DNA of 32,000 nucleotides from Candidatus Nanosynbacter sp. BB002 (GCF_037013405.1 NZ_CP146064.1:540001-572000); one strand, 5' to 3'; positions 1 through 32,000 are shown, counted from the stretch's first letter. Program-made: numbers and translations. Notes: generated by a model not told the origin, from the letters alone.

Positions 1-478
1 GGCCAATCACGCCTAGCTCATCGCCCAGCCCGCTGACCAGCCCAGCACTATCACTCATAAAATTCACCAATTCACTGGCGCGAACTTTGCCGTGCTGCTT
101 GCCATCTTTCAGGCCATGGTGCGGTGCTCGCGGCACGTAGACATTGTATCCCGTCTGATAGAACCAATCCGCCAACTCTGCCATCGCCGACGGCTCACCG
201 CTGACGCCATGAAGAATCATCACCGCCCGCGCAGTTTTCTTGCCGTGAGTTTTCAGAATTGGGCGAGATTCTGGACGCACCTCGCCATTAGCCGCATCAT
301 CAGCAATGACCTTTTGAATATCCTTCACCGACTGGTCATAATCACGCCGCTGAATGTGAGCCTTTTGCAGGTCAGTACTCCGACTTGGACACAGGAATAC
401 CCAGGCAACAGACGCCGCAATCAGCACCGCCACGACACCGGCTATTGTTATCCCCAGCGCTTTACCACGTACTGCCAT
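1..478 (-). CDS. alpha/beta-fold hydrolase (carboxylesterase/lipase-like), membrane-anchored; partial, 3' end beyond the left window edge
   Basis: Absent from the ORF track because it runs open to the window edge. My minus-strand translation from ATG 478..476 reads MAVRGKALGITIAGVVAVLIAASVAWVFLCPS...KKTARAVMILHGVSGEPSAMAELADWFYQTGYNVYVPRAPHHGLKDG...GDELGVIG. This gives an N-terminal TM helix, then an LHG(V/F)xG strand and a PxxxGHG-like motif typical of Est-type alpha/beta hydrolases. The expected GxSxG elbow would lie just off-window. GAGGAGG sits 4 nt upstream of the ATG. Plus-strand ORFs 92..649 and 385..753 are antisense shadows. Confidence 0.6.
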   Translation of the reverse strand, partial: MAVRGKALGITIAGVVAVLIAASVAWVFLCPSRSTDLQKAHIQRRDYDQSVKDIQKVIADDAANGEVRPESRPILKTHGKKTARAVMILHGVSGEPSAMAELADWFYQTGYNVYVPRAPHHGLKDGKQHGKVRASELVNFMSDSAGLVSGLGDELGVIG

Positions 479-496
479 GGCACCTCCTCATTCCAA

Positions 497-961
497 TTAT
501 TTTATTTCTTGCGCCGCCAAAATCCGCGCCTGAATTTCGTCCAGCTGGGCGTCATCCATTTTTGGACCATCAGCAGTGGTCAGCCAACCCGGATATTCCG
601 CGTAAAATGCCTGCTCATGCGACACTGCCGAGCCAATACCCTTCGCTAAGTCACCATGCAGCGGTACCAGCTTGGCATGCACATGCGCCACGCCTGTCCC
701 CTCAAAAATCAATGCCACTCGCGGCGTATCGAAAGCTTTTTCTAAAATATTAGCAACCTTTTTCACTGCCAGCATCATCTCAGAATACAATTCATCATCC
801 AAGGAAAATACGTAATCGCCTGGATTCTGTTTCGGTATTACCACGGTAAAGCCCGGTGTATTGGGAAACGGCGTGAGAAACGCTAAAAATTTCTCATCTT
901 CCCAGACTTTCCAAGATTTCATTTTACCTGACACGATATCGTCAAAAATTGTGTAATTCAT
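497..961 (-). CDS. HIT (histidine triad) family nucleotide hydrolase/transferase
   Basis: 154 aa. Histidine-triad-like GVAHVHAKLVPLHG near the C-terminal third, and an N-terminal IFxxIxxG motif. AAGGAGGAG Shine-Dalgarno upstream of ATG 961. Only 9 nt from the upstream gene. Confidence 0.8.
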   Translation of the reverse strand: MNYTIFDDIVSGKMKSWKVWEDEKFLAFLTPFPNTPGFTVVIPKQNPGDYVFSLDDELYSEMMLAVKKVANILEKAFDTPRVALIFEGTGVAHVHAKLVPLHGDLAKGIGSAVSHEQAFYAEYPGWLTTADGPKMDDAQLDEIQARILAAQEIK

Positions 962-970
962 ACTCCTCCT

Positions 971-2293
971 TTACGCAAATAAATCGTTCAATGCCTCACT
1001 CACCGTTGGATGAGTGAATATTTGGTCACGCAGTACAGTATATGGTAGGTCATTATCCATTACAGTTTTGATAATATTAATGACTTCTGGTGAGTTACGA
1101 CACAATAAACTAGCACCCAAAATTTGTTCAGTGTTTGCGTCAATCACCGCACGCAGCAAGCCTGTTGTAGCATTATCAACATGCAGGCGTGGAATCGCCA
1201 TAGCAGGCAACTCTTTTACGATAATTTCGCGCCCCGTCGCACGCGCCTCAGCCTCTGTCATACCCACCCGACCTAGCGGCGTTTGCATAAAGACCGCGTA
1301 CGGCAAGATTTTTTGTTTGGCGCGAGTGTACAGACCATCGCCCAGCAACTGGCTTCTCACAATCCGAAAATCGTCCAGCGACGCATAGGTAAATTGTGGC
1401 CCGCCCGTTACATCGCCCATTGCCCAAATATGCGACCGACTAGTGCGAAGTGTTTCATCAACCACAATTGCCCCGCGCTCATCCGTCGCTACACCAGCAG
1501 CTGGTAAATTCAAGCTCATCGTCGCCGGGCGACGGCCCGTAGCCATCAAAACCGCATCATAACCAGCGTAATCATCATGATTTACTGTGCGAATCGTCGC
1601 AGTAGACTCACCCTCAATCGCTGTCACATCCACACTAAACACAATCTCGATACCCTGTGCCTGCAATGCTTCAGTAGTAGCCCGAGCAATTGCTGGATCT
1701 TCACGTGCAAGCAGAGCATCACCCCTCTCAAATACTGTTACTTTTGTACCAAGTTTGGCATAAGTTGAGGCAAATTCTAACCCAATATAACCGCCACCAA
1801 TGATAGCTAGCTGTTTTGGCTGTGTCATTTTATCCAGCAATTCAGTACTGGTATATACAAACGGCTTATCAACACCTGGAATATCTGGGATGATTGATTC
1901 CGCACCGGTGTTAATAAAAATCTGCGGTGCACTCACTATTAGCTCGTCGTCACCCGCCATAACCTTCACAGTACGATCATCTACAAACGATGCCTCACCC
2001 TCAATGACACTCACCGTTTCACGATCCGCGAGCATGTGATAGTTCTTCTCATTCAACCGCGCTACCACTGTTGTCTTATGTGCCATCGCCTCATCAAAAC
2101 TTTGATGATGCTCAGCCGCACTGACCAGCACCTTAGTAGGAATACAAGCAATATTAATACAGGTGCCGCCATACATCTTTGGTGTCCGCTCCACCAGCGC
2201 TACCTTTTTGCCCGCATTCGCCAGCGTCACCGCCAATGTCTTGCCGGCTTTGCCAAAACCAATGATAAGTGCGTCAAATTGTTGTGTATCCAT
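971..2293 (-). CDS. class I pyridine nucleotide-disulfide oxidoreductase, RclA/YkgC-like
   Basis: 440 aa. FAD-binding GFGKAGK motif, redox-active disulfide GGTCINIACIPTK, a second Rossmann GGGYIGLEFA, a GD motif WAMGDVTGG, and a C-terminal FTHPTVSE dimerisation motif. Length and motifs match my memory of E. coli RclA (about 441 aa). AGGAGGAGG Shine-Dalgarno before the ATG. Confidence 0.8.
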   Translation of the reverse strand: MDTQQFDALIIGFGKAGKTLAVTLANAGKKVALVERTPKMYGGTCINIACIPTKVLVSAAEHHQSFDEAMAHKTTVVARLNEKNYHMLADRETVSVIEGEASFVDDRTVKVMAGDDELIVSAPQIFINTGAESIIPDIPGVDKPFVYTSTELLDKMTQPKQLAIIGGGYIGLEFASTYAKLGTKVTVFERGDALLAREDPAIARATTEALQAQGIEIVFSVDVTAIEGESTATIRTVNHDDYAGYDAVLMATGRRPATMSLNLPAAGVATDERGAIVVDETLRTSRSHIWAMGDVTGGPQFTYASLDDFRIVRSQLLGDGLYTRAKQKILPYAVFMQTPLGRVGMTEAEARATGREIIVKELPAMAIPRLHVDNATTGLLRAVIDANTEQILGASLLCRNSPEVINIIKTVMDNDLPYTVLRDQIFTHPTVSEALNDLFA

Positions 2294-2416
2294 TTACCTC
2301 CTCCTATCTTTTTTAGTGATCTCTCTCGCTGCAACAATTTCTCTATCGGCACACAGAACTGCCTCTTTTATTACAAGTTTTTGAGATACTACTATTATCG
2401 TGTGCGCAATAGCTCC

Positions 2417-3460
2417 TTAAAACTGCTCCAAAAAGTCCAGCTTGCCACTCTCAAAATGCCGTACGTCCTCGATACCGTATTTCATCATCACCAGGCGGTC
2501 GATGCCGCAGCCAAAGGCAAAACCGGTGTACTCATTCGGATCGATGTCGGCAGCCTTCAGCACGTTCGGGTGGATCATGCCGCAGCCCAAGAGTTCGATC
2601 CAGCCCTCGCCCGAACAAACCTTACAATCCGGATTTTTGCCCTCACAGAACGGGCAGCTCAGCGCAAATTCAAAGCTCGGCTCGGTGAACGGGAAATAAA
2701 ATGGGTTGACGCGCACATCCAATTTCTTGCCGTAATATTCCTGCAAAAATTCCTGCAACGTCGCGATGAGGTTGCCGACATTGACACCCTTGGCGACATA
2801 CATACCTTCGACTTGATAGAACGTGTGCTCGTGCCGCGCGTCCAAATCTTCGTTGCGAAACACCCGATCAGGTACGATGGCGGCGATCGCCCCGCCGTTC
2901 GCCAAATTGCCGTGATATTTTTTCAGCACGCGGTTTTGCATGGTCGAGGTGTGCGCTGGGGCAATCAAGCGGTCGCCATTGGCATCCGTCTCCTCAGTCA
3001 TGAACGTATCATAATCATCACGCGCCGGGTGACCCTTCGGGAAGTTCAGACTCTCGAACATATGAAATTGATCGTCGATTTCGCGCGACTCTTCCGTCAC
3101 GAAACCCATGCGATTGAAAATGTCAGAAATACGGTCGATCTCACGCATCAATGGATGAATTGTGCCCCGTTCACTCGGCAGTAATTCAGGCCGGGGAGCA
3201 TTGACGTCCATCGGTGCTGTCACGTCAATTGGCGGCAAGTCAACTTTTGACAGCTCAGCTTCGCGAGCCGTAACCGCCCGCTCCAACTCCTGCTTCAGTT
3301 CATTGACTTTCTTACCAAACGCTCCGCGCTCTTCGGCTGACAGCGTCGTGATGACACCATATAGTTCCCGTAGCTCCGCACTCCGCAAGACACTGCGCGG
3401 CTCGGCTGCCTCGGCTACACGTGATAATAATACTGATCGAACTTCATCTAACTTTTCCAT
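2417..3460 (-). CDS. pheS: phenylalanine--tRNA ligase alpha subunit
   Basis: 347 aa. Class II aaRS motifs: HPLMREIDRI, FRNEDLDARHEHTFYQVEG, FPFTEPSFEF and GCGMIHPNVL...GFAFGCGIDRL. No pheT follows it in this window. Confidence 0.95.
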   Translation of the reverse strand: MEKLDEVRSVLLSRVAEAAEPRSVLRSAELRELYGVITTLSAEERGAFGKKVNELKQELERAVTAREAELSKVDLPPIDVTAPMDVNAPRPELLPSERGTIHPLMREIDRISDIFNRMGFVTEESREIDDQFHMFESLNFPKGHPARDDYDTFMTEETDANGDRLIAPAHTSTMQNRVLKKYHGNLANGGAIAAIVPDRVFRNEDLDARHEHTFYQVEGMYVAKGVNVGNLIATLQEFLQEYYGKKLDVRVNPFYFPFTEPSFEFALSCPFCEGKNPDCKVCSGEGWIELLGCGMIHPNVLKAADIDPNEYTGFAFGCGIDRLVMMKYGIEDVRHFESGKLDFLEQF

Positions 3461-3461
3461 G

Positions 3462-3698
3462 TCATCGCCCTTGCATTAAAAACATCCCGACAACTCCTGC
3501 CGCCATGATCACAATCAAAACCCACGCCCACGCCAACGTTGTCGTCTGTTTTGTGCCTTCTAGATATTTCACATCTTCCACGCCGTCCAAGCTAGCTTTC
3601 TCCTGCAAGCTCGACGCTTTCGCCTTTTCGCGTAGTTCCGCCGCAATGCGTTCTTGCAGTTTGCTGCGCTGATCGTTCTGATTTACAAATAATCCCAT
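3462..3698 (-). CDS. small C-terminally anchored membrane protein (hypothetical), first gene of the pheS transcription unit
   Basis: 78 aa. Charged coiled N-terminal part, then one TM helix (LAWAWVLIVIMAAGVVGMFLM). The stop TGA is 1 nt from the pheS ATG. An extended -10 lies 6 nt upstream of its ATG. Confidence 0.5.
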   Translation of the reverse strand: MGLFVNQNDQRSKLQERIAAELREKAKASSLQEKASLDGVEDVKYLEGTKQTTTLAWAWVLIVIMAAGVVGMFLMQGR

Positions 3699-3704
3699 AA
3701 CTAC

Positions 3705-3713
3705 AGTATAGCA
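3705..3713 (-). promoter_or_regulatory. extended -10 (TGCTATACT), 6 nt before ATG 3698; leaderless candidate for the small protein-pheS unit
   Basis: Minus strand reads ttTGCTATACTgtagttATGGGA. There is no Shine-Dalgarno. Confidence 0.5.
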
Positions 3714-3718
3714 AATTA

Positions 3719-3727
3719 TGCTATAAT
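3719..3727 (+). promoter_or_regulatory. extended -10 (TGCTATAAT) for the MIP channel gene (leadered)
   Basis: Plus strand reads aTGCTATAATagtcgtgatactactttAAGGAGGgaatATG. It lies back-to-back with the divergent 3705..3713 element. Confidence 0.5.
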
Positions 3728-3755
3728 AGTCGTGATACTACTTTAAGGAGGGAAT

Positions 3756-4700
3756 ATGGCTACGAAGAAAACTTCAAAGAAAGCCCCGGTTAAAGCTACG
3801 GCAAAGAAAACTGCTACAGCTAAGACCGAAACCAAAACGACCGTCAAACGAGTCGTCACCGAATCTGCTGCGGCCAAAAGCAAAAGCAAGCGCGCCAAAT
3901 TAGGTTCCACATTACCAAGCAACTTAATCAACATCGTCATCGCGGAAATCATCGGTACGTTCATCTTGACGCTGACCGCTCTGTTTGCATCAGACGTCTT
4001 GTCATCAATGTACGTTGGTTTTGCGTTGATGCTCATCGTTACTGCCATTGGTGGTATTTCTGGCGCACACGTCAACCCAGCCGTCACCTTTGGTTTGTGG
4101 TCAATGCGCAAATTAAAAACCGCTTTGGTACCATTTTACTGGGGTGCACAATTCCTCGGTGCCATGGCAGCAGTCGTGTTGATCGGCTCAATCACCAACA
4201 ACGGTTTTGCGCTCAGCTTTAACCAATTCACTGCATTCTCATGGAGTGTCTTTGCCGTTGAACTGATCGGTGTTGCTGTCTTCATGTTCGGCGTCGCCGC
4301 AGCATTGAACCGCAAAGAGATCAGCACGACTGGCAAAGCCTTTGGTATTGGTCTGGCATTGATGATCGGTTTGGTCGTATCAGGCTCAATCACGTCATTT
4401 GTCCGTGCATCAGTCATAGCCAAGATCCAAGATAACCAAGTTGCAGCACAATCAGAAAACAGCGAGCGTCCATACCCACGAGAAATTTACATCTCAGGCG
4501 CAACACTCAACCCAGCTGTTGCTTTGGCAGTCACAGAAAAGACTGACACTCAAGTGCGCAGCAACAGTCCATTCCCAGGCAAGAACGAGAAAAACTACTC
4601 TCGCTTCAGCCTGGAAGTAATTGTCGCAACACTTATCGGTGCAGCTCTAGGTGGCAACTTGTTCTTGCTCATCAACTACCGCAACAAGGAAGAAGAGTAG
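3756..4700 (+). CDS. MIP/aquaporin-family channel, divergent
   Basis: 314 aa. First NPA box SGAHVNPAVTFG (nt 4074..4082), second box SGATLNPAVALAV (nt 4509..4517), and six hydrophobic segments. About 50 aa of Lys/Ala/Thr-rich N-terminal extension. AAGGAGG Shine-Dalgarno at 3745..3751. Confidence 0.85.
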   Translation: MATKKTSKKAPVKATAKKTATAKTETKTTVKRVVTESAAAKSKSKRAKLGSTLPSNLINIVIAEIIGTFILTLTALFASDVLSSMYVGFALMLIVTAIGGISGAHVNPAVTFGLWSMRKLKTALVPFYWGAQFLGAMAAVVLIGSITNNGFALSFNQFTAFSWSVFAVELIGVAVFMFGVAAALNRKEISTTGKAFGIGLALMIGLVVSGSITSFVRASVIAKIQDNQVAAQSENSERPYPREIYISGATLNPAVALAVTEKTDTQVRSNSPFPGKNEKNYSRFSLEVIVATLIGAALGGNLFLLINYRNKEEE

Positions 4701-4720
4701 ATCATAGTTCTACTATAACG

Positions 4721-4751
4721 ATATCCCGCCTCCTTTGGCGGGATATTTTTT
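4721..4751 (+). terminator. intrinsic terminator after the MIP gene
   Basis: 10-bp stem ATATCCCGCC/GGCGGGATAT (4721..4730 with 4737..4746), 6-nt loop, then TTTTT. It lies between convergent genes. Confidence 0.7.
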
Positions 4752-5820
4752 AATCTTCCTGCGCAGGCCGATCGATTAGCTCTAGCTGCGCTTGATGATC
4801 ACCACCAGCGATCCGCACCACGTCTTTATCAATCTTGCCCAGCTCCTTGTACGAATTATTATAATGCCCGACAGTGGTGCTGAGACTCTTGCCCATCTTG
4901 GTCATTAGCTCATCAAACTTTTTGATATGCACGCCCAGCTGACCGACACGCACCTGGATATCCTTGGCCTGCTCTTCAATCTGTAGGCTCCGCAGCCCCT
5001 GCAGTACCGTCTGTAAATACGCCAAAAAGCTGGTCGGACTGACGATGATCACCCGCTTGTCACGAAAGGCATACTCAATCAAATCGCGGCTCGAACCTCC
5101 CGCACCAACATTATTGATGAGTAGGTCATAATACAGCGACTCACTCGGGATGAACATAAAGGCAAAATCCATAGTATGCTCCCGCGGGCGAATATATTTG
5201 CTGGTTTCGTCAATGCGACCCTTCAGGTCAGCCTTCACCTTATTTAGCCACAGCTCGCGCTCGGCTTTGGTCTCGGCGTTAATCATCCGGTTATAATTTT
5301 CCAAGCTAAACTTACTGTCTACTGGCAAAATCTGCCCCTTGTCTAGAAAAATCACCGCATCAACAATCTCGCCATCCTTGAAGCGATATTGCATCTGGAA
5401 CTGCTTGGCGGGCAGCACATTATCCAGCACGCTTTCCAGGTAAAACTCGCCGAACACACCGCGCTGCTTGGGATTTTGCAGGACATTCTGCAAAGTTTTT
5501 AGGTCAGTCGCCACGTCGACCACCCGCTTGTTCGTCTCGTCCAATTTTGCCAGCCGCTGTGTTACGTCCGCTACCAACTTGGCACTTTCTGACAGCTGCT
5601 TTTGTACCGAAGTTTGCACTTGAGCATTGCTGCGCTCCAATTTATCGCTGACTGATTCATTCAACTTGGCGATGGTTCGCCCCAGCTCCACTACGTCAGT
5701 TTTGATGAGCTCGACTGATGATTGCTGCTTCAGCTCGCCTAGTTTTGACTGCAGCACGAACAACGTCGCGCCCAAGCCCATAACGATAATACCTAAGAGA
5801 ATGATGATAATGATTTCCAT
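4750..5820 (-). CDS. rmuC: DNA recombination protein RmuC
   Basis: 356 aa. N-terminal TM helix, a long coiled coil, then the RmuC core (DAVIFLDKGQILPVDSKFSLENY...FAFMFIPSE...VIIVSPTSFLAYL). Confidence 0.85.
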   Translation of the reverse strand: MEIIIIILLGIIVMGLGATLFVLQSKLGELKQQSSVELIKTDVVELGRTIAKLNESVSDKLERSNAQVQTSVQKQLSESAKLVADVTQRLAKLDETNKRVVDVATDLKTLQNVLQNPKQRGVFGEFYLESVLDNVLPAKQFQMQYRFKDGEIVDAVIFLDKGQILPVDSKFSLENYNRMINAETKAERELWLNKVKADLKGRIDETSKYIRPREHTMDFAFMFIPSESLYYDLLINNVGAGGSSRDLIEYAFRDKRVIIVSPTSFLAYLQTVLQGLRSLQIEEQAKDIQVRVGQLGVHIKKFDELMTKMGKSLSTTVGHYNNSYKELGKIDKDVVRIAGGDHQAQLELIDRPAQED

Positions 5821-5838
5821 ACCCTTAGTGTACAGGGA

Positions 5839-6330
5839 TTACAGAGACAAGACAACTCGTGCCAAAATCACAAACACGATCATCAACAATATCGCTGCGC
5901 CATCACCACGAATCCTATTGAGCCATGTCAAGCTAGCGTATACCACCATATAGGTCAATGATGCGATCAACGCCGCCACAATAGTGTGCGCCTGCCAAAA
6001 ATTAACACCCCACAAGGCAATCGTTGCTGCCAACACCACGACCAGCGGACGCTTGATACCAAACAATATCAACACTGGTACCAACATGATAGCCATGATA
6101 ACTGTGGCGATATGCCCTGCCATCATGGTGCTGTTGCCACATAACAACTGGTTGGCGCCATCTTTACACACGATTGGTTCCAAGATAACTCGGTCAATTC
6201 CCGTTGCCACCAGCCACACCAACAAGCCTGCCGCTGCCGCAGTCAACAACAAACGACCAAACACTGCTGCTCGCATATTGAACAAGTAGTCTGATATCTC
6301 CTCTTTAAATATAGTTGAGAGAATCTTCAT
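5839..6330 (-). CDS. hypothetical integral membrane protein
   Basis: 163 aa with four or five hydrophobic helices and no motif I recognise. Co-directional with rmuC, 18 nt upstream of it. Confidence 0.45.
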   Translation of the reverse strand: MKILSTIFKEEISDYLFNMRAAVFGRLLLTAAAAGLLVWLVATGIDRVILEPIVCKDGANQLLCGNSTMMAGHIATVIMAIMLVPVLILFGIKRPLVVVLAATIALWGVNFWQAHTIVAALIASLTYMVVYASLTWLNRIRGDGAAILLMIVFVILARVVLSL

Positions 6331-6392
6331 AATATCTTAATATTACACGAAAATTGCCAATAAAGCAAATGTAGATTATGAATATATTTATG

Positions 6393-6854
6393 CTAACGCT
6401 TTATCAATGGTTTATACCAGATGATTCCGATGCACGCTATCAACAAACCACCAGCGACATCAAGTGGTGTGTGCACCAATGCCAACACCCGGCCAATTCC
6501 AACCAGCAGTGTCAACACCAAACAAACACTGGCCAACAGTTTATCACGCGTACCGAACCATACTGCCAAGGTAATCGCCATGGTAAACAATGCGTGATCT
6601 GAAGGAAACCCAGGATTGTTGAGATAGGCTGCGCCCGGCTCAACGCCCATCAGTTCAAACGGACGCAAACTTTCCGGCTGATAGAACGTCCCCACCGTCT
6701 TTGCTATCACATACGCCGTCAAGCCTGCCATCAACACTCTGGCATATGTCTGATATTTTTTGTTGTTCGGCACTTTGCACAGCAATGCGTACGCACCAAT
6801 CAAAACCACCGGTATAACCAAACCGTCTGCCACCAGTTTCACAATTGCTTCCAT
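6393..6854 (-). CDS. PAP2-family phosphatase (undecaprenyl/lipid phosphate phosphatase-like)
   Basis: 153 aa polytopic protein. PAP2 tripartite motif elements are present: LRP..., PSDH, and GRVLALVHTPLDVAGG. Confidence 0.7.
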   Translation of the reverse strand: MEAIVKLVADGLVIPVVLIGAYALLCKVPNNKKYQTYARVLMAGLTAYVIAKTVGTFYQPESLRPFELMGVEPGAAYLNNPGFPSDHALFTMAITLAVWFGTRDKLLASVCLVLTLLVGIGRVLALVHTPLDVAGGLLIACIGIIWYKPLIKR

Positions 6855-6860
6855 GCAATC

Positions 6861-6869
6861 ATTGTATCA
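6861..6869 (-). promoter_or_regulatory. extended -10 (TGATACAAT), 6 nt before ATG 6854 (PAP2 gene); leaderless candidate
   Basis: Minus strand reads ggcggaTGATACAATgattgcATGGAA. Confidence 0.5.
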
Positions 6870-6893
6870 TCCGCCAGGCTACACATCCAGAGC

Positions 6894-6922
6894 TTGCAGC
6901 ACGCCATGTTTTGTAGTACAAT
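6894..6922 (+). promoter_or_regulatory. sigma70-type promoter for tRNA-Gln (TTGCAG-17 nt-TACAAT)
   Basis: -35 at 6894..6899 and -10 at 6917..6922. The tRNA 5' end (6934) is 11 nt after the -10. Confidence 0.5.
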
Positions 6923-6933
6923 CAAATACGCAT

Positions 6934-7007
6934 TGGGGATTGGCCAAGCGGTAAGGCAGCGGGTTCTGGTCCCGTGATCGGGGGTTCGAATCCCTCATCC
7001 CCAGCCA
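6934..7007 (+). tRNA. tRNA-Gln (anticodon CTG), CCA encoded
   Basis: Sequence TGGGGATTGGCCAAGCGGTAAGGCAGCGGGTTCTGGTCCCGTGATCGGGGGTTCGAATCCCTCATCCCCAGCCA folds as a cloverleaf. Acceptor stem is TGGGGAT/ATCCCCA, anticodon stem GCGGG/CCCGT with loop TTCTGGT, and the T-loop is TTCGAAT. It closely resembles E. coli tRNA-Gln. Confidence 0.9.
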
Positions 7008-7021
7008 CATTGATTTTCACG

Positions 7022-7053
7022 ATACATCGTTAGCGCGATGTATTTATTTTTTT
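7022..7053 (+). terminator. intrinsic terminator after tRNA-Gln
   Basis: 8-bp stem ATACATCG/CGATGTAT (7022..7029 with 7036..7043), then TTATTTTTTT. Confidence 0.6.
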
Positions 7054-7487
7054 GACATTTTGATGGCGATGCCAAATAGTACCCATAACAGCCCTAGCCA
7101 CACAAAGTCAATCATACTTGATTCTCGGGATAATATGCTGAACAGTATGGAGATACCGCGCATATCTGCAAAAACCACCAAAACCGTCAGCAGCTGCAGC
7201 GCTATGATTAAACAACAAAAGCTCAGCCGTAACACAGAAGCTCTCGCCCGTAGCCCGATCAACCAAGGTAGCGCCAGCACTTCCGTGTATACCAACGCCA
7301 CAGCAAGCACCACTGCCGTCGCTTCGGTAAATCCAGCGAGCTGCAATAACCCTGGAAACTTCTCAAAGGCGAACAATTGCATCAGTACCGTCAGCAGCAA
7401 CGTCACCGCCAGCAATAAACTAGCCAGGCGGCCTAGACCAAGGTTTCTCATCTCTTTTTTCATTTGTTTGACTGACAGCTTTTTCAT
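7044..7487 (-). CDS. hypothetical integral membrane protein (about 4 TM)
   Basis: The ORF track gives 7044..7520 with a GTG start. I prefer ATG 7487 (MKKLSVKQMKKEM...) because TATAAT lies 6 nt upstream. Four hydrophobic helices, no confident family. Confidence 0.5.
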   Translation of the reverse strand: MKKLSVKQMKKEMRNLGLGRLASLLLAVTLLLTVLMQLFAFEKFPGLLQLAGFTEATAVVLAVALVYTEVLALPWLIGLRARASVLRLSFCCLIIALQLLTVLVVFADMRGISILFSILSRESSMIDFVWLGLLWVLFGIAIKMSKK

Positions 7488-7493
7488 GCCTTT

Positions 7494-7499
7494 ATTATA
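7494..7499 (-). promoter_or_regulatory. -10 (TATAAT), 6 nt before ATG 7487; leaderless candidate
   Basis: Minus strand reads cTTGTGGttatagagcttgcgcatTATAATaaaggcATGAAA, with a weak -35 (TTGTGG) at 17-nt spacing. Confidence 0.4.
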
Positions 7500-7647
7500 A
7501 TGCGCAAGCTCTATAACCACAAGTTTGTTGTATTTTTCACTAAATTACTTGCAAAAAAACAAAAATATACGTACCATAAACATAAGCGAACTATACAAAA
7601 ATAAACACCACAAATTACGTATCTTTCGCTCTACGACCATCCACCAC

Positions 7648-7684
7648 AACAAAATACCGCTGCTTTTCATGTAGCGGTATTTTC
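7648..7684 (-). terminator. intrinsic terminator after trmD
   Basis: 8-bp stem ATACCGCT/AGCGGTAT (7654..7661 with 7673..7680). On the minus strand it is followed by TTTTGTTG. Confidence 0.55.
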
Positions 7685-7691
7685 CGTTGGT

Positions 7692-8351
7692 TTAAGTATT
7701 ATTCAGCTTTTGCGAATGCGTTTTGCGCCACTCGGCGATCATGGCATGATTGCCACTCAGTAGAATCTCCGGAACCTGCAGGCCATTGAATTCAGCGGGA
7801 CGTGTGTACTGCGGAAACTCCAAGGTCTCGCCGTCTGAAAAACTCTCGATGGCTGCCGATTGTTCACCGCCCAAAACCCCTGGCAGCAGCCGAACGATAG
7901 AGTCGATGATAGTCATGGCTGGCAGCTCGCCGCCAGTCAACACATAATCCCCAACGCTTAACTCTAGATCTACTAGCTCCATAATTCGCTCATCGTACCC
8001 CTCATATCGTCCACAGATGAATATATAGCCGTGCTCTTTTTCGGAAAAATCTTGCGCCAGCGACTGCTTCCATCTGGTGCCACGTGGCGTCATAATGACT
8101 ACTTTAGCAGTTGGATCCTGGCTCTTGGCGTGCGTCACCGCCTTCCACAGCGGCTCAATCATCAGCAGCATACCGTCACCGCCACCATACGGCGTGTCAT
8201 CAACTTGCCGCCGCGGACCCAGGCCAAACTCACGCAAATCAATCGTCTCCAGGCTCACCAAGCCTTCTTTTTGCGCTTTCCACATCATGGAATTACCAAA
8301 CACGCCCGTCAACATTTCTGGGAACAATGTAATAACTTGAAATTTTCTCAT
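7692..8351 (-). CDS. trmD: tRNA (guanine37-N1)-methyltransferase
   Basis: Motifs FQVITLFPEM, RQVDDTPYGGGDGMLL, ICGRYEGYDERI and SVGDYVLTGGELPAM. The track start 8372 would add 7 residues. I prefer ATG 8351 (MRKFQVITLFPEM) because the upstream ATG is embedded in a TGCTAAAAT extended -10. Confidence 0.9.
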   Translation of the reverse strand: MRKFQVITLFPEMLTGVFGNSMMWKAQKEGLVSLETIDLREFGLGPRRQVDDTPYGGGDGMLLMIEPLWKAVTHAKSQDPTAKVVIMTPRGTRWKQSLAQDFSEKEHGYIFICGRYEGYDERIMELVDLELSVGDYVLTGGELPAMTIIDSIVRLLPGVLGGEQSAAIESFSDGETLEFPQYTRPAEFNGLQVPEILLSGNHAMIAEWRKTHSQKLNNT

Positions 8352-8358
8352 CTCTAAA

Positions 8359-8367
8359 ATTTTAGCA
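8359..8367 (-). promoter_or_regulatory. extended -10 (TGCTAAAAT), 7 nt before ATG 8351 (trmD); leaderless candidate
   Basis: Minus strand reads gtaTGCTAAAATtttagagATGAGAAAATTTCAAG. Confidence 0.5.
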
Positions 8368-8372
8368 TACAC

Positions 8373-8401
8373 TTGACTAAAAACTAATTTTAGTGTAAAA
8401 T
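8373..8401 (+). promoter_or_regulatory. sigma70-type promoter for the lipoprotein gene (TTGACT-17 nt-TAAAAT)
   Basis: -35 at 8373..8378 and -10 at 8396..8401, followed by a leader with an AAAGGAG Shine-Dalgarno and ATG 8432. Confidence 0.6.
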
Positions 8402-8431
8402 GATGTCTAACAATTTAAAGGAGTTTTTGTT

Positions 8432-9163
8432 ATGAAGGAAACATTACCAAAATCTAGCTTTCTGCGCGATAAAGTCGCTAAGCCTGCCGGGAAATTAGCA
8501 GCCGGCGCTACTGCCGGCGCTCTTGCCTTTGGCGTTGGTGGCTGTTCAGCCGAACAAAAACCTAATATACTTGGTATAGAAGAAAAACCTGATATATACA
8601 AGATGTCTGTCGATATAACCTGCGATGGACAATCAGCATACGGCATGCCCGAGGTATTGTCATACGAAAATGATGTTACCAGTCCAATCCATGGAAAAGT
8701 AGATCGAGTGACTATTGGCTGTGAGACCAGGTCTATGGACTTCACTTCATCTACCGAAAATGATGCTCAGCCTGCAAATGATATTGAAGTATGGAAACTC
8801 ACTGAAGAAGAGCAAGAGGGCTACGTCCCAAAGCTTGTCTATGGAGGAGTTGAGGACATAGATGATTACAAAACATACAACCTCCATTGGGCTGTTGAGG
8901 TTGATAAATCAAAGAAAAGTCAAGACGCAGCGACCGAAATACCTCGAGTCTTCGCTTATACGGGTAATCCCGTACCTAATAATGCCAAGTCCACGACTAC
9001 TGTATTTGAAGTTATAGACAAAGAAGGAAAGATTAATCTTCATATGGACCCTGAAAACCGGGATTATAAGGTCACTGAAGATGCTAACAATAAAAAATCA
9101 TATAGACTGGAAAACCCGTCGCCAGATGCGCACTTCGAATCACCAGCTGAGAGCCAAATGTAG
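8432..9163 (+). CDS. hypothetical lipoprotein / exported protein
   Basis: 243 aa. Signal peptide with a lipobox-like AFGVGGC|SAEQ. AAAGGAG Shine-Dalgarno at 8417..8423. It has its own TTGACT-17-TAAAAT promoter and a strong downstream terminator. GC is lower than in its neighbours. Confidence 0.6.
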   Translation: MKETLPKSSFLRDKVAKPAGKLAAGATAGALAFGVGGCSAEQKPNILGIEEKPDIYKMSVDITCDGQSAYGMPEVLSYENDVTSPIHGKVDRVTIGCETRSMDFTSSTENDAQPANDIEVWKLTEEEQEGYVPKLVYGGVEDIDDYKTYNLHWAVEVDKSKKSQDAATEIPRVFAYTGNPVPNNAKSTTTVFEVIDKEGKINLHMDPENRDYKVTEDANNKKSYRLENPSPDAHFESPAESQM

Positions 9164-9178
9164 TATAAGTTGAAATCC

Positions 9179-9209
9179 AAAAAACCGCCTCATCACGGGG
9201 CGGTTTTTT
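9179..9209. terminator. bidirectional intrinsic terminator between the lipoprotein gene (+) and khpA (-)
   Basis: AAAAAA-CCGCCTC-atcac-GGGGCGG-TTTTTT. A GC-rich 7-bp stem (9185..9191 with 9197..9203) is flanked by an A-run and a T-run. Confidence 0.75.
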
Positions 9210-9290
9210 AGCACAAATAAGGCTCTCAATGGTTACCCATTGCTCGCATAGAGCTGTTCTCGCATGTTGTCTGTGCTTGAACTACGTTTA

Positions 9291-9683
9291 TTATATATCA
9301 AGGTCGTCTAGTTCTGCAAGCTCTTTTCGAGCATTTTCTGCGTAGGAAGATTGGCTTTCCACAGCTTCCTCTGTTGGCTTTTCCACAGCAGAACCAGAAG
9401 ATGCGCCATCTTCACTGCTCTGCGCGCCAGTAAAGCCATCGTTGTTGACGATTTTCAAATTGTAACGTGCGTCATTTTTCGTGCCCAACGCCCGCAACAA
9501 GGTGCGAACACTTTGCGCAGTACCGCCGCGTTTACCGATCACTCGGCCCAAATCCTCAGGGTTGACAGTCAGCGTCAACAGTACGCCCTTTTCATCAATC
9601 AACCGCTCAACGACAACATCATCTGGATGTTCTACAAGTGATTTAATGATGTATTCCACAAATTGCTGGTCAATCGTTGACAT
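9291..9683 (-). CDS. khpA: KH-domain RNA-binding protein (KhpA/YlqC, UPF0109 family) with an acidic C-terminal extension
   Basis: The N-terminal ~78 aa match the UPF0109 KH pattern (LVEHPDDVVVERLIDEKGVLLTLTVNPEDLGRVIGKRGGTAQSVRTLLRALG). About 50 extra Ser/Glu/Asp-rich residues follow. AAGGAGG Shine-Dalgarno at 9690..9696. Confidence 0.8.
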   Translation of the reverse strand: MSTIDQQFVEYIIKSLVEHPDDVVVERLIDEKGVLLTLTVNPEDLGRVIGKRGGTAQSVRTLLRALGTKNDARYNLKIVNNDGFTGAQSSEDGASSGSAVEKPTEEAVESQSSYAENARKELAELDDLDI

Positions 9684-9716
9684 TCTGCCCCTCCTTCGGA
9701 ATTAAACTGTATAGTT

Positions 9717-9725
9717 AGTATATCA
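9717..9725 (-). promoter_or_regulatory. extended -10 (TGATATACT) for the KH-protein gene (leadered)
   Basis: Minus strand reads tttaTGATATACTaactatacagtttaattccgAAGGAGGggcagaATG. Confidence 0.45.
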
Positions 9726-9760
9726 TAAACGTTTTAGCACGAGCAATAACAGAATCAGGC

Positions 9761-10492
9761 TCAGGAATTGCTTTCTGATTCGTCAGTCAGTCGCCGATAT
9801 TCTGCCAACGCAGCCCGAGCCGCTGCTTGCTGGGCAACTTGTTTGGAAGGACCACTGCCCTGGCCCATCAAACGGTCACCGACAAACACACCCAACCTGA
9901 AAACTTTGTCATGGTCAGGCCCTTCTTCGCCCAGCACTTTATAAACCGGCGTTTGTCCATCTAGCCGCTGCGAAACCTCCTGCAAATGAGACTTTGGATC
10001 GCGCCAACTGCCAGTTTCCAAAATGTGGTCTAGTTTGACGATGATGTGTGTATGGATAAAATCGCGTGCATCATCAAAGCCACGCTCCAGATAGATCGCA
10101 CCGATGACCGCCTCAAACGCGTTGGCTAAAATCTGCAAATGTGCCCGATCCGAACCATTTTTCTCACCCTTGGACATGCGAATGAGCGGTCCGTAACCCA
10201 GTTTGTCGCCCGCATCACCGATACTCTCTGTGCGCACCAGTGCCGCCCGCCATGCTGTCAAAATACCTTCTGGCTCAGAGAAATGAGCAAACAGATATTC
10301 GGTCACCGCCAGTTCCAACACAGCGTCGCCCAAAAACTCCAGCCGCTCGTTATGCTCGTGAACTGATTTTCGGTGCTCGTTGACATAGCTGCGGTGCGTC
10401 AGCGCAGTAATCAAAAGATCCAAATTTGTAAACTCAAAACCCAGCTTTTCGCGCGCAAATTCTTGATATGGCGCAGTATTCATCCCACTCAT
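9761..10492 (-). CDS. rnc: ribonuclease III
   Basis: 243 aa. RNase III signature NERLEFLGDAVLE, plus a C-terminal dsRBD (KSHLQE...GPDHDKVF...GSGPSKQVAQQAAARAAL). Confidence 0.95.
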   Translation of the reverse strand: MSGMNTAPYQEFAREKLGFEFTNLDLLITALTHRSYVNEHRKSVHEHNERLEFLGDAVLELAVTEYLFAHFSEPEGILTAWRAALVRTESIGDAGDKLGYGPLIRMSKGEKNGSDRAHLQILANAFEAVIGAIYLERGFDDARDFIHTHIIVKLDHILETGSWRDPKSHLQEVSQRLDGQTPVYKVLGEEGPDHDKVFRLGVFVGDRLMGQGSGPSKQVAQQAAARAALAEYRRLTDESESNS

Positions 10493-10990
10493 CTACAAAT
10501 TCTCCTGTCTGATACGTTTCATAGCGAGTAAGATCAATTTGCCGATATCTTCGTATTCGATTTCGTCCAAAGCTTCGTGAAATGAAAACCATTTGAGACC
10601 ATTCATCCACGCTTCTTTTTGCAATTTTTCATTTGGATCAAGCGCCTTGACTAGATATACCTGTGTCGTCATCAGCACCAATTTATCAATTCGTCGGTAG
10701 CGAAAATTAACCTTGCCCAGCCAGCCACAAACTTCAATCTTTTTTAAGCCAGTCTCTTCACCGATCTCTCGCTTGGCGGTGACCTGCGCCGTCTCACCTG
10801 GCTCAATGTGTCCCTTTGGGATAGTCCAGCGATCCCGTGCGTCTTGATACAACAAAAATTCGGCCTCACCCTTTTTATTGCGGCGGAACACCACGCCACC
10901 AGCCGTCGGCTCGCGCACGATTTCCTGAATTGATGGCTTTTTATGTCCGCTAAAATATTTGCGTATTCCGCTAAAATTGTCCTTTGTCAT
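10493..10990 (-). CDS. NUDIX hydrolase
   Basis: Nudix box GHIEPGETAQVTAKREIGEETGL. The track start 11065 would overlap nusB by 95 nt. I prefer ATG 10990 (MTKDNF...), which has AAGAGG 6 nt upstream; ATG 10996 is the alternative. Its stop abuts the rnc ATG. Confidence 0.8.
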   Translation of the reverse strand: MTKDNFSGIRKYFSGHKKPSIQEIVREPTAGGVVFRRNKKGEAEFLLYQDARDRWTIPKGHIEPGETAQVTAKREIGEETGLKKIEVCGWLGKVNFRYRRIDKLVLMTTQVYLVKALDPNEKLQKEAWMNGLKWFSFHEALDEIEYEDIGKLILLAMKRIRQENL

Positions 10991-11423
10991 CGGCATCCTC
11001 TTGGAGGGAGCGATATGCCGTACCCAGCACACCGTTGATAAATTTCCCTGAGTTATCCGAACCAAACGCTTTGGCTAATTCGACTGCTTCATTGATGACC
11101 ACTTTTGGAGGTGCATCTTTTGCGTGATTGAGCTCATACAGCGCTAACCGCAAAACTGCTCGGTCAATTCGCGCGATCTGCTCAATTGGCCATTCGGGAG
11201 CCAACGGACGTAGTTGCTCATCCAGTTCCTGCTGCACCGAGATCACGCCGCGCACCAGCTTATCCACAAAATCGACATCATCGACTGATGACTTGTACTT
11301 ATCAAGATTTCTCTCAAGAATGTCTTTGTATTGGACTGTATCGTCTCCAACCTCACGGCGAAATTCATATTCATACAATGTCTGAAGAGCGACGATTCGT
11401 CCTAAATGACGGTTTGAAGCCAT
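10971..11423 (-). CDS. nusB: transcription antitermination factor NusB
   Basis: 150 aa. NusB pattern RIVALQTLYEYEF...IDRAVLRLALYEL...PPKVVINEAVELAKAFG...GKFINGVLG. Confidence 0.9.
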   Translation of the reverse strand: MASNRHLGRIVALQTLYEYEFRREVGDDTVQYKDILERNLDKYKSSVDDVDFVDKLVRGVISVQQELDEQLRPLAPEWPIEQIARIDRAVLRLALYELNHAKDAPPKVVINEAVELAKAFGSDNSGKFINGVLGTAYRSLQEDADDKGQF

Positions 11424-11456
11424 GCGTAAAACGTTCCTGTTCGGGTTATATTACTA

Positions 11457-11603
11457 CTATTTCGTTTTTTTGCCAGTTTCTCGCTTGGTAGTCCAGGCTT
11501 TAACTGGTGAAGAACCGTTTACACGGCGAGCTAATTTCAATACCAAGTGGCTGCGGCGCAGGCCAGTTTTTCGCGGGCTGCTCTGTTTTTTAGGTTGTGC
11601 CAT
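11457..11603 (-). CDS. rpmF: 50S ribosomal protein L32
   Basis: Not in the ORF track (48 aa). My translation is MAQPKKQSSPRKTGLRRSHLVLKLARRVNGSSPVKAWTTKRETGKKTK, ending at TAG 11459..11457. The N-terminus matches the L32 signature MAxPKxxxSxxxxxxRRSH. GGAGAG lies 3 nt upstream, and a TTGAGA-17-TATAAT promoter lies further upstream. Confidence 0.8.
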   Translation of the reverse strand: MAQPKKQSSPRKTGLRRSHLVLKLARRVNGSSPVKAWTTKRETGKKTK

Positions 11604-11642
11604 AATCTCTCCTTTATCAGTTTATATTAACACTTGGGCTTT

Positions 11643-11671
11643 ATTATAACGGTTTTTACGATTTTTCTCAA
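11643..11671 (-). promoter_or_regulatory. sigma70-type promoter for rpmF-nusB-nudix-rnc (TTGAGA-17 nt-TATAAT)
   Basis: Minus strand reads cTTGAGAaaaatcgtaaaaaccgtTATAATaaagccc...aaGGAGAGattATG. Confidence 0.6.
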
Positions 11672-11685
11672 GAGTATAGACTGGG

Positions 11686-11699
11686 ATATTGTACAATAT
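11686..11699. promoter_or_regulatory. perfect 14-bp palindrome ATATTGTACAATAT between divergent promoters (candidate operator)
   Basis: The sequence is self-complementary over 14 bp. It ends 2 nt before the -35 TTGACT of the plus-strand promoter and starts 14 nt beyond the -35 of the minus-strand rpmF promoter. Confidence 0.35.
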
Positions 11700-11701
11700 A
11701 C

Positions 11702-11730
11702 TTGACTTTTTATACTACTTATGCTATTAT
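11702..11730 (+). promoter_or_regulatory. sigma70-type promoter (TTGACT-17 nt, including the TGC extension-TATTAT), 7 nt before ATG 11738; leaderless candidate
   Basis: Plus strand reads TTGACTttttatactacttaTGCTATTATactaaccATGAAT. There is no Shine-Dalgarno. Confidence 0.55.
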
Positions 11731-11737
11731 ACTAACC

Positions 11738-12244
11738 ATGAATAACGAACGATTACCAGAAACAAGTTTTGCAAAAAAGGAAAAAATAGAGAACAGGCTC
11801 AGAAAAACTGTGGGGATGCTAGCCATAGGTGTCACTGGATTAGGCCTTGGCTTATATCCATGGGAAGGCAGGTCTAGCGCCGAAGCACCAGACAGCCCTG
11901 CTGCTGTCGCAGAACAAGGCGCCGTTGATTTTGTTAACGCGGCACACGAAAACCCATCACTGCTAGGACCGGAAAAAACTTTCTCTGTTGATTTACAGGA
12001 TGGTGATTCGGTTAACTCTGCGGCACAGCGAGCCGCTGAAGAAGTCGGCGAACAAGAGGGGTGGTCTGCAGACCAGATTAACCTTAATATTGGTGTAGTC
12101 ACAGAGGCTAGTCAGGAAGTCCTTGACAATTCAAAATACAAGATTCCTCCAAAAGAATTCACTGTTACTATGGTCGAGAAAGACACTAATGGCGATGGCA
12201 AGAAAGAAGTCTTTCCTGCAGACGCAAAACCTAAAGCTAAATAA
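11738..12244 (+). CDS. hypothetical N-terminally anchored/secreted protein
   Basis: The track start is TTG 11702, which is actually the -35 hexamer. I prefer ATG 11738 (MNNERLPETSF...). One TM helix (MLAIGVTGLGLGLY), then an acidic soluble part. Strong promoter directly upstream. Its 3' end overlaps the leuS 3' end by 8 nt. Confidence 0.5.
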   Translation: MNNERLPETSFAKKEKIENRLRKTVGMLAIGVTGLGLGLYPWEGRSSAEAPDSPAAVAEQGAVDFVNAAHENPSLLGPEKTFSVDLQDGDSVNSAAQRAAEEVGEQEGWSADQINLNIGVVTEASQEVLDNSKYKIPPKEFTVTMVEKDTNGDGKKEVFPADAKPKAK

Positions 12245-15044
12245 CAACGTTAAGTAGTTTACCCGGAACATAAACCATCTTTTTAGGTGGTTTATTGTTT
12301 GTGAATTTTTGAACATTGGCGTCAGCTAAAGCTGCTTCTTCAATACCCTGCTGGTCGATGTCGGCTGGCAGCTCCAGCTTTGATCGAAGCTTACCATTGA
12401 CCTGGACGATGATGGTCATTACATCACTCACCAGATATTTCTCGTCCCACTTTGGCCAGTGATTGACGTGAATGGTATCAGTGTGGCCCAGTTCCTGCCA
12501 CAACTCTTCGGTGATATGTGGCGCGAATGGCGCCAAAATCTGTAGCAGGCTCTCCAGAGTAAACTGCCACGTTTCTGTCGCTTGCATACCGTGTGCTTCT
12601 TTGAACTTGTATAGGCCGTTCACCATTTCCATCATTGCCGCCACCGCTGTATTGAACTTTTCGTCCTCAATGTCGCGAGTGACTTTTTTGATGGTTGAGT
12701 GCGTTAGGCGAAGCAGTTCTTGGTCATCTTCAGAAGTAGATTCAGGTGCTGCTACAAACTCCTGCACCATATTCCACACTCGATTGAGGAACCGATACGT
12801 CCCTGGCACACCGCGCGGATCCCACGGTGCATCCATATCATACGGCGCGATGAACATCTCGTAAACACGCAGCGCATCGGCACCGTAACCGCTATCCATA
12901 ATCTCCATTGGATCGATGACATTGCCCTTGGATTTACTCATCTTTTGGCCGTCTGGCGCCATGATGTAAGCGTTATACATCATCCGCTTGAATGGTTCTG
13001 GCGTCGGCACTAGACCGAGTTTATAGAAAAAGCGCATCCAAAAACGACTGTACAATAGGTGCGCTACCGCATGGTCGGCGCCATTGTAATAATCAACCGG
13101 CATCCAATGACCAATTCTCTCAGGATTCCACGCCTCGGCATCATTGTGCGGATCAAGATAGCGCAGGAAATACCAGCTGGAGCAGGCATAGCCATCCAGT
13201 GTGTCAGTTTCGCGTCGACCTTCACGCCAATTGTCGCCCGCTGGCTTCGGCTCGGTGATCGGCACCGTTTTACCCGTTTCAACATCAGCCCACACGCGCA
13301 CCCAATCATCAACTTGTGCTAGGACTGACGTATTACCGCCCGTTGGCTTGAAGTTCTCAACTTCTGGCAGAATCACCGGCAAGCACTCATCCGCTACAGC
13401 GATTGGCCTGAAACCGTCAACATGGACCATCGGAATCGGCGCGCCCCAGTACCGCTGGCGAGAAATCAGCCAGTCACGCATTTTGTAAGTAGTTTTGCCT
13501 CGACCAGAACCCTGCTGTTCCAGCCAGGCTACGATTTGTTCGCGGGCGTCCTCGCTGCGCGTGCCGTCAAATTGCCCAGAATTGATCAACTCACCTTCGC
13601 CAGTGTAGCAGCCGACGTCTGCGGAATCCTCCGGTTTATCAACCACTTGAACAATTGGCAAGTCAAATTTCTCAGCAAAGGTAAAGTCACGTTCATCATG
13701 CGCCGGTACCGCCATGACTGCACCCGTGCCATAGCCACTCAGTACATAGTCCGCCACCCAAATTGGCAGCTTCTGACCGTTGACTGGGTTGATGGCATAG
13801 CTGCCAGTAAAGACGCCGGATTTATCTTTGTTTTCCTGGCGCTCAACGTCAGACTTCTGCTGAGCCGCTTGAACGTATGCTTCAACCTTGGCGCGCGTGT
13901 CGGCATTGACCAACTGAGAAACCAGTGGGTGTTCTGGCGCCAAAGCCACGTAGCTGGCGCCAAACAAGGTGTCGGGTCGCGTGGTGAATACGGTGATTGG
14001 TGGTACATACTCGAAATCATAAACCGTGAATGTATCCTCTAGTGAAACTTCTTCACCATAGAACTTTTTAAAACTCAACAATTTTTCATTATCATCACTA
14101 TAACGTTCATGTCCAGAAATATCGTTAGATATATCTCTTAGTGGAAGCTGGTGGATATTAACTATTTTTATATATCCAAATGAATATACTTTTTCTCCAT
14201 CACGCACCATAGCATCAGCAATATCGCCAACCTTCAGTTTTTTAGCTTCATACCTAATTGTATTGGTTTTTTCACCAGAAATAACTTTTTCTGCCAAATC
14301 AGGGGTGAATTTTAAAGAGTCAGATGCCGTTAAATTAAGGGTAAAGTCAACTTCCGCGCCAACCGACCGGCCAATCCAATTTTTCTGCATGGTTTTGACC
14401 ATCTCCGTCCAGTCCAAGTCGTCAGTTGCCTCCAACATCTCATCGGCGTAGGCGGTGATGCGGAAAAACCACTGTTTGAGGTTGCGCTTGGTGACAGGAT
14501 TGCCGCAACGCCAACATTTGCCGCCCTCAACCTGCTCGTTAGCCAGCACCGTATTGTCAGTATCGCACCACCACTGCGGCTGTTCCTTTTGGTACGCCAA
14601 ATCGTGTTTGTATAGCTGCGTAAAAATCCACTGAGTCCATTTGTAGTACTCTGGATCAGCCGTAGAAATTTCCTTCGACCAATCATAACTAAATCCGAGT
14701 CGCTTCAGCTGAGCGATGAAGTGTGCCTTGGCTTCATCGTGCGCCACTCGCGGCGTTTTACCAACCTTGATGGCGTAGTTCTCCACTGGCAGGCCAAAGC
14801 TATCCCACCCGATTGGATGATATACATTGTAGCCTTGCTGACGCTTCAGGCGCGCTTTGATGTCAGCAAACTGAAACGTCCGACCGTGACCGATATGAAT
14901 ACCAGCCCCGGTAATGCCAGGAAGCATACTCAAACTATAGTATTTTGGGCGCGTCGTATCACCAAGGTCAGTGACGTAGGTACCATCAGCCTCCCATTTA
15001 TCTTGCCATTTTTTCTCAATTTCCGTCGGATTGTAGCGTTTCAT
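12237..15044 (-). CDS. leuS: leucine--tRNA ligase, carrying an extra inserted domain
   Basis: HIGH motif (GIHIGHG), Zn-1 (CWRCGNP), editing domain (TTRPDTLFGASY, GTGAVMAVPAHDERD) and KMSKS (QKMSKSKGN). The track start 15101 lies inside the upstream terminator hairpin. I prefer ATG 15044 (MKRYNPTEIEKKWQ), the canonical LeuS N-terminus. Confidence 0.95.
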   Translation of the reverse strand: MKRYNPTEIEKKWQDKWEADGTYVTDLGDTTRPKYYSLSMLPGITGAGIHIGHGRTFQFADIKARLKRQQGYNVYHPIGWDSFGLPVENYAIKVGKTPRVAHDEAKAHFIAQLKRLGFSYDWSKEISTADPEYYKWTQWIFTQLYKHDLAYQKEQPQWWCDTDNTVLANEQVEGGKCWRCGNPVTKRNLKQWFFRITAYADEMLEATDDLDWTEMVKTMQKNWIGRSVGAEVDFTLNLTASDSLKFTPDLAEKVISGEKTNTIRYEAKKLKVGDIADAMVRDGEKVYSFGYIKIVNIHQLPLRDISNDISGHERYSDDNEKLLSFKKFYGEEVSLEDTFTVYDFEYVPPITVFTTRPDTLFGASYVALAPEHPLVSQLVNADTRAKVEAYVQAAQQKSDVERQENKDKSGVFTGSYAINPVNGQKLPIWVADYVLSGYGTGAVMAVPAHDERDFTFAEKFDLPIVQVVDKPEDSADVGCYTGEGELINSGQFDGTRSEDAREQIVAWLEQQGSGRGKTTYKMRDWLISRQRYWGAPIPMVHVDGFRPIAVADECLPVILPEVENFKPTGGNTSVLAQVDDWVRVWADVETGKTVPITEPKPAGDNWREGRRETDTLDGYACSSWYFLRYLDPHNDAEAWNPERIGHWMPVDYYNGADHAVAHLLYSRFWMRFFYKLGLVPTPEPFKRMMYNAYIMAPDGQKMSKSKGNVIDPMEIMDSGYGADALRVYEMFIAPYDMDAPWDPRGVPGTYRFLNRVWNMVQEFVAAPESTSEDDQELLRLTHSTIKKVTRDIEDEKFNTAVAAMMEMVNGLYKFKEAHGMQATETWQFTLESLLQILAPFAPHITEELWQELGHTDTIHVNHWPKWDEKYLVSDVMTIIVQVNGKLRSKLELPADIDQQGIEEAALADANVQKFTNNKPPKKMVYVPGKLLNVVI
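12270..12305 (+). terminator. possible terminator for gene 11738..12244, embedded in the leuS 3' coding region
   Basis: 8-bp AT-rich stem ATAAACCA/TGGTTTAT (12270..12277 with 12288..12295), then TGTTTGTGAATTTTT. The stem is weak. Confidence 0.3.
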
Positions 15045-15051
15045 ATCTGTA

Positions 15052-15060
15052 ATTATAGCA
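15052..15060 (-). promoter_or_regulatory. extended -10 (TGCTATAAT), 7 nt before ATG 15044 (leuS); leaderless candidate
   Basis: Minus strand reads gattttcgTGCTATAATtacagatATGAAACGC. It lies directly after the upstream terminator hairpin. No Shine-Dalgarno, and no room for a T-box leader. Confidence 0.55.
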
Positions 15061-15091
15061 CGAAAATCGCCCCACATGAGAGTGGGGCGAT
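15061..15091 (-). terminator. intrinsic terminator after gene 15113..16294
   Basis: 9-bp stem ATCGCCCCA/TGGGGCGAT (15066..15074 with 15083..15091). On the minus strand it is followed by TTTCG and then immediately by the leuS -10. Confidence 0.6.
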
Positions 15092-15112
15092 TGACTGTCA
15101 ACGAAAGGCTAG

Positions 15113-16294
15113 TTACGCTTCGTCAGCGTCACTGGCTGAGTTTGTCGAAGTACTAGTTTTTGGAACAAAGCTAGACAGTGGGCTTGATTGGAGCTTTTTC
15201 ATCACATCTTTCAAGTCTTTTGCATCAGATGGTGCTTCAACCTTCTTGGCATCGCCATACATGACGCCTGTCTCAAGAGAGACCTTATTGCCCTCAGATG
15301 AACCCTCAAATTCTACGCGGCGAACTTGCCTCTTTGAGTTGTCGATCCACAGTTTCAGAGAAACATCTACCTTCTTGAAATCAAGTGCATCTGTGTCGAG
15401 CGCTTTCGAGCTACTGCCGCCACATTCTTTGATCTTCTTGGCATATGTTGTTTCACTCAATGCCTTGGCAAAGTTTTTACGTTTCTCAAGAGTAGCGTCA
15501 CTCAGGTCAATTTCAAATCCACGCAGACCATCTTTTGTTCCCAAATCTTTTTTGATTTGTAGGAAATTGTTGTCGCGGTATACTTGAGCGATCTCTTCGC
15601 GAACAGCAGTATCATCCTTAGCGCGGCGAACTGCATTCATCACACATTTTGCTTCTTCTGACTGCTCTAGGTCGTCTGAAGAGATCTTGATCCAGTGGCC
15701 GTCGATCTCATTGATGAGCGTCTCAAATTGTTTCAGCATCGTTTCTTTGAGTGATTTTGTCTGAGATCGGCCAGAAATCGCACCACCTGGCGAGGAAACG
15801 CTTTCCATGTAACGATCTATCGCTGTCTCGATTGAGCTACGAACATTATCCAGTTTAATATACGTTGCGTCTTCAGTATTGCGTACATTCACTTTTGGCA
15901 GAGAGAATTGTATTGACTTGTCAGAACCACCGGCGTTAACTGTTATATCAGCCTGCAGCTCTTGACTCTTCTCTGCGTCTGATGATTTGAGCTTGATGGT
16001 GACTTTTTGATTACCCTTACCTTCAAAAGTCAGCCGTCCTTCAGTGACAGAGTTCTTCGACATGATCGCGTTAACAATTGACGCTTCCAGCGCACGCTGT
16101 GGGTTATTAAATACCAACAGATACCACAACAGTCCTGCAATCAAGCCGATGGTAACTAACGACCCCACAACCAAACTAATAATCAACTTTTTGCGGTTTT
16201 TCTTTTTCGGTTTGTTGATCGCACCCATGATAGGCGGCTGCTCAGCCGGCGGCGTTGACTCAGCCGGTGCTGTTGTTGGCTGCTGTATGCTCAT
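15113..16294 (-). CDS. hypothetical membrane-anchored extracytoplasmic protein
   Basis: 393 aa. Pro-rich N-terminus, a KKKNRKK stop-transfer stretch, one TM helix (LIISLVVGSLVTIGLIAGLLWYLLV), a large soluble domain and a Ser/Thr/Asp tail. GGAGGG Shine-Dalgarno at 16298..16303, with its own -10 and a downstream terminator. No family recognised. Confidence 0.6.
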   Translation of the reverse strand: MSIQQPTTAPAESTPPAEQPPIMGAINKPKKKNRKKLIISLVVGSLVTIGLIAGLLWYLLVFNNPQRALEASIVNAIMSKNSVTEGRLTFEGKGNQKVTIKLKSSDAEKSQELQADITVNAGGSDKSIQFSLPKVNVRNTEDATYIKLDNVRSSIETAIDRYMESVSSPGGAISGRSQTKSLKETMLKQFETLINEIDGHWIKISSDDLEQSEEAKCVMNAVRRAKDDTAVREEIAQVYRDNNFLQIKKDLGTKDGLRGFEIDLSDATLEKRKNFAKALSETTYAKKIKECGGSSSKALDTDALDFKKVDVSLKLWIDNSKRQVRRVEFEGSSEGNKVSLETGVMYGDAKKVEAPSDAKDLKDVMKKLQSSPLSSFVPKTSTSTNSASDADEA

Positions 16295-16323
16295 ATACCC
16301 TCCAAATTACTACTATGTTATGT

Positions 16324-16332
16324 ATTATATCA
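16324..16332 (-). promoter_or_regulatory. extended -10 (TGATATAAT) for gene 15113..16294 (leadered)
   Basis: Minus strand reads gcTGATATAATacataacatagtagtaatttGGAGGGtatATG. It begins 2 nt after the Mur ligase stop. Confidence 0.45.
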
Positions 16333-16333
16333 G

Positions 16334-17632
16334 CTAATAGCTAAAACGAGAGAAAAATGCATTCTTCCTAGCTATCCACTCTGGCGTTTGACGAACTAAT
16401 TTGTTTTCATCAACCGCTGTATGGAGGTTAATTTTGATGGCTTCCTCCAGCCAGACACCGCCCGAAGAACCTTTGAACAGCGCAATACCGTCTTTTTTCA
16501 GTTTGTCGCGCACAAAACTACCAGCTTCGATGGCGTCTTTGCATTCTTTTACCTGGCAGCCACGCTGACGAGCCGATGGCGCCAAATACTGGTTGGCCAT
16601 TTCTCCAACTGTCACTACCCAGTCAAGTTCATTGGGGTTACACAGATAGCCTAGTTTGGACATTTCTTGCGGCATTGATTCTCTCAAACCGTTGATATTG
16701 CCTAGGACAGCGATTTTTTGGGGAGCGCTCAAACTATACAATGTCTGAATAGCCGCAGTTGTGGTTGATGGCGACGCGCTGTAACTGTCGTCCAGAAGAA
16801 TAGTGCCATCAGCACCGCGCAGCAGCTGCATTCGTCCTGGAATTGGACGCAGTGCCGCCAAGCCTCGCTGAATTGAGCCGACATCCATGCCTAATTTGAC
16901 AGCCACGGCCATGGCAGCTACTGCTGGTCTGAGGTTGTGTTCGCCCAGCAGTTTCAATTGCGTCTGGATACCCTCTGGATATTCTGGCGACACCATAGCA
17001 CCAAAATGCCCTTCAGTGAGCGAGAAATCATGTTCATCAAAATAGTATTCTGCGACCCCACTGGTGCCATAGGTGGTTATATTAGGATTGGTAACAAAGG
17101 CCGCAAACCGACCTTCGATGTCATCGCGATTGATCAACGCCATCCGAGAATTATTACCCAGTGTGATCATTTCCTGAGCGACTTCTTCTATGGTATGTTC
17201 AACGCGCATGCGCCCTGTAGTGACAGAAGTGATGACGGCGATATCCGGCAAAATGACGGTTTTAAACCAATCATGAAAGCCAATGCTTTGCGGGCTAAAT
17301 TCCTGGACGATCACTTGCGCTTCTGGATGCTCAGCGCGAGCTCGTTTTTTGACAGCGCGATACATATTGCGGCGTGCGAAGAATCCCCATTTTTTTTCAG
17401 GACCCTCAGGATAGCGTACTCCCATGATCTGCAGTAAAGTCTGCATGTGAGATTTTGGCTCCAGCTGCGGCATAGCGATAGCATAGCGCTGCGACAAAAC
17501 CGTACCGATGGCGATCTTGGCGCTCGTTTTGCCAGTACTACCCGTCACCGCTATCAATTTGACATCCGCGTGCGAAGCAAAAAACTCACGCACTAACAAT
17601 GGGATTTTCTTTTCAAATGATCGTCGAAACAT
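16334..17632 (-). CDS. Mur ligase family protein, MurF-like (UDP-MurNAc-tripeptide--D-Ala-D-Ala ligase-like)
   Basis: P-loop AVTGSTGKTS, plus LLGEHNLRPAVAAMAVAV and LLDDSYSASP, which resemble the MurF motifs GxHN and DDSYNAN. The track start is TTG 17689. I prefer ATG 17632 (MFRRSFEKK...) because TGGTATGAT lies 6 nt upstream. Confidence 0.7.
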   Translation of the reverse strand: MFRRSFEKKIPLLVREFFASHADVKLIAVTGSTGKTSAKIAIGTVLSQRYAIAMPQLEPKSHMQTLLQIMGVRYPEGPEKKWGFFARRNMYRAVKKRARAEHPEAQVIVQEFSPQSIGFHDWFKTVILPDIAVITSVTTGRMRVEHTIEEVAQEMITLGNNSRMALINRDDIEGRFAAFVTNPNITTYGTSGVAEYYFDEHDFSLTEGHFGAMVSPEYPEGIQTQLKLLGEHNLRPAVAAMAVAVKLGMDVGSIQRGLAALRPIPGRMQLLRGADGTILLDDSYSASPSTTTAAIQTLYSLSAPQKIAVLGNINGLRESMPQEMSKLGYLCNPNELDWVVTVGEMANQYLAPSARQRGCQVKECKDAIEAGSFVRDKLKKDGIALFKGSSGGVWLEEAIKINLHTAVDENKLVRQTPEWIARKNAFFSRFSY

Positions 17633-17638
17633 ATACTC

Positions 17639-17647
17639 ATCATACCA
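17639..17647 (-). promoter_or_regulatory. extended -10 (TGGTATGAT), 6 nt before ATG 17632 (Mur ligase); leaderless candidate
   Basis: Minus strand reads cttaTGGTATGATgagtatATGTTTCGA. Confidence 0.45.
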
Positions 17648-17821
17648 TAAGCGACTTGCCGAAACCAACGCAAGTCGCCGAAATAGCAAAGCGGAGCTGC
17701 TACGCGCCCACCCGGGGCATGTTGAAAATGTGTTTGTCTTTCAATTGGCAAGCATAGGAGATGCCCCTATGCGTACCAGCTCACTTGTGATTATGCACCA
17801 ATTGCCATAAAAACACAAGCA

Positions 17822-18520
17822 CTATTTTTGCTTTGTGCATTCTGGCAAGACTTTTCCGGCAAGAGCTACTGCCATCAGTACCGCAAAACCACACATAATC
17901 GACGGGATGCCAGTGATGGTTGATGGATCGATGATATTGACAAATGTCGTTGGCGCAATGAACAGCACGTAGCCGATGATCAATGACCACAATGAGCGGC
18001 GAATGTGTTTTTTGGCGTTTTTGCCACGGGTGTAGGCGTAGGCAATCGCCACAAACAATAAGCCATAGTAATACAATCCGTACCATTCACTGATGCCTGG
18101 CTGATTTTCAAAAATGACATAGTTTCCCAAGCAAACGCCAGCGCTAACACCGTTTACGGCTAGCAAAAAGTAGCTAATGAACACGACCGCTAAGGTATAC
18201 CCCAGCACTGGAATCCAACGTCGTTTGTCGGCAGAGATTTGATAGACTAAATGAATACCAAGAGGCGGCAACATTGTGATCGCCACGTACCCAAGCTTTG
18301 CCCAACCCACGCTATCAAACAGCACCGTGCCTTCACAAACGTTATATTCAGCCCATTGAAACAGCGCTAGACAAACGAGCAGTGCCACGACAATCCTCGT
18401 TACAGGATTTAATTTGTAGCGCCATAGTGTATGCAATGCTAAAATAATCTCAATAGCTAAGGTCGCTAACATAACTGGCGGTGAAAAACAGTAGAGCTTT
18501 GGTGTTCTGAATTTATCCAT
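17822..18520 (-). CDS. hypothetical polytopic membrane protein (about 7 TM)
   Basis: The track start is 18529. I prefer ATG 18520 (MDKFRTPK...) because TATAAT lies 7 nt upstream. About seven hydrophobic helices, no family recognised. Follows the GT2 gene. Confidence 0.5.
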   Translation of the reverse strand: MDKFRTPKLYCFSPPVMLATLAIEIILALHTLWRYKLNPVTRIVVALLVCLALFQWAEYNVCEGTVLFDSVGWAKLGYVAITMLPPLGIHLVYQISADKRRWIPVLGYTLAVVFISYFLLAVNGVSAGVCLGNYVIFENQPGISEWYGLYYYGLLFVAIAYAYTRGKNAKKHIRRSLWSLIIGYVLFIAPTTFVNIIDPSTITGIPSIMCGFAVLMAVALAGKVLPECTKQK

Positions 18521-18527
18521 ATAGTGC

Positions 18528-18533
18528 ATTATA
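18528..18533 (-). promoter_or_regulatory. -10 (TATAAT), 7 nt before ATG 18520 (7-TM protein); leaderless candidate
   Basis: Minus strand reads ctagtgTATAATgcactatATGGAT. It lies immediately after the GT2 stop. Confidence 0.35.
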
Positions 18534-18535
18534 CA

Positions 18536-19312
18536 CTAGTCTTGGTCGGTCTTGATGTGGTGCTTTCGGTAGAATAACCTGGCAGACTGCTCAACTTCCC
18601 GGTGGCGAGCCTTGCCGCGAACATCAATATCCAGATGCGTACAGACGATATCTCCAGTCACCATAATCTTCACACCCGCCTCACGCAGTCGATGCGCCAA
18701 ATCTTGCCCTTCGTGATAACGAAACGCTGCGTCATAGCCGCCAACCTGCATAAAATCATCAATCAACAGTGCAAAACTTCCCTCAGCGACCCAGTCAACC
18801 TGGCGATCCGTCGCAACTCGCTGGCCCCAAATCCATGGATAATCCCAGCCTTGCTGTTGCAACATTTGGCGGTCGTCTGCCTGAGTTGCCCGCGTAAATT
18901 GCCAGTCGTGCTGGGGGTGCATTTCATGACCATAATTCCAGGCCATCGGCTGACCGTTGTTGTAGAGAATAGTACTGCCAAGCATGATATGATTTTCGCC
19001 AGCAAACTTTTGGCGCAATATATCAGCAACATTCTCTGTCTCAACGCGCATGTCACAATCGATAAACCATACAATGCCTGTGTTATGTAAGTCCAAAAAA
19101 CGATTGCGATTCGCTCCCGCGCCAATATTTTTCTCACCAAAGATAAAATTGACTGCCGGAAACTCACGAGCGACGTCTTGCAGTACTTGCTGGTCAGTAG
19201 AATGATCATCAAGCACCGTGATGCTGTCAAAATCCTGCTCTGTCAGCTGCGCCAAAAGATCTTTCAAAGCCCGAGGAGCGTTATAGTGTGGGATGGCGAC
19301 GTGAACTTGCAT
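18536..19312 (-). CDS. glycosyltransferase family 2
   Basis: 258 aa. GT-A N-terminus VAIPHYNAPRALKDLLAQL...VLDDHSTD, then NIGAGANRN and a DxD-like FIDCDM. Its ATG abuts the stop of the upstream ITPase gene. Confidence 0.8.
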   Translation of the reverse strand: MQVHVAIPHYNAPRALKDLLAQLTEQDFDSITVLDDHSTDQQVLQDVAREFPAVNFIFGEKNIGAGANRNRFLDLHNTGIVWFIDCDMRVETENVADILRQKFAGENHIMLGSTILYNNGQPMAWNYGHEMHPQHDWQFTRATQADDRQMLQQQGWDYPWIWGQRVATDRQVDWVAEGSFALLIDDFMQVGGYDAAFRYHEGQDLAHRLREAGVKIMVTGDIVCTHLDIDVRGKARHREVEQSARLFYRKHHIKTDQD

Positions 19313-19888
19313 TTATTCGCTCACCTCATTAGCAAACCAGCTGCCAAATTTTTGCCAATGCTGGAAATTAGTGGGGTCAATCTTTTTATCATTGCAGCGA
19401 TGTTCAAACTCTTCCGCAATCGTTAATCCACCACTACCTTCCATTGATACGACCTGATTCATCGACATCCCTTCGCCGTGCGGTTCACTCACAAAAACAC
19501 CATATCGGTCAAACCTAAATACCTTTAGCTTATCACCATCAAAATACGCCACGACGTCATGCAATATGATTCTCCGATCATCTTTATCTTTCATCAAAGC
19601 CAAAAAATCTTCAGTCGTAAACCAGCCAACAACATCTTTCATATAACCGCCCGGAAAGCCGCCCAGTGCTGGAATTTCCCAGCTGCTATCATTAACAACA
19701 ACCGGCTGGCCTGCTTTTTCATACGCCGACTTAACTTTCGCTTCGGTAATTTTCAGCGGATCATGATGCTGGATCTCATCAATGTCAATTTGTAGCGGCT
19801 CGACAACAATCCCATAACCTTCCAGAACTGACCTGGCTTCTTCAAGTTTGTGCGGATTGCTGGTGATAAAAGTGATTGTTTTCATCAC
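19313..19888 (-). CDS. non-canonical purine NTP pyrophosphatase (ITPase/Ham1 family)
   Basis: 191 aa. ITFITSNPHKLEEA (the TxNxxKxxE motif) and IDEIQ...PVVVNDSSWEIPALGGFPGGYMKDV align with my memory of human ITPA (IDLPEYQ...[25 protein letters not shown]). Confidence 0.8.
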   Translation of the reverse strand: MMKTITFITSNPHKLEEARSVLEGYGIVVEPLQIDIDEIQHHDPLKITEAKVKSAYEKAGQPVVVNDSSWEIPALGGFPGGYMKDVVGWFTTEDFLALMKDKDDRRIILHDVVAYFDGDKLKVFRFDRYGVFVSEPHGEGMSMNQVVSMEGSGGLTIAEEFEHRCNDKKIDPTNFQHWQKFGSWFANEVSE

Positions 19889-19890
19889 AC

Positions 19891-20547
19891 TTACACCTGA
19901 GTTTCAGAGTTTACTTTCTCAAATCGTGGCACAGATTTCCCATCCAGTACTACTGTTTCCGTAAACATGTTGGCAGGGCGAGCAAATAACTCACATTCAT
20001 TTTCATAGAGAGGCCGGTAGATCACCAGGAGCTCTTCCGTCTCAGTTTCTAACGCTAGATCGATCACCTCGTATAGCTTGCCTGACTTGCTATGCTTGTA
20101 CACACCCTTGCTTATTTTCGCGCAACGACTCTGCTCTTTACTATCCGCAGCTTCTTCGCGATACTTCTCTGGCTGAGCGCGGAAGATTCCTACCCATTTA
20201 CTATCATCAGCCAAATCATGATATTTAATGTAATGTCGTTTGTCAAAGCCGCCCTTATCCTGCTTTTTACGCGCCATTTCCTCTTGGACTTGCTCTATAG
20301 AAAAGCCAAAATCTTGGCGCAGCGCGTCAACAACTTCCTGCAAATCAGCCAGCTCTTTGAGAGATTCGCCGCGTTGATTATCGTCCAGCGGGATTTCGTC
20401 CGCTTCCTCATGAATCTTACGGAGCAGTTCGCGGCGAAATTCTTGCTTGTTTAGTTCGCGGTACTCCGTATGTAAAACTTCTTCGTCATCCAGACACTTT
20501 TTCACGACTTTGTCGCGAACTAGTTTTTGTAAATAAAAACGTACCAT
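19891..20547 (-). CDS. MazG-like/PRA-PH-type NTP pyrophosphohydrolase fused to a DUF1653 domain
   Basis: The N-terminal part is KLVRDKV...EEADEI...ELADLQEVVDAL...KKQDKGGFDKRHYI, the all-alpha NTP-PPase (PRA-PH) pattern. The C-terminal part (about 19912..20112) is GVYKHSKSGKLYEVIDLALETETEELLVIYRPLYENECELFARPANMFTETVVLDGKSVPRFEKV, the DUF1653 pattern. AAGGAGA Shine-Dalgarno upstream. Confidence 0.7.
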   Translation of the reverse strand: MVRFYLQKLVRDKVVKKCLDDEEVLHTEYRELNKQEFRRELLRKIHEEADEIPLDDNQRGESLKELADLQEVVDALRQDFGFSIEQVQEEMARKKQDKGGFDKRHYIKYHDLADDSKWVGIFRAQPEKYREEAADSKEQSRCAKISKGVYKHSKSGKLYEVIDLALETETEELLVIYRPLYENECELFARPANMFTETVVLDGKSVPRFEKVNSETQV

Positions 20548-20560
20548 AACATTCTCCTTT

Positions 20561-21166
20561 TTATACCTGATCTATCTCGCGTATCAGCCGCCGAAGAATC
20601 ATCACCATATAAAGCCCATATCCAGCCGTTGCCAGCGCGCCGCCAATACCACTCACAGCATACACCATCTGCCACGAAGTATTCGTTGTCAAGGCGATAT
20701 AGAACGCCGCAAGTGCCGCGACAATCGCCAAAGGCGCTAGGCAATAATCAATCGTGCGATGAAAAATCTTCGCTTGCGGTACGAAATGCATACCAATAAT
20801 CAACGTCAGCGCCGGCATGATATACCGCTGCAAGCTAAACACGGCCAATAATATAATGACAATCCACAGCGGAATATACGTCAACGCGCTGAGTATCTGC
20901 ATTTGCTTGCCAATCTTGTTTACTTCTGGCGTTGGCTTTGGTTGCGGTAATTGTGCCACTGCACGCACAGCACTCACGCCATGAAAAATCAGGCAGCCCG
21001 CATACACAACAAGTAGCGCAAAAACAGCCCAGCCAATCACGCCCCACGCCAGCCCGAACCATACGGCATAGATCAGCATAAAAAAAGCCATCAGAATAGG
21101 AAACAGGGCGCTGCTTTTTGCCGCGATAATTGCTTCGTCTCTTTTTGTTGGTTCTTGGGCTGTCAT
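20561..21166 (-). CDS. hypothetical integral membrane protein (about 6 TM)
   Basis: 201 aa, hydrophobic throughout. AGGAGAA Shine-Dalgarno upstream. Lies 10 nt downstream of ligA. No family recognised. Confidence 0.5.
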   Translation of the reverse strand: MTAQEPTKRDEAIIAAKSSALFPILMAFFMLIYAVWFGLAWGVIGWAVFALLVVYAGCLIFHGVSAVRAVAQLPQPKPTPEVNKIGKQMQILSALTYIPLWIVIILLAVFSLQRYIMPALTLIIGMHFVPQAKIFHRTIDYCLAPLAIVAALAAFYIALTTNTSWQMVYAVSGIGGALATAGYGLYMVMILRRLIREIDQV

Positions 21167-21175
21167 ATATTTCTC

Positions 21176-23212
21176 CTACCTTTCTTCTATGATTACTAAA
21201 AATTCTTGCTCGTCAATAACTTTCGTGTCGTATTGTTCGGCTTTTCTCAATTTACTGGCACCGACTTTACCACCGGCTACCAGATATGTTGTATCTTTTG
21301 CAACAGCGGTTTGGAAAGTGCCGCCGAGATTGCGGATCTTTTCAGCAGCAGTATCACGGCCCATTGACCGCAAAGTGCCGGTGATGACGAAACTCTGACC
21401 AGTCAGACTGCCGGATTTTTTAGTAAACTGTGGCATCACGCCAAAGTTAGCAAATTTTTCGAGCAGCGTCACATTATCTTCATCAGCAAACCACGCCACG
21501 ATCGACTCGGCGACAATTTCGCCCACGCCGTCCACTTCGCGCAGTTCATCAATAGTCGCTTGGCTAAGTTTCTCAACACTTTCAAAGTGGTTTGCCAGGT
21601 CGATCGCCGTCTGTGCACCAACATGACGAATGCCGAGACCGAACAAAAATCGTTCCAACGCTGGCTGCTTTTTAGCAGCAATGGCATCAATGAGTTTTTG
21701 CGCAGAAATCTCAGCAAACCGTTCCAGCTGCAGTAAATCATCTTTCGTCAACCGGTAAATATCCGCCAAATCATTAACTAGCCCGGCCTCGACCAGCGCC
21801 TCGACATTTTTCTCGCCCAGCGTATCGATGTCCAGCGCACCTTTAGACGCAAAGTGCGCCAGGGACCGCTTCAAAATCAGCGGGCCGCTCAAACCTTTAA
21901 CGCGGTAGACTGCCTCGCCCTCTGGCCGCACAAATGCTAGTTCCGGATATTGGCGCGCTAATTCCGCCGGGTAGTCAGTTGGTTTGGTGTCTGCCGGTCG
22001 CAATTCTTTTAGCACAGTTTGCACCTGCGGGATGATGTCGCCGGCCTTGAAAATCACCACCGTGTCGCCGCGACGCACATCCAGCCGGGCAATTTCATCA
22101 GCATTATGCAGACTAGCGTGCTGTACCGTCGTACCGGCCACCACCACGGGGTCGAACACCGCTACTGGCGTAGCCGCACCGGTTCGACCAATGGAAACAA
22201 CGATATCACGGACGATGGTTGTGACTTCTTCGGCGGCAAATTTATAGGCCACTGCCGCTCGCGGTGTCTTGCCAACGATGCCGAGCTCGGCAAACTGTCG
22301 CCGATCATTGAGCTTGATGACCGCTCCGTCAGTGTTAAACTGGAGCGACTGACGCAGCTCATCCAGATGATTAACATAGCTCATCACCTCGTCCAAGCCA
22401 TAGACGATTTGCGTCTGCCGACTGGTGGTGATACCCAGCTCGTTCATCATCTGGTAACCAAAGGCAATTGTCGGCGTGTCCTCGAGGTTGTCGCGAATGA
22501 TATCATAACCAACAAAATGCAGTGGACGCTCAGCCACCAGCTTTGGGTCAAGCTGACGAATCGTCCCTGCGGCTAGATTACGCGGATTGGCAAATTCTGG
22601 CTGACCGGCCGCTCGCCGACGCTGATTTAAGGCCGCAAAGTCCTCTTTGTGCATCACGATTTCACCACGAATCTCCGTCCGACCACGCAAAAAATGAGCA
22701 AAACGCTGATTGGCGCGTAGTGTCAGCGGCACATTTTGAATCGTCCGCACGTTCATGGTCACATCTTCACCAACTAATCCGTCGCCGCGCGTCACGGCCC
22801 GCGTCAAAACCCCGTCTTCATAGATCAGCGCGCAGGCCAGGCCATCCATCTTGATATCACACAAAAATTCTTCAGTGATGTCTTGGCGCACCTTTTTCAT
22901 GCGCTGTATCCACGCTGCAACCTCTTCTCGGTCAAACACGTCTTGGAGCGAAATCATTCGTGTTTGATGCTGGACCTTGGCGAATTTACTGAGCGCCTTT
23001 CCAGCTACCCGCTGGGTTGGGCTATCTGGCGTGATGAGGTCCGGAAATTGTTCTTCCAGCTGCGACAATTCATGTTTCAGACTATCAGCTGCTGCCTCGC
23101 TCATGATCGATTCGTCGAGTACATGATAGTGATAGCGATAATCATTGATCAGATCTCGCAGTTTGACAATTCGTTGCTTGGCCGACTGCCGATCAAGCTG
23201 GCGCGCTGTCAT
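21176..23212 (-). CDS. ligA: NAD-dependent DNA ligase
   Basis: Adenylation motif CDIKMDGLA (KxDG), then OB fold, HhH repeats and a C-terminal BRCT (FVITGTL...). The track start 23326 adds 38 non-conserved residues. I prefer ATG 23212 (MTARQLDRQSAKQRIVKLRDLINDYRYHYHVLD), which overlaps the upstream gene by 20 nt. Confidence 0.95.
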   Translation of the reverse strand: MTARQLDRQSAKQRIVKLRDLINDYRYHYHVLDESIMSEAAADSLKHELSQLEEQFPDLITPDSPTQRVAGKALSKFAKVQHQTRMISLQDVFDREEVAAWIQRMKKVRQDITEEFLCDIKMDGLACALIYEDGVLTRAVTRGDGLVGEDVTMNVRTIQNVPLTLRANQRFAHFLRGRTEIRGEIVMHKEDFAALNQRRRAAGQPEFANPRNLAAGTIRQLDPKLVAERPLHFVGYDIIRDNLEDTPTIAFGYQMMNELGITTSRQTQIVYGLDEVMSYVNHLDELRQSLQFNTDGAVIKLNDRRQFAELGIVGKTPRAAVAYKFAAEEVTTIVRDIVVSIGRTGAATPVAVFDPVVVAGTTVQHASLHNADEIARLDVRRGDTVVIFKAGDIIPQVQTVLKELRPADTKPTDYPAELARQYPELAFVRPEGEAVYRVKGLSGPLILKRSLAHFASKGALDIDTLGEKNVEALVEAGLVNDLADIYRLTKDDLLQLERFAEISAQKLIDAIAAKKQPALERFLFGLGIRHVGAQTAIDLANHFESVEKLSQATIDELREVDGVGEIVAESIVAWFADEDNVTLLEKFANFGVMPQFTKKSGSLTGQSFVITGTLRSMGRDTAAEKIRNLGGTFQTAVAKDTTYLVAGGKVGASKLRKAEQYDTKVIDEQEFLVIIEER

Positions 23213-24305
23213 CGGCGACGACCTTTCGGTAGAATAAGTAGGTATAGGTAGCTGAAAATACGACAGAAAATGACGCAACCAACAACACCATGATTGGCAC
23301 CAATGGGAATGAAGCGGTTTGATCAATCCAACCCGTCACGAAGGCGTCCAATTTGATGGTTGGGATGAGAATAATTACCCACAGCAGCGCCAACATGATA
23401 GCCAGCCACAACATGCGAAGCAAGATGCGGATACGACGACCAACCACGATATCACCAGCCATGCGCACAGCCCGCATTGGGTAGGTGCCCGGCAGCGTAA
23501 CAATGATCATGGCAAAAGCCGTGGAGGTAAGCCAATACAGCGATAGCACTCCTAGCAGCCCCGTGATTGCTGCAGCGATCATCAACAGTGGTGTCTGGCT
23601 TAAGACATCGGCTGTTTGCAGCGTCGTATAGAGAATGACGCCGCCAGCAGCTGGCAATATTTGACACAGGACGATGAACAATAGCACGATGAACGCAACC
23701 AGCGGCGCCCCAGCTCGGTACAGACCATCGCGGATGGTTGGCGAATTACCAGAGCTAACAGCTCTTAACAACCAAATAGTAGTCAGCCATACCATGATAA
23801 GCGCCAACACGCCCAATATTTGCTGCAGGGCGTTGTTTGGCTGATTGGTTAACTGACCGTACACCACACCGCCGAAAATCGAGAACGTCGCAAACAAATC
23901 ACTCACCGCTCCCTGTTCGACTGTACCTTCAGCCAAGGCCTTAATTTTTTTGTAAGTCTCCTGGTCCATCAGTCCCGCGAGCACAAACACTATCAGCGCG
24001 TACACCAGCGCCAAGCCAAAAAATAAACGCTTGTTTGACCAAATCATTTTGACCGCCTGGGTAGTCAACGACCAATAGCCCGGAACGTGCAATGATCTGA
24101 CATAATCCCTGCGCCGCGTCAGGCGAAAACTACGGTGCGGTCGACGTTTCAAAAAGTTAGCTCTCCGAGTTTTTAGCTGCCGCCAGGTCTTTTTGCAATA
24201 TCGCTGACCCCGCACATAATAGCTAGAAACAGATTTTTGGTTTACTCGTGAACGATTGGTCGTCACTTTCTTTTTGGAGACAGATGTACGTTGCTTTTTC
24301 ATCAT
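23193..24305 (-). CDS. hypothetical polytopic membrane protein with a strongly basic N-terminal tail
   Basis: 370 aa. The first ~75 residues are rich in Arg/Lys (KKKVTTNRSRVNQK...RRANFLKRRPHRSFRLTRRRDYVR), followed by 6-7 TM helices. AAGGA lies upstream. The 3' end overlaps the ligA start. Confidence 0.55.
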   Translation of the reverse strand: MMKKQRTSVSKKKVTTNRSRVNQKSVSSYYVRGQRYCKKTWRQLKTRRANFLKRRPHRSFRLTRRRDYVRSLHVPGYWSLTTQAVKMIWSNKRLFFGLALVYALIVFVLAGLMDQETYKKIKALAEGTVEQGAVSDLFATFSIFGGVVYGQLTNQPNNALQQILGVLALIMVWLTTIWLLRAVSSGNSPTIRDGLYRAGAPLVAFIVLLFIVLCQILPAAGGVILYTTLQTADVLSQTPLLMIAAAITGLLGVLSLYWLTSTAFAMIIVTLPGTYPMRAVRMAGDIVVGRRIRILLRMLWLAIMLALLWVIILIPTIKLDAFVTGWIDQTASFPLVPIMVLLVASFSVVFSATYTYLFYRKVVADDSAPA

Positions 24306-24314
24306 CAGAAATCC

Positions 24315-25190
24315 TTACATTTTTGTCGCATTGTTTCGCAGGCGAGCAATACGATCCTCCAACGGTGGATGGGTGCTAAATAATTTTGAGAAAAAGCCAG
24401 GGCGTAATGGATTGTTCATAAATAGATTGGCTGTCGATGTGCTTTGGCGCTCCATGGGCCGGCCATATTCTTGCAATTTGCCTAGTGCACTCGCCAACCC
24501 TTCTGAGTCTCGAGTCAACAACGCACCAGAAGCGTCCGCGAGATACTCGCGTTGCCGACTCACTGCTAGCTGCGTGATGGTCGCCAAAATCGGCGCCAAA
24601 ATCACTACTACCAAACCCAATATGTACACCGCTGGGTGAACATCACGATCATCGTCACCACCAAAGAACATCATGCGCAGGGCTAGATCAGCCAATAGCC
24701 CAATAGCACTCACCAAACCAAAAGCAATCATACTAACGCGAATGTCGTAGTTACGCACATGGCTCATTTCGTGCGCCATCACTGCCTCGAGCTCACGTTT
24801 GTCCATGATCTCCAGCAGTCCAGTCGTCGCACCGACGATGGCATGCTTGGGGTCGCGACCCGTCGCAAAGGCGTTCGGCGCCGGGTCGTCAATGATGTAG
24901 ACTTTCGGCATCGGCATACCAGCAGCAATCGCCAAATTCTCAACTACTCGCCACAGTTCAGGCGCATCTTTTTTCTCAATCTCCTGCGCGCCAGTCATGG
25001 CCATGGCTAATTTTCCAGCCAGATAGTACTGAAGCCAGGCGTACAGCATCGAACAACCAAACACAATCCACGCCAGTGAATAATTTTTGACCACCATGCC
25101 GATGAAGACACCGATAATACCAATGATAGCTACGAACACTGCCATGATGATGACGGTGTTGCGTTTATTTTGAGAAATCGCACTGTACAT
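24315..25190 (-). CDS. htpX: zinc metalloprotease HtpX (M48 family)
   Basis: 291 aa. HEMSH zinc motif, downstream REYLAD, TM helices, and a C-terminal STHPPLEDRI. Confidence 0.9.
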   Translation of the reverse strand: MYSAISQNKRNTVIIMAVFVAIIGIIGVFIGMVVKNYSLAWIVFGCSMLYAWLQYYLAGKLAMAMTGAQEIEKKDAPELWRVVENLAIAAGMPMPKVYIIDDPAPNAFATGRDPKHAIVGATTGLLEIMDKRELEAVMAHEMSHVRNYDIRVSMIAFGLVSAIGLLADLALRMMFFGGDDDRDVHPAVYILGLVVVILAPILATITQLAVSRQREYLADASGALLTRDSEGLASALGKLQEYGRPMERQSTSTANLFMNNPLRPGFFSKLFSTHPPLEDRIARLRNNATKM

Positions 25191-25197
25191 AGTAGCT

Positions 25198-25206
25198 ATT
25201 ATAGCA
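25198..25206 (-). promoter_or_regulatory. extended -10 (TGCTATAAT), 7 nt before ATG 25190 (htpX); leaderless candidate
   Basis: Minus strand reads ggtttttGCTATAATagctactATGTAC. The TG comes from the end of the lemA terminator U-tract. Confidence 0.5.
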
Positions 25207-25235
25207 AAAACCGCTCGCCAACGGTAGGCGAGCGG
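25206..25235 (-). terminator. intrinsic terminator after lemA
   Basis: 9-bp stem CCGCTCGCC/GGCGAGCGG (25211..25219 with 25227..25235), 7-nt loop. On the minus strand it is followed by TTTTT. Confidence 0.7.
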
Positions 25236-25257
25236 CTGCGTGCTTTACGCGAGATAA

Positions 25258-25827
25258 TTAGAACTTGACCTCTACTGGGTTCTCAACAGACGCACGGTCT
25301 TCAACCTCAAAGAACTCCTTGGCCTGGAAGTTGAACATACCTGCAACGATGTTTGCTGGGAAAGTCTGGATCTTGGTGTTCAAGTCACGAACGCCACCGT
25401 TGTAGAAGCGGCGGGAAGCTTGAATCTTGTCTTCAGTGTCGACCAGTTCCTGCTGCAATTGCATGAAGTTTTGGTTAGCCTTCAAGTCTGGGTAAGCCTC
25501 AGCTACTGCAAACAGACTCTTCAAGGCGCCTTCGAGCATGTTTTCTGCCTCGGCAGTATCCTTCACACCTTTGGCATCCATGATGGCTGAACGTGCTTCG
25601 GTCACCTTTTCAAATACTTCTTTTTCGTGTGTCGCGTAACCCTTCACAGAGTTCACAAGATTTGGGATCAAGTCAGTACGACGTTTCAGCTGAACCGTGA
25701 TGTCGCTCCATGCTTCTTCAACGCGGTTGCGTAGAGTCACCAAACCATTATAGGTGGCGACGATGAAGCCGATAGCGAGAACCAGGACAACGCCAACGAC
25801 TATAAGTGCTATGATGATTGAGCTCAT
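25258..25827 (-). CDS. lemA: LemA family protein
   Basis: 189 aa. N-terminal TM helix and LemA pattern [33 protein letters not shown]...[19 protein letters not shown]...[18 protein letters not shown] Shine-Dalgarno at 25836..25841. Confidence 0.9.
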
Positions 25828-25863
25828 TGAATATTCTCCTTATCAATTTATGCTAACCCCTTC

Positions 25864-25872
25864 ATTATACCA
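25864..25872 (-). promoter_or_regulatory. extended -10 (TGGTATAAT) for lemA (leadered)
   Basis: Minus strand reads tgTGGTATAATgaaggggttagcataaattgatAAGGAGaatattcaATG. Confidence 0.45.
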
Positions 25873-25989
25873 CAGACATTTTGCTTGTGGTTAGGTTTTT
25901 GGGCAATAAATAACTTCGATCATCAAGAGGTATTGAGCCATATTCTACAGAGCTGAAAATACTGGCCGAAGCGACGTTCTAGCCCAAAA

Positions 25990-25998
25990 TGGTATAAT
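25990..25998 (+). promoter_or_regulatory. extended -10 (TGGTATAAT), 7 nt before ATG 26006 (SDR); leaderless candidate
   Basis: Plus strand reads aaaaTGGTATAATtagttatATGAAG. Confidence 0.5.
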
Positions 25999-26005
25999 TA
26001 GTTAT

Positions 26006-26671
26006 ATGAAGACAGTTTTAATTACCGGCGCAAGCGATGGTCTGGGTTTTGCCACCGCACAACTACTGCTTGAAAAGGGCTACAATGTTTATTCTCTTTC
26101 TCGCTCAAAACCAACAGATAGCAGAATCAAGCACATTACGCTTGATCTGACAGATGAAATATCCATCAAGAGTGCCGCTCAGCAAATCTTAGAGCTTGAT
26201 GATCAAATCATGGCACTCGTTAACTGTGCTGGCATTATGTCTAGATTTGACCGGACGGATGAAAAACTATTTAGCGATATTATAAAGGTATATTCTACAA
26301 ATATCATGGGTGTAATTTATCTCACTAACTTCTTAATAGACAGGGTTGTCAAAGATGAAGCGGACGTCATCAATGTCGCTTCTACAGCCGGCACTAAAGG
26401 TTCTGCAAGCGAGCCAGTGTACACTAGTAGTAAATGGGCAATGCGTGGCTATAGCAAATCACTGCAAATGCTTTTCAAGGGCAAAAAGTCGCGAGCAATT
26501 AGCTTCTGTCCAGGTGGTATGCGCAACAGAATGCTTGAGAAAATTACTGGCGAGCAGCTACCAGACCCTGAAAACTGGATGCCAGTGGAAATAGTCGCAA
26601 AGACATTAGTGGACATCATCGAGACGCCAAAGCCGGCAGAAATTAGCGAAATTGTCATCAATAGAAAATAA
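26006..26671 (+). CDS. short-chain dehydrogenase/reductase (SDR) family oxidoreductase
   Basis: 221 aa. TGASDGLG cofactor motif, NCAG, and catalytic YTSSK (YxxxK). Confidence 0.85.
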   Translation: MKTVLITGASDGLGFATAQLLLEKGYNVYSLSRSKPTDSRIKHITLDLTDEISIKSAAQQILELDDQIMALVNCAGIMSRFDRTDEKLFSDIIKVYSTNIMGVIYLTNFLIDRVVKDEADVINVASTAGTKGSASEPVYTSSKWAMRGYSKSLQMLFKGKKSRAISFCPGGMRNRMLEKITGEQLPDPENWMPVEIVAKTLVDIIETPKPAEISEIVINRK

Positions 26672-26738
26672 CAAAACCATAAGCTTATCACCGTATCACT
26701 AGCAACTTCCATTTACCGTCGACTGTTATCGGCACTAG

Positions 26739-26770
26739 AAAAGTCACCAAAACAGGTGACTTTTCTTTTA
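26739..26770. terminator. bidirectional terminator between the SDR gene (+) and tRNA-Leu(TAA) (-)
   Basis: Stem AAAAGTCACC/GGTGACTTTT (26739..26748 with 26755..26764), loop AAAACA, then CTTTTA. Confidence 0.6.
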
Positions 26771-26779
26771 GCTGCAATT

Positions 26780-26865
26780 TGGTGCGCAAGGCGGGAATCG
26801 AACCCGCACGACTTTTGGTCAAGGGATTTTAAGTCCCTCGCGTCTACCAATTCCGCCACTCGCGC
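26780..26865 (-). tRNA. tRNA-Leu (anticodon TAA), CCA encoded
   Basis: The reverse complement is GCGCGAGTGGCGGAATTGGTAGACGCGAGGGACTTAAAATCCCTTGACCAAAAGTCGTGCGGGTTCGATTCCCGCCTTGCGCACCA. Acceptor stem GCGCGAG/CTTGCGC, anticodon loop CTTAAAA, a long variable arm, and T-arm GCGGG/CCCGC. Confidence 0.9.
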
Positions 26866-26944
26866 CCATATTCTGCACTAATGACCGCCCGATGTCCATG
26901 TCTACTGACGTTTGACACGGTCTGCCATTTGCGCTGGTTTGTAT

Positions 26945-26950
26945 TATACT
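26945..26950 (+). promoter_or_regulatory. -10 (TATACT), 6 nt before ATG 26957 (hydrolase); leaderless candidate
   Basis: Plus strand reads gtatTATACTatatttATGAAG. An overlapping TATTAT offers an alternative register. Confidence 0.35.
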
Positions 26951-26956
26951 ATATTT

Positions 26957-27544
26957 ATGAAGCAAATTGTAATAGTTCACGGCGGGTCAAGTTTCAATAA
27001 CTACGAAAATTACTTGAATAATCTAAAGAATAGTCAGCTTCATTATGAACGGCTACTTTGGGTGCAAAAATGGCGTGACTGGCTGGCACAAGAAATCGTC
27101 GTCGCTGATGTTTTGCTACCAGATTTCCCTAACAAACAGAATGCCGACTACACTGAGTGGAAAATATATTTTGAAAAGCTACTGACCCTGCTTGGCGATG
27201 ACGTTCAGTTAGTGGGCTATAGCTTGGGTGCAATGTTTTTGGCGAAATATTTACACGAATCACCGCTTAGCTCGCCAGTCCGACGGTTGGTGTTAGTGTC
27301 GCCGTGCTATGATGACGAATCAGTTGAAGATTTAGGCAGTTTTCGAGTGACAAGTGCTATTGGTTTGGAAAAATCAGCAGAGGAAATTCATTTATTTCAC
27401 AGCAAAGACGATCCAGTAGTGCCCTTTACTGAACTTGCCAAATTTCAGCGTGATTTACCGACCGCCAAGGTGCATATTTTTGAAGACCGCAACCACTTTT
27501 TCCAACCGACTTTTCCAGAATTGAAAGAACTGCTCAAAAAATAA
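26957..27544 (+). CDS. alpha/beta hydrolase (YdeN/RBBP9-like serine hydrolase)
   Basis: The track start is TTG 26912. I prefer ATG 26957 (MKQIVIVHGG...). Nucleophile elbow VGYSLGA, Asp in HSKDDPVVP, and His in EDRNHFF. Confidence 0.7.
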   Translation: MKQIVIVHGGSSFNNYENYLNNLKNSQLHYERLLWVQKWRDWLAQEIVVADVLLPDFPNKQNADYTEWKIYFEKLLTLLGDDVQLVGYSLGAMFLAKYLHESPLSSPVRRLVLVSPCYDDESVEDLGSFRVTSAIGLEKSAEEIHLFHSKDDPVVPFTELAKFQRDLPTAKVHIFEDRNHFFQPTFPELKELLKK

Positions 27545-27577
27545 AAACGCCCGATATCCAGACGTTTCATATCCACT

Positions 27578-27651
27578 TGGAGGCACGTACGAGAGTCGAA
27601 CTCGTCTAAAAGGTTTTGCAGACCTCTGCGTAACCGCTCCGCCAACGCGCC
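27578..27651 (-). tRNA. tRNA-Cys (anticodon GCA), CCA encoded
   Basis: The reverse complement is GGCGCGTTGGCGGAGCGGTTACGCAGAGGTCTGCAAAACCTTTTAGACGAGTTCGACTCTCGTACGTGCCTCCA. Anticodon loop CTGCAAA and discriminator U73, typical of tRNA-Cys. Confidence 0.9.
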
Positions 27652-27664
27652 GCTCTATTACATT

Positions 27665-27751
27665 TGGTGCGAGCGAGAAGACTTGAACTTCCACGAACCT
27701 AAGTTCACTAGCCCCTCAAGCTAGCGCGTCTACCAATTCCGCCACGCCCGC
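27665..27751 (-). tRNA. tRNA-Leu (anticodon GAG), CCA encoded
   Basis: The reverse complement is GCGGGCGTGGCGGAATTGGTAGACGCGCTAGCTTGAGGGGCTAGTGAACTTAGGTTCGTGGAAGTTCAAGTCTTCTCGCTCGCACCA. Anticodon stem CTAGC/GCTAG with loop TTGAGGG, and a long variable arm. Confidence 0.9.
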
Positions 27752-27763
27752 ACGACTGTCATC

Positions 27764-27769
27764 ATTATA
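27764..27769 (-). promoter_or_regulatory. candidate -10 (TATAAT) for the tRNA-Leu(GAG)-tRNA-Cys pair
   Basis: Minus strand reads caggTATAATgatgacagtcgt|GCGGGCG, so the tRNA 5' end is 12 nt after the -10. A weak TTACAA lies at 17-nt spacing inside the SBP gene's 3' end. Confidence 0.35.
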
Positions 27770-27776
27770 CCTGACA

Positions 27777-29582
27777 CTATGGCGTTTTGTAAACTGAATC
27801 TTGGCGAACTGTCCAGTAAATCACGTCAGCAAATCGATCGGTTGGTGAGACTAGCCGAGTATTTTGCGTGACAGCCTGAACTGATGGCAGTTTGATGTAT
27901 TCAACTGTTGGACGATACAGTGGCAGTGACGCAGCCGATGCTTGCCAGCGTCGTACGAATGATTGATAATAATCCGCGCGCTGTTTTGGAGAACGCTTAC
28001 CACGGCCGCCGACTAATGCGTCATCTGAAATGGCGTCATTATAGTTTGCAAAATTCAAACCTCGTTGATCGCGTTGGTCTTGTGACGAGTGCCAATACGC
28101 ATAGACGTCTGGGTCACCGCCAAGCACCAACTCATATATCAAGACGTCAAAATTACGCGGCTGCAACACCGACCTGAGAACATCCTGATTAGCATCTGTT
28201 GCATCAACAATCTTGACTTCCACCTCAGCATTGAGCTCATTTCGCCATGTCTCAGCCAACGAATTGGCTGCATTTTCATATTTAGAACCCTGCAAGGAAA
28301 CAACTGACAGCTTCAGTGACTGGTCACCCTTTTTGCGCACACCGCCAGACACCGTCCAACCTTCTGTATCCAGTAGCTTTTTAGCTGCTTCTACATCACG
28401 GGTTAACGGCCTTTCCAGCTCTGCTTCAGTGTGTTCCGGCAAAACTGGTCCTGTTAATTCGCCTGTTTTTTGTGGCATCTTTTTGCGAAGCGCGGTGATG
28501 TCGACTGACTGTACCAAAGCTTTGCGAATGGATGGAGACTGGAGAATCGGACTCTTGCTATTGAATAATGCGTACACCCCGTTGTGGGTTTCATAAGCCT
28601 TCATCTCATACATTTTTTTGACGTTTTCTGGCTGAGAAGCATAGGTCAGCTCTGGCGTGGCCATGATTTCACTAGTTCTCAAGCCCTTTGTGATCTCATC
28701 CAGTGAGGCATATGCGTACAGCTGGAAACGGTCTAGCTTTGGCTTACCAAAGTGATATGCTTCATTTGCCGTCATATGCACAGCTTTTCTGCCACTTTCC
28801 CGGTTATCTGTCTGCAAGAGTCGGAATTTGAATGGTCCGCTCGTGACCGGTGAGCGTCCAAACGAGTGGTCGCGCAGAGTAGCTGGCGCTACATGTTCCA
28901 ATACGTGTTTTGGAACAACTGGAAACGTCAATGTATGCAAAAATGGCGCATAGGTGGATGGTGTTACAAATGTTACAGTATTGTCGGCAGTTTTCCGAAC
29001 TTTGATGGATGCCCAACCGTCAGTTGAAGCGCCAACCTTGGAGTTTTTTAGAAGATTAACCGTAAATATGACATCATCGACCGTCAATGAGTGGCCATCA
29101 GACCAGCGAAGATTATCTTTCAGAGTGATCGTATATTCAGTCTCGGTGCCGTTGATGGCGATTGATTTTGCTAAATCCCCCTTGAGGTGTCCAGTATTGT
29201 CGTATTGGTAGAGGCTGGCAAACATTAGCCTCGCAGCAGACCGTTCTGCATTAGAACGCGCAAACAAGGGGTTGAGGGTTTCCAGCGATCCTAAAACTCC
29301 CTCTGAATATGTGCCACCTTCCTGAGGTGCATCCTTCGTGTAGGCTGCACGAAAAATAGTCCATTGCCCTGCACTCAGGCCAACCAATATCATCAATAGT
29401 ACTGCCCAGCCGATAACTTCTCGGCGGACTTCTGTCAATCTGTCGAGACGGGATGTTACAAACTTATGTGCGTGCTTGATGACGCCCTTTTCGATCTTCA
29501 CAGCTCGACGATTTAAGTTTTTTCCAGAAGCGCTCATTTTTTGGAACCGCTTCCAAGACGGCTTGCCTCCAGCCTCTGTCAT
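27777..29582 (-). CDS. ABC transporter substrate-binding protein, family 5 (peptide/nickel type), TM-anchored
   Basis: 601 aa. Basic N-terminal cytoplasmic segment, one TM helix (VIGWAVLLMILVGLSAG), then the SBP_bac_5 pattern (LRWSDGHSLTVDDVIFTVN...). No permease or ATPase genes are adjacent. The start could instead be Met16. Confidence 0.75.
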   Translation of the reverse strand: MTEAGGKPSWKRFQKMSASGKNLNRRAVKIEKGVIKHAHKFVTSRLDRLTEVRREVIGWAVLLMILVGLSAGQWTIFRAAYTKDAPQEGGTYSEGVLGSLETLNPLFARSNAERSAARLMFASLYQYDNTGHLKGDLAKSIAINGTETEYTITLKDNLRWSDGHSLTVDDVIFTVNLLKNSKVGASTDGWASIKVRKTADNTVTFVTPSTYAPFLHTLTFPVVPKHVLEHVAPATLRDHSFGRSPVTSGPFKFRLLQTDNRESGRKAVHMTANEAYHFGKPKLDRFQLYAYASLDEITKGLRTSEIMATPELTYASQPENVKKMYEMKAYETHNGVYALFNSKSPILQSPSIRKALVQSVDITALRKKMPQKTGELTGPVLPEHTEAELERPLTRDVEAAKKLLDTEGWTVSGGVRKKGDQSLKLSVVSLQGSKYENAANSLAETWRNELNAEVEVKIVDATDANQDVLRSVLQPRNFDVLIYELVLGGDPDVYAYWHSSQDQRDQRGLNFANYNDAISDDALVGGRGKRSPKQRADYYQSFVRRWQASAASLPLYRPTVEYIKLPSVQAVTQNTRLVSPTDRFADVIYWTVRQDSVYKTP

Positions 29583-29591
29583 GACGACAAC

Positions 29592-29828
29592 CTAGCCTTT
29601 AAGCCCCGGCAAGACCAAACTAGCCAAGATTGATAGCACAAAAACTACAGCCAGAACGATGGTAACGTCAAACAAGTTCTTATCAAAACCACGACGTGTC
29701 GTAAACAGTTCACCAGAAGATCCAAACCCTGCACCAAGTGAGGCGCCACGTTGTTGTAGCAAAATTGTAATAATCATCAAAAATGCTGATCCTAATGTGA
29801 TATATGGTAAAAGTTGTTCCAAATTCAT
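29592..29828 (-). CDS. secG: preprotein translocase subunit SecG
   Basis: 78 aa with two TM helices flanking the Gly-rich loop LLQQRGASLGAGFGSSGELFTTRRG. GGAGAG Shine-Dalgarno lies within the end of the upstream gene. Confidence 0.8.
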   Translation of the reverse strand: MNLEQLLPYITLGSAFLMIITILLQQRGASLGAGFGSSGELFTTRRGFDKNLFDVTIVLAVVFVLSILASLVLPGLKG

Positions 29829-30206
29829 CTAACTCTCCTGTTCTTTTTGCGCAGTTCGTAAATCAACCACACTACTTACTATATAGTTTACCAAACTAAG
29901 GATGATACCGGCAATAATTGCGTCGCCAAACGTGATGGAAACGTTTGGAGCCAGCACAATAGCGAGGTAGACCATGAGACCATTGATAATCAACGTAAAT
30001 AGGCCAAGGGTCAACAGAATTGCTGGCAGCGACAAGATGATAATGATCGGTTTGAGCATACTGTTGATGACGGAAAATATCAAACCAGCTAGCAGAAACG
30101 TCAACAAGCCACCATCCGACATGGTGCCTAAAAGTCGCAACGATATCCAGATGCCAAATGAGTTCATGGCCCATCTGAATAAAAATACAAAAAATTGCCG
30201 TTTCAT
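29829..30206 (-). CDS. YvlD/DUF360 membrane protein (Pfam Phage_holin_4_2 family)
   Basis: About 125 aa with 4 TM helices. The pattern FLFRWAMNSFGIWISLRLL...LLAGLIFSVINSMLKPIIIILSLPAILLTLGLFTLIINGLMVYL is typical of chromosomal YvlD-like proteins. The track start is GTG 30209; the ATG is at 30206. Confidence 0.65.
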   Translation of the reverse strand: MKRQFFVFLFRWAMNSFGIWISLRLLGTMSDGGLLTFLLAGLIFSVINSMLKPIIIILSLPAILLTLGLFTLIINGLMVYLAIVLAPNVSITFGDAIIAGIILSLVNYIVSSVVDLRTAQKEQES

Positions 30207-30259
30207 CACACTGCTACTTATTATAATAATCTGTTCGCATTTTCACAAGAGCTCGGCTG

Positions 30260-30610
30260 TCAGGAACAACCACCGTCACTCACGTCTGAGCTCTTACTAG
30301 TGATGTGCATTTTTTGAGAACCACGTGTCGCCTCAATACAGAACTCTTTCCCATCAGCACCCTGGATGTATACATGAACGGGGCCACCGTTATAATTTGG
30401 TATTGATGCGCCAGCGGGTAGTGTTGGATAGGCATTGTGAAAATTGCGGTATTGCTCCATAGCCTGCGCTGCACTTTTGAGGTCAGCCGTGATAGCATCG
30501 CGCAATGACTTCTGGCGCCAATTGCCGTAGCTGATAATTCCGATAGTGGTCAAAATGGCTATGACTGATATCATAACAAGCACTTCTATAATAGTAAAAC
30601 CGCGTTTCAT
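30260..30610 (-). CDS. type IV pilin / prepilin-type N-terminal cleavage-methylation domain protein
   Basis: I prefer ATG 30610, giving MKRG|FTIIEVLVMISVIAILTTIGIISY: a class III signal peptide with Gly-1 and Glu+5. A C-terminal Cys pair (FCIEA...GGCS) fits a D-region disulfide. The track start 30628 adds 6 residues. Confidence 0.85.
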   Translation of the reverse strand: MKRGFTIIEVLVMISVIAILTTIGIISYGNWRQKSLRDAITADLKSAAQAMEQYRNFHNAYPTLPAGASIPNYNGGPVHVYIQGADGKEFCIEATRGSQKMHITSKSSDVSDGGCS

Positions 30611-30616
30611 ATTGTT

Positions 30617-30625
30617 AGTATAGCA
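30617..30625 (-). promoter_or_regulatory. extended -10 (TGCTATACT), 6 nt before ATG 30610 (pilin); leaderless candidate
   Basis: Minus strand reads cttgTGCTATACTaacaatATGAAACGC. Confidence 0.5.
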
Positions 30626-30633
30626 CAAGCGTT

Positions 30634-32000
30634 TTAGTTATTGGTACGCTGTGCCGTAATATATTTGTGGACGATTTGAGCACGCGACTGGCCAATCACC
30701 GACGCTAGGTCATCTTCTGTGGCACTGACAACATTACGGAAGCTACCAAATTTTTTCAGCAATTTAGCGCGAGTTTTTGGCCCAATGCCAGGAATTTCCT
30801 CTAGCTGATTTTTCGTTTGCTGCTGACGCTTCAGCGCCGTGTGATAACTCACGGCAAAGCGGTGCGACTCGTCACGGATGCGCTGAAACAGTTTGACGAT
30901 GTCAGTTGTCGCAAGGGTATTCTCGTCCGCCGTCGGGCGTTCGTTGCGAGTTTGCTCCATGCTAGCTCGTAAGTTTTTTGAGTGCGAACTGGCGTTACGC
31001 TGGCCTGGGTGTAAATTCACCACATAAACCTCACCGTCTTCATGGATAGCGATGTCCGCCCGCGGCTGCGACTGAGCCTGCTCAATAAACGTGGTATCAA
31101 TCTGCGAACCAGTCTTGTGCACTAATAATTCTTCCTCGCGCTTGACGATGCTGATGATCGGCACAGTGACGCCACGCTCATCACGCGCTTTGATAGCCGC
31201 CGCTAGCTGGCCTTTGCCGCCATCAATCAGCAGCAGATCAGGACGACCCCAGCTTTTTAGATGACGCTCACTCAGCCGGCGAAAAATCGTCTGATAGATA
31301 TTGCCGGTATCATCATTTCTCTCGCTAACTTTGAATTTGCGGTACTCTGCCCGGTCGCTCGCGCCATTGGTAAATACCACCATACTGGCGACAACTTGCT
31401 GGCCGCTCATATGCGAAATGTCATAGCCCTCGATGCGTGCTGGGATACCGTTTAGGCTCAACAATTTTGCCAAATCAGCCAGCGCCTTGTCTTTAGAAAT
31501 ATCCAAAAATTCTTTGTCGCCAAAACAAACCCGCCGCTGCAACTCCTGCATGGCGCGTAGCTTATTGCGAAGATCAGCCGCCCGCTCAAAATCATGCAGC
31601 CCAGCTGCCGTTTTCATGTCGCGCTCCAGCTCAGCAGCGATGGCTTTACGATTACCCTTGATGTAGCTGATGAGTTTGCGTAAATTAGTTTTGTAGATAG
31701 CCGATCCATCACTCAGTCGCGGGCTCAAACCTAAATCTTCATCCAACTTCGACTGCCCCGGACGGCGCTGCCTAGTTAAATAGGGAAACACCCGCCGCAA
31801 ATATCGCAAGGCTTTTTTCAAAGCAAAGCCATTATAAAACGGGCCAATGTATTCCGCACTGTCATCAGCTGGATTACGCGTAAAGCTGACGGTCGGCCAC
31901 TCACTTTTCATGTCGATTCGCACATACATCTGCGATTTATCATCGCGTAGCAGTACGTTGTATCGCGGCATATAGCGCTTGACCATCTCGCTTTCCAGAA
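30634..32000 (-). CDS. uvrC: excinuclease ABC subunit C (partial; 5' end beyond the right window edge)
   Basis: The frame stays open upstream of the track start 31986 (...LESEMVKRYMPRYNVLLRDDKS is the end of the GIY-YIG domain). A UVR domain (DFERAADLRNKLRAMQ), the RNase H-like endonuclease domain and a C-terminal HhH2 (IPGIGPKTRAKLLKKFGS) are all present. Confidence 0.9.
   Translation of the reverse strand, partial: LESEMVKRYMPRYNVLLRDDKSQMYVRIDMKSEWPTVSFTRNPADDSAEYIGPFYNGFALKKALRYLRRVFPYLTRQRRPGQSKLDEDLGLSPRLSDGSAIYKTNLRKLISYIKGNRKAIAAELERDMKTAAGLHDFERAADLRNKLRAMQELQRRVCFGDKEFLDISKDKALADLAKLLSLNGIPARIEGYDISHMSGQQVVASMVVFTNGASDRAEYRKFKVSERNDDTGNIYQTIFRRLSERHLKSWGRPDLLLIDGGKGQLAAAIKARDERGVTVPIISIVKREEELLVHKTGSQIDTTFIEQAQSQPRADIAIHEDGEVYVVNLHPGQRNASSHSKNLRASMEQTRNERPTADENTLATTDIVKLFQRIRDESHRFAVSYHTALKRQQQTKNQLEEIPGIGPKTRAKLLKKFGSFRNVVSATEDDLASVIGQSRAQIVHKYITAQRTNN

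Follow-up and report, generated by a model that had tools for sequence, protein, structure and literature searches.

ASCH proteins were proposed as tRNA ac4C erasers only in 2026. Each of the 19 members assayed took ac4C off tRNA, and in some proteins this activity may be no more than a remnant of evolution; the family carries a semi-conserved octapeptide, G-x-K-x-x-[E/T]-x-R, whose Lys and Glu/Thr are essential by mutagenesis in the characterised ASCH amidohydrolases (preprint 10.64898/2026.02.27.708502). An archaeal ASCH acquires tRNA affinity via a fused HTH domain, and synthetase fusions of ASCH receive no mention in that preprint (10.64898/2026.02.27.708502). Aminoacyl-tRNA synthetases, for their part, are among the best-studied enzymes. 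In bacterial leucyl-tRNA synthetase (LeuRS), the CP1 hairpin is a zinc-bearing neck, the CP1 domain is inserted outside this neck, and CP1 must swing during the catalytic cycle (PMC4138327).

The host bacterium, Candidatus Nanosynbacter sp. BB002, belongs to Candidatus Saccharibacteria (TM7). The window, the whole 32 kb stretch of its DNA that was analysed, encodes a bacterial LeuRS on the minus strand:

12237..15044, minus strand: leuS, bacterial-type leucyl-tRNA synthetase, 935 aa from ATG 15044 (TIGR00396, Pfam and motif check)

The translated protein scores 940 bits against TIGR00396 (leuS_bact; cutoff 548), identifying it as a bacterial LeuRS, with Pfam matches to tRNA-synt_1, tRNA-synt_1_2 and Anticodon_1. 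ATG 15044 is the likely start codon, giving a protein that begins MKRYNP; the reading frame is open upstream to TTG 15101 (ORF 12237..15101, minus strand), and the choice of start alone separates the gene calls in public records (935, 946 and 978 aa). The motifs HIGH (residue 50), CWRCG, TTRPDT (354), GTGAVMAVPAHDERD, KMSKS (701) and AHDERD are all kept. A preliminary description of this DNA had called the enzyme otherwise canonical on the first five of these, each of which is confirmed in the translation. The Asp of GTGAVMAVPAHDERD is what we take to be the conserved editing-site Asp.

The CP1 editing domain of this Saccharibacteria LeuRS carries an ASCH domain within its first β-hairpin, between the following segments:

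14343..14360, minus strand: strand GAEVDF, first strand of the editing-domain hairpin, directly N-terminal to the insert (PF13603 positions 1-18)
13998..14342, minus strand: in-frame ASCH insert, 115 aa, TLNL...EYVPP (Pfam PF04266, AF2/Foldseek, allele comparison and composition)
13518..13997, minus strand: rest of the CP1 editing domain, opening with ITVFTTRPDT and including GTGAVMAVPAHDERD (PF13603 positions 22-185, corresponding to aa 368-528)

The insert stands in place of an 8-residue hairpin loop, VVNGQDAI, for a net gain of 321 nt cleanly in frame, and the threonine-rich editing motif TTRPDT begins four residues past its C-terminus. PF13603 is split accordingly, matching at profile positions 1-18 before the insert and from position 22 onward after it; in the insert-free allele, positions 1-185 are matched continuously. 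Comparison with the closest insert-free allele (L002/P0030) sets the boundaries at 115 residues. The 113 residues marked initially correspond exactly to 13998..14336, and the allele comparison widens the novel segment to 13998..14342. The domain had also been placed just before CP1; the in-frame insertion stands, but the split profile moves the site into the first hairpin of CP1 itself. The name 'CP1 hairpin' was rejected for this site because bacterial LeuRS usage reserves the term for the zinc-bearing neck (PMC4138327).

With 33.0% G+C the insert lies below both the window average (47.8%) and the remainder of leuS (51.1%), and its GC3 is 22% versus 57%. The insert is the lowest-G+C 339-nt stretch of the whole 32 kb (mean 0.478, sd 0.041, z ~ -3.6). 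A sharp AT-rich island between flanks of 57-63% G+C had been reported, with the proviso that a dip within normal intragenic variation would count against it. The low insert G+C holds and the dip is the minimum of the window, but the flanks measure 50-57% in 150-nt windows.

The insert belongs to the YqfB-like, threonine-type ASCH subfamily. Pfam PF04266 (ASCH, PUA-like clan) matches across profile positions 1-100 of 103, scoring 27.9 bits within the complete LeuRS sequence and 32.8 when the insert is searched by itself (cutoff 21.2). The AF2 model of the insert (pLDDT 84) is predicted to adopt the ASCH β-barrel fold, and its best Foldseek matches are E. coli YqfB 9KYF/9KYH, an ac4C amidohydrolase (E 1.5e-5, TM 0.66/0.73), followed by ASCH structures only. 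Profile and model together bear out the original assignment of an ASCH/PUA-like domain, and the resemblance to YqfB suggested with it holds at the motif level, GEKTNTIR versus GRKTITIR. Overall sequence likeness to YqfB is marginal, with a PDB sequence search returning 1TE7 at E 0.13 and hhalign giving a probability of 46% over residues 10-71 only. The sole NCBIfam match of the insert, the ac4C amidohydrolase model NF003443, reaches 17.2 bits against an equivalog cutoff of 93. Queried by itself against a word index of proteins, the insert returned no matches, which reflects a limitation of the index, since an exhaustive profile search gave 225 relatives. An AF2 model of the editing domain with the insert reached pLDDT 48, with only the ASCH part folded.

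Two conserved patches define the subfamily within the insert:

14253..14276, minus strand: ASCH octapeptide GEKTNTIR (G-x-K-x-x-T-x-R; Thr or 'GKTR' YqfB type), from the translation
14106..14114, minus strand: G-H-E motif, second conserved patch of the ASCH subfamily (84%, 82% and 75% conserved in the subfamily)

GEKTNTIR fits G-x-K-x-x-[E/T]-x-R with Thr as in YqfB, and insert K25, T28 and R30 align with YqfB K21, T24 and R26. These K, T and R residues are invariant across all LeuRS inserts examined, including ones 46-61% identical to the BB002 insert, and the first octapeptide position changes from G to A in L022 only. Among 154 subfamily members, K, T and R are conserved at 99%, 96% and 99%, respectively. 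The insert retains every hallmark residue of the subfamily (F12, G23, K25, T28, R30, D40, GHE, Y95 and F110). The G-H-E patch differs in four LeuRS lineages, reading GHC in P0062, GQA in L023, GHH in L024 and GRE in L025. In the HMMER alignment, insert Asp84, invariant in four aligned LeuRS insert variants, lies opposite the general-acid Glu74 of YqfB and is a candidate counterpart, near the variable Glu of G-H-E and beyond residues 10-71, the N-terminal half to which hhalign coverage extends. The insert is acidic (pI 4.9), so RNA binding by the domain alone is unlikely.

Codon comparisons indicate purifying selection on the insert, with dN/dS at 0.136 relative to its counterpart in HOT-348, an oral taxon of low GC, and with 14 of the 18 variable codons within the clade synonymous. 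As read from the DNA, the insert would be translated as part of LeuRS.

The ASCH-LeuRS fusion is common in public Saccharibacteria sequences, where it forms clusters with 771, 169 and 246 members; over 40 independent assemblies, produced by different projects, share the same insert junctions. The preliminary description had allowed that the insert might prove a common, already annotated LeuS feature; common it is, but the fusion proteins are labelled in public databases only as 'leucine--tRNA ligase'. Presence and absence of the insert are interleaved on the LeuRS tree. Because LeuRS proteins whose core is ~97% identical to that of BB002 function without it, the insert is dispensable, an accessory. 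In deeper lineages, insert G+C is 42-51%, close to that of the respective genomes. Diverged versions at the same site thus match host-genome composition, from which we strongly infer that the fusion is old, and it is patchy within Saccharibacteria.

Within the ~48% G+C clade that includes BB002, the DNA of 16 species agrees at 97-99.7% over the insert and at 88-93% over the flanks; an independent metagenome set repeats this pattern of an insert more alike than its flanks. leuS is a mosaic of recombined blocks, and in 16/16 species the tract of low divergence falls on the insert, not on random flanking blocks. The HOT-348 genome has 36-38% G+C and its insert 34%. This insert is the closest to that of the BB002 clade (88-90% identical, with flanks 62-80% identical), and between BB002 and HOT-348 the insert dS is 0.47 and flank synonymous sites are saturated. 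Neither the members of the HOT-348 cluster nor the scanned metagenomes contained a low-GC host whose insert exceeds 93% identity to that of BB002 (best 89-90%), and tblastn against 50,697 phage records gave no match that would point to a phage source. Natural competence is documented in Saccharibacteria (PMC10633639).

The evidence argues strongly that the ~48% G+C clade gained the insert recently, via homologous recombination from a low-GC, HOT-348-related lineage that was already fused, and equally strongly that it has since spread over at least 16 species-level genomes. This recent introgression of an already-fused allele accounts for the AT-rich island. The insert had been regarded as a later acquisition inside an essential gene. 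Its late arrival is upheld, but not the landing of a foreign ASCH gene in this leuS, since the insert and flank identities to HOT-348 point to a LeuRS segment introgressed already fused. We hold the anatomy and evolutionary history of the insert with high confidence.

The same ASCH subfamily is embedded independently in ValRS (P0265) and IleRS (L050); further fusions join it to NYN and NUDIX domains, and its clade includes free-standing copies (the ASCH domain tree is an unbootstrapped NJ tree). The IleRS of L050 carries, with its ASCH domain of this subfamily, a probable GNAT start that lies below the Pfam cutoff and is cut by the end of the locus.

For function, the reading we favour is that the embedded ASCH would act as an amidohydrolase on, or a reader of, N4-acylated cytidine (ac4C-type) and that LeuRS provides the scaffold that binds tRNA for it. 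Such an arrangement would set a tRNA 'eraser' or quality-control activity beside the site of acceptor-end proofreading, with the ASCH module as an accessory to LeuRS. A catalytic, tRNA-directed mechanism is put forward tentatively, as a possibility that falls somewhat short of probable, and the whole explanation, with anatomy, history and function blended, stands about evenly poised. To our knowledge, the only known ac4C site in tRNA-Leu is the eukaryotic C12. Position 12 is G instead of C in both tRNA-Leu genes of the window (2/2), which leaves no place for a eukaryote-like ac4C12 and weakens ac4C12 on tRNA-Leu as a candidate substrate. A literature search for an ac4C writer in Patescibacteria found none. 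In a bolder form that we consider rather unlikely, the embedded ASCH would be an active tRNA-directed deacylase, the first RNA de-modification enzyme (an ac4C/N4-acyl-cytidine eraser) or N-acyl-aminoacyl-tRNA deacetylase built into a synthetase proofreading domain; it would form part of an undescribed Patescibacteria habit of wiring acetyl writers and erasers (GNAT, ASCH) into the three CP1-bearing class Ia synthetases, and would now be making an advantageous sweep through oral Saccharibacteria species by natural transformation.

The domain could instead be a non-catalytic appendage, supplying an extra contact to tRNA-Leu or RNA or acting as a rigid spacer that tunes the CP1 swing, like other appended synthetase domains, with its motif kept for ligand or RNA binding. 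ASCH/PUA-like domains are classic RNA-binding folds, with TRIP4 and ZmASCH binding nucleic acids, and the insertion site adjoins the editing motif; loss of the GHE patch in some LeuRS lineages could mean relaxed catalytic constraint, and purifying selection is equally compatible with a binding role. We regard such an appendage as unlikely on balance, given that precisely the catalytic K, T and R stay unchanged over deep divergence, that deacetylase activity has been present in every ASCH protein tested so far, and that the insert is acidic like the enzyme YqfB, without the Lys/Arg-rich surfaces of RNA-binding ASCH proteins. Catalysis might also be directed away from tRNA altogether, with ASCH hydrolysing host-scavenged free ac4C/N4-acyl-cytidine nucleosides or nucleotides, the proposed role of YqfB, and the LeuRS fusion serving co-expression only. 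In favour, Saccharibacteria rely on salvaged nucleotides, the free nucleoside is the preferred substrate of YqfB-type enzymes, and fusion of the same subfamily to NUDIX suggests nucleotide-level chemistry. Even so, a pure salvage role appears very unlikely: internal insertion in an editing-domain hairpin is a costly route to co-expression, free-standing copies of the same clade would be enough for salvage, and the recurrent capture has singled out three class Ia synthetases, all of which bind tRNA.

An insert that contributes nothing to LeuRS, tolerated in a permissive surface loop and spread by hitch-hiking on frequent leuS recombination among competent Saccharibacteria, would fit the presence/absence polymorphism among LeuRS ~97% identical, the mosaic of recombined blocks and the single HOT-348-type copy (L051) that reads as frameshifted. 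It accords poorly with a dN/dS of 0.14 and motifs kept in lineages only 46-61% identical, with an insert old enough to have ameliorated to host G+C in several lineages, with a low-divergence tract that falls on the insert and not on random flank blocks in all 16 species, and with independent capture of the subfamily by IleRS and ValRS; we consider a passenger of this kind quite improbable. The sharp compositional break within an essential gene would also suit an intein, an intron, another mobile intervening sequence or an assembly chimera, absent from the mature enzyme. Inteins require Cys/Ser at the N-terminus and His-Asn followed by Cys/Ser/Thr at the C-terminal junction. The insert junctions, F|TLNL and VPP|ITV, differ from these residues, and no Hint/intein Pfam domain is found in LeuRS. 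No Rfam match supports an intron or structured RNA, and the junctions show only short, chance-like matches in place of target-site duplications or terminal (inverted) repeats. The insert frame is intact with the codon pattern of purifying selection, and recurrence of the junctions across the independent assemblies speaks against a chimera, so that this class of explanation is essentially refuted.

An essential synthetase with an independent enzyme family lodged in its proofreading domain, an arrangement that occurs separately in LeuRS, IleRS and ValRS, would be a novelty for the field; no paper describing an ASCH-in-LeuRS architecture was found in the literature searched. Judged from family membership and history, the fusion suggests an RNA-repair or RNA-editing tool within a tRNA-charging enzyme. 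Natural fusion to a specific tRNA-binding enzyme also provides a testable pointer to the substrate of ASCH proteins, and the ~97%-identical LeuRS alleles with and without ASCH constitute a natural experiment in a genetically manipulable group. As an evolutionary example, the locus represents a whole domain moved between species by recombination within an essential gene, with its source legible from base composition.

Among described systems, YqfB (PDB 1TE7, 9KYF; NF003443) is the best structural match to the modelled insert, sharing the ASCH β-barrel fold, a size of ~105-115 aa, the threonine-type octapeptide G-x-K-x-x-T-x-R and an acidic character (pI 4.9 for the insert versus 4.7 for YqfB). 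The insert is nonetheless non-orthologous to it (17 bits versus a cutoff of 93; ~20% identity), and its subfamily is marked by conserved G-H-E and F/Y-Y-G patches of its own; YqfB is free-standing, whereas the LeuRS ASCH is embedded within another enzyme. The archaeal ASCH-HTH fusions (Afu3ASCH, Pku4ASCH) likewise join an ASCH module to a separate tRNA-binding module and outsource targeting to the partner (10.64898/2026.02.27.708502), but in LeuRS the ASCH lies internally in the editing domain of a complete essential synthetase instead of being attached to a small HTH. NF040702, 'isoleucine--tRNA ligase, N-acetyltransferase domain-containing', shares a foreign small-molecule/acyl-transfer domain within a class Ia synthetase and differs in synthetase, insertion point and domain, with L050 scoring 80 bits against its cutoff of 1999. 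The canonical modules of bacterial LeuRS (the ZN-1 'CP1 hairpin' neck, CP1 and the leucine-specific domain) are, like the ASCH insert, idiosyncratic lineage-specific insertions in the LeuRS body. Unlike them, ASCH is a recognisable independent enzyme family that is polymorphic among close relatives and laterally exchanged.

Every canonical leuS motif named in the preliminary description (HIGH, CWRCG, TTRPDT, GTGAVMAVPAHDERD, and KMSKS) is found in the translated ORF, and the ~113 extra in-frame residues noticed there map onto it exactly. Insert-free relatives read VGAEVDF-VVNGQDAI-ITVFTTRPDT at this site; in the window leucyl-tRNA synthetase (LeuRS), the 8-residue loop is swapped for 115 residues, a net gain of 321 nt with the frame kept.

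12237..15101, minus strand: leuS ORF, bacterial leucyl-tRNA synthetase (TIGR00396, 940 bits; cutoff 548)
13998..14336, minus strand: the 113 extra residues first noticed
13998-14342, minus strand: ASCH insert of 115 residues (TLNL...EYVPP), delimited by comparison with insert-free relatives
14253-14276, minus strand: translated ASCH octapeptide G-E-K-T-N-T-I-R, threonine form

The Pfam editing-domain profile PF13603 matches the insert-free allele unbroken over positions 1-185; on the window LeuRS, it matches positions 1-18 before the insert and resumes at position 22, placing the ASCH domain inside the first hairpin of the CP1 editing domain. The insert, which ends 4 residues from the threonine-rich editing motif, is thus located close to where it had been proposed, within CP1 rather than just before it. 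This site was rejected as the "CP1 hairpin" of the literature, a term that denotes the zinc-bearing neck in bacterial LeuRS (PMC4138327).

The ASCH assignment is borne out by profile and fold. Pfam PF04266 scores 27.9 bits on the insert in context and 32.8 bits alone (gathering cutoff 21.2 bits), covering profile positions 1-100 of 103. The AlphaFold model, computed from four divergent insert variants (pLDDT 84, pTM 0.75), was compared with the PDB by Foldseek, giving as best matches 9KYF and 9KYH (E 1.5e-5, TM 0.66/0.73), both the E. coli ac4C amidohydrolase YqfB, followed exclusively by other ASCH structures (EF3133, ZmASCH, PH0355, TTHA0113, and others). The sequence-only link to YqfB is weak (PDB search E 0.13; hhalign probability 46%, N-terminal half), and the NCBIfam YqfB equivalog model reaches 17 bits against a cutoff of 93, so the insert is a YqfB-like type of ASCH and not a YqfB orthologue. 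The resemblance first recognized therefore extends to the fold and the threonine-form octapeptide, not to orthology.

The insert DNA forms a compositional island: G+C over 13998..14336 is 33.0%, whereas leuS outside it has 51.1% and the window overall 47.8%, and no stretch of equal length across the 32 kb is lower (z ~ -3.6). GC3 is 22% in the insert versus 57%, and the flanks have 50-57% G+C, below the 57-63% initially estimated. In the ~48% G+C clade, the inserts of 16 species-level genomes are 97-99.7% identical to that of the window, with just 88-93% identity in the 600 nt on each side; variable codons number 18 in the insert versus 55 and 73 in equal-length flanks, and an independent metagenome scan gave the same picture. 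The low-divergence tract is very nearly coextensive with the insert; elsewhere in leuS, identical stretches are interspersed with diverged ones. Against 16 compared loci (L003-L018), 100%-identical blocks of leuS (12237-15044) alternate with blocks 8-12% diverged; L004 matches the window without a difference across the 5' 700 nt, as do L015 and L016 across the 3' 400 nt. Such a mosaic indicates very frequent inter-species recombination within an essential gene.

The closest different insert belongs to HOT-348, a low-GC oral Saccharibacteria lineage, and is 88-90% identical to that of the window, with flanking leuS at 62-80%; dS between the two inserts is 0.47, against saturation at the synonymous sites of the flanks. 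With 34% G+C in a genome of 36-38%, the HOT-348 insert appears native there. Insert variants are numerous in the HOT-348-type cluster, but the window type is nearly monomorphic, and in deeper lineages insert G+C (42-51%) is near that of the host genome. On the simplest reading of these sequences, the ASCH-LeuRS fusion is old in Saccharibacteria, and the window island introgressed recently from a relative of low GC that already carried it, after which homologous recombination passed the island from species to species; Saccharibacteria are documented to be naturally competent (PMC10633639). The later acquisition originally suspected thus very probably stands as a recent arrival in this clade, but not as a foreign ASCH landing in this leuS. 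The actual donor was not found in the HOT-348-type cluster or the metagenome scan, the best candidate being 89-90% identical, and tblastn against 50,697 phage records returned no phage relative.

Two loci depart from this pattern. In the high-GC host at L036:1501-1845, flanks are 89-90% and the insert 93% identical to the window, and 11 of 38 diagnostic sites are as in the HOT-348 type, mostly at insert nt 275-344 (3'-terminal), which hints at a further introgression event or at recombination within the insert. A HOT-348-type copy (L051:1501-1838, BNJS01002410.1) shows frameshifts and stops on translation, reflecting either a pseudogenised insert or assembly indel errors.

The related genome loci all come from Candidatus Saccharibacteria (TM7): human-associated MAGs for the most part, together with a HOT-348 single-cell genome. 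Mapping across orthologues revealed a patchy distribution, with the insert in 31 and the short loop in 88 of the best 120 LeuRS homologues. In the LeuRS-core tree, the three deepest branches (P0084, P0062, and P0118) carry the insert, a large middle group lacks it, and the crown clade holding the window LeuRS mixes both states, its insert-free members being 96-97% identical to the window core. More divergent LeuRS proteins also carry ASCH at the same hairpin, as do 7 further species-level genomes (inserts 46-61% identical to the window insert). Insert-bearing clusters of 771, 169, and 246 member sequences are named solely "leucine--tRNA ligase".

An insert-profile search retrieved 225 relatives, mostly free-standing proteins of 105-116 aa matching end to end. 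The window insert holds every residue conserved in 154 subfamily members (F12, G23, K25 (99%), T28 (96%), R30 (99%), D40, G77-H78-E79, Y95, and F110); every LeuRS insert examined retains the octapeptide K, T, and R, and GHE varies in four lineages. LeuRS inserts group together in an NJ tree computed without bootstraps, and their clade takes in four free-standing proteins as well, all genuine separate genes. One of these closest relatives, P0124 (L028:108-991), shares a 4-nt overlap, and translational coupling, with the GNAT acetyltransferase gene downstream of it; His_Phos_1 and Inositol_P genes come next, and the set may represent a writer/eraser operon.

The subfamily is also found within other synthetases. 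An ASCH lies inside the ValRS P0265 (1062 aa; NF004349, 920 bits), spanning aa 576-663 downstream of ...WYGHRIPVWY; just upstream of it, at ~aa 460-560, visual inspection suggests another ASCH-like module, of Glu type (GSKTVELR), which Pfam did not call. A partial IleRS (L050:1141-3315, plus strand, contig JAEAMG010000829.1; TIGR00392, 256 bits on the fragment; WTTTPWTLP motif) carries three modules: an ASCH 48% identical to the window insert, located after GWDCHGLPAE (Pfam, 30.9 bits); a domain resembling LMW-phosphatase/ArsC (31 bits); and, truncated by the end of the locus, the beginning of a GNAT acetyltransferase (18 bits). It possibly combines acetyl writer and eraser in one synthetase. 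The repeated capture of this subfamily, in each of the three class Ia synthetases that bear CP1, argues for a functional tie to tRNA. Further fusions (among P0139, P0144, P0135, and P0131) involve NYN, NUDIX, and Mur-ligase domains; another has a 100-aa C-terminal tail, MazG-like by eye, with no Pfam match.

The leuS start region (15044-15101) is annotated inconsistently, public gene calls on identical loci choosing three starts (935, 946, and 978 aa). The ATG at 15044 is the likely start, the 935-aa form being supported by conservation of its N-terminus, MKRYNP, even in distant homologues such as P0121. The neighbourhood is ordinary housekeeping (Mur ligase, hypothetical, leuS, NusB, NUDIX, RNase III, TrmD), is shared with insert-free relatives, and contains no mobile-element genes. 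Four ORFs lack a Pfam match:

5839-6330, minus strand: 163-aa ORF
11702-12244, plus strand: 180-aa ORF, antisense to leuS, with an 8-nt overlap at the leuS stop
15113-16294, minus strand: 393-aa ORF directly upstream of leuS
23193-24305, minus strand: 370-aa ORF

The closest insert-free allele, L002, has an equal-size (393 aa) counterpart of the upstream ORF at the same position, where L001 instead shows a pair of unannotated ORFs of 353 and 365 aa.

YqfB-type ASCH proteins hydrolyse N4-acetylcytidine; in a 2026 preprint, 19 of 19 tested ASCH proteins removed ac4C from tRNA, Lys and Glu/Thr of the octapeptide proved essential, and archaeal members bound tRNA strongly via a fused HTH domain (10.64898/2026.02.27.708502). 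Embedded in a tRNA-binding enzyme, beside the site handling the tRNA 3' end, the insert is, as a tentative leading proposal, a tRNA-tethered N4-acyl-cytidine amidohydrolase or reader, for which LeuRS would serve as targeting scaffold. The window tRNA genes are:

6934-7007: tRNA-Gln
26780-26865, minus strand: tRNA-Leu, encoded CCA, G12
27578-27651: tRNA-Cys, between the two tRNA-Leu genes
27665-27751, minus strand: tRNA-Leu, encoded CCA, G12

G at position 12 in both tRNA-Leu genes (anticodons TAA and GAG) excludes a eukaryote-type ac4C12 site and counts against this proposal, as do the dispensability of the insert and the failure to find an ac4C writer for Patescibacteria in the literature. 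A non-catalytic ASCH with a binding or spacer role is unlikely. That the insert is a tolerated passenger is quite improbable, a dN/dS of 0.136 between window and HOT-348 inserts and synonymous change at 14 of 18 variable codons within the clade speaking against it, and a free-nucleoside salvage enzyme is slightly more improbable still. The chance of an intein, intron, or artefact is negligible: Pfam and the junction residues gave no intein motif, Rfam gave no match for the insert, and the junctions carry no target-site duplication or terminal repeat.

The ASCH family and LeuRS are already known. The literature searched holds no paper joining ASCH to leucyl- or other aminoacyl-tRNA synthetases (the preprint's mention of TmcAL is unrelated), in agreement with the preliminary description, which knew of no such LeuS. 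What is new is the placement of ASCH within LeuRS, the repeated occurrence of such an arrangement in class Ia synthetases, and the lateral movement, within an essential gene, of a cassette the size of a domain. Compared with YqfB, the insert keeps the catalytic octapeptide and is similarly acidic (pI 4.9 versus 4.7).
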